Of a stretch of DNA of 64,000 nucleotides, positions 1-64,000 are shown one piece after another. Positions within the stretch are counted from its first letter, which is position 1. Each line of letters opens with the position of its first letter. The notes beneath the pieces were generated by a model. That model was given only the letters and a program-made list of their open reading frames with translations, was not told where the DNA came from and ran no database searches. A program made the translations under genes and the position numbers. Origin of the DNA: a plasmid; sequence record NZ_CP156668.1. One strand, written 5' to 3'.

Positions 1-59
1 TGCACTTACAATAACCTACCCAAAAACCTATGTCAATCGCATTTTTGAAAAAAGATACT

Positions 60-230
60 TTTACTATTGTATAAAAGTATCTTTTTATCTTTATATCTAA
101 AGATATATTTATCTTTTTATCTTTAGATAAATGTATTTCTTGATTTGTCGCTGTTTATTGTCCATATTTTTATATCTTTGTATCTTTAGATAAAAAGATA
201 AACTTATCTAAGGATACTTTTATCTTTTTA
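60..230. repeat. Array of palindromic TATCTTTAGATA / TATCTAAAGATA-type repeats upstream of parA (candidate centromere/iterons)
   Basis: Multiple copies of atctttagata / atctaaagatat and tatcttttta motifs within 170 bp directly upstream of the parA promoter/RBS. Confidence 0.6.
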
Positions 231-327
231 TCCTTGTAAAATTTTTTTTTTATATTATAATAAAAGTGCAAAAGGATACTTTAACAGAAAATAAAAATCA
301 TTTACTTATTTATATTAGGAGGCAAAC

Positions 328-1227
328 ATGCCACAAGTTATTATTAACGCACAACAAAAAGGCGGCGTTGGGAAAACAACTGATACCGTTATGGAAGCAA
401 TCGTAGCTTCTACAATATTTGATAAAAAAGTATTGGTGATTGATACAGATTTACAAGGTAACGCTACAGATTTTTTAGGCCGAACCTTTAATTTAAAGAA
501 AATAGATTACACACTTATGAGGTGCTTAGAAATAGGCGACCTAAGTAAAGGTATTGTAGAATTAAGCGATAATCTCGATTTGATCGGTTGTAAATATGAT
601 ATGCGTAAATACGGGGATTTTCTTATAGAAAAATTTGATAATATCTATGACCGTACTTTTTATATGTCAAACCTATTAGACGCCATCAAAGATCGTTATG
701 ACTATATATTTATAGACGTTCCACCTTCAACAGATTTAAAAGTTGATAATGCAATGGTTTGTGCGGATTATGTTGTGGTGGTCCAAGAAACACAACGATT
801 CTCTTTTGATGGATCTAAACGTTTAGTATTTTCTTACCTACAAAGTTTGGTTGATGATTTTGGATCGAAGGTAAAAGTACAAGTAGCAGGCGTTTTGCCT
901 GTACTCCTTCAGAATCGAAGAGAGTTACACAAAAAAATTGTTAACGACACAGTCTCTTTCTTTGGTCAAGATAATGTGTTCAACACAATCATCTCAAACC
1001 ATGCAAGGTTAGAATGGTATACAGCACAAGGTATACAATTTAATGATTTTCACGACAAAAAAATGTTTGCACTTTTTGCGGATATTTTTTGTGAATTAGA
1101 AGAAAGAATACAAGCCTTTGAAACTCAGGGAGATATATCTGACTACATATATAAACGTCGTTATTTGACAAAAGACAACAAACTTACGAAGCTTGGAAAG
1201 GGGTTAGATGTTAATGGGCTTAATTAA
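328..1227 (+). CDS. parA: ParA/Soj-family partition ATPase
   Basis: Deviant Walker A KGGVGKTT at N-terminus; strong SD aggagg 6 nt before ATG; followed by overlapping small partner gene. Confidence 0.9.
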   Translation: MPQVIINAQQKGGVGKTTDTVMEAIVASTIFDKKVLVIDTDLQGNATDFLGRTFNLKKIDYTLMRCLEIGDLSKGIVELSDNLDLIGCKYDMRKYGDFLIEKFDNIYDRTFYMSNLLDAIKDRYDYIFIDVPPSTDLKVDNAMVCADYVVVVQETQRFSFDGSKRLVFSYLQSLVDDFGSKVKVQVAGVLPVLLQNRRELHKKIVNDTVSFFGQDNVFNTIISNHARLEWYTAQGIQFNDFHDKKMFALFADIFCELEERIQAFETQGDISDYIYKRRYLTKDNKLTKLGKGLDVNGLN

Positions 1228-1534
1228 TCGAGGAAATAAAGAAACCGAATCACCAGAAGCACTCCATTCAGCTGATGTCAGTAGAGATACATCTTCTCTT
1301 AATCCAAAAACAACGGAAACAAAGAAATGGACTGGAGCAGAGAGGAAAAATATTAAAGTGGCTCCGCCTGTCTTAGATTTAATAAAAACAATGTGTAATA
1401 TGACCGACAAAAATAAACCAGAATCGAAAGCATATGGTTTAGTCAGTACGGCTGTAAATGAATATCTAAAAAATCACTTTACTGAAAGAGAACAAGAAAT
1501 TATTAGGAATAGCATCGAAATTAAATACCGGTAA
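1208..1534 (+). CDS. Small partition partner protein (ParB/ParG-like, type Ib)
   Basis: 108-aa ORF overlapping the parA stop by 20 nt, as in small-ParA/ParG operons; charged N-terminus; no clear motif recognised. Confidence 0.45.
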   Translation: MLMGLINRGNKETESPEALHSADVSRDTSSLNPKTTETKKWTGAERKNIKVAPPVLDLIKTMCNMTDKNKPESKAYGLVSTAVNEYLKNHFTEREQEIIRNSIEIKYR

Positions 1535-1559
1535 TACAATTTCAAAAAGACGTTATTAG

Positions 1560-1900
1560 AACTTACTTATTCTAATAACGTCTTTTGTATCTTTATATCT
1601 TTATATCTTTAGATACAAAGATACTTTTGAACTAAACTATTTTTTTAAGCTCACTTGAGTATTTCTAATTGGATACCTAATTTAAAAAAGGGTAGATTGT
1701 ACTATATCCTTGTATCTTAAGATACAAGGATATTTAGATATAAAAATTAAAATGACATATTAATAATGTAACTAGTGTTTAATGTTTAAATTACTAAGCT
1801 GCTAAGCTATTGGTCTTGCCATTTATATATGCTTTATTAAAAAGTATCTAAGTATCTTTAGATACAAAGATACTTAGATATTTAGATACTTTTGATATCT
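1560..1900. repeat. Second array of palindromic repeats (gtatctttagatacaaagatac; 30-bp perfect palindrome atatccttgtatcttaagatacaaggatat at 1704-1733)
   Basis: Same TATCT..AGATA core as upstream array; perfect 30-bp palindrome checked by reverse-complementing. Confidence 0.6.
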
Positions 1901-2009
1901 AGTACTTTTCACAATAGATATTGAAAATCTATTATAAGAAATTTTTTAGGAACTATAAACTGCTTTAAATTAACATTGATAACGATAGTTGCAATATACT
2001 CATCATCCT

Positions 2010-2612
2010 CTATAAATCATTAATCGACCTAGCATAGTTTCGAATTCGATAAACCTGTGTTCGTCCGATACCAGTTTCTCTGGAAATTTGCGCAATACTT
2101 TTTCCGTTCTTTATTCCGTTTAAAACCCCATTATATATGAAGCGTTTTGAACCATTTGGAGCATATTCTTTTTTTCTTCCTTTATATATGCCCTTTGCCT
2201 TAGCTATTTTTATTCCCTGACTTTGCCTTTTTAAGATTTTTTGGCGTTCTTCTTCTGCCGTATATTTGTATATTTCCAATACAAGATTTGTTAATAGAGC
2301 TCTTAAATTGCCGTCTTCAACACCTGCAAACGTAGGTAAATCTAGAACATCCAGAACTGCTCCTCTCCGTCTGATTTTATCAATAACATCTGTTAAATCA
2401 CGCGAATTACGCCCTAAGCGATCCAAACTTATTACTGTAACTACATCGTCATCATGAATATACTCCAGCATTTTTTTTAACTTTGGGCGTTCCATGTTTT
2501 TACCAGAAATTTTCTCTTCAAATATTTTTTGAACTCCGGCTTTTTTTAAGGCAAAGATTTGACGGTCTAAATTCTGATCAGTGGTAGACACTCGTGCATA
2601 TCCTATTTTCAA
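2010..2612 (-). CDS. Serine recombinase (resolvase/invertase family)
   Basis: [17 protein letters not shown] catalytic-Ser motif; C-terminal HTH; likely TTG start at 2612 preceded by aaaagggag SD (track ORF extends to 2666). Confidence 0.85.
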   Translation of the reverse strand: MKIGYARVSTTDQNLDRQIFALKKAGVQKIFEEKISGKNMERPKLKKMLEYIHDDDVVTVISLDRLGRNSRDLTDVIDKIRRRGAVLDVLDLPTFAGVEDGNLRALLTNLVLEIYKYTAEEERQKILKRQSQGIKIAKAKGIYKGRKKEYAPNGSKRFIYNGVLNGIKNGKSIAQISRETGIGRTQVYRIRNYARSINDL

Positions 2613-3036
2613 TTTTTTGACTCCCTTTTTAAAGTATTTATGTGACAACTCTATTGTGTCATACATAAATACCGAGATTTCAATAAACTAATTGTAACAC
2701 AATAGGGTACACTCTATTGTTACATCTATACTGTTGGTTTAATATTATAATATAGCTTATAAATTTGATTTGAACTCTAATCCGGATTAAACAAATTAAA
2801 GTGTAATAGTTCACACGTTAGCACTATTAACCTCCACTTAAGGCAAGTTTTTATATCTTTTAAAGAAACCATAAATAATTATATTCCGTTACATTATTAA
2901 GGTAGCGTCAAGAATGGATTGAAGTCAATATTTGAGACAGATTTTAAGAGACATTCAGAACCGCGTTTACCTTCCACAGCTCAAATAAATCATTAATCGC
3001 GATTAATAACTTATTTGAACCCTGGAAAGCATTAAA

Positions 3037-3879
3037 TCAGGCGGCCATTTGGCTCGTAAGTGTTGCAATTTCAACTTGTAAGGGGGCCTGGTAGCCCAGT
3101 GAACTATGAATTCTCTTCCTATTGTAGAAAGCATGCACATATTCAAAAAGGACGGCAGCGGCAGTTTCATAATCTTCAAAGACCGGCACTGGATAAACAC
3201 ATTCCTTTTTGAGGGAAGCGTGAAAGGATTCCATTGGCGCATTATCATACGGACAACCCTTACGGCTGTATGAGTGGCGGATATGTAGTTCAGTTAAACG
3301 TTGATTGTAATCATCACTGGTATACTGCGATCCTAAATCCGTATGGATAATCAGGTCCCCAGTAATGGTTCGATTTTTAACCGCGCTTTCAAGGGTCTTT
3401 AAGACTAAATCAGTATCCATCTTTTTTGAGAACGAATAGCCGATAATCCGTCGTGAGTGCAGGTCCATGATGGTTGATAAGTAACACCAGCCATTACGCT
3501 TCGTTTGAATATAGGTCATATCAGCGGTCCATTTTTGATTTAAACCAGTGATCGAGAAATCCTGCTTAAGCAAGTTGGGACGCTGTTCAACCTTGGTTTT
3601 GGAAGCCGAAGCCGCTTTCCACTTATTGACGGTAACGGAGTGGATATCCAGTTCCTTCATGAGCCGGGAAATCCGTCGTGGACTGCACCGAAGCTGCAGT
3701 GGTTGAAGTTCCAGATTCAATTCATGGTGGATCTTCATAACACCGTATCGCTGCTTAAATTCCGCAAAGATCCGCAGAATCCGTTGTTTCAAGTCCGCAT
3801 CTTCGGCCCGGCATTTTGAAGGTTTGGGGGATCGATAACGATAATACTGAGCTCGGGAAACACCGAGGATTCGGCACAT
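3037..3879 (-). CDS. IS3-family transposase OrfB (DDE integrase core)
   Basis: LWVADMTYI-like motif (WTADMTYIQT), DLGSQYTS, DNAPMESFH motifs typical of IS3 integrase domain. Confidence 0.85.
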   Translation of the reverse strand: MCRILGVSRAQYYRYRSPKPSKCRAEDADLKQRILRIFAEFKQRYGVMKIHHELNLELQPLQLRCSPRRISRLMKELDIHSVTVNKWKAASASKTKVEQRPNLLKQDFSITGLNQKWTADMTYIQTKRNGWCYLSTIMDLHSRRIIGYSFSKKMDTDLVLKTLESAVKNRTITGDLIIHTDLGSQYTSDDYNQRLTELHIRHSYSRKGCPYDNAPMESFHASLKKECVYPVPVFEDYETAAAVLFEYVHAFYNRKRIHSSLGYQAPLQVEIATLTSQMAA

Positions 3880-3932
3880 CTTGGTTACCTGGTGGTGATG
3901 GCTTTCTTGGTGAATGTAATCAAAGATATTGG

Positions 3933-4178
3933 TTACTTCTGCGCAAGGAAGCCCAGGGCTTTTTTTAGGATTTCGTTCTCCTCAGACAGCGAAACCAGTC
4001 GCTTTTCCATCGCTTTGATTTCGTCTGGCGATTTACCGGATTGAGTTTTGGCCTGGCCTGGATCCACTTATGAACTGTTGAATAGCCAATGCCATATTCT
4101 CTGGCCAGTTGGGCAGCTGATTCGCCTTGCTTATATAGGTTGATAATGTTTTGTTTGAATTCTTTGTCGTAACGAGTT
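3933..4178 (-). pseudogene. IS3 orfA (HTH) - start codon ATG->CTG and 1-bp deletion relative to the other copies
   Basis: MITE copy (18673) has ATG PTRYDKEF; this copy reads CTG; ggcctggcctgg here vs ggcctggccctgg in the 7107 copy shifts frame before GKSPDEIKAMEKRL. Confidence 0.55.
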
Positions 4179-4267
4179 GGCAGGTAAAAATTCCTTCCTT
4201 TTGAGAGATGATTTATTCATTATACCCTCTCTTAAAAGTTGTCTCAGGAATCAGCTTACATCCAACC

Positions 4268-4569
4268 ACATCAGAAGTAGCCATAAACGACGCTTTACAA
4301 TTACGACAAATGACGCGTTCTTTATGGAGTTCTAAATAAACTGGTTCACTCGCATTCGCTGCCAGATAGGTCACGCGTGATACGTAGTGTCCATTAGGAC
4401 TTAGCTCGCAAAAGCCACAGTTAGCGCAATGTTTCTGGTCGAACTTAACCGTGGCTATATATACTTTTGCGCGCTTAGCTTTAATCACTTGATAGTTATA
4501 TTTGTAAAAAACTACATTTGGGTCTTTAATACTGAGCGCAAATTTTATATTATTATCTACAGGGTCCAT
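4268..4569 (-). pseudogene. ISL3-family transposase N-terminal fragment, truncated by the IS3 insertion
   Basis: N-terminal zinc-ribbon HCANCG...CRNCK typical of ISL3 transposases; reading frame runs into IS3 terminal repeat at 4267. Confidence 0.6.
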
Positions 4570-4714
4570 AAGTTTTCACGTCCTTTAAAAATGATGCTGT
4601 AGTGGGTGGATTTTTTAGGTGCGAGGCTTATGGGCCTTTTTTATTTTGCACTAAAAAATCCTGCTAATAGATTACCATGTTAAGTAAGCTATCAACAGGA
4701 AAAAGTATAGAACC

Positions 4715-4747
4715 AAAAAACGTTCACCGCAAGTGAACGTTTTTTTG
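4715..4747. terminator. Bidirectional rho-independent terminator
   Basis: aaaaaacgttcac-cgcaa-gtgaacgttttttt perfect hairpin flanked by A/T runs, just downstream of brnQ stop. Confidence 0.8.
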
Positions 4748-4753
4748 ACTTAC

Positions 4754-6139
4754 CTATTTAGTTTGTGAAACGGTGTTGCAGGCGCTAACACGTTTGAAGA
4801 CGTGGACGGCAACCCCTAAAACGGCACCGACTAAGGCAGGGACTAACCAAGCTAAGCCGTAGTTGGCGAATGGCAAGTATGCCTGCTCGAAGCCAGTCAT
4901 CGCTTTACCGAAGCTACTTTGGCTGACGACCGCTGGAAAAGCAGTTACCATGTCGAAAAAAGCAGGAACAACGGTAAAGAGAACAACGAATTTATACACG
5001 ACTGGGTCTTTGTGGAACAGTGGTGAAGCGACCGACAATAAAATCAAGACCATTGATAGTGGGTATAAGAACATCAACATTGGCGTTGACCAAGCGATGA
5101 TTTGATTTAAACCGATATTAGCGGTCAAGAATGATGCCAGAGTAGTTAGAACTAACCAAGTGCGGTAGCTAACTTTGGGAAAATGTTTATGAAAGTCTTG
5201 GGCAAAAGCCGCAACTAAACCGATCGCCGTGGTTAAGCAAGTGACGGTGATCAAAGTGGCTAAGATGGCCTGACCAGCGACGCCCATATAATAATTGACA
5301 ATTTGGTCAAAAGCGATGCCACCATTAGCGGAAACTTTGAATTTACCTAAGGACATCGCGCCAACGAAGATCAAACCAACGTAGATGACGGCGATCATTG
5401 CCATTGCGAAGACGCCGGCACGGGCAGTGACCAGCGCGACACTGTTAGCGCGTTTTTTGCCTAAGGTGCGAACGGCGGTAACTACGGTGACCCCGAAGGC
5501 TAAGCCAGCTAAGGCGTCCATCGTGTTATAACCTTGCAAGAAACCATTGACGAAAGAGCCTGATGTATAAGCAGCGGTGGCGTGTTGAACACCGGCGTGG
5601 CCCATTGGTGAACTAAAAGCTAAGAAGAAAACGCCAGCTAATAAGACTAAGAAAACTGGATTTAATAACTTACCGATATTGTTGACGATTTTATTTTCCT
5701 CTAATGAGAAAAAGAGGGCTAAGCCGAAGAAAACAGCGGAGAAAACTAATAAACCAACTGTTTGGAAATTCTTTGGTACTAGTGGCGCTAAGCCAACCGT
5801 GTAGGAAACGGTGGCTGTCCGTGGTGTACCAAAAAGTGGGCCGATGGTGCCGTGGATCAAGATCATGAATAAGAGCGCGAATACGGGACCTAAAGGCCGC
5901 CCAACATCATAGACACCTTCGGAACGAGTGATACTGATTGCTAAAACGGATAATAATGGCAATAACACACCAGTGACTAAGAAGCCAAGCGCGGCAGGCA
6001 CCCAATTCTGTCCCGCTAGCTGGCCTAAATGTAATGGAAAAATCAAGTTACCAGCACCAAAGAATAGACCAAAAAGCATTGAACTAACCACGAAATAATC
6101 GCGTTTAGTGAGTTTACGTTCCTCTAACATAAGCAGCAC
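4754..6139 (-). CDS. brnQ: Branched-chain amino acid transport system II carrier (LIVCS family)
   Basis: N-terminal FGLFFGAGNLIFPLHLG signature; ~12 TM segments; 461 aa. Confidence 0.85.
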   Translation of the reverse strand: MLLMLEERKLTKRDYFVVSSMLFGLFFGAGNLIFPLHLGQLAGQNWVPAALGFLVTGVLLPLLSVLAISITRSEGVYDVGRPLGPVFALLFMILIHGTIGPLFGTPRTATVSYTVGLAPLVPKNFQTVGLLVFSAVFFGLALFFSLEENKIVNNIGKLLNPVFLVLLAGVFFLAFSSPMGHAGVQHATAAYTSGSFVNGFLQGYNTMDALAGLAFGVTVVTAVRTLGKKRANSVALVTARAGVFAMAMIAVIYVGLIFVGAMSLGKFKVSANGGIAFDQIVNYYMGVAGQAILATLITVTCLTTAIGLVAAFAQDFHKHFPKVSYRTWLVLTTLASFLTANIGLNQIIAWSTPMLMFLYPLSMVLILLSVASPLFHKDPVVYKFVVLFTVVPAFFDMVTAFPAVVSQSSFGKAMTGFEQAYLPFANYGLAWLVPALVGAVLGVAVHVFKRVSACNTVSQTK

Positions 6140-6623
6140 TCCTTAAATTTTGTAGGTTGTGGAAATGTGGTTCAAAGACTAAGCGTCTGTTGCCCCACGT
6201 TTAAATCATGAGTGTTGCCATTGCTAAGTCGACTTTAGTAATGGCGGCGATCATCCTGCGCGGGAATGATCACGATAAACAAAAAACGCCCAAACCTGAA
6301 AAATTAATTTCAGATAAGGACGTTAATAAACGTGTTACCACCTTGATTTGCCATTTTATCACGAAAACAGCCTCTTCGGGTACAAGCACCAATTGGTACG
6401 AAATACCCTAGCTCGATAATGGGAGCCCCCAATGAACGCTCAAAGGTGATTTTCTAATTGTCGCACCTTGACGTCCTTGCACCAAACGACGCTCGCTTAA
6501 CTGGTGAATACAATTATACTTTTCTTATCACAGCGTTTAATTTACTCATTGATTTATCATGTTGCTATAATTTAACGCGATTTTAAGTGTTTGTCAAGGA
6601 GGTGATAAAAATAAATTTATAAT

Positions 6624-7106
6624 TTAAGGCAGTAGTCCATATTGAATTAACGTGTCAATGCTATCTAATACGATGGTCGTATTATCAAAATGTGGCTGCC
6701 ATTTTAGGATATCTTGCGCTTTTTGGGTACTCAACTGACGATTGACGTGCACTAATAAATTGCCTTCGCGGGCGGTCTGGTTGAACAAAGCAGCGCTGCT
6801 TAAAAGCAAGTTCGGCATCGTTTTAGTGGGAATGTTTTGGGCAATTTGCGGTCGTTTTTGGCGAATCAGTGCTGCTATCTCTGGTAGTGATATCTGACCA
6901 GCAGCACTAGCCAGAAAACGTCGCCCGCCAGCGTGAGGTGCGGTCAGCGCACGAATGTGTAAGTCAGCAACATCGCGCACATCGATCAGATTGAGTGGGA
7001 TATTGGGAATCATTTTGGGACGACCGTTAAGTAAATTTTTCAATAGATCAAAGCTGCTAGAAACGTGGGCGTCTAATGCTGGGCCCATGATCGCCACCGG
7101 ATTGAG
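6624..7106 (-). pseudogene. NmrA/SDR-like NAD-dependent epimerase/dehydratase, C-terminal fragment (N-terminus replaced by IS3 end)
   Basis: ORF N-terminal 17 aa are encoded by IS3 left-end sequence; remaining ~160 aa resemble NmrA-like C-terminal region (weak). Confidence 0.4.
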
Positions 7107-7323
7107 TTTTGGCCTGGCCCTGGATCCACTTATGAACTGTTGAATAGCCAATGCCATATTCTCTGGCCAGTTGGGCAGCTGATTCGCCTTGCTTATATAG
7201 GTTGATAATGTTTTGTTTGAATTCTTTGTCGTAACGAGTTGGCAGGTAAAAATTCCTTCCTTTTGAGAGATGATTTATTCATTATACCCTCTCTTAAAAG
7301 TTGTCTCAGGAATCAGCTTACAT
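7107..7323 (-). mobile_element. Solo partial IS3 left end (217 bp) identical to 4033-4267
   Basis: Near-identical to full copy incl. terminal tacatcca; carries the undeleted ggccctgg version of orfA. Confidence 0.85.
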
Positions 7324-7586
7324 CCAGAATTTTTTATTTTCTGTCAGCGTTCATATATTCTGGAAAATTGTCTTCAACTTTATATTTATAGGAATCAAAT
7401 TCAGATGAACGCTTATCATAGAGCGCCATAAGTTTGTTATATTCGTACTCGTTATATTCTGCATTGTTTAATTTCTTTGGTTAAGCTGGGGCGTCTTCAT
7501 TTGGACGCTCGGTGGGGCCATTATCCTGCTTGTCAAATTATTAGGGGCCCTAGGCATGAACTATCGGTGAGTTAGTCTCGAACTGC

Positions 7587-7629
7587 AAAAAGATACTGTA
7601 TAGGCGACGCCTACACAGTATCTTTTTAA
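7587..7629. terminator. Bidirectional terminator
   Basis: aaaaagatactgtataggcg-acg-cctacacagtatcttttt hairpin downstream of the oxidoreductase gene. Confidence 0.75.
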
Positions 7630-7650
7630 ATTGGTCAGTTGGTTTAATAA

Positions 7651-9000
7651 CTAGTCATGGTGTAAAAGTGGTGTCAACATATCAATGATACCCACTGAAG
7701 CACTCGGAAAGGCAAAAATCTTCTGACTTAACGTGTTGGCTGAGACGTGATCAGTAATAATCATGGTCAGTAAGTTAATCAAGTCTGGCGCGCCATTACC
7801 ATAGATGGAGGCGCCAACAAGGTAATTCTCTTGGTCAAAGACCAGTTGTAGATCAGCATCGACCTCGTTTTGATACTGAAAGGCTAACAGTTTACCGTAT
7901 GGCAGTGCTTGAACGTGAAAGTGTTCAGTATCAAGCTTGGCGGCTTCGACAGGGATACCGACTTGTGCGATTCTTGGTAACGTAAAGACGACCGATGGAA
8001 TGACCGGATAATCAATCGCGGCCGTACTTCCAAGCAATTGGCCGGCAATGTAGTTAGACTCAAAGGTCGCGGTCGGTGTTAACTTCGGCAAAGTCTTGCT
8101 GATGACATCACCGCTAGCGTAAATGTTAGGAATATTTGTCCGCAAATGGTCGTCGATGATAATGCCGTGCCGATCGGTCTTAATGCCAACGTTCGTTAAC
8201 CCTAAGTGTTCGATGTTTGGAATCCGACCAGTGGCTGCGATGATGTCATCACTCTCAATGGTCAGGCCGTTCTTAGTGGTTGCCAATAATCCCGTGGCGC
8301 TTTTAGTCACTTGGCTAAGGGCTTCACCAAAGTGGAAGTGTACCCCGGCTGCCTGTAAATGTGCAATCATTTTTTCAACGTGCTCTGAATAAAATGCAGG
8401 TAGTGCCCGGTCGGCAAACTCAATAATATGCACTTCAGATCCTAGTAACACAGCCATGTTGGCAAATTCTAACGAGATAATTCCGGCACCAATCAAGGTC
8501 AACCGCTTGGGCATGGTTGGTAGGTCAAGAAAATCACGACTATCATGCATTAGATCAGCGCCCGGAATAGCTAATTTGGCTGGGCGCTGTCCGGTCCCGA
8601 CAACGATGGTATCCGCCGTATACGTGCTGCCGGCCACTTTAACAGTGTGCGTATCAGTCAGTTCGCCATGTCCTGTAATAATCTTAATCCCTAATTGCTT
8701 GAATACGGCCGTCATTTGTACCGATAAGGGTTGAATGACTTGCTGCTTATATGCCATCAACTGTGACCAATCGATACTGGGCGTTGTGTTGACACCAATC
8801 CCCTGGTATTGTTTGAGCTGTTCGGTCAGTTCGAAGGGGCCGTCTAACAGAATCTTAGCATCACAACCAAAGTTAGTGCATGTCCCGGCGATTGTATCCT
8901 CTTCAATGATTGCTACCTTTTGTTGCGCACGTGCAAGGGTCACTGCAGCGTGCCACGTCGCGTGACCGCTACCGATAAAAATTGTGTCATAATCTGCCAT
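7651..9000 (-). CDS. FAD/NAD(P)-dependent pyridine nucleotide-disulfide oxidoreductase (glutathione reductase family)
   Basis: GSGHA dinucleotide fold at N-terminus, redox-active CTNFGC disulfide motif; second GxGxxS/A NAD fold (LIGAGIISLE); 449 aa. Confidence 0.8.
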   Translation of the reverse strand: MADYDTIFIGSGHATWHAAVTLARAQQKVAIIEEDTIAGTCTNFGCDAKILLDGPFELTEQLKQYQGIGVNTTPSIDWSQLMAYKQQVIQPLSVQMTAVFKQLGIKIITGHGELTDTHTVKVAGSTYTADTIVVGTGQRPAKLAIPGADLMHDSRDFLDLPTMPKRLTLIGAGIISLEFANMAVLLGSEVHIIEFADRALPAFYSEHVEKMIAHLQAAGVHFHFGEALSQVTKSATGLLATTKNGLTIESDDIIAATGRIPNIEHLGLTNVGIKTDRHGIIIDDHLRTNIPNIYASGDVISKTLPKLTPTATFESNYIAGQLLGSTAAIDYPVIPSVVFTLPRIAQVGIPVEAAKLDTEHFHVQALPYGKLLAFQYQNEVDADLQLVFDQENYLVGASIYGNGAPDLINLLTMIITDHVSANTLSQKIFAFPSASVGIIDMLTPLLHHD

Positions 9001-9065
9001 TAAAGATTCCTCCTAAATTTATAATTCAGTCGTGCACGATTTAAACAGCCAATAAAAAGGCCCAT

Positions 9066-9503
9066 CTAGGCCAAATCTTGTGATAATGCGGTAATGATCT
9101 TCTGGTTCAAGGCCAAAGCCTGCTGATATTCATCGATGGTCAGATGGTAGCGACTGATACAAGTTGCAATCGCGGCTTCGATTGGTGCTTGTTGTTGCTT
9201 GCCTTGAGTTGTGAGATGAATAATCAATTGACGCCGATCCGTTGCTGGGCGCTCCCGTTGCAACCACCCGGCGTCTTCCATACGCCGCAAAAGTGGTGTC
9301 AGAGTGTTGCTACTTAAACGCAGAACTTGACCCAATTCGTGTAGTGACTGGTCGTTGCGTTCCCACAATGCCATTAGTACGAGATATTGTGCGTAAGTCA
9401 GCTTGAATGGCGTTAATGTTTCGACATAAAATTTGTTAAATAACCGATTGGCATTGTATATGCTAAAACAAAGTTGATTTGCTAGGTCAATTTCTAGTGT
9501 CAT
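9066..9503 (-). CDS. MarR-family regulator, OhrR-like (1-Cys peroxide sensor type)
   Basis: LANQLCFSIYNANR...TYAQYLVLMALWE...SNTLTPLLRRME closely parallels OhrR N-terminal Cys region and wHTH; likely start ATG at 9503 (track ORF starts further upstream at 9632). Confidence 0.7.
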   Translation of the reverse strand: MTLEIDLANQLCFSIYNANRLFNKFYVETLTPFKLTYAQYLVLMALWERNDQSLHELGQVLRLSSNTLTPLLRRMEDAGWLQRERPATDRRQLIIHLTTQGKQQQAPIEAAIATCISRYHLTIDEYQQALALNQKIITALSQDLA

Positions 9504-9517
9504 GCAGATGCCCCTTT

Positions 9518-9533
9518 CAATCGTGTACGATTG
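9518..9533. promoter_or_regulatory. 16-bp palindrome CAATCGT-GT-ACGATTG between putative -10 (TATACT) and SD of the OhrR-like gene: candidate autoregulatory operator
   Basis: Inverted repeat verified by reverse complement; -35 TTGTTT / 17 nt / -10 TATACT just upstream on minus strand. Confidence 0.5.
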
Positions 9534-9672
9534 ATTAATAGTATAAGCCCCTTTCTTAACAAAAACAAGGGGTAGTTCGATTTTTAATGGCACAGCCACG
9601 AACTTCGGACAATTTTTAATTTTCAAGAACAAGCTGCTTGGGTGGTGTCGTCAACTAGGCAGCGACTTCCGA

Positions 9673-9860
<188 letters not shown>

Positions 9861-9961
9861 TTTGAATTCACGGCCACTTAAATGTCTTAATTGGCATACA
9901 CCAATCAAGATCTTCTTGCTTAATTTACGTCATTAAATTCGTTCAAGTTATTTCTTGCAAT

Positions 9962-10618
9962 CTACCATATAAACATTGCAGGTACCAGAATAATCAGGTC
10001 TGATATTAGATGTATATACATACCTCCTCTCAATGAATTTGTAGACTTCCATGCTTGCGAATACGGATATCTAGAAAGTCCAACCATTAAACATGGCCAT
10101 AGTTGAAAATCATATGTCACAATGTGCATTATTCCAAATGCAAGACAACCAATTAAATTACTTAAAACCCATCCAAACTTATTGTTTTTAACATAAAAAT
10201 ACAACGGTAACGTGATTCCAGCAACTAATAACTCTTCTCCTACAATTGAAACTGAAGTTTTAATTACCTCTATTACATTAGACAAAATCCCGCCGTTATG
10301 TGCTGCTCCTACAGCAGGATTAGTTGGAAATGCATTAACATCTACTAAACTAAATATTTCCCCTACGGCTACTATTCCCCCTTTGATAAGGAACGACAAT
10401 AGTAATAGCATTGCCAATCTCCAAAAAAAAGGCCTTTCCATTGGCTTCATCATACTTTTGAATTGTCTATAACCAAATATTATTAACAAACTTGCACTAC
10501 CAAAAAACGTAGTAGACAGCCAGTTAAAACTATACGGAGTAACTGCCCCAACAACTCCAACTATTATTAAAGTCAAAGCAATTATCACATGCGTTATTTT
10601 TATAGGTGTTTTATTCAT
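9962..10618 (-). CDS. CPBP-family intramembrane metalloprotease-like (Abi/CAAX protease-like) membrane protein
   Basis: Polytopic; FGIMH (FxxxH) and HLISD (HxxxD) motifs; first motif lacks canonical EExxxR Arg. Confidence 0.45.
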   Translation of the reverse strand: MNKTPIKITHVIIALTLIIVGVVGAVTPYSFNWLSTTFFGSASLLIIFGYRQFKSMMKPMERPFFWRLAMLLLLSFLIKGGIVAVGEIFSLVDVNAFPTNPAVGAAHNGGILSNVIEVIKTSVSIVGEELLVAGITLPLYFYVKNNKFGWVLSNLIGCLAFGIMHIVTYDFQLWPCLMVGLSRYPYSQAWKSTNSLRGGMYIHLISDLIILVPAMFIW

Positions 10619-10644
10619 TTTGTCTCCCTGCTAAAATAATATGG

Positions 10645-12118
10645 TAGCGTCAAGAATCTTGTGTAAATGAAATGCCTTCGTACATATAATATGTATCTAA
10701 CTTAAATAAATGATGCTTCCAAGAGGTGTCCTGGAGTCCTTTGAACCCTCGGTGGATCCGCTTCAGAGACTTCTCGTTATAAACATTAAACTGAGAAACC
10801 AGGAAGCGATCCAGTGAATCTTCCGTTGGAAATTGTTCTTTGTGGTGGGTGGTACGCTTGAGATGCTTATTAAAGTTCTCAATCAGGTTAGTGGAGTATA
10901 GTGATTGCCGGATAGCTGGTGGAAAGTCCATGAAAGTGAGTAAATTCGGCATTTTAAGCAGATCTTTGATTAATTTGGGATAGGTCTGATGCCAGTTGTT
11001 GGCGAACTCATTCAGTTTCAGCTCGGCTGCTTCACGGTTGGCGGCCCGATGAACTTGTTTAAAGTCACTGATCACGGCCTTGCGGTCTTTTACGCGAACT
11101 TTGTTCAGCAGATTCCGCCCAACATGAACCAGGCAACGTTGTCGTTTAGCTTTAGAGAAATGCCGATTCAAGCCTTCATCCAAACCAACTAACCCATCGG
11201 CCACAAACAACAGCACATCTTTAACGCCCTGCTTGATCAAGGTTCCCAGCAGTTCAGTCCAGATTCCAGTCGATTCCGTTGGCGCCACTTGGTAGTTCAG
11301 CACTTCTTTCGTACCATCTGGACGAATGCCAATCGCAATATGAACGGCTTCTTTTTGAACGGTATCCCGCTTTAACGGCAAGTAAGTGGCATCTAAGAAG
11401 ATGGCCGCATATTGTGAAGCCAGTCGACGTTGCTAGAAAGCTTGAACCTGTTCATTGACGGCTTTAGTCATGTTGGAAACCGTGGCTTTGGAGTAGTGAG
11501 CACCGTACATTTTCTCAATGAGTTCGGCAATTTCAGCAGTGGTAATTCCCTTGGTATACAACTGAATGACCGTTGTTTCTAAATTATCACTGTGCCGACC
11601 GTAGGCTGGCAAGGTATGATTTTCAAACCGGCCATTGCGATCTCGAGGAATGGTTAAGTTAAGTTGGCCGTACTTCGTATCAAACGAGCGCTCATAACTG
11701 CCGTTGCGGTTATTACCAGTGTTAATCCCAGCGTATGAGTAGCGTTCGTAACCCAAAAACTCTGCCAATTCGGTTTGAAGCAGCTGGTTAATCGCAATTT
11801 CGAGGTGGTGACGAAAAACTTCGTCCAAATCTTGCTTTTGGGCTAGTGCAGCGATAATTTCTGTGGTAAGTTCATTCATGGGGAATGCTTCCTGTGATGT
11901 TTTCTGTGGTTACTAAATATCAGTATGCTTCCAAAATATTTGGGAATCCCCAACCTTTCACGACTGCAATTGGCTCAGCAGACATCAGCAGTATTCGATT
12001 ACTAAATGGTGCAAAAGGTGTTGGCATTTCTGTCTCTGAGAATCTATCAATTGTGATCATCGATTGGACAGAATTAACCCAATTAGCACGTCCTATTTTA
12101 GCACCTGTGCAGTAAAAA
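10645..12118 (-). mobile_element. IS256-family element (approx. boundaries)
   Basis: Mutator-type transposase; terminal GTGTAAAT-containing IRs at both ends (cttgtgtaaatg / catctgtgtaaat). Confidence 0.6.
10650..11879 (-). pseudogene. IS256-family transposase interrupted by in-frame TAG (~11430)
   Basis: Two consecutive ORFs (148 aa + 243 aa) in one frame separated by a single stop; together cover full-length IS256-type transposase. Confidence 0.75.
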
Positions 12119-12241
12119 TTTACACAGATGGATGAATTAGCTATTACGGCTCTCGTTGATCACATACAACAACGCATACCGTAACTTTTACCGATATCAC
12201 ACTCAAGCAGGGCAATACGGTGGCAAATGTTAATTAAAACA

Positions 12242-12280
12242 ACAAAAGAGTGTCAGTGTTTTTATGTACTGACACTCTTT
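12242..12280. terminator. Bidirectional terminator downstream of pgmB
   Basis: agagtgtcagt-gtttttatgt-actgacactct perfect 11-bp stem followed by T-run. Confidence 0.8.
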
Positions 12281-12288
12281 TTAGTTAT

Positions 12289-12960
12289 CTATTGCATTTT
12301 AGCTTCAATATTTGCTAATGTCACTTCTGAAGTAGACTCAAAATTCAGATCCGCTCCTGACAACACATCTGAAATACCAACTGCTAGTGATGTTTCACCT
12401 GCGCCATTGATTGAGGAAATTCCAGCAGCTGAATCTTCCAATCCAATGACATTTTCTGGATCTAAATGTAAGACTTCCGCAGCACGAACGAAGATTTCAG
12501 GATCAGGTTTCCCCTTTGTCAAAGTGGCGGGATCAACAATGCCAACAAAATATTCGGTCAATCCCAAATGATCTAGAATCATTGGTGCGTTTTTAGAAGC
12601 TGATGCCACCGACATTGTATAGCCAGCTGCCTTAGCTGATTGAATGAAATCTTTCATGCCAGGCAAAATATCATCTTCAGTCAATGTTGAAATGAGTTGT
12701 TGATAATTATGATTTTTCTTTTCTGCTAATGCTTCTTTATCTGCTTGAGAAAAATCATCGGCATGATCCCCAGCATCCAAAATCATTTGCAAGGAAGCCA
12801 TGCGACTGATGCCCTTCAAACCTTCAGCCAATTCTGGTGTCCAAGTTGTGCCAACCTCATCAGCTATTTGATGCCAAGCTTCACCATGAAAGCGCGCCGT
12901 GTCAGCAATAACGCCATCTAAATCAAAGGCAAAACCTTTAATATCTGAAAATTTAGCCAT
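12289..12960 (-). CDS. pgmB: Beta-phosphoglucomutase (HAD superfamily)
   Basis: FDLDGVIADT HAD motif I; operon context with GH65 phosphorylase. Confidence 0.85.
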   Translation of the reverse strand: MAKFSDIKGFAFDLDGVIADTARFHGEAWHQIADEVGTTWTPELAEGLKGISRMASLQMILDAGDHADDFSQADKEALAEKKNHNYQQLISTLTEDDILPGMKDFIQSAKAAGYTMSVASASKNAPMILDHLGLTEYFVGIVDPATLTKGKPDPEIFVRAAEVLHLDPENVIGLEDSAAGISSINGAGETSLAVGISDVLSGADLNFESTSEVTLANIEAKMQ

Positions 12961-12962
12961 TT

Positions 12963-13946
12963 TTATTTATCCTCGCTTTTTTTAATTTGGTAAGTTACAG
13001 TATATGTTTTTGTTTCATTTGCTGGCAAAACAATATCACCAAAGCCTTCATGATTAACCGCATCAGGCAAGGTCTGCATCTCAATAGCAAGCGCTGTTTT
13101 AATGTCACTGCTATCGTCAGGATTGGCAGTGAATACAACCACACCATTGCGATCTGAATCCACTGTCAAGGTCAAACTTTCATCGGGTGAAGTTAGTCCT
13201 ACTCCCTCCCCTTGACGGCTGGGATCTAATACCCAAGCATCATCGTAATGCTCTTGTCCCAAGGCATGCAAATGCGCAAAATCAAATTTTGTATTTTGAT
13301 TATCAATCACGTTACCGGTTGGAATCGCGTGGTTATCAACTTCAAGATGTTGACGTGATGCAATTTGTAATTTATGCTGACTGATATCTTGATCCTTACC
13401 AACTAAATTAAAGTAGACATGCGTCATTGGATTGAACAATGTATTCTCGGTTGAAACGCCACTAAATATAATGTCTAAACGATCTTCATCGTCCAATCGA
13501 TAGGTCACTTGGGCAGCTAATTGTCCGGCGAATTCATCATCAAAGGTACGTGTGAAATTAATTTCCGCCGCTGCACCCAAATTTCTTGCTTCACCGTGCC
13601 AATTAACCGCATCAAAGCCATTAATGCCAGAGTGTAAAACATTGCCATGATCATTTGGCGTTAATGTAAAATGTGCCCCATTAATATCATAATCAGTTTT
13701 TGATAGACGACCACCAACACGACCAATTGTATTTCCAAAATGGAATGGATTATCTAAATACGCGGCTAAATCATCAAATTGGACTAACAATTCTTGTTTG
13801 GCACCATCACGTTCAACGGAAAACGACTGCCAAGTTGCCCCGTATGAAATTGCAGTAATCTGTGTGTGCTTGATATTTTCTAGGGTAAACGCCGTCACGA
13901 CTTTTCCGTCAGGTAATTGCCCAAAATCCTTCTCTACTACTTTCAT
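12963..13946 (-). CDS. Aldose 1-epimerase (mutarotase)
   Basis: Galactose mutarotase-like fold motifs; position between GH65 phosphorylase and pgmB; start taken at MKVVEK with aggaaagga SD. Confidence 0.7.
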   Translation of the reverse strand: MKVVEKDFGQLPDGKVVTAFTLENIKHTQITAISYGATWQSFSVERDGAKQELLVQFDDLAAYLDNPFHFGNTIGRVGGRLSKTDYDINGAHFTLTPNDHGNVLHSGINGFDAVNWHGEARNLGAAAEINFTRTFDDEFAGQLAAQVTYRLDDEDRLDIIFSGVSTENTLFNPMTHVYFNLVGKDQDISQHKLQIASRQHLEVDNHAIPTGNVIDNQNTKFDFAHLHALGQEHYDDAWVLDPSRQGEGVGLTSPDESLTLTVDSDRNGVVVFTANPDDSSDIKTALAIEMQTLPDAVNHEGFGDIVLPANETKTYTVTYQIKKSEDK

Positions 13947-14002
13947 GATATCCTTTCCTGCTATACAGCAAATGAGCGATTCCTCGCTCATCATCATGCT
14001 TA

Positions 14003-16282
14003 TTACTTTGTCAATTCGACATCTTGCCCTGATAGGTCAATCACTAATGGTTCACCTGAAATCAAGTCAACATGTGCACCTTGACCATCGACTGACACTT
14101 CCAAAACATGACCGCGGAATACCAAACGGAAAGCATATTTTGTCCAATTCTTTGGCAAGAATGGCTTCAAGTGGAGTTTGCCATCACGAACACGCATGCC
14201 AGCAAATCCTTGCACAATCGCTAACCATGAACCTGTCATAGCGGTTATATGCAAACCATCTGACGTGTCATTATTATAATTATCTAAGTCCAAACGGGCC
14301 GCACGTTCGTACATTTCAACTGCTTTATCTTCCATTTGTAAGTCAGCAGCCAAAATTGAGTGAACAGATGGCGACAATGATGACTCATGCACTGTCAATG
14401 GTTCATAGAATTCAAAGTTGTTACGCTTTTCTTCTTCTGTAAACGCGTCTGGGAAATAGAACATGGCATGTAATGTATCAGATTGCTTAATATATGGCGA
14501 GCGCAAGATGCGATCCCATGACCAGTTTTGGTTAATTGGTCGAATGTCTTGTGGCATATCAGCAATTGGTGTCAAATCTTTATCCAAGAATGTATCATGT
14601 TGAACAAAGATATGTTTTTTACCTGTCTTGGTTTCAACATCAGCCTCTGGCAAATACATTTTATCAACAATTTCTTGCCACTTTGCTAATTCTTCATCCG
14701 TCAAAGCCAACTTAGCTTTTTCATCAGCATTAATTTCATCGTAGTGTTCAAGTGAGTATTGCAAAACCCATTTTGCCATCCAATTTGTATAGAAATTGTT
14801 ATTAACATTGTTTTCATACTCGTTGGGGCCCGTGACACCATGAATCATGTACTTATCGTTTCGGGCAGAATAGTGGACACGATCTGCCCAGAAGCGTGCG
14901 ATATTATACAAAACTTGTGCGCCGTCACCGTCAAGCCATGAGTGATCTCCCGTGATGTTTGTATAATTATAAATCGCATAAGCAATTGTCGAATTACGGT
15001 GAATTTCTTCAAAAGTAATTTCCCACTCGTTGTGTGACTCAATACCATCAAAGGTCACCATTGGGTACAAAGCACCTTTTAAGCCTTGTTCTTTGGCATT
15101 GTGGAATGCACCATCCAACTGATCAAAACGATATTGTAGCAATGAACGGGTCACAGACGGATCAGCAACACCAAGGTAAACAGGAATAGCAAATGCTTCG
15201 GTGTCCCAATACGTGGCACCACCGTACTTCTCGCCAGTGAAACCTTTTGGTCCGATATTCAAACGTGGATCATTACCATAGTAAGTTGAGAATAACTGGA
15301 ATAAGTTGAAGCGAATACCTTGCTGCGCCGCATCATCTCCTTCAATTTGAACATCAGCTTTTTCCCAACGATTAGCCCACTCTTGTGCATGTGCTGTGTA
15401 TATGTCGTCGTATTTTTGTGCGGCAAGATCCGCAGTTAGTGTCTCACCTGCTTTAATCACTTGAGCTAGGCTATCATAATCACGCGAAGTTGTCACAATC
15501 ACGCGCTTTTCAAAACTAACTGAACCTTTAGCTGGTACTTCAATGTCAAAGTTATCAGTCACTTCTTTTTCAGAGCGGTTCACACCATGCTTTTCACCGC
15601 CAACAAAGCTCTGACGGGCAACAACTGTAAATTGTGGCACACCAAACGGATTTTCAATTGTTTGCGTAGCGATAAATGATGAATTAGTCTCATTACCTGC
15701 GTCCAAAACTTGCCAAAACTTTTCATCATAATTTGAATCTTCATTGACAACGTCAGCGTCGATACTAGCATCAAAACGAATTGTGTGCGTTTGACCATCA
15801 GCAGATGACAACTCATAGTGAATATCTGCCAATTCCTTCACTGCTGCTGAAACTAAGCGCGTGATTTTAAACGTTACGCCAAACACAGTAAACGTTCGAT
15901 TCAAAACACCATTTTTCATATCCAATGATACTTCAAAATCAGTCACATCATTCTTAGCTAGATCAACTTGATTGCCATCAACGTAAATGTCTGCTTTGAC
16001 ATAGTTTAGCGCATTGATAGCTTTTCCAAAGTAAAGCGGATAACCATTTTTCCACCAACCGACACGTGTTTTATCTGGGAACCAAACACCACCAACGTAA
16101 ATTCCTTGATGTGTGTCACCGGAATAGACTTCTTCAAACATGCCACGCATGCCCATGTATTCGTTGCCCAAACTCGTCATAGATTCTTGGAGACGTTTAT
16201 CTTCGGGATTCAAATCATGTGATGTAACTGTCCAAGGATCAACTTCAAAAATTCGTTTCATAAGACTTTCTACCTCTTCCAT
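14003..16282 (-). CDS. mapA: Maltose (or kojibiose-type) phosphorylase, glycoside hydrolase family 65
   Basis: 759 aa, typical GH65 size; followed by mutarotase and beta-PGM as in Lactobacillaceae maltose phosphorylase operons. Confidence 0.8.
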   Translation of the reverse strand: MEEVESLMKRIFEVDPWTVTSHDLNPEDKRLQESMTSLGNEYMGMRGMFEEVYSGDTHQGIYVGGVWFPDKTRVGWWKNGYPLYFGKAINALNYVKADIYVDGNQVDLAKNDVTDFEVSLDMKNGVLNRTFTVFGVTFKITRLVSAAVKELADIHYELSSADGQTHTIRFDASIDADVVNEDSNYDEKFWQVLDAGNETNSSFIATQTIENPFGVPQFTVVARQSFVGGEKHGVNRSEKEVTDNFDIEVPAKGSVSFEKRVIVTTSRDYDSLAQVIKAGETLTADLAAQKYDDIYTAHAQEWANRWEKADVQIEGDDAAQQGIRFNLFQLFSTYYGNDPRLNIGPKGFTGEKYGGATYWDTEAFAIPVYLGVADPSVTRSLLQYRFDQLDGAFHNAKEQGLKGALYPMVTFDGIESHNEWEITFEEIHRNSTIAYAIYNYTNITGDHSWLDGDGAQVLYNIARFWADRVHYSARNDKYMIHGVTGPNEYENNVNNNFYTNWMAKWVLQYSLEHYDEINADEKAKLALTDEELAKWQEIVDKMYLPEADVETKTGKKHIFVQHDTFLDKDLTPIADMPQDIRPINQNWSWDRILRSPYIKQSDTLHAMFYFPDAFTEEEKRNNFEFYEPLTVHESSLSPSVHSILAADLQMEDKAVEMYERAARLDLDNYNNDTSDGLHITAMTGSWLAIVQGFAGMRVRDGKLHLKPFLPKNWTKYAFRLVFRGHVLEVSVDGQGAHVDLISGEPLVIDLSGQDVELTK

Positions 16283-16355
16283 TTTTCGAATGCTTAGCTT
16301 CAGCGCTAATATCTACGACGACCGATCGCACATATTAACGCCGAAGCGTTAGCCA

Positions 16356-17711
16356 TTATTGTGCATCTACTGGATTACTGTGAATTTCATTGATAAGCCC
16401 AACACTAACAGCACCAATTAACATTAAGATTCCGGATACTAAGATCATTGATGGGAAATGTGAACCAAGTGCAGGAAATAGTGCAAAACTAGCAACCGAA
16501 GCTAGAATTTGCGGCAAGCAAATTGAACCGTTAAACAATCCTAGATACGTACCCATGTGATCACCAGGCAATGCGTTGGTTACCATAATGAATGGGTATG
16601 CCATCATACCTGCCCATGAAATACCGATTAAAATAAATGAACCAATCAACAAATACTGTGAGTGAATAAAGAATACCGATGTGAAACCAATTGCCCCTAA
16701 AAAGAGTGACAAAGCATAACCCGTTTTGTTTTTAGTTGCTGGGATTTTTGATAAGACTAGTGACCACACGACGGCCGCAATAGCATAAACCGCTGACATG
16801 ATACCAAACCAATTACCACCATTCTGATACCCAGCCGTTGTTGGATCAGTTGCATGGAAAATATTGTCTGCCACAGCACCAGTACCATATGTCCACAAAT
16901 ATTGGAATGCCATCCAGCAGAAGAACTGAGTCAAAGTAACCATCCAAAATGTTTTTGGTGCACGCTTTAACAAAGTCAGGAAGCCACCTTCACCATCATC
17001 TGGTGTATTCAAAGCATAGCCATGATATAACTCATAAGTGGCATCATCGTATTCTTTCACGTTAAAGACTGCAATTAGTGAAAAGATAACTAAGACTAAC
17101 GCACCAACATAGAATGAAATAATCACAGAAGCTGGAACCTGACCTTTAGGTGCTGTATTAGCAACACCAATCGCTGTCAGCAAGAATGGAAAAATTGTTG
17201 CCAGGACAGACCCTGTATTAGATAAGAAACTTTGAATTGAGTACGCGTATGATTTTTGGTCTTCATTAACCATGTCACCCACAACCATCTTGAAAGGTTG
17301 CATTGCAACATTAGAACTCAAATCCATGAACAAAATTGTGATTGCTCCAAACCACAAACCAGCAGTAGTTGAAAAACCAAAACTACCTGAATTAGGCAAC
17401 AAGAACATCACAATAACTGCCACAAGAGCGCCAACCAATAGGTAAGGCATTCGACGACCAAAGCGTTTTGTCCAAGTGCGATCTGAAAAATAACCAACTA
17501 GTGGTTGAACAAACAACCCTGCCAATGGTGGTAGGATGAAGAAAAATCCTAACTTAGTGGGATCAGCACCCAAGGTCTGAAAAATACGTCCCATTTGGGA
17601 ACTCTGCAATGAAAATGCCATCTGCACGCCCAAAAATCCAAAACTCAGCATCCAAATGGTGCTTAGCGGCAAGTTTGGCAACCCCTGCCCTTTTTTCTTA
17701 TTTACCATCAT
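16356..17711 (-). CDS. MFS sugar:cation symporter (GPH family), probable maltose transporter
   Basis: 12-TM MFS; GYFSDRTWTKRFGRR-type motif; first gene of the maltose phosphorylase operon; start at MMVNKK after ggagga SD. Confidence 0.75.
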   Translation of the reverse strand: MMVNKKKGQGLPNLPLSTIWMLSFGFLGVQMAFSLQSSQMGRIFQTLGADPTKLGFFFILPPLAGLFVQPLVGYFSDRTWTKRFGRRMPYLLVGALVAVIVMFLLPNSGSFGFSTTAGLWFGAITILFMDLSSNVAMQPFKMVVGDMVNEDQKSYAYSIQSFLSNTGSVLATIFPFLLTAIGVANTAPKGQVPASVIISFYVGALVLVIFSLIAVFNVKEYDDATYELYHGYALNTPDDGEGGFLTLLKRAPKTFWMVTLTQFFCWMAFQYLWTYGTGAVADNIFHATDPTTAGYQNGGNWFGIMSAVYAIAAVVWSLVLSKIPATKNKTGYALSLFLGAIGFTSVFFIHSQYLLIGSFILIGISWAGMMAYPFIMVTNALPGDHMGTYLGLFNGSICLPQILASVASFALFPALGSHFPSMILVSGILMLIGAVSVGLINEIHSNPVDAQ

Positions 17712-17887
17712 TAATTCCTCCAAAATTTTTTTGAAACATAACTGATTTGCTCTAATCATGCACCATTTATATGAACAATTCGTGATGAAACTGTCTTTTT
17801 TAGAAATCAGGAACATGTTCTGAGCACCAATATATGTAACCGTTTGTATTTTATAGTATAGAACATTTGGATAATTAATGGAATCGT

Positions 17888-17917
17888 TTGCACAATGTTA
17901 ACGATAACATTATGCAA
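17888..17917. promoter_or_regulatory. 30-bp near-palindrome ttgcacaatgttaacgataacattatgcaa containing a cre/LacI-family operator core TGTTAACGATAACA
   Basis: Core fits TGNNANCGNTNNCA exactly; located in the 5' region of the maltose operon. Confidence 0.5.
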
Positions 17918-18375
17918 ATTTATTGTTTATCGAACAGCTATAGCTGCTGAAATGCTGGTATTTCCTAATTCTATCGTTTTTTGATTCAATTTAAGAAATA
18001 ATTTGTGCGACAATTTTTTCAACAATTAAGGCAAACGCTTGTCTTATGGGTGTTTAATTTCGGCTGAACCGCACTTAGCACAACAAGTACAATCTAATCG
18101 CTCGCACGGATAATCGTAGTCGGCAATTAGAAATTGTGCATTAAGTTCAATACTAATCTAACGATAAAACAATATAATAAATATCACGATATCCCTGCCG
18201 GCACATATATTCAGTCGTTTATTCAATGCCTGCCCGATTATTCACGTCAATAGATTGTGTCTCTGCCGTAATATCTAAGCTAATTTTCAGTGTCTAACCT
18301 TTTTGTTGTAAATTATAGCTAATCGAATCAATAATTCGGCTCAACTGTTGTAACATCTTCTAAAAGTAAGAAACG

Positions 18376-18754
18376 TGGATTGAAGTCAATATTTGAGACA
18401 GATTTTAAGAGACATTCAGAACCGCGTTTACCTTCCACAGCTCAAATAAATCATTAATCGCGATTAATAACTTATTTGAACCCTGGAAAGCATTAAATCA
18501 GGCGGCCATTTGGCTTGTAAGTGTTGCAATTTCAACTTGTAAGGGGGTCTGGTAGCCCAGTGAACTGTTGAATAGCCAATGCCATATTCTCTGACCAGTT
18601 GGGCAGCTGATTTGCCTTGCTTATATAGGTTGATAATGTTTTGTTTGAATTCTTTGTCGTAACGAGTTGGCATGTAAAAATTCCTTCCTTTTGAGAGACG
18701 ATTTATTCATTATACCCTCTCTTAAAAGTCGTCTCAGGAATCAGCTTACATCCA
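18376..18754 (-). mobile_element. MITE-like 379-bp internal-deletion derivative of the IS3 element (both ends retained)
   Basis: Right 190 bp and left 190 bp of the IS joined at ...cccagtgaact|gttgaatagcc...; deletion between tgaact microhomologies. Confidence 0.85.
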
Positions 18755-18884
18755 ATAAAGATGCTCTAAAAATAAGATACGATAAATTGCTTTCAGATGA
18801 TCAAATTCTCAAAAACAAAGTCGGTGTGAACGCCATTATTTGGTATGTTTTGGAAAAAAGTATGAACTGTAAATATTAATAAGC

Positions 18885-18921
18885 AAAAAGGCCACTAGGG
18901 TATACCCTAGTGGCCTTTTTT
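18885..18921. terminator. Bidirectional terminator with 26-bp perfect palindrome ggccactagggtataccctagtggcc
   Basis: Perfect palindrome flanked by aaaaa / tttttt. Confidence 0.75.
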
Positions 18922-18930
18922 GATCCATTA

Positions 18931-19260
18931 TCAATGGCTTTTTAAATTAGGGCCTAGTACTTTTGGAATGGAAATACTTTCCAACACCAAAAATTCTAGA
19001 CCCTCAAAAACTTGAACATGATTGTTCCGAGCTGTATTGAAGATCGTTTCGGGTAGCGATTTATCGGTAACAATGTAGTTAATCGCGCTCATTGGTGCAC
19101 TCATGTATAGTTGATGCTTACCGATTTTAGTGTAATCCACCAACAGCACAACCGCATCGGCATGAGCGGAAAAAGCTCGCTTGATATTAGCCTCTAAATC
19201 ATTGGCATCCCTAGATTGCATAATTAAAGTTACCACCCAGTAAATGTGAAAAAAGACTAT
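18931..19260 (-). pseudogene. DeoR-family regulator, C-terminal sugar-binding domain fragment
   Basis: ...AVVLLVDYTKIGKHQLYMSAP...NYIVTD... typical DeoR C-terminus; N-terminal part of ORF is non-homologous. Confidence 0.45.
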
Positions 19261-19279
19261 GGCAATAGTCAGGTGCTCA

Positions 19280-19500
19280 TGTGTGATTACACGCAGGCAA
19301 AGGAGATTAAAGTCGTGCTTAGCGAGATTGCTGATCAGGTTGCTGGCAGACTTCGTCACCATCAAGTACAAGTTGAAGTGGTTAGCGTTGGGATTGATTA
19401 TGCTGATGCAGAAGAAGCAGGCACCTCCGGTTTCGGTGTGCAAATGAAGATTTATCCCACAAATCACACTGACGATTTGAGCCCCAAAAAAACGTCCGCA
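19280..19500 (+). pseudogene. Fragment homologous to the C-terminal region of the Y-family polymerase gene at 45430-45600
   Basis: QVAGRLRHHQVQVEVVSVGIDYADAEEAGTSGFGVQMKIYPTNHTDDL vs QVAARLRHHHKLAGCLSLSIGFSYAAAEADGRGGFNQALKIEPTNDNQV. Confidence 0.55.
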
Positions 19501-19561
19501 CGTCCAACCGTACAATTCTTGTCCGGACCATTGACATTCTTGCCGAACGATTTGGCAGGTC

Positions 19562-19789
19562 ATGCACGAATTAGGCATTCAATCGACTATGTATCGCAAA
19601 CGTCCTAAAAAGCCTACAACCAATACCGACACATCGCAGAAGCCTAATTTAATGAGACATCTAGCTGATTTATCTGGGGTCGTTACCACTGACATCACCT
19701 ATATTCACCTGATCAATCAAAACTGGGTTTATCTCGCAACTTTGTTTGTCGTTCCTCGGTCACATCAAAACAAAATAAAACGCTGGTAA
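19562..19789 (+). pseudogene. IS3-type transposase fragment
   Basis: VVTTDITYI motif characteristic of IS3 OrfB N-terminal region; short, no catalytic core. Confidence 0.4.
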
Positions 19790-19892
19790 AAGACCTGATG
19801 ATGCGTGAATTTAAGAAATAGCCAAGTGCCTTCGTCAGAACGTAATTTCTTTTGTCCGGCCTATTGACATTCTTGCCGACGTAGAGCTAAAT

Positions 19893-19932
19893 AAAGACCC
19901 TGAAGAATAATAATATTCTTCAGGGTCCTCTT
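19893..19932. terminator. Terminator downstream of the GH32 gene
   Basis: gaccctgaagaat-attatt-attcttcagggtc 13-bp perfect stem, T-rich on both sides. Confidence 0.8.
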
Positions 19933-19972
19933 TAAATAATCTATATTCGCTACAGATATATTTATTTAATGG

Positions 19973-22900
19973 TTAATCATTACGACGTTTCTTGATACCA
20001 AGAAAACCGAGTAAACTTCCAAACATTGCCAACAAAATACCAATAAATGACATTGTTTGACTTTGACTATTGTTTTCACCAGTTTGAGGTAATTCTGGTG
20101 AATTAACAGCACCGTTGTTAACTTTAGATCCTGTATTAGTCGACGTATTGATTACTCCATTGTTAGTAGCGTTACTTGGCTGGGAAGGATTCCCTGGTTG
20201 GTTAGAACTGGGATTTCCTGTGTCCGTACCATTACCTGGCTTCCCCGGTTGATTGAGCCCAGTGCCGCCATTGTTATCTGTTGCGGGGTTCTTCGTGTAA
20301 ACATAGGTAACAGTCTGATCCTGATCCGTAAAGCTCCCCGTAGGGTTCCCTTGGACTTCTTTGAAGGTGTAGCCTGGCACATCCTTTTGGGTCGTTGAAT
20401 ATGGATCGCCTACATTACCAGAAGCAATAACGTCGTCAGCAATTGGATTGCCACTTTCATCAACATACTTAGCTGTGACGTTTCCACCAGCAACTGGGTT
20501 CTTGGTGTAAACATAGGTTACAGTCTGATCCTGAGCTGTGAAGCTACCCTTAGGGCTACCTTGAACTTCTTTGAAGGTATAGCCGGCAATATCCTTTTGG
20601 GTTGTCGAGTAAGGATCACTAATATTACCAGAAGAAACAACATCGGTAGCAATCGAATTGCCACTTTCATCAACATACTTAGCTGTGACGTTTCCACCAG
20701 CAACTGGGTTCTTGGTGTAAATATAGGTTACAGTCTGATCCTGAGCTGTGAAGCTACCCTCGGGGCTACCTTGAACTTCTTTGAAGGTATAACCAGCAAT
20801 ATCCTTTTGGGCTGTCGAGTGAGGATCACCAATATTACCAGAAGAAACAACATCGGCAGCAATTGAATTGCCACTTTCATCAACAAATTTTTCAGTTAGT
20901 TTCCCAACACTGTTCCAAATAGAAGCAATTGGATTGATAGTTAAGTTGCTGATGTTAGTCGTTCCATTATCTGAATACACGTAAACACCATTTGTAGCTT
21001 GATCACCAATATTTTCTGGCCGCATAAAGAAGTTTTGGGTAATCGATTTTTCACCATTATTAGCAAAGGCCTCAATACTTGTTTCGTCAACATAAACCGT
21101 AATCGTAATTGATCCATCAGCATTCACTGTTGCGTTCATTTTGTCTCGTGGTGCACCCATGTTGGGTTCACCAGTGTTGAGTCTCTGAACGAAAAATAAT
21201 CCCGTAGTTAAATCATAACCAACTAATATATCATATTTTTTGTCGTCAGAAACACGCAGTTTAAAGCCGATTGAACTTGGTTTATTGCTCTCATCCCAAG
21301 AAAATGTTGCACTAATCTTGTATTGTTTGCCGTCATATTGAACTTTTTGATCAGTACTTGAAATTGAAAAAGCACTATTCTTTTGATCAATAACGTTGGC
21401 CTCTTCGTTGTTAGCAATTTCTTTGATCACAGTATTCGCCAGCAAATATCCGTCTGTTGTATCAGCATTCTGTTCGAGAGTTAGTTCGCGAGGAAGTGTC
21501 ATATTACCATACCAAGGTGTTGTATTAGCTTCTCTTGTATAACTCCAATTTGATTCCCAAGCCAACATAACTGTTCGACCGTCGGGCATATTGGAGAAAG
21601 GAATACCCGCATAAAAATCCTCTCCTGAATCCATCGTCATTGGATTTTGCAACGTTTTTGAACTCTCAGGTACCCAAGTTCCGTCGGCTGTCATATTACC
21701 AACATAATATTGCATCCCAGATCCTGTGGCATGTGCGCCTTGTTGGACACTGATGCAAAAGACCCACTTTGTTTCATTTGTTCCAGCTACCTTCATCGGT
21801 ACCAGTGATGGGCATTCCCATACGCCATTACCAACATCATTTTCACGTTCAATCTTAGAAGCATATGTCCAGTCCAACAGATTGCTAGATTTATAAATGA
21901 GGGCTTGCTGACCAGACACAACTGTCAAATAGTATTGTTTGTTAACCGCATCGTAGACCACGCTTGGATCGCGGAAGTTGGCGGAATCTCCTCCTTGGTT
22001 CATACTGGTTGGAATGATTGCCTGGGGATTAGCTGCATTACCATCCTTCGAATATTGAATAAACGTTTTGCCACCATCGAGGCTGTAAGCCAAATGTTGC
22101 TCCTGAATTTCTGTTAAACCAATCCACGTCCCCCATCCGTCTTCAGCACCATCATTTTTTCTAGTCGCGATCTGATAATCAGCAGTGTAGAAAGCCAGAA
22201 TGGCGTCTTTTCCTAAGCCACTGACATTGTTAGTGTCAACAACAATCGAGCCACTGAAAATAGCCTTTTTGCCGTCAGCGTCACCCCAATTTGTTGTTGG
22301 TACACCAACATATCTAACTTCGCCTTTATCTTTTAGCGAACCAGTTGTGTTGGTATACGTAAAGTCTTCCCACCCCTGATTCTGTAGCATTGGAATGGCA
22401 ACGTCCTCTTGTGTCCAATTAATTAAGTCCTTGCTGACAGCGTGGCCCCAAGACATATTGCCCCATTGGTTCCCCTTTGGATTGTATTGATAATAAAGAT
22501 TGTAAAGCCCTGTGCTGCTATCATAAAAGAGGCCATTTGGATCGTTGATCCAATTTTCATTACTGGAGTAATGAAATTGATTTCTGTATTGTTCATCATA
22601 CTGATCGTTTTGACTGATATCGGGGGTTGTAGCCTTAGCTGAATTGTCAACCGCTACAGTGGTAGTTGCTTTGGTTGCAATTGTTGTGGAAGATGTTGAT
22701 TGGTCAGTTTGAGATTGCCCTAAACTACTTTTTGCTTGTTCGTCACTTGTCGGTGATGTGGTATTCGAATTGACAATAGCCTTATCTGAATCACTTGTTG
22801 TAACAGGTTTTGTCACATCAGTATTGTTAGTGCTATTTGAGGCTACTTGATTTTTGTCATCATCTGTCTGACTGACTGTATTACTGGATGATGCCTCGCT

Positions 22901-23170
22901 GTCGCTTGAACTCGGCAAAGCAACTTGTTTTGATGATGCTTCAGTCGCTACGCCATTGACTGAAGACGATTGAGTAACCGACTCATCTGTTGTAGCATCG
23001 CTAGTCTGAGTGTTGCTTTGACTAATTTGAGAAGACGCAACGCTTGTCGCAGCGCTTACATTTTTCCCGCCATAAAAAAATGAAACGGTAAGACATGTTG
23101 ATAAGCAGGCAAATACCCACATGCCCTTGCTTTTATACATCTTGTAGTGCTGATTTTCATTAATTTTCAA
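19973..23170 (-). CDS. Cell-wall-anchored GH32 beta-fructosidase (FosE/levanase-like) with YSIRK-type signal peptide, 3 MucBP repeats and LPQTG sortase motif
   Basis: WINDPNG, FRDPSV, WECPS GH32 catalytic motifs; N-terminal KINENQHYKMYKSKGMWVFA signal; C-terminal LPQTG + hydrophobic + KKRRND; start likely TTG at 23170 after ggaggg SD. Confidence 0.85.
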   Translation of the reverse strand: MKINENQHYKMYKSKGMWVFACLSTCLTVSFFYGGKNVSAATSVASSQISQSNTQTSDATTDESVTQSSSVNGVATEASSKQVALPSSSDSEASSSNTVSQTDDDKNQVASNSTNNTDVTKPVTTSDSDKAIVNSNTTSPTSDEQAKSSLGQSQTDQSTSSTTIATKATTTVAVDNSAKATTPDISQNDQYDEQYRNQFHYSSNENWINDPNGLFYDSSTGLYNLYYQYNPKGNQWGNMSWGHAVSKDLINWTQEDVAIPMLQNQGWEDFTYTNTTGSLKDKGEVRYVGVPTTNWGDADGKKAIFSGSIVVDTNNVSGLGKDAILAFYTADYQIATRKNDGAEDGWGTWIGLTEIQEQHLAYSLDGGKTFIQYSKDGNAANPQAIIPTSMNQGGDSANFRDPSVVYDAVNKQYYLTVVSGQQALIYKSSNLLDWTYASKIERENDVGNGVWECPSLVPMKVAGTNETKWVFCISVQQGAHATGSGMQYYVGNMTADGTWVPESSKTLQNPMTMDSGEDFYAGIPFSNMPDGRTVMLAWESNWSYTREANTTPWYGNMTLPRELTLEQNADTTDGYLLANTVIKEIANNEEANVIDQKNSAFSISSTDQKVQYDGKQYKISATFSWDESNKPSSIGFKLRVSDDKKYDILVGYDLTTGLFFVQRLNTGEPNMGAPRDKMNATVNADGSITITVYVDETSIEAFANNGEKSITQNFFMRPENIGDQATNGVYVYSDNGTTNISNLTINPIASIWNSVGKLTEKFVDESGNSIAADVVSSGNIGDPHSTAQKDIAGYTFKEVQGSPEGSFTAQDQTVTYIYTKNPVAGGNVTAKYVDESGNSIATDVVSSGNISDPYSTTQKDIAGYTFKEVQGSPKGSFTAQDQTVTYVYTKNPVAGGNVTAKYVDESGNPIADDVIASGNVGDPYSTTQKDVPGYTFKEVQGNPTGSFTDQDQTVTYVYTKNPATDNNGGTGLNQPGKPGNGTDTGNPSSNQPGNPSQPSNATNNGVINTSTNTGSKVNNGAVNSPELPQTGENNSQSQTMSFIGILLAMFGSLLGFLGIKKRRND
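20270..20890. repeat. Three tandem ~243-bp in-frame repeats (MucBP domains), copies 2 and 3 ~95% identical at nucleotide level
   Basis: Visible near-identical blocks starting gttcttggtgtaaa(c/t)ataggttacagtctgatcctg... Confidence 0.8.
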
Positions 23171-23360
23171 CCTAATTACCCTCCTGTTTTTTAACAGCTC
23201 ATTCACATGACTGTTAGTCACCACTATTTGTTCTTCCACCACATTGAGCTACACCAAAAAAATTGTGAGAACTGAATCTCATCGACTTCTCAGTCCTGCC
23301 ATAGTTGTACTTATCACTGATAAATGAAGCACCTGCAATTAAAGTCACCCGTAACAGGAG

Positions 23361-23717
23361 CTATTTGACTTTGGGCGTAATGCCTGGCTGCTGACGAACC
23401 TTCTTTTGAAAATATTTGATTTTCTTGTCATAGTCGTCAACAACTGCGCGAACATTCTGCTGCCCTTTCCAACCTGAATACCCGAACATCAACATGCCCA
23501 GTGCACCCAGGACTAGGAGCACAATGCCAACGATGTTTAACCACAAGGTCTTGCCATGGAAGAAGTAGATCAGAACAATGCCAACGCCACTGAGAATGGT
23601 GCAAAGTTGAAACCAGTAGCCTAGGTTTTTCAACATATGCTTCTGATACGCAACTTCTTTTTCGTATCCCTTAGTCATTTCGTCAATTGTCATTTTGATT
23701 TTCCTTCTTCCATACAC
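23361..23717 (-). CDS. Small membrane protein LevX/FosX-like
   Basis: 118 aa, 2 TM, located between PTS IID and the fructosidase gene as levX/fosX in casei-group lev/fos operons. Confidence 0.5.
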   Translation of the reverse strand: MYGRRKIKMTIDEMTKGYEKEVAYQKHMLKNLGYWFQLCTILSGVGIVLIYFFHGKTLWLNIVGIVLLVLGALGMLMFGYSGWKGQQNVRAVVDDYDKKIKYFQKKVRQQPGITPKVK

Positions 23718-23726
23718 GTTCGTAGT

Positions 23727-24578
23727 TTAGTAAGACAGGCCAGGGTTGAAGAAACCAACTAATACACCAATAAGCGCAATTACTACGAGAATTAACATTG
23801 TCCAGATTGCTGATACATGTTTTTTTGTCATTAACCACCAACAAAAGAAGGTTACAGCAACCGTTAACAATCCTGGATAAATACTATCTAATTTATCTTG
23901 AAGATTTAAAAACACCTTACCATTAGCCCCAGTTAATTTAAGTGAAGTCGTAACGCTTACCCATGAAGCTAAAACGCCACCAACAACCATACTTCCAACG
24001 GTTCCAATAGCATGTCGAACAGCTGCACCTTGTTTACCAACTAAAAAGCTAACTGCTTGATCACCAAACTTATATCCCCGAAAATATAAAAATCGTTGTC
24101 CAAAATAAGCAATGAGTACCCAAGCAATAATATAGAATATTGCACCTAATGGTGAACCACCACTTGACATACCTAATGAAATTCCCAACAGAATAGGAAT
24201 TAAGGTACCGTCAATTAAGGAATCACCGATCCCGGCAATTGGCCCCATTAAGCCTGCCCGCATATCGTTAATCGTTTCTCCATCGATTTCCTTACCATCA
24301 GCGCGTGCTTGCTCCATACTAGCCGTGATTCCAACAATAACTGTTCCTAACATTGGATTAGTATTAAAGAAAGCAGTATACGCCTTTATGGCTTTAACTT
24401 GATCTTTATGCTCGGGATATAATTTTCTAAGAATCGGCAACATAGATGCCATATATCCAAATGTTTGCATATGTTCTTGAGAAAAGCATGTTAGTGCCCC
24501 CCAAAACCAACGATGAAATGACTTTGTCAATGTCTTTTGATCAAGCTGATTATGACTATTAATTTTGTCCATGATCAA
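23727..24578 (-). CDS. PTS mannose/fructose/sorbose-family EIID
   Basis: IID-type N-terminus ...FWGALTCFSQEHMQTFGYM...; follows IIC. Confidence 0.8.
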   Translation of the reverse strand: MIMDKINSHNQLDQKTLTKSFHRWFWGALTCFSQEHMQTFGYMASMLPILRKLYPEHKDQVKAIKAYTAFFNTNPMLGTVIVGITASMEQARADGKEIDGETINDMRAGLMGPIAGIGDSLIDGTLIPILLGISLGMSSGGSPLGAIFYIIAWVLIAYFGQRFLYFRGYKFGDQAVSFLVGKQGAAVRHAIGTVGSMVVGGVLASWVSVTTSLKLTGANGKVFLNLQDKLDSIYPGLLTVAVTFFCWWLMTKKHVSAIWTMLILVVIALIGVLVGFFNPGLSY

Positions 24579-25423
24579 ATATCCTCCTCGTCGTCGCTAT
24601 TACTTGGACCATCAGCGACAGCTTCAGATCCTGATGTTTTTGCCATCTCAACTTCATACATAATAACTGCAAATAATAGCGAAATAACCGTAACTGATAC
24701 CAAATTAAGTTTCAATGAAGCAGCAAGCGTAAATCCTACTAAAAATGGGATAAAGTCTGCTGCCCGCCCAATGATTTGGCGAAGTAAAATAGCAATCCCA
24801 ACACATGGTAACATTCCACCAACTGTGAATAGTGTCTTCATTGCTATCCCATCCATAGGCAGTGCATTTCGTAATGCCGTTACCGCTGTTGAACCATAAT
24901 AAGTTAATAACATGGTTGGTAAGAAAGAGAAAATCGCATGAGAAACCCATGGCCAGCCAAAATTAACTGCCGTCAGTTTATCCAACTTGCCACTATGAAC
25001 ATCTTTCCAACCAAAAGATTGCCATACCAAGTTCATAGTTGCGACTGCGTAATACAAAACTGTTCCAACGGTACCCACCAAAGTTCCAACTGATTTTGCA
25101 AGGTTAGCAGCACTACCGCCAAGCGGATTCAATCCTTGAGAAGCAATGGCGACCATTGCCAATGGAATACCAATATAAGAAATTGCACGAACATCAGCAG
25201 ATACTGTCCCACCGGGTGTCACTAACGCAATGTAAACCAACTGCATTGCAACACCACAAGCAATACCAAGTTGAAGATTTCCAAGAATAATACCACAAAC
25301 AAGCCCACCAACTAATGGACGGCCAATAGTGTAATTTCCAACTGCTTGACCAGCCATACAAGAATTCGAGCATAAACAAGCAAACAGACCTAATAGGGCT
25401 GCTTGAAGCCAGCTAATTGTCAT
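24575..25423 (-). CDS. PTS mannose-family EIIC
   Basis: Polytopic membrane protein between IIB and IID; typical size 282 aa. Confidence 0.8.
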   Translation of the reverse strand: MTISWLQAALLGLFACLCSNSCMAGQAVGNYTIGRPLVGGLVCGIILGNLQLGIACGVAMQLVYIALVTPGGTVSADVRAISYIGIPLAMVAIASQGLNPLGGSAANLAKSVGTLVGTVGTVLYYAVATMNLVWQSFGWKDVHSGKLDKLTAVNFGWPWVSHAIFSFLPTMLLTYYGSTAVTALRNALPMDGIAMKTLFTVGGMLPCVGIAILLRQIIGRAADFIPFLVGFTLAASLKLNLVSVTVISLLFAVIMYEVEMAKTSGSEAVADGPSNSDDEEDI

Positions 25424-25456
25424 TTTAAAATCCTCCTATCCTTTATCAATCATTGA

Positions 25457-25951
25457 TCAATATCCGAATCTCGATTTAAATTTATTCCAACCCCCTAATC
25501 GTTGATCTGGTAATAAAGCAAATTCCACGTTATAGCCATTCTTTTCAATAGCTTCAAACGCATCACCCTCAGACTGCGTAAAGGATTGATTATCTCCTAA
25601 TTTAATCGCACCTTCCCGATCATTACCTGGACCAACAATAATCGTCTTAATATCACCTGGTTTAAAATTCATATCCACTAAAATTGTTTTCATATCTTGG
25701 GGGTTTTTAGTAATCAAAAAGTATTTTGTTTCCGAACTCAAAACTTTGTCTCTGACTTGGTTAAAGTGATCAAGGGTCCAAACAAAAGTTTTTTTATCCG
25801 ATGCAGCCTTATAAGCCTCAGCTAAAATAGCGTTATTAGCTGCTTTATCGTTTACTGCAATAATTCCATCACATGGATACTCTTTACCCCAACGGACAGT
25901 TATAAGTCCATGAATCATACGATCGTCAATACGAACAAAAGAAATTGCCAT
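25457..25951 (-). CDS. PTS mannose-family EIIB
   Basis: MAISFVRIDDRMIHGLITV - phosphorylatable His in IIB(Man) signature. Confidence 0.8.
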   Translation of the reverse strand: MAISFVRIDDRMIHGLITVRWGKEYPCDGIIAVNDKAANNAILAEAYKAASDKKTFVWTLDHFNQVRDKVLSSETKYFLITKNPQDMKTILVDMNFKPGDIKTIIVGPGNDREGAIKLGDNQSFTQSEGDAFEAIEKNGYNVEFALLPDQRLGGWNKFKSRFGY

Positions 25952-25966
25952 TTTAATATTTCCTCC

Positions 25967-26401
25967 TTAAATGTCTTCATCAGATGATTTCAATATTCCA
26001 TTCATATCTAAGGGCCTAATGGCCTTAGTTGCTTCTGAAAGAAGCTTACTCTTCAATTCGATATTATCTAAAGAATCTTTAAACATCATGGCAGTTAATG
26101 CCATTGGGAAATTCATCCCCCCAATAATGATGCTATCATTGAATTTTTTTTGTCTATTTAAAACATTACATACTGTGGTAAGGGGACTACCACCAATAAT
26201 ATCTGCCAAAATAACAAACTGAGAATTCTCTGGTATTGGCTTCATAGTAGTATCAATTCGCTTATCTAACGTATCAATAGCTTCATCAGGTTTTAAACCA
26301 ATGGATATGACTGTATTAGTTGCATCACCCGCGAACATACTTAAAGTCTGTTTTAAACCATTAGAAAAATCACCGTGACTAATGAGTAACAAATACTTCA
26401 A
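25967..26401 (-). CDS. PTS mannose-family EIIA
   Basis: MKYLLLISHGDFSNGL - IIA(Man) His motif. Confidence 0.8.
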   Translation of the reverse strand: MKYLLLISHGDFSNGLKQTLSMFAGDATNTVISIGLKPDEAIDTLDKRIDTTMKPIPENSQFVILADIIGGSPLTTVCNVLNRQKKFNDSIIIGGMNFPMALTAMMFKDSLDNIELKSKLLSEATKAIRPLDMNGILKSSDEDI

Positions 26402-26536
26402 TTCACTTTCCTCCTAACTCAAGAAATTTTTGAATATATTTTCTAAAAATGATACCTATCATCATTTATTAGGGATAGCACCTTCTTTATCATTAAATAA
26501 TATAAGCAGCTTCGAATTCGAACTAGACTAAAAAAT

Positions 26537-26550
26537 AGTTAGCGCTTACA
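26537..26550. promoter_or_regulatory. cre (CcpA) site AGTTAGCGCTTACA in the divergent PTS / levR-like intergenic region
   Basis: 12/14 match to TGTAAGCGCTTACA optimal cre; adjacent ttcgaattcgaa palindrome at 26511-26522. Confidence 0.55.
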
Positions 26551-26625
26551 ATGTATATATTAGGCATATAGATATAAAAAGTCATCAAAATATTGTGCTT
26601 AATTTTAGACAATAGTGCTTAAGGG

Positions 26626-29163
26626 GTGGAAATTTTGAATGCAATAGAAAAACTTTATGCGGTTATCGCACAACAGTTTCCTAACGGTCGTATTACTACG
26701 AACCAAGCAGCTCATGCAATTGGGCTGACACGTGGTGTGACTAGTAGTTATCTATCAAAATTAGAAAAACAAGGGCAATTGGAAAAATCTGGAAGCAGAC
26801 CAGTATATTGGCAGATTAAACATAAAAAGAATGCTTTTGATAACTTAATAGGCTCATATGGCAGTTTAAAATCCAATATTAAAAATGCTATAGAAGCCAT
26901 TGTCTACCCTAGCCATGGTTTACCGGTTCTTATTACAGGTAGTCATGGCACTGGTAAACTATTATTTGCTCACGCCATTTACAATGAAGCCATCAGACGT
27001 AAAATCTTGACTGAAAAGGCTATTTTTAAATTGATCGATTGTGAAGATTATCGAAATCAGTTAAACGTGCTGAAAAGAGAATTGAAAACTATTTCTACCC
27101 AGTCTAACAAAATCAAATCTGAAGATAGTTACGTGTGTATTAAAAATCTACAGACATTTAAGCCTGTAGATCAGCAAGGTTTATTTACTTATATTATGCA
27201 ACAACCCGATAGTACCGTTCGTTATATTTTTTCAACGACTAATACAAACCTCAGTCTTCAAGATAACATATATTTAAAAAATGCTATGGTGAGAATTGAC
27301 TTATTGGACCTTGATAGCAAGCCTTTTCATGAGAAAGTTGCTTTTATTATTATGTTCCTACAACAACAAGCCGATCAAATTAACAAGAAGATTTTAATTT
27401 CACCATCTGAACTTATTAAGCTGGCCAAGCTTAGACAAGCTGATAACATCAGAGGCCTGCAAAATACAATTAAACTACTGGTAGCGTCAGCCTACGCCCG
27501 ATCCTTAAAAATGAATCAGTTAGTTATTGGTTTAGATGTAAATCATGCTATCTCCATCATACCTAACCAGAATTTATTACAAACTAGCATAACTAGGGTA
27601 GTCAACAATATCCTACAGCTTAATTCCAACTCACACACTTTGCTCACGCAACTCACAGATTCACTTAACCGTGGCGAACCTATCACAGAGCAAAATTTTT
27701 ATTTGCTTAAGGTACTTAAGCAAGTCAGCATTATTACTAACGAACCGGCATTGCTTAGCTTAGCACCGACGCTTAAAGCAGCCGCCCAGAAGTATATTAC
27801 TACTCCCTATGGCGTTAATTTTCCACAAAATAGTAATTTTTGGAATCAGATTGCTTTATCTTCCATCTATGCTAATCTTTGTAGCATCAACCTACCAGAT
27901 GATGAACAATCCTCCAAACTGCAAGAAGCTTTAAGAAATCATTACCCGAGAAGCTACTATTTGTTCAAAAAATTGCTGACCAAAATTGAACCTCAATACG
28001 TAAAAAATAGTTATTATTACCTTCCGTTTTTCATCTTGATGGCATCAAGCACAGATAAAATTGAATCTGTGCATTATAACGCTATTTTATTAGCACATGG
28101 AGAACAAACTGCTTCTAGCATTCAACAAATAGCAAATACATTATGTGGTAATTACTTTTTTGAAGCCTTTAATATGCCAATAGATATTTCCTTAGGAGAA
28201 ATTAATACTTATGTCTGTAATTATTTGTCTGAGCAAGGTGATTCTGCAAAAGGAAATATTGTTCTATTTGATATGGGCTCACTACACCAAATGTTTAAAG
28301 AAATTAAGAAAGTTTCTGATCAAGAACTTCTAGTTGTTAATAATATAACAACTGCAATGGCGCTTGATATTGGTCTTCAGATTCAACGCAACGAACCATT
28401 TCTTGCTATTGCAGAAGCAAGCCAGAAATACGGCGCTACTACTGATTCTCAATACTATGAGGGATTATCGAATAAACAAAATATTATTGTTTCTTGCATG
28501 TCAGGAGTCGGTTTATCCAAGGAACTTAAAAAGCTTATTCAAACAACTCTGTCATCATCCTTAGAAATAATTGCTCTAGATTATAAGCAATTACACAATT
28601 TACTAATCAACCAAGATCATCAATTTTTTTCAAAGACAAAATTAATCTTAACCACAACCGATATCAATCATGATTTAGATATTGCTATTATAAATGTTTA
28701 TAGCATTTTTGATAAAAACATTTCTTTAAAATTACAATCCATATTGTTATCAATTGGTGAAAGTTATGAAGCCTGCAAATTATTGATTGATCGCTTACTA
28801 CAGTTTCTTTCAATTGAGGGCATTCGTGGACGTTTACAAATCTTGAACCCCAATATTGTAATTAAGGATAGTCAAGACATTGTTACTCATTATGAAAATT
28901 TCTATGATGTTAAATTTAATCCTAGATTAAAGCTCAATTTATATATGCATCTCTCGCTAATGATCGAACGAATGATTATGAATCATACAAGCTCCGATAA
29001 TTTGATAAATAAAATGACATTGACTAGCCAAGAAAGAGATTTTTTCACATTGTCCAACGGAATTTTTAAACCTATAGAAAAAAAATTCAATATTGAAATC
29101 CAACCATATGAAATTGAATTAATTTATCAATTGATCAAAGATTTCATAAAAAACAAAAGTTAA
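26626..29163 (+). CDS. LevR-like PRD/EIIA(Man)/EIIB(Gat)-domain transcriptional activator with degenerate sigma54-type AAA+ domain
   Basis: N-terminal wHTH; GSHGTGKLLFA Walker-A-like but no GAFTGA or DE Walker B; NAILLAHGEQTA (EIIA-Man-like His), IIVSCMSGVG (EIIB-Gat-like Cys), PRD-like C-terminus. Confidence 0.7.
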   Translation: MEILNAIEKLYAVIAQQFPNGRITTNQAAHAIGLTRGVTSSYLSKLEKQGQLEKSGSRPVYWQIKHKKNAFDNLIGSYGSLKSNIKNAIEAIVYPSHGLPVLITGSHGTGKLLFAHAIYNEAIRRKILTEKAIFKLIDCEDYRNQLNVLKRELKTISTQSNKIKSEDSYVCIKNLQTFKPVDQQGLFTYIMQQPDSTVRYIFSTTNTNLSLQDNIYLKNAMVRIDLLDLDSKPFHEKVAFIIMFLQQQADQINKKILISPSELIKLAKLRQADNIRGLQNTIKLLVASAYARSLKMNQLVIGLDVNHAISIIPNQNLLQTSITRVVNNILQLNSNSHTLLTQLTDSLNRGEPITEQNFYLLKVLKQVSIITNEPALLSLAPTLKAAAQKYITTPYGVNFPQNSNFWNQIALSSIYANLCSINLPDDEQSSKLQEALRNHYPRSYYLFKKLLTKIEPQYVKNSYYYLPFFILMASSTDKIESVHYNAILLAHGEQTASSIQQIANTLCGNYFFEAFNMPIDISLGEINTYVCNYLSEQGDSAKGNIVLFDMGSLHQMFKEIKKVSDQELLVVNNITTAMALDIGLQIQRNEPFLAIAEASQKYGATTDSQYYEGLSNKQNIIVSCMSGVGLSKELKKLIQTTLSSSLEIIALDYKQLHNLLINQDHQFFSKTKLILTTTDINHDLDIAIINVYSIFDKNISLKLQSILLSIGESYEACKLLIDRLLQFLSIEGIRGRLQILNPNIVIKDSQDIVTHYENFYDVKFNPRLKLNLYMHLSLMIERMIMNHTSSDNLINKMTLTSQERDFFTLSNGIFKPIEKKFNIEIQPYEIELIYQLIKDFIKNKS

Positions 29164-29404
29164 AACACGATCTACCCTTTTACCAAAATGAGCAGAGAGA
29201 CTACTATGATATATTGATACTATATTTAATCTATTTCGTTTAGTATCCTTTACTATATATAATAAGGAGGCCTCTAATGCTAGCTTTTCTGTCAACATCA
29301 TTCATACCATCCAATGATAAGATGTGGTCACGAGTTGGCATAAATAAAAATCAACAATTCCCGCCATTGGCAATAGATTTAGGATGACGTTCCCTTAATT
29401 TTGA

Positions 29405-29490
29405 ATGGTGTCCATGGTCTTAGTTAAATCTTTCTTGTTTCTGCCCAATTGATTCAATTCAGTAACTATGACAACACCACCTTAACAAAT
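29405..29490 (-). pseudogene. Short serine-recombinase fragment
   Basis: Translated VVIVTELNQLGRNKKDLTKTMDTIQN* resembles resolvase segment [19 protein letters not shown]. Confidence 0.35.
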
Positions 29491-29770
29491 CATAATTTGG
29501 ATAATAGTATGTTCCATTTGAAAGCTAAGCCTTATAATTAGCATAGGGTTAATAGCTCTAATCAAAATACCCATAAAAGGCCTGCTCAACTAACAATTGA
29601 GTAGGCCTTTTGTAGTACAAATTAATCCTTATCACGACTAACCTCAATAGCACAACAGGTATAAATAGTGCCTAAAATTCCTAAATAAATTTCTCTCACA
29701 ACTGTTTAATAAAGTGGCAGTCCCCGTCGTACGTGATTAATTAAACATTCAATTCTTAAAACACCTATTT

Positions 29771-30325
29771 TTAAATCGACTTAAACCTTCGCTGTTGCGT
29801 GCGTTTACTAATCCCCGTCTTTCGTTCAATCATCTTATAAGTCATGCCTTGTTTTCGCAACTCATAAGCAAATCTGATCTGTTCATCAGAATACGTTTTC
29901 GGTCGCCCTTCCCGAAACAACGGATCATGTTGCTTGGCATACAATTTACCTTCTTGTGTGCGCGTGACAATCATATCGCGTTCAAACTGCGCAAAGGCGC
30001 TAAATATTGTAAAGACTAGTTGTCCAGTCGGCGTATTGTCAATTAAGCCCATATTCAAAATGTTGACTTTGACATTTTCTTTAAACAACTCTTGGATAAT
30101 GGCTAAGGCCTCGCGCGTGTTCCGTGCAAACCGATCCAACTTAGTAACAATCAAAGTATCGCCTGTTTTTAGAACGCGCAACAGTTTTTGAAACTCCGGT
30201 CGTTCGGTAGTTGTGCCGGTAAACTTTTCTTGAAAGATTTTTTCTGCTCCTGCCAATTTTAGTAACTCAATTTGATTTGCTAATTTTTGATCAGTGGTAC
30301 TGACCCGCGCATAGCCATATTTCAT
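29771..30325 (-). CDS. Serine recombinase (resolvase/DNA invertase)
   Basis: [13 protein letters not shown]...; 184 aa; C-terminal HTH. Confidence 0.9.
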
Positions 30326-30344
30326 CTTTTTCTCTCCTTATTTA

Positions 30345-30362
30345 TGTCATTAAGTAATGACA
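30345..30362. promoter_or_regulatory. Perfect inverted repeat TGTCATTA-AG-TAATGACA adjacent to resolvase start: candidate res subsite
   Basis: Verified palindrome 20 bp upstream of the recombinase ATG. Confidence 0.5.
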
Positions 30363-30701
30363 CGGTTCTAACCCTTTAATTATACAGCATCAAAAAAAGA
30401 GGCCATAACTGTTAAGTTGTGACCTGGCTTGTTCTATCTAAGCACTTTACTCATTATATATTCAAGACGTCCAAAAAGTTGCATCTAATATATCTAAGCC
30501 CTTTAACGGGGAGACACTTTGCCACTTGCAATGCTCGATTAATTACTTAGGTATACAAAATGATTATTGTCACGAGACTAAAATAATCTTAATGTTTAAA
30601 TTTGCTTCACTTCAATAAAAGACCGGCCTGCTCAAACCCAAGGGTTTTAACGGACCGATCTTTATTTACATTAAGGCATCTTTACTTACTTTGAAAAACT
30701 T

Positions 30702-31139
30702 TTAATTTATCTTAGCCAGTTGTTGTGACAAAGTTTCCACTTGTTTAGTCAACTTCTCCAGATTGTGACTCTGGTCGAAAGTTTTTAAGTTCGCTTGCAC
30801 TTGCCGAAAAACCTTTTGGACTCTTTCTTGGCCATTAACAGTCAAAGTTAGCCGAACAATTCGTCGATCATTTGGATTCACTTGTGATTGAATTAAATTA
30901 TCTTGAATCAATCGCCAAGTATTCCTGGAAATTAGTGTGCGCGTAACCATGAATGCATCAGCTAATTCACTAGCAGTAGCTTGCCCATGTTGTTCAAGAT
31001 AGACTAATATTCTCCACTCACGCATTGAAAATTCAGTTTTGGCCAGTCCTTGCACTAACATCTGGTATGCCTGTTTCTGAATAGCTTGCAGGGTTGTTAA
31101 GCTCTCAAACTGGTTCTTAATTTGCTGATGATTTACCAT
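30702..31139 (-). CDS. MarR-family transcriptional regulator
   Basis: wHTH ...ASELADAFMVTRTLISRNTWRL...NPNDRRIVRLTLT... Confidence 0.8.
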   Translation of the reverse strand: MVNHQQIKNQFESLTTLQAIQKQAYQMLVQGLAKTEFSMREWRILVYLEQHGQATASELADAFMVTRTLISRNTWRLIQDNLIQSQVNPNDRRIVRLTLTVNGQERVQKVFRQVQANLKTFDQSHNLEKLTKQVETLSQQLAKIN

Positions 31140-31522
31140 ATAATATCATCCTATTCTTTGTACTGCCGCTTAGTCATTCCGAAGAGTTATAACAAACTAC
31201 TCATGGCTAATAGTAATAAGCCCCTCAGTGTCATATGTCGTTGGTCAGTTTCATCAGTTCGAGGCAACCATTAATCTACAAAATTAGTAGCCTCTGTTTG
31301 ACCAGCCTGAACCGGCTTAGCAGCATCGTTGATTGGCTCGGGTTAATAGAAACTCTAAAATCTGTCGATAAACTATTTATAATTCTTATTATAATAAATT
31401 GATTCAAACTCATTATGAACGTTAGAAATATTATTAATATGCATTGAAGGTTAATTTTACAATCTACCTAAAACTAAATATAATTTTTCTAACTTAGTTG
31501 TTGCACTTAAACTACTGCATAC

Positions 31523-33559
31523 TCATTTTTCAGTCTTACTTAAGCTACCTCGATGATAAATTTTCTTTTGGATTAAGTATTGATCCTGATATTGAGTAAT
31601 AAATAACGGAGAACTTTCTTCTATGACATTGCTAAACTCCAAACCATACCATGAAATAGGTGAGGCCGTAATTTTCTGCAAATAGATGCGCCCGCCAATC
31701 AATCTTCTATCTAACGAGCTTAACTGATCATTGGCAATTAAATCTGCTGGTTGTTCCTTTATAATAACAAACTTAAAGTCGCCGACTTTCCGTTGTCGCT
31801 CTGTTGAATACGTGGGTATTTGTGGTTCTAAAATACCTTGTTCCACTAGATGATTTACAATTTGATGTAAATAGACACTAACGGATTGAGATTTCTTAAA
31901 CCCTAAGTACAATTGAACGTTAACAACATTATGCGTCTCAAGTAAATCAACTGTATAATTACTTTCATAAGGTGCATTGGTTTCATTGACTGTAACAAAC
32001 CAATAAACTTTAGCTCTTTTAGGTTGTCTGTCGAGAATAGAATACATGGTACTACGCTTAATTTGGTAATCACCCTTAATTTTAGTCATATACACTAAGT
32101 TAGTCGTGAACAAAGGTACTGTATTGTCTGCGCTTAATTTAGAGAGTTGATCACGATAGTCAAGAAGTGAAACATACTCGCTTTCTTTCTCATAATGTTC
32201 TCTTCGTTTATTTCCAAAGTACCAAAGCCACATAATATAAAGAATGCCCAACATGATTGTTAACGTAACATAACCGCCATGAATAAACTTAACCAAACTT
32301 GAAATTAGAAAGATTAACTCAATAAAACCAAAAAACAAGGCAATTATAAGTGCTGTTCCCTTAGCCAGGTGTTTCTTTAAGAATTCATGCAAAAGCACAG
32401 TAGTCATAAGCATGGTAATAGTGATCGCTAAACCATACGCGGCCTCCATTTTTTGTGAACTACCAAAGAACCAGACTGCACTAATTGTTATTATACATAG
32501 TATCCAGTTAACAGTTGCAATATAAATTTGATTTTTTATATTACTTGGATGTCTAATAACCATTCTAGGTAAAAATTTTAAGCCAATTGCTTCATCGGCT
32601 AAAGTGTAAGAACCCGTAATCAACGCTTGAGAGGCAATAATTGCAGCGAGTGTGGCTAGCACAATGCCAACTAGGCGCCAAGTTCCGGGGAGCATTTCAT
32701 AAAAGGGATTTAAGTTCGATAAGTTCCTGTAAGCAGTGTCACCTGCATGTCTAATTATCCAAGCCCCCTGACCTAAGTAATTTAAAAATAGGGTGCTATA
32801 TACTAGTGGCCAGGTTACATAAATATTCTTCTTGCCAACGTGACCCATATCGGAATATAAAGCCTCTGCTCCTGTGGTTGCCAAAAAGATACTTCCAAGT
32901 ATAAAGATTCCCACTTTGTTAACTGGACTGAATAGTATCCTAATTGCATAATAAGGAGAAATAGCCTTCAATATCATTGGATAATTGATTAGATTAACGA
33001 TTCCAAAGACAGCCAAAAAACCAAACCATAAAATCATCACTGGTCCAAAGGATTTCCCAATCACACCTGTTCCAAAACGTTGAATCATAAATAATACGAG
33101 TAGAACAACTGTTGTGATAATCAAGACGTTATGTTGAGAATTACTAAACACCACAGGGCCAAGGTGTTGTTTTTTTAATCCCTCAATGGCTGAGGTCACG
33201 GTTACTGCAGGTGTTAATGTTCCATCGGCCAAAATAGCTGCCCCACCAATCAAAGCTGGCCAAATTAACCATTTTGCATTTTTTCGAACTAAGGCATATA
33301 AAGCAAAAATACCGCCTTCATGCTTGTTGTCGGCTTGCATTGCAATGACAACATACTTCAACGTTGTAATAATCATTAATGTCCAAAATATCAAAGAAAC
33401 TGACCCAATGACGTATTCTGGAGAAATATTTCCCATTTTACCGGCGTCACCAATCAATGCATTCATAACATACAATGGTGAAGTGCCAATATCACCGTAC
33501 ACAATTCCTAAAGTAACAAGTGCCCCCGCAAAAGAAACACGTTCTAGTTGCTTATTCAT
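31523..33559 (-). CDS. kup: KUP/HAK/KT potassium uptake transporter
   Basis: [20 protein letters not shown] hallmark; 678 aa with C-terminal cytoplasmic domain. Confidence 0.9.
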
Positions 33560-33724
33560 ATTTGCTTGCCCCCAACGCTAATTATTGAAATATAGCACTG
33601 CAAAATAGTAAGCCTAAACACTAAGAAAAGCAACTATGCCATATACATCATAATGAAATCACTTTAAAGAAGTTCATAATTTACGATATACTGATTGAAA
33701 CCATAAATTATGGGTCTTCTATTC

Positions 33725-34426
33725 TTAACTATCTAGTTGAACCATCTGATAACCGACTCCAATGTGTGTTTTAATATACTGATTCTGAGTATTAACTTCA
33801 ATCTTTTTTCGCAAAGTTGCAATGGTCACTCGAAGAGAAGATGTATCTTCAACCGATTCTGTCCCCCAGACCTCTTTCAACAGATAGCGGTGTGTCAACA
33901 CGCGGGAAGTGTTTTCAGCAAGAATAATCAAAACCTTATATTCGATTGGTGTTAAATGGATTTCATTTTGGTTTACTTTGACCGTTTGTGAATCAAAGTT
34001 GATAGTCAATTCTCCATTACAATAATTATTAATATTGGTTTTTCCGTTGTTATATATTATGTTAGTCCTTCTCAAGGAAACACGAATTCTAGCCAGTAAT
34101 TCATCAATAGAAAAGGGTTTTGTTAAATAATCATCAGCACCCAAATCTAGAGCCTGCACTTTGTCGGCGTCCTCATCACGCGCTGAAATAACAATAATAG
34201 GTATATTATTGTTGGCAGCTCGTATTTGCTTAATAATGTCCATCCCATCCATATCGGGTAACATTAGATCAAGTAAAAGTACATCTGGTTGAAAAATTGG
34301 AATAAATTGGAGCGTTTTATTGCCATTTCTAGCTATGCCATACTTATAATCTGCGGATCTTAATGTCATTTGTATTAATCGAGCTACTTCTGGATCATCT
34401 TCGACAATCAAAATTCTATTTTTCAT
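33725..34426 (-). CDS. kdpE: OmpR-family response regulator KdpE
   Basis: ILIVEDDPE receiver domain; C-terminal wHTH; overlaps kdpD by 11 nt. Confidence 0.85.
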   Translation of the reverse strand: MKNRILIVEDDPEVARLIQMTLRSADYKYGIARNGNKTLQFIPIFQPDVLLLDLMLPDMDGMDIIKQIRAANNNIPIIVISARDEDADKVQALDLGADDYLTKPFSIDELLARIRVSLRRTNIIYNNGKTNINNYCNGELTINFDSQTVKVNQNEIHLTPIEYKVLIILAENTSRVLTHRYLLKEVWGTESVEDTSSLRVTIATLRKKIEVNTQNQYIKTHIGVGYQMVQLDS

Positions 34427-37100
34427 TTTTTTTGCTCCAAATAGGTAAAGTAAAGTAAAAACATACGCCGTTATTTAAATTTTTAGCCCAAATATTACCA
34501 TCATAAGCTTCAATAATAGATTTACACAATGATAAGCCAATTCCAAGCCCTCTTTGAGCCCTTAATGGTTGCTTTTGTTTGCCAGTGTAAAACAGTCCAA
34601 ATAGGTGAGCCAGATCACCATTAGTTAATTTTGGTCCGTTATTTGAAATCTCAAATTGGACTTGATTGGTATTCTTTTGAAAAATTCTAATCGAAATTTT
34701 GGTTTTTTCCGGTGTGTGTTGAATAGCATTGTTAACTATATTAATAATGACTTGGGTAATTAAGTGTGCGTCAGCCATGACCATTAATAATGGATCAGAC
34801 AAGTTAACGGTAATCTTATGATCTTCAAATCCTGGGCTAAGATGTTGCAAAGATTCTTGAATAATATCATCAACTAACTCTGGAGAATGACGTACTTGAA
34901 GACTACTCTCTAAACGAGTCATTGCCAATAGATTCTCCACTAGACTAATTAACCATGAAGAGTCATTAAATATTGATTCATATAATGTATACTTTTCAAC
35001 ATCACTAAGCTTATTTCCTTCTCGTTTCAATATATCTGCACTACCAGAAATATTTGTTAACGGTGTTCGTAAATCATGGGAGATTCCTCGTAGCAAGTTA
35101 GCCCTGAGTTTTTCCTGATGCGATTTAATTTCAGCTTTTCTTTTTTCATTTAGGATTCTCATCCTTGATAAGGCTTGACCACATTCATCCAATATCGAAA
35201 TAATTAAATTACGATCAAATATTTCCAAAGATCGTTTTGAATTTATTGCTAAGCCTATAACCGCAACAACTGATGAAGGGGAATTTCCAAAAATAGGTAA
35301 ATATAAACACTTTGCTTGTGGTAAAGTATTAGTAGTTAATCCAGCTTCTTGACCATTCTTGAATGCCCAGGTTGCAATGGCTTTCTCGTTATCACTGGAA
35401 AACTCATAAAAAGAGCTCTGGCTTTGGTTTAACAGATAAATTTTAGGTTGCAGTAACTTAGAATCCTGGCATTCATAAAAGACCATTGTAGCACTATAAA
35501 TTTTTTGTAGTTGTTGAACAGTCGTGTCAATAATATCGGTTGATAATTTGGCTTGTTGCAATTTACGAATAGTTTCCAACAGCACCTCTGTTTGGTAGAC
35601 ACGGTTAGAGTTATATTGAACTTGGTGCTTCAATTTTAGTGTCCAATAATTACTGATTATTGAAACTAGTAGCATTAAAAAAAATGTCAACAAGTAAACT
35701 GGACTACTACTAAGAGAAAAATAGGGTTTGGTAAAAAATAAATTGAAACTAATTACTGCTAAAAAAGCTGATAAGAATCCATATACTTGATCTTTTAGGT
35801 TAATTGCGCAGAGCATGATCCCTAACATATAAACCAAAACGACATTTACCAATGGTACTTGTGCAAATATTAATAGTTTTCCAACCACTGTGCTTCCCAA
35901 AATAATACTTGAAATCATTAGCATATTTTTAGCCATGCGCTTAGAGCCAGACTTACTAAGTGAACCTTTAAAATGGGTTAAAAATGTACCATTTAAATGT
36001 TGGACTTGATTCAAATTAGTTTTAGCACTATTAATTACATACTCATCAACTTCTGGTAACAGATATCCTATTTGATACACAAGTGTAGATCGTGTTTGCC
36101 ATATTTTTTTATAAGGACTAGCCCCAAGTACAATTTTGGTTACGCTGCTTTCTTTGGCATACTCTGTAATTTGCAGAGCTGGGTTCTCACCCTGCAGTTT
36201 AATAACCTTTGCACCTAGTTGATGGGCAAGGCTAATGTTATTATTTAAGTTTTCCTCCCATTTATTAAACTGATTGTTCTTAACATAAACCGCAATGAAG
36301 TCACTATTAAAAGCTTGAGCCATTTGTGCAGCAGAACGAATGACACGTTCATTACTCTTAGATCCGGATAAACAGACTAGTAGCCGATCAGTACCTACCT
36401 TTGAGTTGGTAGCCAATCTTAAAGTCATTTTCCTCAATGCAAGTTCTCTTAACGTAGTAAGATTTTCAGATTTAAAAAAATTAGCTAATGCTTGCCTTAT
36501 ATGATTTCTAGCATATATTTTTCCAATTTTAAGTCTATTGATCAGATCATTGGGTTCGATATCAATTAACTTGACCTGATTTGCCATATCAAATATATAA
36601 TCTGGTACTCGTTCTTGAATATCAACGTTTAATTGTTCAAAAATTATATCGTGCAGGCTTTCTAGATGTTGAACATTTAGCGTTGTATACACATTGATAC
36701 CAGCAGTAAGTAATTCCTGAATGTCTTGATAACGTTTCAAATGGCGACTTTTTTTCGTATTTGTATGTGCTAACTCATCAACTAAAATTGTCTGTGGATG
36801 TCGTTCCAGTGCACCATCGAGATTGAATTCTTGAAGATACATTCCCTTATAGGATTCTTTTTTTACAGGGATTGATTCTAACCCCCTAGCAAGATTGCGT
36901 GTATCTGCCCTGCCATGATCCTCAAGGTATCCAATAATGACATCCTGGCCCTCCTGCTTCAAGTCCTGTGCTTCTGCTAGCATAGAATAAGTTTTGCCAA
37001 CACCAGCGGCATAACCAAAGAAAATCTTTAATTTCCCCCTGCCTGAAGTTTCAAGATTTGCATCTTTTAAGTACCTACTTGCACGTTCATTTTGATTCAT
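34416..37100 (-). CDS. kdpD: Sensor histidine kinase KdpD
   Basis: N-terminal KdpD domain (GYAAGVGKTYSML P-loop), USP-like region, 4 TM, H-box ISHDLRTPLT, HATPase. Confidence 0.9.
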   Translation of the reverse strand: MNQNERASRYLKDANLETSGRGKLKIFFGYAAGVGKTYSMLAEAQDLKQEGQDVIIGYLEDHGRADTRNLARGLESIPVKKESYKGMYLQEFNLDGALERHPQTILVDELAHTNTKKSRHLKRYQDIQELLTAGINVYTTLNVQHLESLHDIIFEQLNVDIQERVPDYIFDMANQVKLIDIEPNDLINRLKIGKIYARNHIRQALANFFKSENLTTLRELALRKMTLRLATNSKVGTDRLLVCLSGSKSNERVIRSAAQMAQAFNSDFIAVYVKNNQFNKWEENLNNNISLAHQLGAKVIKLQGENPALQITEYAKESSVTKIVLGASPYKKIWQTRSTLVYQIGYLLPEVDEYVINSAKTNLNQVQHLNGTFLTHFKGSLSKSGSKRMAKNMLMISSIILGSTVVGKLLIFAQVPLVNVVLVYMLGIMLCAINLKDQVYGFLSAFLAVISFNLFFTKPYFSLSSSPVYLLTFFLMLLVSIISNYWTLKLKHQVQYNSNRVYQTEVLLETIRKLQQAKLSTDIIDTTVQQLQKIYSATMVFYECQDSKLLQPKIYLLNQSQSSFYEFSSDNEKAIATWAFKNGQEAGLTTNTLPQAKCLYLPIFGNSPSSVVAVIGLAINSKRSLEIFDRNLIISILDECGQALSRMRILNEKRKAEIKSHQEKLRANLLRGISHDLRTPLTNISGSADILKREGNKLSDVEKYTLYESIFNDSSWLISLVENLLAMTRLESSLQVRHSPELVDDIIQESLQHLSPGFEDHKITVNLSDPLLMVMADAHLITQVIINIVNNAIQHTPEKTKISIRIFQKNTNQVQFEISNNGPKLTNGDLAHLFGLFYTGKQKQPLRAQRGLGIGLSLCKSIIEAYDGNIWAKNLNNGVCFYFTLPIWSKKNEK

Positions 37101-37235
37101 CTAGTTATCCCTCCAAATAGAATACAAGAATATCCTTGGTAAGTATACTATCGTTCTAACTAAATTTACCCAAAAATAAAGTCTTGTCTTTTATAATCTT
37201 CAAATCAAGATCTTTATAGGCTCTATTACATATGA

Positions 37236-37282
37236 CACAAAACCCCTAAATGATTATCACATATGGTAATCATTTAGGGGCT
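37236..37282 (-). terminator. Intrinsic terminator between kdpC and kdpD (minus-strand sense)
   Basis: cccctaaatgatta-...-taatcatttagggg 14-bp perfect stem followed by TTTTGTGT on the minus strand. Confidence 0.7.
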
Positions 37283-37316
37283 TAACCCGCGACTTATCTC
37301 AGCTAAGCTTCAAAAG

Positions 37317-37916
37317 TTATTTTGATAGTTTATCCAAGGCCAGATTAGTTTCTAGCACGTTAACCCGAGGTTCACCAAGAATTCCCAGAGTGCGAGTTTT
37401 GGTATTTTGGTCAATCACTCGTTGAATTTTTTGAACACTGACATGCCGAGCCTTAGCAATTCTCTTAACCTGATATTTAGCAGCAGTTGGTGATATTTCT
37501 GGATCTAAGCCACTTCCTGAATTAGTTACTAGGTCAATGGGAACATGTCGATAAGTGGCATTAGGATTCAATCTTTTTATTGTCTTTTCTTTATCAATAA
37601 TCTCCTTTTGATAACTTTTATCGTTAGGGCTCATTTGTGAGGCCACAGAGTACATAATATTTTTATTGTTTTTTTGTCCAGTTATATCGCCAACAGTAAT
37701 ATCCATCTGTCTACCCCACAGGTATTTTTTGCTTGTGAATGGTTGTGCAATTAGTGCTGATCCCCTTACTGTTTGATCAGATCTAACTAAACTGCCATTT
37801 GCTTGTGAGGTAAAAAAGGTTTGCCCAATTGCACTAACAATTAAGGTATAGATACCACAAATAATCGTTATGACAATTACTGCCAAAATTGACTTACCTA
37901 ATGTCTTAACTACCAT
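37317..37916 (-). CDS. kdpC: K+-transporting ATPase subunit C
   Basis: Single N-terminal TM + periplasmic domain, 199 aa, between kdpB and kdpD. Confidence 0.85.
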   Translation of the reverse strand: MVVKTLGKSILAVIVITIICGIYTLIVSAIGQTFFTSQANGSLVRSDQTVRGSALIAQPFTSKKYLWGRQMDITVGDITGQKNNKNIMYSVASQMSPNDKSYQKEIIDKEKTIKRLNPNATYRHVPIDLVTNSGSGLDPEISPTAAKYQVKRIAKARHVSVQKIQRVIDQNTKTRTLGILGEPRVNVLETNLALDKLSK

Positions 37917-37934
37917 TATTGTCTTTCTCCCTTC

Positions 37935-40028
37935 TCATAGAATCTGTAGTATGAGTGCAATGATCAAGTCGATCAACTTAATTCCAATGAATGGAACAAC
38001 TATCCCACCAAGCCCATAAACTAGCAAATTATGCCGCAGTAACTGACTAGCTGGAACTTCTCGGTAACGTACTCCCTTGAGTGCCAGGGGAATTAAGGCG
38101 ACAATAATTAGTGCGTTAAAAATCAATGCTGACAGGATTGCACTTGTTGGACTATACAAATGCATAATGTTAAGCACATTTAACTTGGGATATAATCCTA
38201 CAAACATAGCCGGAATGATAGCAAAATACTTAGCAATGTCGTTTGCAATTGAAAAAGTGGTTAAGCTTCCTCGAGTCATTAATAATTGTTTACCAATTTG
38301 GACAATTTTAATTAATTTAGTTGGTGAAGAATCTAGATCAACCATATTACCAGCCTCTTTTGCAGCCTGTGTACCCGTGTTCATAGCTACAGCAACGTCG
38401 GCCTGAGCCAAGGCAGGAGCGTCATTAGTTCCATCGCCAGTCATGGCAACTAAATGTCCCTTATTTTGATATTCACGAATGGTTTTCATTTTACTTTCTG
38501 GAGTAGCCTGAGATAGAAAACTATCAACCCCAGCTTCAGCAGCAATGGCAGCAGCGGTTACTGGATTATCGCCAGTAATCATGATTGTCTTTATGCCCAT
38601 CTTCCTTAGATCAGCAAATTTTTCCTTAACGCCGGGTTTTATGATATCTTTCAAGTAGATAACACCAAGAATAACACCATTCTTGCATACTACTAAAGGT
38701 GTCCCTCCCTGTTCAGCAATTCTCTTAACTGCTATTTGGCATTCTTCGCTGTATTTATTTTTTTTTGTCAGGACATATTGTTTGATATTCTCCGAAGCAC
38801 CTTTACGAATTTCATCTCCAGCAAAATTAACACCACTCATTTTAGTTTGTGCTGAAAATGGAATAAACTTAGCCTGATTTGCTTCTAAGTTCTGTTCTCT
38901 AAGGCTATACTTTTCTTTTGCTAATACAACAATTGATCTTCCTTCCGGCGTCTCATCAGCTAAGGATGAAAGCTGTGCCGCAATTGCTAATTCTTTTTCT
39001 GAATGGCCATCGACTGGAATAAATGCTGAGGCACGTCGATTGCCTAATGTTATTGTCCCAGTTTTGTCCAGGAGTAATACATCGGTATCGCCAGCAGCCT
39101 CAATGGCCCGACCACTCATTGCTAAAACATTAGCTTGATTCAATCTACTCATGCCAGCAATACCGATAGCTGAAAGAAGTGCTCCAATGGTTGTCGGGGC
39201 TAAACAAACCAGTAATGCAATTAACCATACAATAGACATTGGATTTCTCATATCAAGTATCTGAGATGATAACTGAGAATACGTGTATAATGCCGCCACT
39301 ACCAACACAAATATGATAGACAATGCAACTAAAAAAATTTCTAGTGCAATTTCATTAGGCGTTTTTTTACGGTTAGCACCTTCTACCATTCCAATCATTT
39401 TGTCCAAAAAACTAGCACCTTGTTCTTGTGTTACCTTGATGACCAAATGATCTGATAAAACAGTAGTACCACCGGTAACAGCAGAGCGATCTCCGCCAGC
39501 TTCTCGTATTACCGGCGCAGATTCACCGGTAATTGCACTCTCGTCAACAGAAGCAGCTCCTTCGACAACTTCACCATCTGCTGCAATGGTTTCCCCAGCT
39601 TCAGCAAGGAATAGATCACCTTTATTTAAGTTTTCTCCACTAACTTTTTCAATATTTGATAAATCGCCAACTTTATTTAACCTTTTTGCCATTACTGCAC
39701 GTTTTGATTTTTTCAACTCTGCCGCTTGAGCTTTACCGCGCCCTTCAGCGACAGCCTCTGAAAAGTTTGCAAACAGGCAAGTAATCCAAAGAATTACAGC
39801 TACTGTAAAGATAAAACCACTACTTACAATTCTGTCTGAGATGCCAAAAAGCGATAAAATAAATAAGATAGTTGTTGCAATTGCTGATACATAAACTAGA
39901 AACATCACTGGATTTTTAATTTGTAGGTTAGGCTTTAACTTAAGAAAAGTTTCTTTAAGTGCCGCTCCTAACATTTTTCGCTTAAACATTTGATTTTTCT
40001 CTATTTTTTCATTCATAGTCAGACCCAC
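37935..40028 (-). CDS. kdpB: K+-transporting P-type ATPase subunit B
   Basis: DKTGTIT phosphorylation site, [22 protein letters not shown] motifs. Confidence 0.95.
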
Positions 40029-40064
40029 CTTACTAATTTTAGAAACGCATAATGTAAAATCATA

Positions 40065-41837
40065 TTAATGTGTCAAAAAGTCCGCTATTGGTCCTAATGA
40101 TAGTGCTGGAAAGAAACTAAGCACGCCAATGATTAATACAACGATTATTAACATAAAAACAAAGGTTGGACTTGTAGTTGATAATGTTCCCGAACTACTA
40201 GCAACAATTTTATGCTGTCCCATTTTACCAGCAATCGCCATTATAGCGATAATAGGAAGAAAACGAGAAATGATCATCGCAACAGCTAATAAAACATTGA
40301 AAATAATGGTATTACCATTGAACCCTCCAAAGCTGGAACCATTATTTGCCCCTGCTGATGAAAAAGCATATAAAAATTCAGAGAATCCATGTGCTCCACT
40401 ATTGCTAAGACTAGTTAAAGTACTCTTTAACATTGCTGGAATAGCGCTGCAAGTTAAAATTGCAATTGGCGTTGATAGGCAAGCGATAACAGCCATACGC
40501 ATTTCGTAAGGCCCAATTTTTTTACCTAAATATTCTGGTGTACGTCCTACCATTAGCCCAGCAATAAAAACTGTTAGGATGATAAATCCAAGCATGCCGT
40601 ACAATCCAGATCCTACACCACCAAAAACAACCTCGCCTAATTGCATTAAAGCCATGGGCATTAATCCGCCCAGAGAACTAAAACTATCTAATGTTGCATT
40701 CACTGCGCCTGTAGATGTTGCAGTAGTAACAATACTCCAAACAGCTGATCCAGGAATACCAATTCTAGTTTCTTTGCCTTCCATAGCCAAATTACCAATA
40801 TGAGCTAAAGTGGTCCCATGTTGTTCAACAATTCCTTCAAATATTAACGCAACTACAAACATAATTGCCATAGCTGAGAAGATTGCCCAACCTTCCTTAC
40901 GCCGCTTTAAAGATTCACCAAAGCTAAAACATAGCGCCATGGGCAGAAGAAGCATTGCCGTTGTTTCAATAAAGTTTGTAAAAGGTGTTGGATTTTCATA
41001 TGGATGGGCAGAGTTAGCACCTAAGACCCCCCCACCATTAGTCCCCAATAACTTAATTGATACCTGGGAAGCTTGTGGGAATAACGGTAAGGTTTCTTTA
41101 GTTATAATTTTTGCCCCATCGATTTTGTGATTTTTAATCCTAACTGTATTTTTTTTGACGTTAATTTCAGCCCCATGAATCGCCTGGTTATGTTTATCAA
41201 CGGCAACAGGTTGTACCAAGGTAGCAGTTTTATAACCACCAGTTGTTTGAGGAACACCACCTGCCATGAGCATAATAGACATAAACAAACTAAGCGGGAT
41301 TAAAAGATATAGAAAGATCCTGGTCAAGTCTCGCCAAAAGTTTCCAATTGCTTTTGCTTCTGTACGTTGGATACCTCTAATTAATGCAAAAAGAACCGCA
41401 ATTCCAACAGCCGCAGAGGCAAAGTTTTGAACAGTTAAACCAATCGTCTGAGAAAAATTAGAAAGAGCCATTTCCCCAGAATATGATTGCCAATTAGTGT
41501 TGGTTACAAAACTAACAGCAGTATTAAACGCTAATGACCAAGAAAGCCCCGAAAAATGTTCTGGATTCCCAGGTAAATAATTTTGGAATTTCAAAATACT
41601 AAACAAAACTAAAAAACTAACTAAAGAAAACATTAAAATACTTAGTAAGTAAGTTTTCCAACTCATCTCGCGATTAGACACACGAAAAAATTTATATATT
41701 TTGTTTTCAATTGGTCGGATAATTCTGCTCATAAAATTGTTCTGATCATTAATAATATGGCTGATATACTTGCCTAATGGAATGGCTAATAATAATGGAA
41801 CAATGATATATGGTAAATATTGAGCCCATGTTGGCAT
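40065..41837 (-). CDS. kdpA: K+-transporting ATPase subunit A
   Basis: 590-aa polytopic protein directly upstream of kdpB. Confidence 0.9.
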   Translation of the reverse strand: MPTWAQYLPYIIVPLLLAIPLGKYISHIINDQNNFMSRIIRPIENKIYKFFRVSNREMSWKTYLLSILMFSLVSFLVLFSILKFQNYLPGNPEHFSGLSWSLAFNTAVSFVTNTNWQSYSGEMALSNFSQTIGLTVQNFASAAVGIAVLFALIRGIQRTEAKAIGNFWRDLTRIFLYLLIPLSLFMSIMLMAGGVPQTTGGYKTATLVQPVAVDKHNQAIHGAEINVKKNTVRIKNHKIDGAKIITKETLPLFPQASQVSIKLLGTNGGGVLGANSAHPYENPTPFTNFIETTAMLLLPMALCFSFGESLKRRKEGWAIFSAMAIMFVVALIFEGIVEQHGTTLAHIGNLAMEGKETRIGIPGSAVWSIVTTATSTGAVNATLDSFSSLGGLMPMALMQLGEVVFGGVGSGLYGMLGFIILTVFIAGLMVGRTPEYLGKKIGPYEMRMAVIACLSTPIAILTCSAIPAMLKSTLTSLSNSGAHGFSEFLYAFSSAGANNGSSFGGFNGNTIIFNVLLAVAMIISRFLPIIAIMAIAGKMGQHKIVASSSGTLSTTSPTFVFMLIIVVLIIGVLSFFPALSLGPIADFLTH

Positions 41838-41838
41838 A

Positions 41839-41919
41839 CTATGATTCTCCTTTCACTAGAACATAAATTAGATAAGCTAATAAAAAGATTGTTAAGATCG
41901 TTCCTAAGACCAAAACCAT
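41839..41919 (-). CDS. kdpF: K+-transporting ATPase subunit F (26 aa, not in ORF track)
   Basis: ATG...MVLVLGTILTIFLLAYLIYVLVKGES*, single TM, stop 1 nt before kdpA ATG; SD ggaagtgag upstream. Confidence 0.7.
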   Translation of the reverse strand: MVLVLGTILTIFLLAYLIYVLVKGES

Positions 41920-41951
41920 TTGTCTCACTTCCAATTAATTTTTTAATTTAA

Positions 41952-42230
41952 TCAAGGGTGCTCCATCACGTTAATGCGTTGTTTCCAAAATTTTCTAACA
42001 CTAATAGGAACTTTGTCTGAGAATCCGTAGTCAAATTTAAGATGCTGAGCAGTATCGAAAAAATAAAAAATTGTAACATCTGCTATGAAAAGGTCTCCTG
42101 AAGTACTTTGAATGTAGCCTCCCATCTTTTTTTTAATATCATTATCAATTAAACAAATTATTTTTTCTCGACTATACTGGTCCGAATAATCTTTGTAATA
42201 ATAATTATCAATCATTTTGAACATCTCCAA
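41952..42230 (-). CDS. Hypothetical 92-aa protein, AT-rich, part of the low-GC islet
   Basis: ORF with ggaga SD; no recognisable motif. Confidence 0.4.
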   Translation of the reverse strand: MEMFKMIDNYYYKDYSDQYSREKIICLIDNDIKKKMGGYIQSTSGDLFIADVTIFYFFDTAQHLKFDYGFSDKVPISVRKFWKQRINVMEHP

Positions 42231-42399
42231 AACATATTCAAATTAACTAAAGATATAGTATATGAAAAGGTGTTAAAATGGTGTTAATATTTAAAATCTC
42301 ATGTTAATATTTTGTTAAAAGCATATATTTAATTTGTCTAATCTCATAATAGAAATTTTGACCGATAGCAAATCAATGGTTAATCAGACTAGCAACAAT

Positions 42400-42445
42400 A
42401 AAAAAGGTAGGAGAGAATTATACGCCATTCTTTCCTACCTTTTAT
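42400..42445. terminator. Bidirectional terminator
   Basis: aaaaaaggtaggagagaat-tatacgcc-attctttcctacctttta. Confidence 0.75.
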
Positions 42446-42724
42446 TAGCTCTATACTATTATGATAATGATTGCTGCCTACACAATTAAACCACTGTCAT
42501 TCATAAGTATATTTCCAACTTATGTTTATTAACCTATCCATAACAGTTTATCGAAGAATTTCACTGCCAATCTAAACGTTGCTCTTGGGAAATCAAGAGA
42601 GCGTTACGAATCTAGTCTCAACGTTTCCTTTTTTAACAGTCCTAATGCACGTCTATAACTCCTAGTGTAGTGTAAAAGTGCAAATGAATATTAGGGTATA
42701 CCCTAGTGGCCGTTTGGGGTTAAT

Positions 42725-43555
42725 TTAAAAATTACAATCATTTTGCAATTCTTTGAGTCTATCGTTAAATGGAGTTCTCACAAAGTTTCCCCCATAGAAG
42801 CATTTTCCTTCGTCAGTTGGAAATTGTTTAGCTAAAAAATCGGCAAACGTTTGATTATCAGGATTAGCAATGTACCTTTTACAATTGTCTTTAACGTTTT
42901 GATCGGTCAAAGTAAAATATGGATAATTTTCATTATTGGCTTTATCACATAGGTGTGCAGCGGTATTTACGTTGTCACCAAGAAAGATAGGCTTATTTAT
43001 ACCGCTACCTTTATCTCCAGCTTGTATAACCAGTGCTTCGCCCGTAGCAATACCCACGCCCGCTTTAATGTCAATTCTTCGTTTATAGTGCTTAGAAAAG
43101 AGATTATTTATTATTCCTAATAGAGGATTGAACATAGAGGCTGATTCTAAAGCTTCTATAACATCAGATCTGTCTTTATATTCACCTGATTTATCTTTAT
43201 TTTCAACAAATATTGCTGAAACACAGTCACCAACAATATTTATTTCCTTACAACACTCATGACTTCTTAAAACTGCAATTATTTCGCTAATATAGGATCT
43301 ATAAAATCTGGCTATTATTCTTCTGTCATATCCCTCTTTTGTAATCAGTTTAGAAGAGTTTCGTATATCAATAAAAAAAGCGGTATTTTTGACGTAAGCA
43401 CCATTAGTGTAACTTAATGCGTTATCTAAACTAGGCAAGTAATCCAGATGATCAAATTTATTTGTATCTGTTAGAATCTCTTTTATTACATCTTCAGCTG
43501 TACTTAGATTAAAAGACTTGAAATTAATTGTACTATTTCCCATTTTATTTTCCAT
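42725..43555 (-). CDS. Class III nucleotidyl cyclase (CHD) domain protein; PycC-like candidate
   Basis: FFIDIRNSS (metal Asp), IVGDCVSAIF (second Asp), GVGIATGEALVIQAGDKGS, IFLGDNVNTAAHLCDKA match the conserved cyclase-homology-domain blocks; start probably MENKMGNST (43555) after ggaagga SD. Confidence 0.7.
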   Translation of the reverse strand: MENKMGNSTINFKSFNLSTAEDVIKEILTDTNKFDHLDYLPSLDNALSYTNGAYVKNTAFFIDIRNSSKLITKEGYDRRIIARFYRSYISEIIAVLRSHECCKEINIVGDCVSAIFVENKDKSGEYKDRSDVIEALESASMFNPLLGIINNLFSKHYKRRIDIKAGVGIATGEALVIQAGDKGSGINKPIFLGDNVNTAAHLCDKANNENYPYFTLTDQNVKDNCKRYIANPDNQTFADFLAKQFPTDEGKCFYGGNFVRTPFNDRLKELQNDCNF

Positions 43556-43566
43556 GTCCTTCCATA

Positions 43567-44109
43567 TTAATTGATAGATAGTCCAATAGATGCTATCAGT
43601 GTGACTAGAAAAATTGTCCCAAAGCCTAAACATATAAATTTGATACCAATATTGCAGTTTTTCATTTTTGTATCAGCAATATTGGCATTAACAAATATTT
43701 GATTAACTAGGTCATCATTGGGATTAAAATCTTTGCAGAAGTAATTTTTCATTTCGTTTAGCCCATTTTGAGATATATCGCCAAAAAAAATGTGGGATTG
43801 TTGATGGGAAATGTTTTTCAATCTAGGTATAAGGGTAAAAAATAAATAGAATCCACCAATAAAGACTAATATTAATCCAAATACTAGCAAAAAAATAAGT
43901 ACCGTTAAAAAAATTTTATCTTTGATAAAAAGATAGTGGATACAATTTACTACGACACCATAGAAGCGAGAGTTTATCAATAAAGTAAATAACACCCCAA
44001 TTGCTGATAATAAGACTGAAGCTTTTGTATCTGATTTTTGTATCCAATCTAATTGCTTGTCTAATAGATATTGTAAATACTTGGTTTTTTCACAATTATT
44101 ATCGTTCAT
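43567..44109 (-). CDS. Small multi-TM protein encoded immediately upstream of the cyclase; candidate membrane effector
   Basis: 180 aa; ~30-aa soluble N-terminus, 2-3 TM helices, ~55-aa loop, C-terminal TM; no cNMP-binding domain recognisable; 11-nt gap to cyclase start. Confidence 0.5.
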   Translation of the reverse strand: MNDNNCEKTKYLQYLLDKQLDWIQKSDTKASVLLSAIGVLFTLLINSRFYGVVVNCIHYLFIKDKIFLTVLIFLLVFGLILVFIGGFYLFFTLIPRLKNISHQQSHIFFGDISQNGLNEMKNYFCKDFNPNDDLVNQIFVNANIADTKMKNCNIGIKFICLGFGTIFLVTLIASIGLSIN

Positions 44110-44242
44110 TGCCTAGTCCATCTCTCTTCTTGTATAATTGAGCTTGTAGAAAAGTTAAGACGGTGGCTATTTCCAATCGGAGGTGGTGCTTATGGTGTTA
44201 AACCTTTAAAGCCCATAAATCCTAACGAAAGGAGTAGCCTAA

Positions 44243-44347
44243 GTGTCCGTTGCGGACGCTTTACAATTAATGCTGGCTTTCGGTACCTTTATCGTAGCCT
44301 TAATTGCATTAATTGTTGAGCTGATCAAAAGCCAGCAAAAAAAATAA
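44243..44347 (+). CDS. Type I toxin, holin-like Lpt/Fst-type 34-aa hydrophobic peptide (not in ORF track)
   Basis: GTG start after aaaggag SD (8-nt spacer): VSVADALQLMLAFGTFIVALIALIVELIKSQQKK*; hairpin terminator directly downstream. Confidence 0.6.
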   Translation: MSVADALQLMLAFGTFIVALIALIVELIKSQQKK

Positions 44348-44587
44348 TCCGTCTTAGCTTTGGCGAGCAGATGGATTATTTTTGATCTAATCTATTAAGT
44401 TTGCCACCGTCTTAAACGGTTCTACATGGGAAGTCCTGTTCTAGCAGGGCTTCCTTTTTCTGTTTACATTATAGCATGACTATAATGGACTTTCGACTAT
44501 TTTTAATCAACTTTCTGCCAGTTCTTAGGGAACACATGTTTGCTTTATATGCTACAATACAGGTAAAAGCTAACGGAAGTGATCTAA

Positions 44588-45888
44588 ATGTTTTTTGATG
44601 ATGAACCGCATGGCGTGTTCTTCTTAATCGATAACAAGTCCTTTTATGCTAGTTGCGAAGCCGTTGCCCGGGGCCTTAATCCCTTAAAAGTCCCGTTAGT
44701 GGTCCTGAGCGAAGCTGAAAATACTAATGGCGGGCTCATTTTAGCCACGTCACCCGAAGCTAAGCACTTATTTCATCTTAAAGCCAACGTCTCCCGTAAA
44801 CGTGACTTACCCAATGACCCCAGTTGTGGGTCGTGCCACCGCGCATGAACCTTTATATTCAACGTAATTTGCAGATCAATCAGATCTTTCATCAATTTAC
44901 TACTGAAAAAGAGGTTTGGCCGTATTCAATTGATGAAAGCATTCTTGATATGACCCATACTTGGCGGCTGTTTGGCAATTCCGTTCGCGAAGTGGCACGC
45001 TTGATTCAAAAGACAGTTCGGCAAAAGCTAGGCTTGTATACCACCGTGGGAATTGGTGACAATCCGGTGCAAGCTAAATTAGCCTTAGACCTTTACGCTA
45101 AACATAATCATGAATTGATCGGTGAAATCCATTACGAAACTGTGCCGGATAAAATTTGGTCAATTACTGAATTAACGGACGTTTGGGGGATTGGCCCCCG
45201 TATGGCGAAACGTTTGAACCGCCTTCACATTCACAATATGTATGAGCTAGCCCATACCAACCCTTATTTACTCAAACAGCAGCTTGGCGTCATTGGTAGC
45301 CAGTTATTTGCTATAGCCTGGGGAATTGATCGCGCACAAGTCACGGAACCAACTAAGGTTAAAGGAGCTAGCCTGGGGAATTCGCAAGTGCTGCCACGGG
45401 ACTATTTTAACCAAGCCGAAATTGAAACGGTCATTAAAGAAATTGGGGAACAGGTGGCGGCTCGGCTTCGGCACCACCATAAACTGGCAGGTTGTCTATC
45501 GCTAAGCATTGGGTTTTCCTATGCCGCGGCAGAAGCAGATGGCCGCGGTGGCTTTAACCAGGCTTTAAAAATTGAACCGACTAACGACAATCAAGTTTTG
45601 ACGCAACAATTATTGTGGTTATTCCGTCAGAATTGGGACGGTCAAGCTGTCCGGAATATTGGCGTTTATAGCAGTAAACTAAATGCCAATTCCGGCCAAC
45701 AACTTAATTTATTTGAAACCCCGCGCAACCAAATTCGCCGTAGCCGGTTAAACCAAGTGATTGATGAAATTCACCGGCAATTTGGGTTCACCAAACTAGT
45801 TTACGCGACCAGTTTATTAAAGGGAGGCACCGCTATCAAGCGGGCTTCACTAGTGGGCGGACATAATGGAGGGAATAGCTATGAATAG
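44588..45888 (+). pseudogene. Y-family DNA polymerase (UmuC/ImpB-like) with frameshift in a C4 run at 44818-44821
   Basis: Two ORFs (frame 2 then frame 1) that splice to ...KRDLPNDP|QLWVVPPRMNLYI... if one C is added; N-terminal FFLIDNKSFYASCE typical of Y-pol. Confidence 0.8.
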
Positions 45889-46201
45889 CGATATCGAGAT
45901 TATTAAGGGGCGGTTAACCCGATTGTTTAAGCGGCGTCCCCAAACCCGCTATTGGTTAATGTTGACTAATGACACCTACGATCAGACCTATAATCTGTTT
46001 TTTAACAGTCAACGGGCCAACGAGCGCTTGCAATCCGTTCCCTTACATAAATTAGCTCACTATGATTTAGCTGGTTTAGAAAAATTACTAAAAGCATTAC
46101 GACAAGATATAAAGCTAACGATCGAATTTGTCGGCTTTACTGGGGAACGGTGGCCGGCAAGTCAAAAGCTGATTCAACGAAAGCGGGTGCCCCTTGAATA
46201 A
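45881..46201 (+). CDS. Hypothetical protein between Y-polymerase and YolD-like gene
   Basis: ORF overlaps polymerase stop; no motif recognised. Confidence 0.4.
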   Translation: MNSDIEIIKGRLTRLFKRRPQTRYWLMLTNDTYDQTYNLFFNSQRANERLQSVPLHKLAHYDLAGLEKLLKALRQDIKLTIEFVGFTGERWPASQKLIQRKRVPLE

Positions 46202-46580
46202 TCAAGAATTTGATTTAGCCACGGTTAAGCATTTTTTTGAACACGATTACCATGACCGGGGCATGATGAAATGGCAGGGCTTCTATTTATCCGATCATAC
46301 TGCCGCTTTAAACCAACAGAACCAGCAGTTGAATGCAGTATACGTTCCACGACCGCAACAATCCTTAGCAACAATTACCGAGGTATTGGCGGACGCATAT
46401 CAGCGTCAGCAACCAGTGACCATTCAATTAAAAACGGTTGACCAAAACAACCGCCATTTACCAGATATCACCACCTTGATCCATGGCTACAATGCCAATG
46501 ATATTGTGATTGACGCTGATCGGTTTATCCCACTACAAGAAATTCGCAATGTGGCCTTTAAAAATACGGAGAAGCTATAA
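46194..46580 (+). CDS. YolD-like protein (UmuD-analogue family associated with Y-polymerases)
   Basis: DRGMMKWQGFYLSDH matches the YolD-family DRGxxKWxxF..(S/P)EH core; position downstream of Y-polymerase. Confidence 0.65.
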   Translation: MNNQEFDLATVKHFFEHDYHDRGMMKWQGFYLSDHTAALNQQNQQLNAVYVPRPQQSLATITEVLADAYQRQQPVTIQLKTVDQNNRHLPDITTLIHGYNANDIVIDADRFIPLQEIRNVAFKNTEKL

Positions 46581-46605
46581 AATTCTAGCTCTCCGTATTT
46601 TTCTT
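46563..46605. terminator. Terminator between convergent yolD-like and dehydrogenase genes
   Basis: atacggagaagcta-taaaattc-tagctctccgtattttt. Confidence 0.7.
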
Positions 46606-46697
46606 AACACTTTATTTGCTGGCTCTGTTTTTTCTAATTGCTTTATTTTAGACAGTTTTACTTCAATGTAGGCAAAAGAATTCACAGACCATTGCCA

Positions 46698-47657
46698 TTA
46701 ATTGATAACGTTTTTCAGATCTCCTGATAAATATGCTTTTATATTATCAACAGTCATATGCAACAACCGTTCTCTTGTCTCATATGGTGCCCAAGCAATA
46801 TGTGGGGTAATATAACAATTTTTGGCCTGTAATAATGGGCTATCACTAGCAATGGGCTCCCCTTTAACAACATCAGTGGCGTAGGCATAAATTTTGCCTT
46901 CATCCAAGGCATTCTTAATGTCCGCTTCATTAGCCAATTTGCCTCGGGCCGTATTCAATATAATAACCCCAGTTTTCATTTTGGCAATCGTATCATTATT
47001 AATTAAATCTATTGTTTCTGGTGTTTGGATCACATGCAGACTAAGCACATCAGATTGCATTAATAGTTCATCAAATGAAACCTGCTGAATCCATGATTCG
47101 GTAATTTTCTTAGGACGATGATTATAGAAAATAACTTTCATAGAAAAAGCGTGTCCTATTTTAGCAACTTTTTGCGCAATATGGCCATAACCGATTAGTC
47201 CTAAAGTTTTCCCTTTTAATTCTAATAGCGGTTTTTCCCAAAAAGTAAAATCAGGAGCCTGTGCCCACCGGTTTTCATGAACAAGCTGATTATGCAATCC
47301 AACTTGGCTAGTCACTTCTAATAATAACGAGAAAGTAAATTGTGCCACTGCGTCACTTGCATATGTGGGAATGTTAGTCACCACAACCTTGTTCTGGTGT
47401 GCGCTCTCAATATCAACGACATCATAACCGGTTCCCATGATTCCGATATACTTCAATCGTGATGTTTTGCTAATCACTTCATGATCTAGCGGTGTTTTGT
47501 GTGTAATGACGATATCAGCATATTTAATTCGTTTTATGATTTCAGCGTTATCGTTAACTGGGGTACGATCATATAAAGTGCAGTCGCCTAATTCTTGCAA
47601 GCTTTTCCAATTTAAATCTTTGTTTAGTTCATATCCATCTAAAAGAACAATTTTCAT
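46698..47657 (-). CDS. D-isomer-specific 2-hydroxyacid dehydrogenase (NAD-binding)
   Basis: GLIGYGHIAQKVAKIG Rossmann motif and catalytic-domain layout; 319 aa. Confidence 0.8.
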   Translation of the reverse strand: MKIVLLDGYELNKDLNWKSLQELGDCTLYDRTPVNDNAEIIKRIKYADIVITHKTPLDHEVISKTSRLKYIGIMGTGYDVVDIESAHQNKVVVTNIPTYASDAVAQFTFSLLLEVTSQVGLHNQLVHENRWAQAPDFTFWEKPLLELKGKTLGLIGYGHIAQKVAKIGHAFSMKVIFYNHRPKKITESWIQQVSFDELLMQSDVLSLHVIQTPETIDLINNDTIAKMKTGVIILNTARGKLANEADIKNALDEGKIYAYATDVVKGEPIASDSPLLQAKNCYITPHIAWAPYETRERLLHMTVDNIKAYLSGDLKNVIN

Positions 47658-47671
47658 AGTGTTAAATCCCC

Positions 47672-48796
47672 CTATCTTTTCAATGTTTTAGCTGCATTAT
47701 GTTCTGGTTGTTTAATTGCCGGGTTTTGTTCAGAAAATGCTTGCAGTTGTTTTTGCGTTCGATTACTGATTTCATGGTGTACATCATTTAACTTATTTTG
47801 TAGTTCTGATTTTTGTTGTGGATTAGTCGCTTGCTGAACTTGTTGTTGCAAGCCTTGATAGGACTTATTAAGATCATGGGCTGATAGTTTTTTTAGATCA
47901 TGCTCAGGCTCTTTTGGGGCTTCTTGTAAGCCTAATTGTTTGGTTAAGCCATCGCTAAGTTCAATCACTTTGTTGCTCACTTGCTGAATCTCACTTAAAG
48001 CGCTATGGATTACGGCTTTATCTTTGGCCCAGGTGGCCACGTAACCGAGTGAGTAGTTGCTGGTATCAACGCCAATATTTTGCATGGCAACATACGCAAC
48101 CGCTTCGGCTTGGGTTTCCTGATAGGTTCGTGGCCGATCTTTAAAGGCTGATTTTAAGCCGTGTAGCTGGCTATGCGCATATTCGTGGTATAACGTCTTT
48201 AGTTTCAAAGCATTGTCGGGCTCATCGCCACCAATGACGATTTCATTAGTGCTGGGTTGAAAATACCCCTTAGCCCCATTTAGCGTCGCTAAAGGCACTT
48301 CACTGACTTTAAGGTCGGTTTGCTGGTTTAAATAATCTTTGAACGCGTTATATAAGCTTGTCACATTCTGATGATCGGCCAAATTTTCTTTGACAAAGTC
48401 TTGAGCACTTAACACTGGTTCACCGCTAGTTTGTGCCACATCAAAGACGGGTAGATAGCGATAACCAACTATGGCTTTTTCTTCGGTCGTATCAAGCCTT
48501 TTCTGATCCTCTGGAGTTAGTTTTTTAATAATAGGGGCCGCAATCCTGATCCCTTTTTCTCCTTTATTTACTGATCGTTTAAAATCATTCTGCCATTTTT
48601 TAAAGCCTGCAACTTGGCTGGCACTTGGATTTTGAGAATAGATAAGGTCAATATTACGTTGGCTATACCGGTGAAACTTTGCTACGGTATCAAGATAACT
48701 TTTAAATTTTTCACTATCAGTTAGTTTTAAAATTTCTTTTTCGGCATTTTCGACAAGCTGCCTTTTCCATTTTTCAGTTTCAAATTTACTTGGCAT
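47672..48796 (-). CDS. ArdC/LtrC-like protein (N-terminal ssDNA-binding domain + zincin HExxH metalloprotease domain)
   Basis: KFHRYSQRNIDLIYSQNP...FKKWQ...GEKGIRIAAP N-domain; TLYHEYAHSQLH C-domain. Confidence 0.7.
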   Translation of the reverse strand: MPSKFETEKWKRQLVENAEKEILKLTDSEKFKSYLDTVAKFHRYSQRNIDLIYSQNPSASQVAGFKKWQNDFKRSVNKGEKGIRIAAPIIKKLTPEDQKRLDTTEEKAIVGYRYLPVFDVAQTSGEPVLSAQDFVKENLADHQNVTSLYNAFKDYLNQQTDLKVSEVPLATLNGAKGYFQPSTNEIVIGGDEPDNALKLKTLYHEYAHSQLHGLKSAFKDRPRTYQETQAEAVAYVAMQNIGVDTSNYSLGYVATWAKDKAVIHSALSEIQQVSNKVIELSDGLTKQLGLQEAPKEPEHDLKKLSAHDLNKSYQGLQQQVQQATNPQQKSELQNKLNDVHHEISNRTQKQLQAFSEQNPAIKQPEHNAAKTLKR

Positions 48797-48798
48797 GA

Positions 48799-49014
48799 TT
48801 AACCCTCCTCGGCGTCTACAAACTCTACAGAATTATCAATTTGGGGTAACTTGATAGATTGTGTGCCGTAAAGCGCTAAATATTCAGCATTCTTTTTTTG
48901 CCACGCAACTTGAATATATTTGCCATTACCCGCAACTTCTGATAGGTACTTATAACTGCTTTTATCCGTCAAAATAGGTAATTCGCTTGCTAATGCTTCC
49001 AGTTCATTTTTCAT
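48799..49014 (-). CDS. Small hypothetical protein upstream of ArdC-like gene
   Basis: 71-aa ORF, 2-nt gap to next gene. Confidence 0.4.
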   Translation of the reverse strand: MKNELEALASELPILTDKSSYKYLSEVAGNGKYIQVAWQKKNAEYLALYGTQSIKLPQIDNSVEFVDAEEG

Positions 49015-49134
49015 GATATATCCTCCTTCTTTTACAATTACACTCGTTGGTTAGGTTCACTTTTTGGTTTTTGAAAAGTAAGCCTAAATGACGAGTTCAC
49101 CAACCGAAACAACGTGCAGGGCGGTAGGCAGGTT

Positions 49135-51273
49135 CTAATCAAAATCAAAACCTAATTTATGGCCGTCAAGCTTTAACTTGGCGTCAAACGATTTTCCTTT
49201 TTTACTCTTGAAACCCTTTAATTTGCTGGTTTCCCCCTTGGTGACCAGCGCTTTAATTGCGGTCTTACCAAGCGTCTTGCTACTCCATTTCTTGGGTAGG
49301 GTAAAGTCCTCGCCTTGCTTGGGTTTCACAATGTAAAACTTTTGTTTATTTATGACAGTTACTTGTGGTGTTTCTAAGAACACCTCGGCAACTTTTTGCG
49401 CTTGCTGTTGGTGATTGATTTGTTGCTTAATGGCTGCACTGCCAGTCAATTGCGTGGGAACATCAGCAATCAATTTTTCCACGAACTTTTTAATTTGTTC
49501 TAAAAAGTTTTCCTGTGTTCGCTTTTTAGCACTTATCTGTTTTAGCGCTTTTTCCCATTTTGCTGTCATTTCAGGACTTGTAAGCAGTGGTTCCAGTTCT
49601 ACGGCTTTACATAAGGTAATTCCTTGCTGACTAACATGTAATTTATTTTTTTCAGTAAGTAAGTAACCACGTTTCTTTAATACGTCTAGCACATTGGCTC
49701 TGGTGGCTTCGGTGCCAATACCCTCATTATCTTTTAAAATAGATTGGGCTTCTTCGTCATCTAGAGTTTTTCCTGCGGTTTTCATGGCTGTAATGAGTGT
49801 ACCCTCGGTAAATGGAACAGGGGGTTTCGTCATTTTTTGGTCGGGTGTTATATTAGCACTAATAGATTGACCCACTTCAACAAGTGGTAGTGTTGTTTCT
49901 TCTTCTGGCTTTTCGGTTTTGTAGTCGCTAAACAAAACTCTCCAACCCTGATTTTTTGGTACATTACCAGTAGCTTTAAATACTGCGTCTCCTATTGATG
50001 TGAAAATGACGGTTTCTTCATATTCGTATGGATCAGCAAACATTGCTAGGGTAGTTCTCAAAACAAGGTTATATATTCTTTGTTCCAATGCAGGGAACTT
50101 TGATAATTTTTCTTGTGTTGGAACTGTTTTCGTCATGATAATGGCGTGGTGTTCTTGTACTTTTTTGCCGTTTACATAACGTTTATTTGGTTCTTGATGA
50201 TTTAAAGATACATCTTTAGATAAAAACCCTAGATACCCATTCAGATTTTCAACTAAGTAATTAAATTCCTGCTCTGTAATATAGTTACTATCAGTTCTAG
50301 GATAGGTAAGTAATTTTGCTTCATACAAATTTTGAACGGCTTGTAATGTATCACTGGCACTAGCGTGATAACGCTTGTTTATCTCACTTTGCAGACTGGA
50401 TAGTGAGAATAGTTGTGGACTAGCACGCTTTTTGTCTTGTTTTTGGACGTCCTTGATTAAACCGGCCTGTGAGCCTTTCTGAACGTGCTTAGCTTGCATG
50501 AATGTTATTAGTCCTGCTTCATCCTTAAAACGCTGATAGGGGTCTAATTTTGCGACGAATTTTTGCTGATTAGCAAGAATTTCAGCATTTAGTTCAAAAT
50601 AGGGTTCCGGCTTAAAGTTTTTGATTGTTCGGTCTCTTTGATAGACCATATACAAGGTTGGGGTCTGAACTCGGCCGATTGAGTATACCCCACGAACTCC
50701 ACTTTGTTTTAACAATAAAGTGTACAATGGGCTACCATTCATTCCGACCAGCCAATCGCTGATTTGGCGTGTTTGAGCTTCTTTATAAGCTGGATAATAT
50801 GCCCAACCGTCTTTTAAGTTCTTAAAACCGTCTAGGATAGCGTCTTTTTCAAGCGAGTTGATCCATAAGCGTTTGATCGTTTTACTTTTTAAATTAATTT
50901 TAGCTTGGTTCATAATTGACCAAGCAATATTTTCGCCCTCACGGTCGCTATCTGTTGCAACAATAATGGTATCGGCCTTCGTTAACAGGTCCTTAACGAC
51001 CTTGAACTGCTTTTTCTTATCGGTTGGCACGATAAACTTGTATTTGTTGGGGAAAATCGGTAAATTAGATAGGGCCCATTGCTGATATTTCTGATTATAT
51101 TTATCCGGTGTGGCTAGTTCAACTAAATGTCCGAGACCATACGTGACAAGCGTATTTTCGGGCAAAACAGGGTCGCTAACCGTATAGTAACCCTGTTTTT
51201 TTTTGCTCTTTTGAAAGGCTTGAACGTATGAACGGGCTTGACTAGGTTTTTCAGCTAAGATAACAGTGGTCAT
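49135..51273 (-). CDS. Type IA DNA topoisomerase (Topo III, conjugative-plasmid type)
   Basis: N-terminal TOPRIM VILAEKPSQA; 712 aa; C-terminal lysine-rich tail. Confidence 0.85.
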   Translation of the reverse strand: MTTVILAEKPSQARSYVQAFQKSKKKQGYYTVSDPVLPENTLVTYGLGHLVELATPDKYNQKYQQWALSNLPIFPNKYKFIVPTDKKKQFKVVKDLLTKADTIIVATDSDREGENIAWSIMNQAKINLKSKTIKRLWINSLEKDAILDGFKNLKDGWAYYPAYKEAQTRQISDWLVGMNGSPLYTLLLKQSGVRGVYSIGRVQTPTLYMVYQRDRTIKNFKPEPYFELNAEILANQQKFVAKLDPYQRFKDEAGLITFMQAKHVQKGSQAGLIKDVQKQDKKRASPQLFSLSSLQSEINKRYHASASDTLQAVQNLYEAKLLTYPRTDSNYITEQEFNYLVENLNGYLGFLSKDVSLNHQEPNKRYVNGKKVQEHHAIIMTKTVPTQEKLSKFPALEQRIYNLVLRTTLAMFADPYEYEETVIFTSIGDAVFKATGNVPKNQGWRVLFSDYKTEKPEEETTLPLVEVGQSISANITPDQKMTKPPVPFTEGTLITAMKTAGKTLDDEEAQSILKDNEGIGTEATRANVLDVLKKRGYLLTEKNKLHVSQQGITLCKAVELEPLLTSPEMTAKWEKALKQISAKKRTQENFLEQIKKFVEKLIADVPTQLTGSAAIKQQINHQQQAQKVAEVFLETPQVTVINKQKFYIVKPKQGEDFTLPKKWSSKTLGKTAIKALVTKGETSKLKGFKSKKGKSFDAKLKLDGHKLGFDFD

Positions 51274-51279
51274 GTTCGT

Positions 51280-51690
51280 TCACTCCTTGTGATTAAGTTT
51301 TTGATCTAATTCTGTTTTACCTTGTTCAGCCGCTTTCAACCAAGTTTCACGGCGCAATTCTTGTTGTTGCTCTATCGATTGTTGCTTCAAATAATGTTGA
51401 TACCGGTTGATGGCTTTGAGATCTGCATAGGCTGACCAACGGAATAATAAGCCACCCAGCAATAAAACTAAGGCCATTAGCGCAGTTCCTAAAAAATCGG
51501 TATGGTTCGCCGTGAAAAGCTCTTGGTATAAATCCATTAACATGAGGTAAATTCCCATTATATATAAGACCATGCTAACTAAGTTATCAAAATAGTAAGA
51601 CAGCTTAGTCCGCCGTGAAGGTGTTGTAAAAGGATCGGTTCGCATATTTTTTTTGGCTTTTTCCAATAACCAGTGTGCGATTTTCTTCAT
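51280..51690 (-). CDS. Small 2-TM membrane protein (conjugation cluster)
   Basis: Hydrophobic segments; operon context. Confidence 0.4.
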   Translation of the reverse strand: MKKIAHWLLEKAKKNMRTDPFTTPSRRTKLSYYFDNLVSMVLYIMGIYLMLMDLYQELFTANHTDFLGTALMALVLLLGGLLFRWSAYADLKAINRYQHYLKQQSIEQQQELRRETWLKAAEQGKTELDQKLNHKE

Positions 51691-51704
51691 AACTATTTTT
51701 CCTC

Positions 51705-52544
51705 CTAGTGGTTACGGAAATAATTTTGAACCATTCTCATTGCACCCATACCAGTACTTTTAGTCACACCGGTTGAAGTCCAAAAGTCTTTAACGGCGTC
51801 AGGTGTTTTGACCACCAGAAAACCGAATCCGATTGAAGCAATAAAAGCAATAAACCCGTATTTAGCCATATTAGTGAAACACCATACCGATAGTGACATA
51901 CAAAGCACCTGGCTAATAATAGAAGCATTGTAATAAATGTACTTCTTCCACCACGTGCCACTGTAATCAAAACTTTCAGTCGTCATGCTCATTGCAGCTA
52001 AAGGAATCGTCAGGTTGTACCAAGCCATATCAGCCACAAACACACACATCTTGATAAAGAATACGACGGTTACGACAGTGAAGATTAGCAGAAACAAAAT
52101 CTGTAAGGGTAGCGAAATGCCAACATCTTTTAGCCCAGGAACTTTATTCATGCCGGTAATTGACTTAGCAGTGAATTTCTGATCAGAACTAAACATATAC
52201 TTTAGCAGGGGCAAGGTAATTGAACCTTGAATAAAGCCTTGTAAGAACACGAAAACCGGAATCACGGCCGCTGATTTAATCCCGTCCATGATGATATTAG
52301 CCCAAGTCACATCGGTACTTTCGTCCGCCTCTTTTATAATTGTCATCACAATACGCCCAAGGACAACCACAACGACTAACGATGTCGCAAAGGACAGGAA
52401 GATGGCATACCACGTTTTAATAATCGGCAAGCTTTGATTGGCTTGGTCAATAATGGCCTTGCAGATGTTGAATAAACCATCTAACAAACCAGACAGTAGC
52501 CATTCAAGGAAGTGTGAAATAGCTGATTGAATGATATTTGTCAT
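51705..52544 (-). CDS. Polytopic membrane protein, VirB6-like candidate
   Basis: 279 aa with ~6 TM, position next to T4CP as TraL/VirB6-like proteins in Gram-positive T4SS. Confidence 0.4.
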   Translation of the reverse strand: MTNIIQSAISHFLEWLLSGLLDGLFNICKAIIDQANQSLPIIKTWYAIFLSFATSLVVVVVLGRIVMTIIKEADESTDVTWANIIMDGIKSAAVIPVFVFLQGFIQGSITLPLLKYMFSSDQKFTAKSITGMNKVPGLKDVGISLPLQILFLLIFTVVTVVFFIKMCVFVADMAWYNLTIPLAAMSMTTESFDYSGTWWKKYIYYNASIISQVLCMSLSVWCFTNMAKYGFIAFIASIGFGFLVVKTPDAVKDFWTSTGVTKSTGMGAMRMVQNYFRNH

Positions 52545-52562
52545 TTTAAAATCCTCCTTTGT

Positions 52563-52952
52563 CTATTTGGGAATGAGTGAGACCGTACCAGTATCACTTT
52601 TAGCCAGTGTGTTAATTGGTGTTAGTTTATATTTGTCTGACTGCTTTTTAATCTTAAACAAACGTGTTTCTGTGCTACCTGAAACACTATTTTTACCAAT
52701 GAACTTAATTTGTTCATTGCCCTTGTTTTCAATCAACTTGTAAGTATAAACTTCGCTAAAGCCCGCTTGGGTAAGTGTTAAGTTGCTTTTTGAAAACTTT
52801 GCAGTAGCGGCCATACCATTATCTTTGCTAGAAGCAAATGTCCACTGATGGCTTTGCAAATCTTGTGCTGTAGACTTTCCGCAGGCGGTTAGACCAACAA
52901 CAATCAGCAACACTGTCATCACAGCGATTATATATTTCCGATATTTTTTCAT
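52563..52952 (-). CDS. Lipoprotein
   Basis: Signal peptide with lipobox LTAC; start MKKYRK after ggagg SD. Confidence 0.6.
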   Translation of the reverse strand: MKKYRKYIIAVMTVLLIVVGLTACGKSTAQDLQSHQWTFASSKDNGMAATAKFSKSNLTLTQAGFSEVYTYKLIENKGNEQIKFIGKNSVSGSTETRLFKIKKQSDKYKLTPINTLAKSDTGTVSLIPK

Positions 52953-52966
52953 TAATATGACCTCCA

Positions 52967-54520
52967 TTAGCCAAATAAGTTGTTATCGTCGTCCTCTTCT
53001 GGCTCCTCTGTTTGACTATCTTTATTTGAAACTTTCTCTAAGTCGCTGTCTAGGTTGTCCTGTTGTTGCTCCTCCTCTGTTTGAGACATCTTGTTTGCGG
53101 CTTTTTTTTGAGCAGTCTCCTTTAATTTTGCTTTCCATTTCGCTACTCTTTGATGAAAGTGGGTTTCCTGGCTGGCTTCTGGTTGGCCTTGATACTCATT
53201 CTGTGACAAGTTAACCAAATGATCAGCCCTTGGAAATAGTTTAAATTGGAACGCTTTTGTAGCTTTGACTGGTCGCGCATTGCTAAAGATTAATAAGCTC
53301 TGATCTTCGGGCATACGCATAATTTCATCGGGTGTCATGAGTGAACGGCTCGTATAGCTATAACTATCGCTCTTACTGTGGCTTTCTTCCTTGCTATGAC
53401 TGGTACTCTCACTACCGGTTTCCACTTTTACGGTCGATTTACCTAACAAATCACTAAAGTATTTCGCAGTCACATCATTAGCGGCATTCAAGCAAATTTT
53501 AACGGCATGATTACCTAAGATACTTTCGGCTTTATCCTTGCCATACAAAGCTTGGAGCTGGGTTAAGGTCTGACAAATGGTCGTCACGCCAATACCGTAC
53601 CCCCGACAGGTAGCTAAAAATTCTTCATATTTTGGGAATTTTCCTAAGTTGACAAATTCATCAAGGATAAAGTCGACTTGGTGGGGCAATTTAGCGTGAT
53701 GATCGGCGGCTAATTTGTATAATTCATCAAACAATTGTGAGAAAAACAGATTGATGAAGCTTTCATAAGTGTTATCCATGACGGGGATAATTACATATAG
53801 AACAACTTTGGCGTTGCCAATCTCTTTTAAATCAAAGTCTGAAAAGCTGGTAAAATTGGCCACTTCTTTGTCAACAAACTTCGAAATGGTCGCCAACAGG
53901 CTTTCAATAATGCTGGCTTTCATTTCCCCTTTGGCCTTTTTAAAACCTAACTCATAAGCGCGTCTCGCTGGATCAGTCATAGTTAGATCAAGAAACAAGG
54001 TATCTAGCGGACTATCCGCACCCTTTTCCTCGGCTTCAACGTCATTTTCTTGTAAGACCTGCGTTACGCCCGCCAAATTTCGTTGTTCTGGTGACCGGTG
54101 GTTCATGACAAACAGGATTAAAGCCTTCAAAAGCTGTCTTTGGGTACTGAACCACACGTCTTTTTTACCTTCGGCATTTTCACTTTGCACGATCTTTGTT
54201 GCCACGGTTTCGGCTTGAATATCCCGTTGAATATAATCAAAAGGATTGTAGCGATCACTATGCGCCATGTTGGCAAAGTTGACGACATGTACTTGATAAC
54301 CCTGGGCTAGTTTGATACCGGCCGTCTTTTCGTATAATTCACCTTTCGGATCGGTCACGACAATGCTGTTCTCCGTTTCGTTAAACAGGTTGGTAATGAC
54401 GACTGATTGGGTCTTATATGATCCAGGTCCCCCAACCACAAAGATATTCCGATTGGGTTTGGTGCTGTTATTCTGGTAAACAATCCGTTTATTCACGATC
54501 CCTAAAATCGTCCCATTCAT
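52967..54520 (-). CDS. Type IV coupling protein (VirD4/TraG family) - nucleotide-binding domain ORF
   Basis: Walker A VVGGPGSYKTQS ~30 aa from start; no N-terminal TM; own SD agggggag. Confidence 0.8.
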   Translation of the reverse strand: MNGTILGIVNKRIVYQNNSTKPNRNIFVVGGPGSYKTQSVVITNLFNETENSIVVTDPKGELYEKTAGIKLAQGYQVHVVNFANMAHSDRYNPFDYIQRDIQAETVATKIVQSENAEGKKDVWFSTQRQLLKALILFVMNHRSPEQRNLAGVTQVLQENDVEAEEKGADSPLDTLFLDLTMTDPARRAYELGFKKAKGEMKASIIESLLATISKFVDKEVANFTSFSDFDLKEIGNAKVVLYVIIPVMDNTYESFINLFFSQLFDELYKLAADHHAKLPHQVDFILDEFVNLGKFPKYEEFLATCRGYGIGVTTICQTLTQLQALYGKDKAESILGNHAVKICLNAANDVTAKYFSDLLGKSTVKVETGSESTSHSKEESHSKSDSYSYTSRSLMTPDEIMRMPEDQSLLIFSNARPVKATKAFQFKLFPRADHLVNLSQNEYQGQPEASQETHFHQRVAKWKAKLKETAQKKAANKMSQTEEEQQQDNLDSDLEKVSNKDSQTEEPEEDDDNNLFG

Positions 54521-54521
54521 G

Positions 54522-54992
54522 TTAATCTCCCCCTTTCGCTGACTTTTCTCGATCCACTAATGATTTGAGAATTTCTGCCTTGGTACTCTTGTTAAATGCT
54601 GTGGTGAGGTCTTTGGCATTGATACTAAAGTAATGGTCACTCAATTCTTTTAAATTCCCCCAGGTCGCACTCCCGTGGGTTTCAGTGTCCGCAGTTTCCC
54701 ACGCTTTGTGCTTGCTATTGCGTTTCAAAGCAAAATAAATGGTGTATAGGACCACAGCGATACTGACGATAATTAATACCGGGTTCTTTTGACCCAAATA
54801 CAAGTTGTAATAGTGCCAGGGGTGCAAGGCTAATTGTTTTAATACGGTTGGCATATGATCCGCAAAAGTTAGCTTATAGTGCGACAAGGCCATGACTGAT
54901 CCAGCTAAAATCTCCGCTAAATACAAGCCAATGATTAGCGTTAGTAGATACGTCCAACTAGCTTTAATCACAGCTATGCTTCTATCTTTCAT
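54522..54992 (-). CDS. Type IV coupling protein N-terminal transmembrane domain ORF
   Basis: 2 TM helices followed by THGSATWG (conserved HGSARWA T4CP motif); stop 1 nt before NBD ORF start, different frame. Confidence 0.7.
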   Translation of the reverse strand: MKDRSIAVIKASWTYLLTLIIGLYLAEILAGSVMALSHYKLTFADHMPTVLKQLALHPWHYYNLYLGQKNPVLIIVSIAVVLYTIYFALKRNSKHKAWETADTETHGSATWGNLKELSDHYFSINAKDLTTAFNKSTKAEILKSLVDREKSAKGGD

Positions 54993-54994
54993 TT

Positions 54995-55363
54995 CTAATC
55001 ACCTACGATTCGTTTAATTTGTGACTGCTTGGTACCGGCATACCGTTGCTTACCATGAATCAAGGTTGGCACCGCCGTTAGTTGATATTGCTGAATGTAG
55101 TGCCGATTCTGCGATTGATTCATGTTAATAAAAACAACGTTATGGCTAATGACGTTGTGCCAATAGATTCGGTGAAAAATAGCTTGGCAATCCGGGCAAT
55201 CATCGCGATAGAAGAACAACACTTTTTTAGGGTGCTTAGCCAGCGTCACAACTGGCCGCTGTTTTTCCACGTGATTCACGTATTGATGACTAGCAAAACC
55301 ACTAACGGCTAAAACCACCACGATTACCGCTAGGGCCTTACCAACCCGCTTAATTAAGGTCAC
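54995..55363 (-). CDS. Membrane-anchored thioredoxin-fold protein (CPDC active site)
   Basis: N-terminal TM, then VLFFYRDDCPDCQAIF CxxC motif. Confidence 0.65.
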   Translation of the reverse strand: MTLIKRVGKALAVIVVVLAVSGFASHQYVNHVEKQRPVVTLAKHPKKVLFFYRDDCPDCQAIFHRIYWHNVISHNVVFINMNQSQNRHYIQQYQLTAVPTLIHGKQRYAGTKQSQIKRIVGD

Positions 55364-55967
55364 TGGCTTTAAAGCTACTACCTAAATTTTGGACTGCGGT
55401 GATTCGATCCGTGGTGGTATCGAAAGTCACTTGATAAAGTACCGTCGCCTTTTGCCAGTCGTTGTTGCCACTCTTACTTTGGTAGCTAACAACCGCCAAA
55501 CCTTTCATGTTTTGCCCCTGCTTGCTTTGCGTATACAGGTTTAGTTGGTTTAACTTGGCTGAAACACTATTGCTATCACCATACGTGCCTTTATTTGAAA
55601 AGTATTGCTGATATAGCTTGTCGGAAATCAAGTCTTTCACGCCATCTTTACGCTGGCCGTAGGTCTTGGGCTTAAAGTTGTTCATGACCTTAAATAACTT
55701 GGTGACTACCGTATTAAAGCTAAGTTCAGCCTGACTTTTGTCTTTATTATTTTGGTAGGTCTTATAACTGTCAATTTGGGTGCTCAATAACTGCTTTTGT
55801 TGGTTGGCTTTAGTCAATTGCTGGTTAACTTGTCGCTTCTGCTGTTGTAAGCGACTGATCTGTTGTTGCGCCTGCTTAACTTGGCTATGTTGATAGGCAT
55901 TTGCCCCTAATGACATAACTAAGATCAAACTACCAAGTGCAATACTTAATACCACGCTACGCTTCAT
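55350..55967 (-). CDS. Membrane-anchored Q-rich coiled-coil protein, VirB8-like candidate
   Basis: Signal/TM anchor, glutamine-rich coiled coil, C-terminal globular region; neighbourhood of lytic transglycosylase. Confidence 0.35.
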   Translation of the reverse strand: MKRSVVLSIALGSLILVMSLGANAYQHSQVKQAQQQISRLQQQKRQVNQQLTKANQQKQLLSTQIDSYKTYQNNKDKSQAELSFNTVVTKLFKVMNNFKPKTYGQRKDGVKDLISDKLYQQYFSNKGTYGDSNSVSAKLNQLNLYTQSKQGQNMKGLAVVSYQSKSGNNDWQKATVLYQVTFDTTTDRITAVQNLGSSFKASDLN

Positions 55968-55981
55968 TTGTTGGTTCCTCC

Positions 55982-57136
55982 TTACTTCTTGATTGGCCGA
56001 GCTAACGTTACATCGCTACCACTTAGTAAGCTATAAAAGGCGGTGCCAAAGGTGCTTTCGTTAACCTTATCGCCCGTACCACCTTGCTCAATAATCTTGG
56101 TGGCTTTACCTTGCCATTTATCTAACAGAATGGCGGTATGCCCGTTGTTTCCGGCCCCGGCGCCTTGATTAACAATCACAATATCGCCGGCTTTCGCGTC
56201 ATTTTCACTGATTTGTTTCAAGTATTGATGGCTACCTTTGGCGTCACTGGCCATCGTGCCGGTAAACCAGCCCATGTTGGCCGGTACCTTGTAACCAGCC
56301 TTATTCAGGGCTAACCAGACAAAGCCCGAACAATCAGTTCCACCAGTTTTGCTGGGATTCTTCAAATCACTGCCTAAATCGGGGCTGGGGTGGGTTTGAA
56401 CATAGTGGAAATCACCTTTCATACTTTCCGCATTTTTGACGATACTCCCACCGGAATAGCTCGGGTTACTATCACAACCTAGCTCGGTCAGATTGCCGGA
56501 ACTCGCATTGTCTAAGGTATTACCGGCCACTGGGTCACTCGCCCCGAACACGGAATACCAGTGATCGGCATACCCGTATCTTTGGCTTAAATACCATTGT
56601 TCCGGGTTTTTGCCCATGCCTTCATAATCCATTAACCAGGCTTTGGTTGCTTTGTGTACGTCCGTATATTTAAAGATCTGCTTGTTTGACGCATAGTAAC
56701 TACTGTTCAATTCTTGATCGAGATAGTCCAACTGCACCCCGAGATTCGTCGCTGGTTTATTTTCTTTATGAGCTAAGTCTTCCAACTTATCCTTCCGACC
56801 ACCTAACCACTGGGCTAAGCCCGTGGCCCCGGAACTTGAATTAACCGAATTGGGATCAAGGCGACTTTCTAGTTGTAAGACCCCCAAGATACCGGCGGCC
56901 GCTTGTGGGGTGGCACCATACTTTTGTTTCCAGTGGGCATAGATGTTTTTGGCATTTTCCATCATACTCTTACTATCTAATTGCGTTTCTGTAGTGGTTG
57001 AGTTATCACAACTGTTTTCTTGCAATTGACCAGTAAGCGCGGCAATTAACAAGATGATTAGCAGAAGGGCGCCACCCACAATATAAGCAATCAATTTCCA
57101 CTTCTTTTTCTTATATTCAAATGACAATACCTGCAT
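55982..57136 (-). CDS. Bifunctional peptidoglycan hydrolase: lytic transglycosylase-like + CHAP domain (TraG/PrgK-like)
   Basis: N-terminal TM; GILGVLQLESRLD...GATGLAQW SLT-like; CHAP Cys GGTDCSGFVW and His later. Confidence 0.8.
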   Translation of the reverse strand: MQVLSFEYKKKKWKLIAYIVGGALLLIILLIAALTGQLQENSCDNSTTTETQLDSKSMMENAKNIYAHWKQKYGATPQAAAGILGVLQLESRLDPNSVNSSSGATGLAQWLGGRKDKLEDLAHKENKPATNLGVQLDYLDQELNSSYYASNKQIFKYTDVHKATKAWLMDYEGMGKNPEQWYLSQRYGYADHWYSVFGASDPVAGNTLDNASSGNLTELGCDSNPSYSGGSIVKNAESMKGDFHYVQTHPSPDLGSDLKNPSKTGGTDCSGFVWLALNKAGYKVPANMGWFTGTMASDAKGSHQYLKQISENDAKAGDIVIVNQGAGAGNNGHTAILLDKWQGKATKIIEQGGTGDKVNESTFGTAFYSLLSGSDVTLARPIKK

Positions 57137-58555
57137 TTAATCACCCACTTTGTGCTTGGCCTGATCGACTTGTTTTTGCGCTGCTGATTGGTCACTCTGC
57201 GCGTTCTTTAAGTCCGACTTAGCCGAATCCACCTTCTTGTCTTTGTTCTTATCTTTACTGCCATCAATCTTGTTGGCGTCATCTAACTTCTTTTGGGCGT
57301 CACTAACTTCGTTCTTAGCGGCATTGAGACTTAACAGGGCTTTTAAATACTTAGCTTTAGGACTATTCACACCGGCTAATTTGGTTTGGACGGTCTGGGC
57401 GTCTTGCGTATCGTTATGGGCTAGGAAGGCTTGTCCCATTCTCAATAAAACATCAGCGTTCGTCGTAAAGGATAATTGGTTATTAAGCGTATTGGTATCA
57501 TAATTAACAATCGCTTTTTCAAGTTTCAACTGGTCTTTTTGCTTGCTCGTCGCCTTAGTTGGTAACTGCCAATCGGCCACTTGACTGCTATCTTGGTTGG
57601 CATAAGCCGCATTAACAACCTTGTTCAACTGACTTGGGTCAACGTTTAAGGCTTGCTGGTACTGACGATGTTTTAAAAAGACACTGACTTGCTTAGTTAA
57701 AGGATAGCCGGCCCGTTTCATATCTTTTTGCGCTTCCGACCACTTTTTATCATTTAAAGCGGTCTGAATTTGGCCGCTATATTTTAATCGCGTGACCTGG
57801 GCTTGGTTCTGGTTAGCTAAGCTTTGATACTTTCCTTCGTCACTTTTATGGACTAAGCCGACGGCCAAAACGGCCACAATCGCCACTCCGGCCACGCTCA
57901 ACCATAAACGTTGTTTGGTTTTCTGCTGGGCCGTTTCAACTTCCTGCCATTCGTGATAACTCACAAAGTCCTCAATGCCGTTAACCACTTCCGTTAACTC
58001 ATTTAACGACGTAGCTTTAGCTACTTGTTGTAAATAGTCATCCGGGTGTTTGGCCAAGGCTTCTTGGGGATTGCTTAGTAACCGTTCATAGGGCGTCCCC
58101 GTCAAGCAAAATAGAATCAGCGCTTTGTATTTGGCTAAATTGCTATGCTTGTCATCATAAGGCATGAGTTCATTGGCCCGGTAGGCGTACCAAACATGTT
58201 GCATGGGGTAATACCACAGGTTAGCTGGGTTCAACGCAATATGATACTGGCTATCAGCAACCACATGTTGCGCCATAATTTTCTTGGCAACGGCTGCCCG
58301 TATCGCCTTATTTTCCTGCGGTAATTCCTTTAATGATCTGACCTTATCCGGCAAGGTATAAGTTAAAACAACCTTCTGGTCTTGCTCAACTACGTTAACC
58401 AACTGTAAGAAATTGGAATCAGCTTCCTTTAATTCGTTTAGCTCACTCAACTGGTCGTATCGAAACTGATTGTGATTGAGTTCGAGAATTAGCTGGTTTC
58501 CCTGTCGCTTGAAGGTGCCAACCTCGATATTCAATAACTGGTTTGGTTTACTCAT
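57137..58555 (-). CDS. Conjugation-associated membrane protein (single central TM, coiled-coil C-terminus)
   Basis: 472 aa; TM LWLSVAGVAIVAVLAVGLV; overlaps VirB4 stop. Confidence 0.4.
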   Translation of the reverse strand: MSKPNQLLNIEVGTFKRQGNQLILELNHNQFRYDQLSELNELKEADSNFLQLVNVVEQDQKVVLTYTLPDKVRSLKELPQENKAIRAAVAKKIMAQHVVADSQYHIALNPANLWYYPMQHVWYAYRANELMPYDDKHSNLAKYKALILFCLTGTPYERLLSNPQEALAKHPDDYLQQVAKATSLNELTEVVNGIEDFVSYHEWQEVETAQQKTKQRLWLSVAGVAIVAVLAVGLVHKSDEGKYQSLANQNQAQVTRLKYSGQIQTALNDKKWSEAQKDMKRAGYPLTKQVSVFLKHRQYQQALNVDPSQLNKVVNAAYANQDSSQVADWQLPTKATSKQKDQLKLEKAIVNYDTNTLNNQLSFTTNADVLLRMGQAFLAHNDTQDAQTVQTKLAGVNSPKAKYLKALLSLNAAKNEVSDAQKKLDDANKIDGSKDKNKDKKVDSAKSDLKNAQSDQSAAQKQVDQAKHKVGD

Positions 58556-60566
58556 TTAAAGTCCCTCCTTCCTCCTCGGTGGTAGTTAAAGCGTCAATCT
58601 CACTAGGTGTTAAGACCACGCGCTTTTGATAATCCGGTTGTCCGGCTGTTTCACGGTTGTATTTCTCTTGGTAAGCTTCGGGGTCGATTAGTCGTAGTTC
58701 TTCTTCGGTCAATTCAACTTTCATAAAGGCGCGTTGGCTACCATAGATCATCAGAGCTTCGCCTTGTCTACGACGTTCTAGTAGCTTCTTTTCTTTATCC
58801 GAGAACGTCATACGCAATTTGGTAATCACATCATCAACGCCTTTACCGTCAAGACCAAAGAACACTTTGGTGTAGGAGTTCCCAATAATGGCTTCACCAA
58901 TGTTCTGCCCGGTATCTGTCGTGCCTTCAATCACATCTTGAATTTGCTGCGTTCCGGCAATGGCCCCGGCATTGTATTTTCTAAAACGTTTGTATGCTTG
59001 ATGGAAAAAGGTGGCGGCCGCTTTGTGCAAAGTCAAAAAGTGAAATTCATCGACAAACAATTTCTTGCGGCTATGCCGATCTTTGGTAATTTCGTCCCAT
59101 AGATACTGGAAAGTATTCAGATAGGCGGCTGATTGGACTTCCTGCTCACTTTGTAGCGGTTTTAAATCAAAGGAAATGATTTTCCCTTTTAAGTTAACGT
59201 TGGTATGGCCGTCAAATAAACTGTTAGAACCATGGGTATAACTGCCTAAGATGTAGTAGAAGTCTTTGACCCGATTGAATTTGTCGGCGTCCTTATCTGC
59301 CAATTTTTCCAACTCGTCATAAACATTGGATAAGGTCGGCCACTGATCGTCTTTAATTTCTTTTAAGCGGCTATATTTCAAAACGCCACTGTTGACGTAA
59401 GCTTGTTTAACGACATCATCAAGGATTGCCAGTTCAACTTGGGTAATCCCGGTTTTAAGGACTTCAAAGAACCCCTTTAATCGCTGGATTTTATCTTTAA
59501 CTAGTAAATCAAGGTTTGTGACCGCTTCATCGGCGCTTAAGATTTCTTCGGAAAAGATTTGTAGCGGGTTAATTTTGTACCTAGCATTAGAAGTTAGGTG
59601 CAGGACTGCCCCACCTAGGGCTTCGACAATTTTGGTATATTCATTTTCTGGATCAATAATGTAGAGTTGATAGTCTTGAATGGCGTAGCGTAGGATTTTT
59701 TGGATCATATAGGTGGTCTTGCCGACCCCCGAGGTCCCGATAATCACCTGATTTTGATTTAGGGTCTTGTTGCGATCCAACATATCTACGGCAATTAAGC
59801 TGTTGGTATCTTTGTTAACTCCTTCAATATCGCTTCTCGGCTTTAAGTCCAGAATTTCAGCGTCATCAAAAGGAAACATACTGCTGGCCACTTCGGTATT
59901 ACTCTCTTTATAGGTGTAATCCCCCATAAGGTTCTCGTTAATTGGCATGGTTGACCAAAAAGCTTGAAAAGTCGCTTTAACGGGCACTAGGGGCTTCATT
60001 TGTAGTTTAATCAAGGTGTTCTTGACGTTTTCGGTTAAATCGTCTAGCTCTGCTAAACTGTTGGCCCGCAGATAAATGAGCATATGTTGGTAGACAAATG
60101 TGGTAGAATTATCAAGGTATTTATCTAGTTGCATGTTGGCTGAATCAATATAATTTTGCAGAATCTTCTTTTTATACGGGTCGAACGTATTGAGCTTCTG
60201 CGCTTCCTTATTTTGAATCGTCTTCTTGTAATAGGTAATCATTGAATTGTTACTGGCGCTGTCGATATATTGCACAATATCAATAACGCCTTTTTTACGC
60301 TTCAATTCTGACAACCAGTTGCCGTAAACCCGCTTGGGATAGTCAGCAATCGCTAACACCCGAATAAAATTCTCCCCCGACTGGACATAGGTAGGGTACT
60401 GTTCCCAGCTAAACGGAAATAGTGAATGCAAGCTATCGCGATCAATCAGCTTGGTAAAGTCTTCAACCTCCGGTTGGGGCTTACTACCCGTTTGACCGCT
60501 GTTGCCTTGATGACTTTCTTTTTTAGTTGGCATAAATAAATCAATGACCTTATCACCAAAACTCAT
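58548..60566 (-). CDS. VirB4/TraE-family conjugative ATPase
   Basis: Walker A IIGTSGVGKTT, Walker B-like LFVDEFH; 672 aa. Confidence 0.85.
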   Translation of the reverse strand: MSFGDKVIDLFMPTKKESHQGNSGQTGSKPQPEVEDFTKLIDRDSLHSLFPFSWEQYPTYVQSGENFIRVLAIADYPKRVYGNWLSELKRKKGVIDIVQYIDSASNNSMITYYKKTIQNKEAQKLNTFDPYKKKILQNYIDSANMQLDKYLDNSTTFVYQHMLIYLRANSLAELDDLTENVKNTLIKLQMKPLVPVKATFQAFWSTMPINENLMGDYTYKESNTEVASSMFPFDDAEILDLKPRSDIEGVNKDTNSLIAVDMLDRNKTLNQNQVIIGTSGVGKTTYMIQKILRYAIQDYQLYIIDPENEYTKIVEALGGAVLHLTSNARYKINPLQIFSEEILSADEAVTNLDLLVKDKIQRLKGFFEVLKTGITQVELAILDDVVKQAYVNSGVLKYSRLKEIKDDQWPTLSNVYDELEKLADKDADKFNRVKDFYYILGSYTHGSNSLFDGHTNVNLKGKIISFDLKPLQSEQEVQSAAYLNTFQYLWDEITKDRHSRKKLFVDEFHFLTLHKAAATFFHQAYKRFRKYNAGAIAGTQQIQDVIEGTTDTGQNIGEAIIGNSYTKVFFGLDGKGVDDVITKLRMTFSDKEKKLLERRRQGEALMIYGSQRAFMKVELTEEELRLIDPEAYQEKYNRETAGQPDYQKRVVLTPSEIDALTTTEEEGGTLNE

Positions 60567-60577
60567 ACTGTTGCCTC

Positions 60578-61237
60578 CTATCCATTAAAATTGATCAAAT
60601 TCTTTAAAATCTCTTGGACTTCCTGACTAGTCAAAACTTTGGCCGTCACATCAAAGTCCGTTAACGCATTTTCAATATCCCGTTTAACCTGTTCGATCTT
60701 TTCGTCTAAATGAGTGACCGCTAGGTTTAAGCTCTTAACACTTTTGTCCTTAATTGGCACCTTAACGATTAGCAGATGTTGCTTAGTTGTCATGTTTTTG
60801 GATTCTTGGACTTTAGTAAAGTGATCCAAGTAACTGGCTATGAGCTGGATTTTGAACTGTTGTTCCGGGTGGCCTTTTTGTAAGGCGAGATACCGCCGTT
60901 TGAGACCATTGAGATAAGCCGTCATATTGACGGGAATCGTTGGCTCTAAGAACTGTAACGTGTCATCAACGCCTTCACCTAAGGTACTCATGAGAAACGC
61001 GCCATAGTCCTCAAAAACGTCCTGTTGTTCGGTTTCATTAAGTAGATCAAGGTTGATCCCACTAACTTCCAAAATGCCAACGAGATTACCCGTTTTGGTA
61101 ACTTCGTAATTACCATACATACCCACCACCAAGCTCATGTCATCAATGGTCTCTTTGCCACCATTGATTTTAGGCGGTTGGTAATCCCAATCGAGTTTCG
61201 CTGATTTATTGGCGGTTTTGCTCTTCTTCAAACGCAT
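60578..61237 (-). CDS. Conjugative transfer protein preceding VirB4 (TraD/PrgI-like)
   Basis: 219 aa, context. Confidence 0.4.
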   Translation of the reverse strand: MRLKKSKTANKSAKLDWDYQPPKINGGKETIDDMSLVVGMYGNYEVTKTGNLVGILEVSGINLDLLNETEQQDVFEDYGAFLMSTLGEGVDDTLQFLEPTIPVNMTAYLNGLKRRYLALQKGHPEQQFKIQLIASYLDHFTKVQESKNMTTKQHLLIVKVPIKDKSVKSLNLAVTHLDEKIEQVKRDIENALTDFDVTAKVLTSQEVQEILKNLINFNG

Positions 61238-61568
61238 TTAGTTCACCTCGCTTCTTCGGTTTTAAATAAAACAGTTTCTGACCATTGGCATAGCGGCGTT
61301 TCAACTTAAAATTATCCCGCACTTTAATATTCTTCCGCGCCGCAACTGGCCTAATTGTTAAAATAGCCATGACAATCGTCATGGCTAAGACAACAATCAC
61401 TATTTTTATCAGGACTAAGATCAGACCATAGGGTGGGATCGCAATAAAAATCAAGCCCACTAGTCCTGCCAGCGCCGCATAGCCAAAATCCTTCAAGGTG
61501 TAGTCTTTCCAGATCCCGTAATCTTTATCTACGTTCTCTGGGAAGATAAATTCTTTTCCTTTCTTCAT
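61206..61568 (-). CDS. Small 2-TM protein, VirB3-like candidate
   Basis: 120 aa, two adjacent TM helices, directly upstream of VirB4 region. Confidence 0.45.
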   Translation of the reverse strand: MKKGKEFIFPENVDKDYGIWKDYTLKDFGYAALAGLVGLIFIAIPPYGLILVLIKIVIVVLAMTIVMAILTIRPVAARKNIKVRDNFKLKRRYANGQKLFYLKPKKRGELNAFEEEQNRQ

Positions 61569-61588
61569 TTGGCAGGCTCCTTTTTAAA

Positions 61589-61924
61589 TTAAGTGAATAG
61601 GCTGTAAACCCAAGGTAATAGCCAGATAATGGCTGCCGCTAAGGCCACTAAACCAGCCACCCGACCAACCGCGTGATAAACTTCAGATTTCTCTCGCGGA
61701 TCGTCTGCGTCAGGCATTCTTTTGATAATAATAAATAGCGCCACACAAATTCCGACTAAAACGACCAACCCGGTTAAAATACCTTGAATTGTCTTACCAG
61801 CTTGGGTGAGCTTACTCTTAACTTCGCCACCGTCCGCCGCCAAAACAACCCGAGCGTTCATCAATCCCAAGTAAATTGTGGTGGCTCCAGTGGTTACTAA
61901 CGCTTTTACTTTGCTGAACTTCAT
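61589..61924 (-). CDS. Signal-peptide + 2-TM small protein (VirB2/pilin-like candidate)
   Basis: MKFSKVKALVTTGATTIYLGLMNARVVLAADGG signal; two hydrophobic helices; start taken at M25 of track ORF. Confidence 0.4.
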   Translation of the reverse strand: MKFSKVKALVTTGATTIYLGLMNARVVLAADGGEVKSKLTQAGKTIQGILTGLVVLVGICVALFIIIKRMPDADDPREKSEVYHAVGRVAGLVALAAAIIWLLPWVYSLFT

Positions 61925-61925
61925 G

Positions 61926-62540
61926 TTATTCCTCCTTTCCATCGTCTTCTGATGTTCGTAATTGAATTTGTTCTGCCTGCATTTCTTCTGGCTCATGTTG
62001 ATAGAACTTGTTCAATTGTTCCTCAGCAATTTGCTGGCTTGGTAACGGATCGGTGGCTAATTTGACGCGACCATTTTCACTCGTGGCTAAGTAATACTCT
62101 TTTTCTGACTGGCCTAACTCTTGGGTCTCTAGGACATGCAAATTATGTTCGTAACGGCCTAAGGCGTTATCAACTTCTAAGCCATAGAAGCCTAAGAAGC
62201 CTTCTAAGAAGCTTTCACCAAAAAAGGTCATTTCGTTTTTGATCTGCTTATATTGATGAGTCGGTTTATCACTCACCAATTTTTCAGTCTTTTTAGCATT
62301 TTGACTGTCTTGATGGTGATTAAACCAGCCGCTAAGTTTTAAGGGTTCAGTCTTCAACTGGCGTTTAACGGTCTTCTTAATCATTGCTTGCCGAACTTCA
62401 TCGATTGGCTGACCGTTCTGATCTAAAATTGCTTGTAGCTGTTTTTGATCGGTTACTGCTTGGTCCTTATCAACCACAATCGCCTTTTGATCATCATGAA
62501 CTAGCTTGCCATTAATGCCTTGCCAGCTTTCTACTTTCAT
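61926..62540 (-). CDS. Hypothetical acidic protein (conjugation cluster)
   Basis: 204 aa, aggagg SD. Confidence 0.4.
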   Translation of the reverse strand: MKVESWQGINGKLVHDDQKAIVVDKDQAVTDQKQLQAILDQNGQPIDEVRQAMIKKTVKRQLKTEPLKLSGWFNHHQDSQNAKKTEKLVSDKPTHQYKQIKNEMTFFGESFLEGFLGFYGLEVDNALGRYEHNLHVLETQELGQSEKEYYLATSENGRVKLATDPLPSQQIAEEQLNKFYQHEPEEMQAEQIQLRTSEDDGKEE

Positions 62541-62576
62541 TGGATCACCTCCTCAAAAAAAAGCGCGTTAGGGACG

Positions 62577-62915
62577 CTAAACAACTAGCTTTCCCCTAAC
62601 CCGCCCGGTAAAATGGATTGTTAGGAGGGTGACACCTAGAAGCTGTGATTCTAGGTGCTGATCCCCGTTAGCAACTTCACTGCTTACGAGGACGCCCTCT
62701 TTTTTTATGTGATTTTTAACCCACTCTATTCCTTCATCAGATATTAATTTATTGGTACCTGAACCAAGCAAAAATTGATCAGGAAACTCTGGATGTCGTT
62801 TGATCCAGTTGCTGACATAATTTCGGCCACGCCCCAGCTTGTGATTAGCTTGCGTTAGGCTGTACCATTCCTGATTGCTTGTCACATGTAAGTTCTCCTT
62901 TCTTAATTTAGTCAT
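62577..62915 (-). CDS. Small HTH protein, PcfF-like relaxosome accessory candidate (C-terminal ~40 aa possibly non-coding)
   Basis: EWYSLTQANHKLGRGRNYVSNWIKRHPEFP MerR/excisionase-like HTH; 3' end overlaps hairpin-rich region. Confidence 0.4.
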   Translation of the reverse strand: MTKLRKENLHVTSNQEWYSLTQANHKLGRGRNYVSNWIKRHPEFPDQFLLGSGTNKLISDEGIEWVKNHIKKEGVLVSSEVANGDQHLESQLLGVTLLTIHFTGRVRGKLVV

Positions 62916-62965
62916 AATTTAACACCAAAAAGGTGTAATTTACACCATTTATTTTTACATTTAGA

Positions 62966-63985
62966 TTACAAGTGCATGCCTCCATCTTCATGCCGGTTTC
63001 GAGTTTGGTGTTGCCGCTGCTTTTTCGTCATTTCCCACTCGGTCTTTTTTAAACCTTGCGCCTGTTTTTGCCGTTCGTAATCTTCATCACGAGCATATAG
63101 GACGGTCATGATTGCGTTACTAAAGGCCGTCTTTAAGTAGTAGCTTGGACTAACTGGCTTGTAGTTCAGTGGTTGATAATATCCAATATTTGCTTTTCTG
63201 TACTGGTCGTCCTTGGCTTGTTGCCCTTTTAACTGCTTTTGGATTTTCTCGATCTGACTGTTCTTAATCGTCGGATCGGCTTTGCATTCGCCAAAAAAGA
63301 GTTGTTTAGTGCCATCATGCTTTAAAACCCGTTGTAAGTGATGATTTTCTAACTGATATAAGCTAAGCTGTCCCGATAAATAAGCTAGTCCTTGTTGATG
63401 TTCTTGGGGACTGAACACCTGTGGTGGATTTACTTGCCACTGTTCAATTGTTTCAGCCTGACATGGCTTTAAAACAGGATCATAGTACATCACGGCTGTA
63501 TAGGCTTGTTCCTGTTTAATCAAAGGCAATCCATCTAAATCGCCTTTGGGAAAAGCCCTTTTCAATACTTCATGGTATTGCGTTTTAATGACTTGCTTAA
63601 CGGCCATGATTGCCCGTAGGTCTTTGACTGCTCGAGTAATCTTTTGCTGCTCGGTTGGTGAATACTTTTCTAGTAGACCTTGATCAACGTGTTCTAGACT
63701 TTCTAAGCTATCATCATGAATCATCAGCGTATATTTAAGCTCGATTTTGACTTCTTTTTCTTGTTGCATTAATAACTTCCAGCCAACGTATGGCCGTTTG
63801 GTAAAGGTCAATAATTGTTGGGCCAACAAATCATCACGAATATTCATTAAACGTTCGTTTAATTCACTGCCTTTGAAAATCGTTTGTTCACTATTAGTTT
63901 CTTTAATCAATTCCCGTCGTTCAGCTTGTGTGGTCTGTTCAAAATTAAGCTCTGGATAAAGTTTTTTAGTCGTGCGATCAACCAC
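62966..63985 (-). CDS. Conjugation-region protein, 5' end probably beyond window
   Basis: No in-frame stop upstream of the listed GTG to the window edge; no relaxase motifs recognised. Confidence 0.35.
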   Translation of the reverse strand: MVDRTTKKLYPELNFEQTTQAERRELIKETNSEQTIFKGSELNERLMNIRDDLLAQQLLTFTKRPYVGWKLLMQQEKEVKIELKYTLMIHDDSLESLEHVDQGLLEKYSPTEQQKITRAVKDLRAIMAVKQVIKTQYHEVLKRAFPKGDLDGLPLIKQEQAYTAVMYYDPVLKPCQAETIEQWQVNPPQVFSPQEHQQGLAYLSGQLSLYQLENHHLQRVLKHDGTKQLFFGECKADPTIKNSQIEKIQKQLKGQQAKDDQYRKANIGYYQPLNYKPVSPSYYLKTAFSNAIMTVLYARDEDYERQKQAQGLKKTEWEMTKKQRQHQTRNRHEDGGMHL

Positions 63986-64000
63986 TTTATTTAAGAGTTC

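Follow-up and report, generated by a model that had tools for sequence, protein, structure and literature searches.

The question raised by this locus is whether two neighbouring plasmid genes, one for a nucleotide cyclase and one for a small membrane protein, form a new kind of cyclic-nucleotide signalling system or belong to one that has already been described. The window analysed here is a 64,000-nucleotide stretch of the plasmid record NZ_CP156668.1, a mosaic plasmid of the Lactobacillaceae whose transfer region lies downstream. A first-pass annotation of the window described the pair as Pycsar-like and proposed a possibly new variant, pointing to a membrane partner too short to hold a cNMP-binding domain (CNBD) and to an unusual gene order. 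It is shown below that standard profiles match both proteins over nearly their full length, and that size and order are normal. The pair is not merely Pycsar-like but is simply Pycsar, as judged from the PADLOC PycC and PycTM profiles, Pfam PF18967 and the RefSeq labels. We assign a probability of about 0.9 to the reading that the two genes, in the order PycTM-PycC, form a canonical Pycsar system acting by abortive infection. The locus belongs to a known family, in which it is nothing out of the ordinary, and public records already carry its annotation; the traits that had been flagged as unusual are those of the family.

The gene pair

The ORF list contains both genes of the first-pass annotation with unchanged coordinates, on the minus strand (Table 1). 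The 11-nt gap between the membrane protein gene and the cyclase gene, which lies downstream, was also confirmed, and pycTM and pycC are probably read as one transcript. The start of pycC deserves a comment. Taken mechanically, its ORF reaches upstream to an ATG at 43633 and overlaps the membrane protein gene. A GGAAGGA Shine-Dalgarno sequence (43557-43563) lies only 1 nt from the ATG at 43555 and 13 nt from the ATG at 43543, and this spacing makes the second Met a plausible start. The second Met is also where the cyclase homologue P0002 begins, and the true pycC product may thus begin at ATG 43543 and have 272 aa.

Table 1. Features of the pycTM-pycC locus and its surroundings (positions in the window)
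Feature	Position	Strand	Description
92-aa ORF	41952-42230		Backbone gene
Hairpin + U-run	42403-42443	-	Likely pycTM-pycC terminator; shared plasmid backbone, outside the cassette
Cassette limits	42714-44128		1.41 kb, swappable, 30.8% GC; based on alignment with the FRG-gene plasmid
pycC	42725-43555	-	276-aa class III-type mononucleotide cyclase
pycTM	43567-44109	-	180-aa Pycsar membrane effector; three TM segments, helical cytosolic loop at about residues 95-153, no CNBD
rli28-type RNA (RF01492)	44123-44309	+	65.8 bits, gathering score 45 (Rfam)
RatA antitoxin RNA (RF01776)	44384-44471	-	86 bits, gathering score 49 (Rfam)
Second strong hairpin	44428-44455		Part of the type I toxin/RatA module
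Promoter-like site	44496-44468	-	TG-extended TATAAT
Y-family DNA polymerase gene	44588-45888		Split into two ORFs
319-aa ORF	46698-47657	-	Downstream of the polymerase operon
374-aa ORF	47672-48796		Follows the 319-aa ORF

The cyclase

The best PADLOC match of the cyclase is the PycC profile PDLC02368 (E 6.7e-70), on which residues 13-269 cover positions 2-232 of 234. Its ten PADLOC matches are to PycC models without exception, with no CD-NTase among them. The generic Pfam model behaves differently. The first-pass annotation had named HMM searches as a check, and would have given up its reading if the cyclase motifs failed to reach significance. By Guanylate_cyc (PF00211) they do fail, there being no match even at E<=1, but by the PycC profiles they are clearly significant. 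Most cyclase homologues match PF00211, including some at ~50-59% identity to the window protein. NCBIfam searches with the cyclase returned only noise.

The residues expected of the enzyme are in place. Conservation was scored over 35 homologues with 30-96% identity; F61, R65, S67, G109, D110, G166, G168, G172 and G180 are invariant among them, and D63, G193 and N197 are kept in at least 90%. D63 (in FIDIR) and D110 (in IVGDC) align with the metal-binding Asp pair in the FxD and GD motifs of the structures 8jsz and 7r65, and N197 sits in the GDxVN motif. The cyclase motifs first quoted from the window are therefore present, conserved in the homologues and alignable to solved Pycsar cyclases.

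When the family profile was compared with the PDB, the uridylate cyclase 8jsz came first (2.4e-13), followed by 7r65 (1e-10) and 6yii (1.3e-10), with the cytidylate cyclase 8jsf further down. The margin is modest, as the solved PycC structures score 53 and 45 bits and the CyaB adenylyl cyclase 40 bits, and ordinary class III adenylyl cyclases rank close behind. A single-sequence phmmer search reached only 6yii, and the profile was needed for the other PycC structures. The AF2 model (pLDDT 89.6, pTM 0.88) supports a class III cyclase fold for the predicted protein. In Foldseek this model matches best to 8jsz, an Anabaena uridylate cyclase (1.3e-14), and to 7r65, a Burkholderia cepacia cUMP synthase (7.5e-14); 6yii was also matched.

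A relative of the cyclase is encoded by the Ruminococcus phage NatCom_28274 (PV036439.1, 1979-2650). It is a hypothetical protein with 37% identity to the cyclase over 89% of its length, and it may be a decoy or else a Pycsar cyclase carried by the phage.

The membrane effector

The membrane protein is a full-length member of the PycTM family. Residues 5-175 align with positions 2-154 of the 160 in the PADLOC profile PDLC02364 (E 6.6e-30), and the Pfam model PF18967, named Pycsar effector protein, covers residues 70-162 with 35.9 bits, above its curated cut-off of 27.2. Hydropathy gives three hydrophobic segments, at about residues 27-57, 56-98 and 152-180, in agreement with the 3-4 TM helices noted earlier. 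The AF2 model has moderate confidence (pLDDT 74) and is all helix with no strands; its helices span residues 2-44, 47-63, 65-93, 110-125 and 130-179.

Why does this effector lack a CNBD? The absence itself is real. No cNMP_binding match was found in the membrane protein by Pfam at E<=1, and the helical model agrees with this. The first-pass annotation took the absence to be exceptional, stating that described PycTM effectors carry a cNMP-binding domain of about 110 aa, but this does not hold for the family. In PADLOC, the PycTM profiles to which the protein aligns end to end have 154-165 positions. When 1.84 billion representatives were searched exhaustively with a profile, 3,215 relatives of the membrane protein passed E<=0.001, of which 938 also passed E<=1e-10; among the best 150 of the 3,215, nearly all are 150-210 aa long and match end to end. 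A word-index protein search with the membrane protein alignment added just three further relatives. In the literature, PycTM effectors are described as 3TM proteins of the pJV1-spdB3 family, and the CNBD belongs to the PycTIR class (bioRxiv 10.64898/2026.08.12.744502; PMC11224242). Because the profiles, the sizes of the relatives and the literature all point to short CNBD-free effectors, a small three-TM PycTM without a classical CNBD is the norm of the family. PycTIR seems to be the effector class that the first-pass annotation had in mind. PycTIR systems share the cyclase family and the signalling logic with the window pair, but their effector combines a CNBD at its N-terminus with a TIR NADase domain, and the window effector has neither. 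The alternative of a SLATT-like pore protein finds no counterpart in Pfam, whose SLATT families give no match to the membrane protein at E<=1.

It had also been proposed that a PycTM this short could not sense the nucleotide and that a separate receptor would be needed, for example the 92-aa ORF. The missing CNBD and the all-helical model would fit such a scheme, as would the fact that the ligand site of 3TM effectors has not been located even with a cryo-EM structure (10.64898/2026.08.12.744502). However, the membrane protein is of normal size for a standard PycTM, and published two-gene PycC and PycTM systems are sufficient for defence (PMC13069673; 10.64898/2026.08.12.744502). The Pycsar loci of related lactobacilli have unrelated neighbours. 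The 92-aa ORF has no domain matches in Pfam, PADLOC or NCBIfam. The backbone around it is base-for-base identical in an FRG-gene plasmid that has no Pycsar genes, and the ORF is also present in plasmids without the cassette (H19 and H20, both absent from the matches to the cassette alone). As the backbone carries this ORF even without Pycsar, it is not part of the system and was ruled out as the receptor. A separate receptor of any kind is thus very improbable.

If PycTM itself reads the nucleotide, where might it do so? Two conserved motifs were found in the cytosolic part of the protein, S105-x-I-x-F-x-D-I and N141-A-x-I-A-x-x-K, in which the conserved residues are S105, I107, F109 and I112 and N141, A142, I144, A145 and K148. 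We infer from this conservation that the motifs are candidate ligand or interface sites.

The membrane protein also matches PADLOC profiles of CBASS 2TM effectors, with a best E of 5.8e-14. This similarity, together with the generic RefSeq name of the cyclase (adenylate/guanylate cyclase domain-containing protein), could be read in favour of a CBASS-type system or of housekeeping cAMP or cGMP signalling. Type I CBASS with a 2TM effector does resemble the window pair in coupling a nucleotide signal to a small membrane effector, but it relies on a CD-NTase that makes cyclic oligonucleotides, and the window enzyme is a class III mononucleotide cyclase with no CD-NTase match. The homology of the membrane protein to the 2TM profiles is the weaker one, with the PycTM profiles scoring far higher. 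The pair is carried by a rare, mobile, low-GC cassette (16 of 72,556 plasmids), which also argues against housekeeping. Both of these readings can be set aside as extremely unlikely.

Comparison with known Pycsar systems and proposed mechanism

The closest known system is the Pycsar pair of PycC and PycTM (Tal et al. 2021 via PMC11224242; 10.64898/2026.08.12.744502). The window pair shares with it a cyclase of class III type that stands alone as a single domain and keeps the metal-binding Asp pair, an adjacent PF18967 effector of about 180 aa with three TM segments, the two-gene operon and the mobile, variable context. It differs in its Lactobacillaceae plasmid host, in the residues of the base pocket and in the silence of PF00211. 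The Liu-DS6 Pycsar system, for which phage defence was validated experimentally, also has the TM gene first and then the cyclase gene, but it lies within a five-gene operon with type IV Thoeris, whereas the window pair stands alone (PMC13069673). The PucsarTM system of EcPucC and EcPucTM likewise joins a cyclase to a 3TM effector of the pJV1-spdB3 family; its cyclases differ in that they make cGMP and form a separate subclade (10.64898/2026.08.12.744502). EcPucTM is a hexameric, channel-like membrane assembly with a central channel of ~15 A, and an abortive-infection-like phenotype has been reported for it (10.64898/2026.08.12.744502).

By homology with these systems, a product, a trigger, a ligand site, pore formation and a defence phenotype in Lactiplantibacillus can be proposed for the window pair. 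Phage infection would activate a PycC homodimer. Its two-metal active site, with D63, D110 and N197, would cyclise a nucleoside triphosphate to a 3',5'-cyclic mononucleotide, most likely cUMP or cCMP. The nucleotide would then act on the three-TM PycTM, probably via the conserved cytosolic helical region, and an oligomeric PycTM assembly would compromise the membrane, with growth arrest or death of the infected cell ahead of phage release. No experimental reports on Pycsar in Lactobacillaceae were found in the literature searched. The practical value is modest: the species is used in food and as a probiotic, and an abortive-infection cassette on one of its plasmids, as predicted here, could make a difference to how well starter strains withstand phage. 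Since PADLOC, Pfam and NCBI PGAP already label the locus as Pycsar, it offers little in the way of discovery.

Product nucleotide

Which nucleotide does the cyclase make? The published specificity residues (PMC11224242) were mapped onto the window cyclase through alignments of its family profile with PDB entries. The UTP-specific BcPycC has Y50, D94 and R97, the UTP-specific AnPycC has F60, K104 and F109, and the CTP-specific EaPycC has F100, R142 and Q144 (PMC11224242). The equivalent positions in the window cyclase are F61, N106, V108, C111 and S113. They match none of the three characterised sets, and the sole feature in common is an aromatic residue two positions ahead of the first metal-binding Asp. 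If a product has to be guessed, cUMP is the first choice, since the nearest structures are those of uridylate cyclases.

These pocket residues also leave some room for another messenger. The cyclase clade of Bacillota and Actinomycetota could keep the same architecture and make a purine or non-canonical cyclic nucleotide, such as cGMP as in Pucsar, in place of cUMP or cCMP. In addition to the mismatch with every characterised specificity set, the bulky D94 and R97, which are said to exclude guanine (10.64898/2026.08.12.744502), correspond here to the small residues V108 and C111, and Pucsar cyclases also pair with 3TM effectors. A cyclase of the Pucsar branch would be expected to have guanine-contacting residues, which in PfPucC are E118 and K195. 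On the other side, both of the nearest solved structures, by profile and by Foldseek, are uridylate cyclases, and a UTP preference has been predicted for the Pycsar-1, -2 and -3 subclades that pair with 3TM effectors (10.64898/2026.08.12.744502). A switch to a purine or non-canonical product is for these reasons doubtful. In its broader form, the proposal is that the PDLC02368-type clade found in Lactobacillaceae, clostridia, Paenibacillus and actinomycetes makes another cyclic mononucleotide, which may or may not be a purine, and that a 3TM partner senses it without a CNBD; judged from the pocket residues, we hold this to be rather unlikely as well. If it were true, the pair would offer a compact Gram-positive system in which to study how a 3TM effector recognises its ligand.

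Gene order and pairing in relatives

A pair with the TM gene followed by the cyclase gene has been termed "a typical Pycsar system" (PMC13069673), contrary to the earlier view that a TM-first order is atypical, and every arrangement occurs among the relatives. The TM gene lies upstream of the cyclase gene in two assemblies of Liquorilactobacillus (Liquorilactobacillus mali and Liquorilactobacillus oeni). It lies downstream in Paraclostridium, with a second cyclase gene between, and in Mycobacteroides, past a 135-aa ORF. The two genes are convergent in Catenuloplanes and divergent in Paenibacillus. A PF18967 gene was thus adjacent to the cyclase homologue in 6 of the 6 contexts examined, with homologues at 30-54% identity. 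The pairing of cyclase and TM protein is conserved across phyla, and its presence in each of these contexts supports a functional coupling of the two proteins.

A shared third gene was looked for and rejected. Liquorilactobacillus has a 159-aa ORF upstream of PycTM and plasmid pLPBLS41_4 a 158-aa ORF downstream of PycC, but the two are unrelated, and no significant domains were found in either.

The Paraclostridium sordellii locus (L004, 1-6719) encodes a 240-aa cyclase, a second cyclase of 457 aa and a 213-aa PycTM. Two cyclases in one locus are consistent with the multi-cyclase Pycsar loci of the literature. The three genes adjoin tape-measure-like and holin genes, because of which the locus looks prophage-borne.

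The cassette and its distribution

The AT-rich islet described in the first-pass annotation, at about 30% GC between kdp and a toxin gene, was found where it had been placed. Its GC content compares with 39.0% for the whole window and 38.0% for the kdp genes. It is flanked by kdpA and a small ORF on one side and by a holin-like toxin gene on the other. Alignment with the FRG-gene plasmid CP074423 defines its limits. Identity stops at position 42713, 11 nt before the stop codon of the cyclase gene, and resumes at a TGTATAAT box near 44129-44138. The backbone common to the two plasmids includes kdpA, the 92-aa ORF and the long intergenic region up to 42713, and the cassette itself contains pycTM and pycC alone.

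A query with the cassette only matched 16 of 72,556 plasmid records, all of them from Lactobacillaceae, and a wider query that included the flanks (41800-44500) matched 334. This wider region has 99.9% identity to Lactiplantibacillus plantarum pST-III (NC_014558.2) and about ten sister plasmids. At pST-III-type loci the effector gene is named in RefSeq as Pycsar system effector family protein, next to the generically named cyclase. The context of the pair is thus cassette-like and mobile, and this common Lactobacillaceae plasmid backbone illustrates a cassette swap in which Pycsar alternates with an FRG-domain gene. The slot itself, from the kdpA-side backbone to the toxin promoter, is a cassette-exchange site (42714-44128 in the window; 4169-4894 in L002). 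CP074423 and CP023307 carry a gene for an FRG-domain protein there, and other plasmids carry hypothetical genes only.

Transcription signals and the toxin-antitoxin neighbour

The islet had also been described as bounded by strong terminators, which is only partly borne out. On the kdp side there is indeed a strong hairpin (-25.6 kcal/mol, z -5.4, with 0 of 200 shuffled sequences folding as well) with a U-run, about 285 nt past the stop codon of the cyclase gene, but it belongs to the shared backbone. It was missed by a consensus terminator scan. We infer that it probably ends the pycTM-pycC transcript. The hairpin, which is flanked by A- and U-runs and is apparently bidirectional, is located in the 490-nt intergenic stretch that separates the 92-aa ORF from the cyclase gene. 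The second strong hairpin, on the other side, does not bound the islet as such but is part of a neighbouring module. That neighbour (44123-44471) is a type I toxin-antitoxin module, in which the rli28-type RNA spans the 5' part of the gene for a putative holin-like toxin and RatA is read from the opposite strand. The promoter-like site listed in Table 1 fits the start of RatA.

No convincing sigma-70 promoter was found between the start codon of the TM gene and the divergent toxin gene. In the promoter scan, sites were no more numerous than in shuffled controls and none was well placed for the operon. Might the pair then be silent or decaying cargo, or serve plasmid maintenance or competition instead of phage defence? 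The want of a clear promoter of its own would fit such a role, and so would its place on a mosaic plasmid, adjacent to a type I toxin-antitoxin module and not far from the transfer region, as well as the frameshift in the nearby Y-family polymerase gene. The genes themselves do not look decayed. Both ORFs are intact and D63, D110 and N197 are all present; the cassette differs from that of pST-III at a single position in 1,415 bp, a synonymous change at 43199; and a variant at 86% identity keeps both full-length genes. It is accordingly improbable that the pair is idle cargo or a maintenance device, and a Pycsar defence system remains the preferred reading.

The frameshift in the Y-family DNA polymerase gene is a 1-nt deletion near 44823 relative to pST-III (CCCA-GTTG in the window, CCCAGGTTG in pST-III). 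It splits the gene into ORFs 44588-44848 and 44824-45888; either the gene is a pseudogene or the sequence contains an error. A second variable slot may lie at 46698-48796, downstream of the polymerase operon. The position taken by the 319-aa ORF in the window is occupied by a DUF3800 gene in pST-III and by a gene for a GIY-YIG nuclease in pLPBLS41_4. All three variants precede the 374-aa ORF, the positional counterpart of which in pLPBLS41_4 is annotated as ArdC-like.
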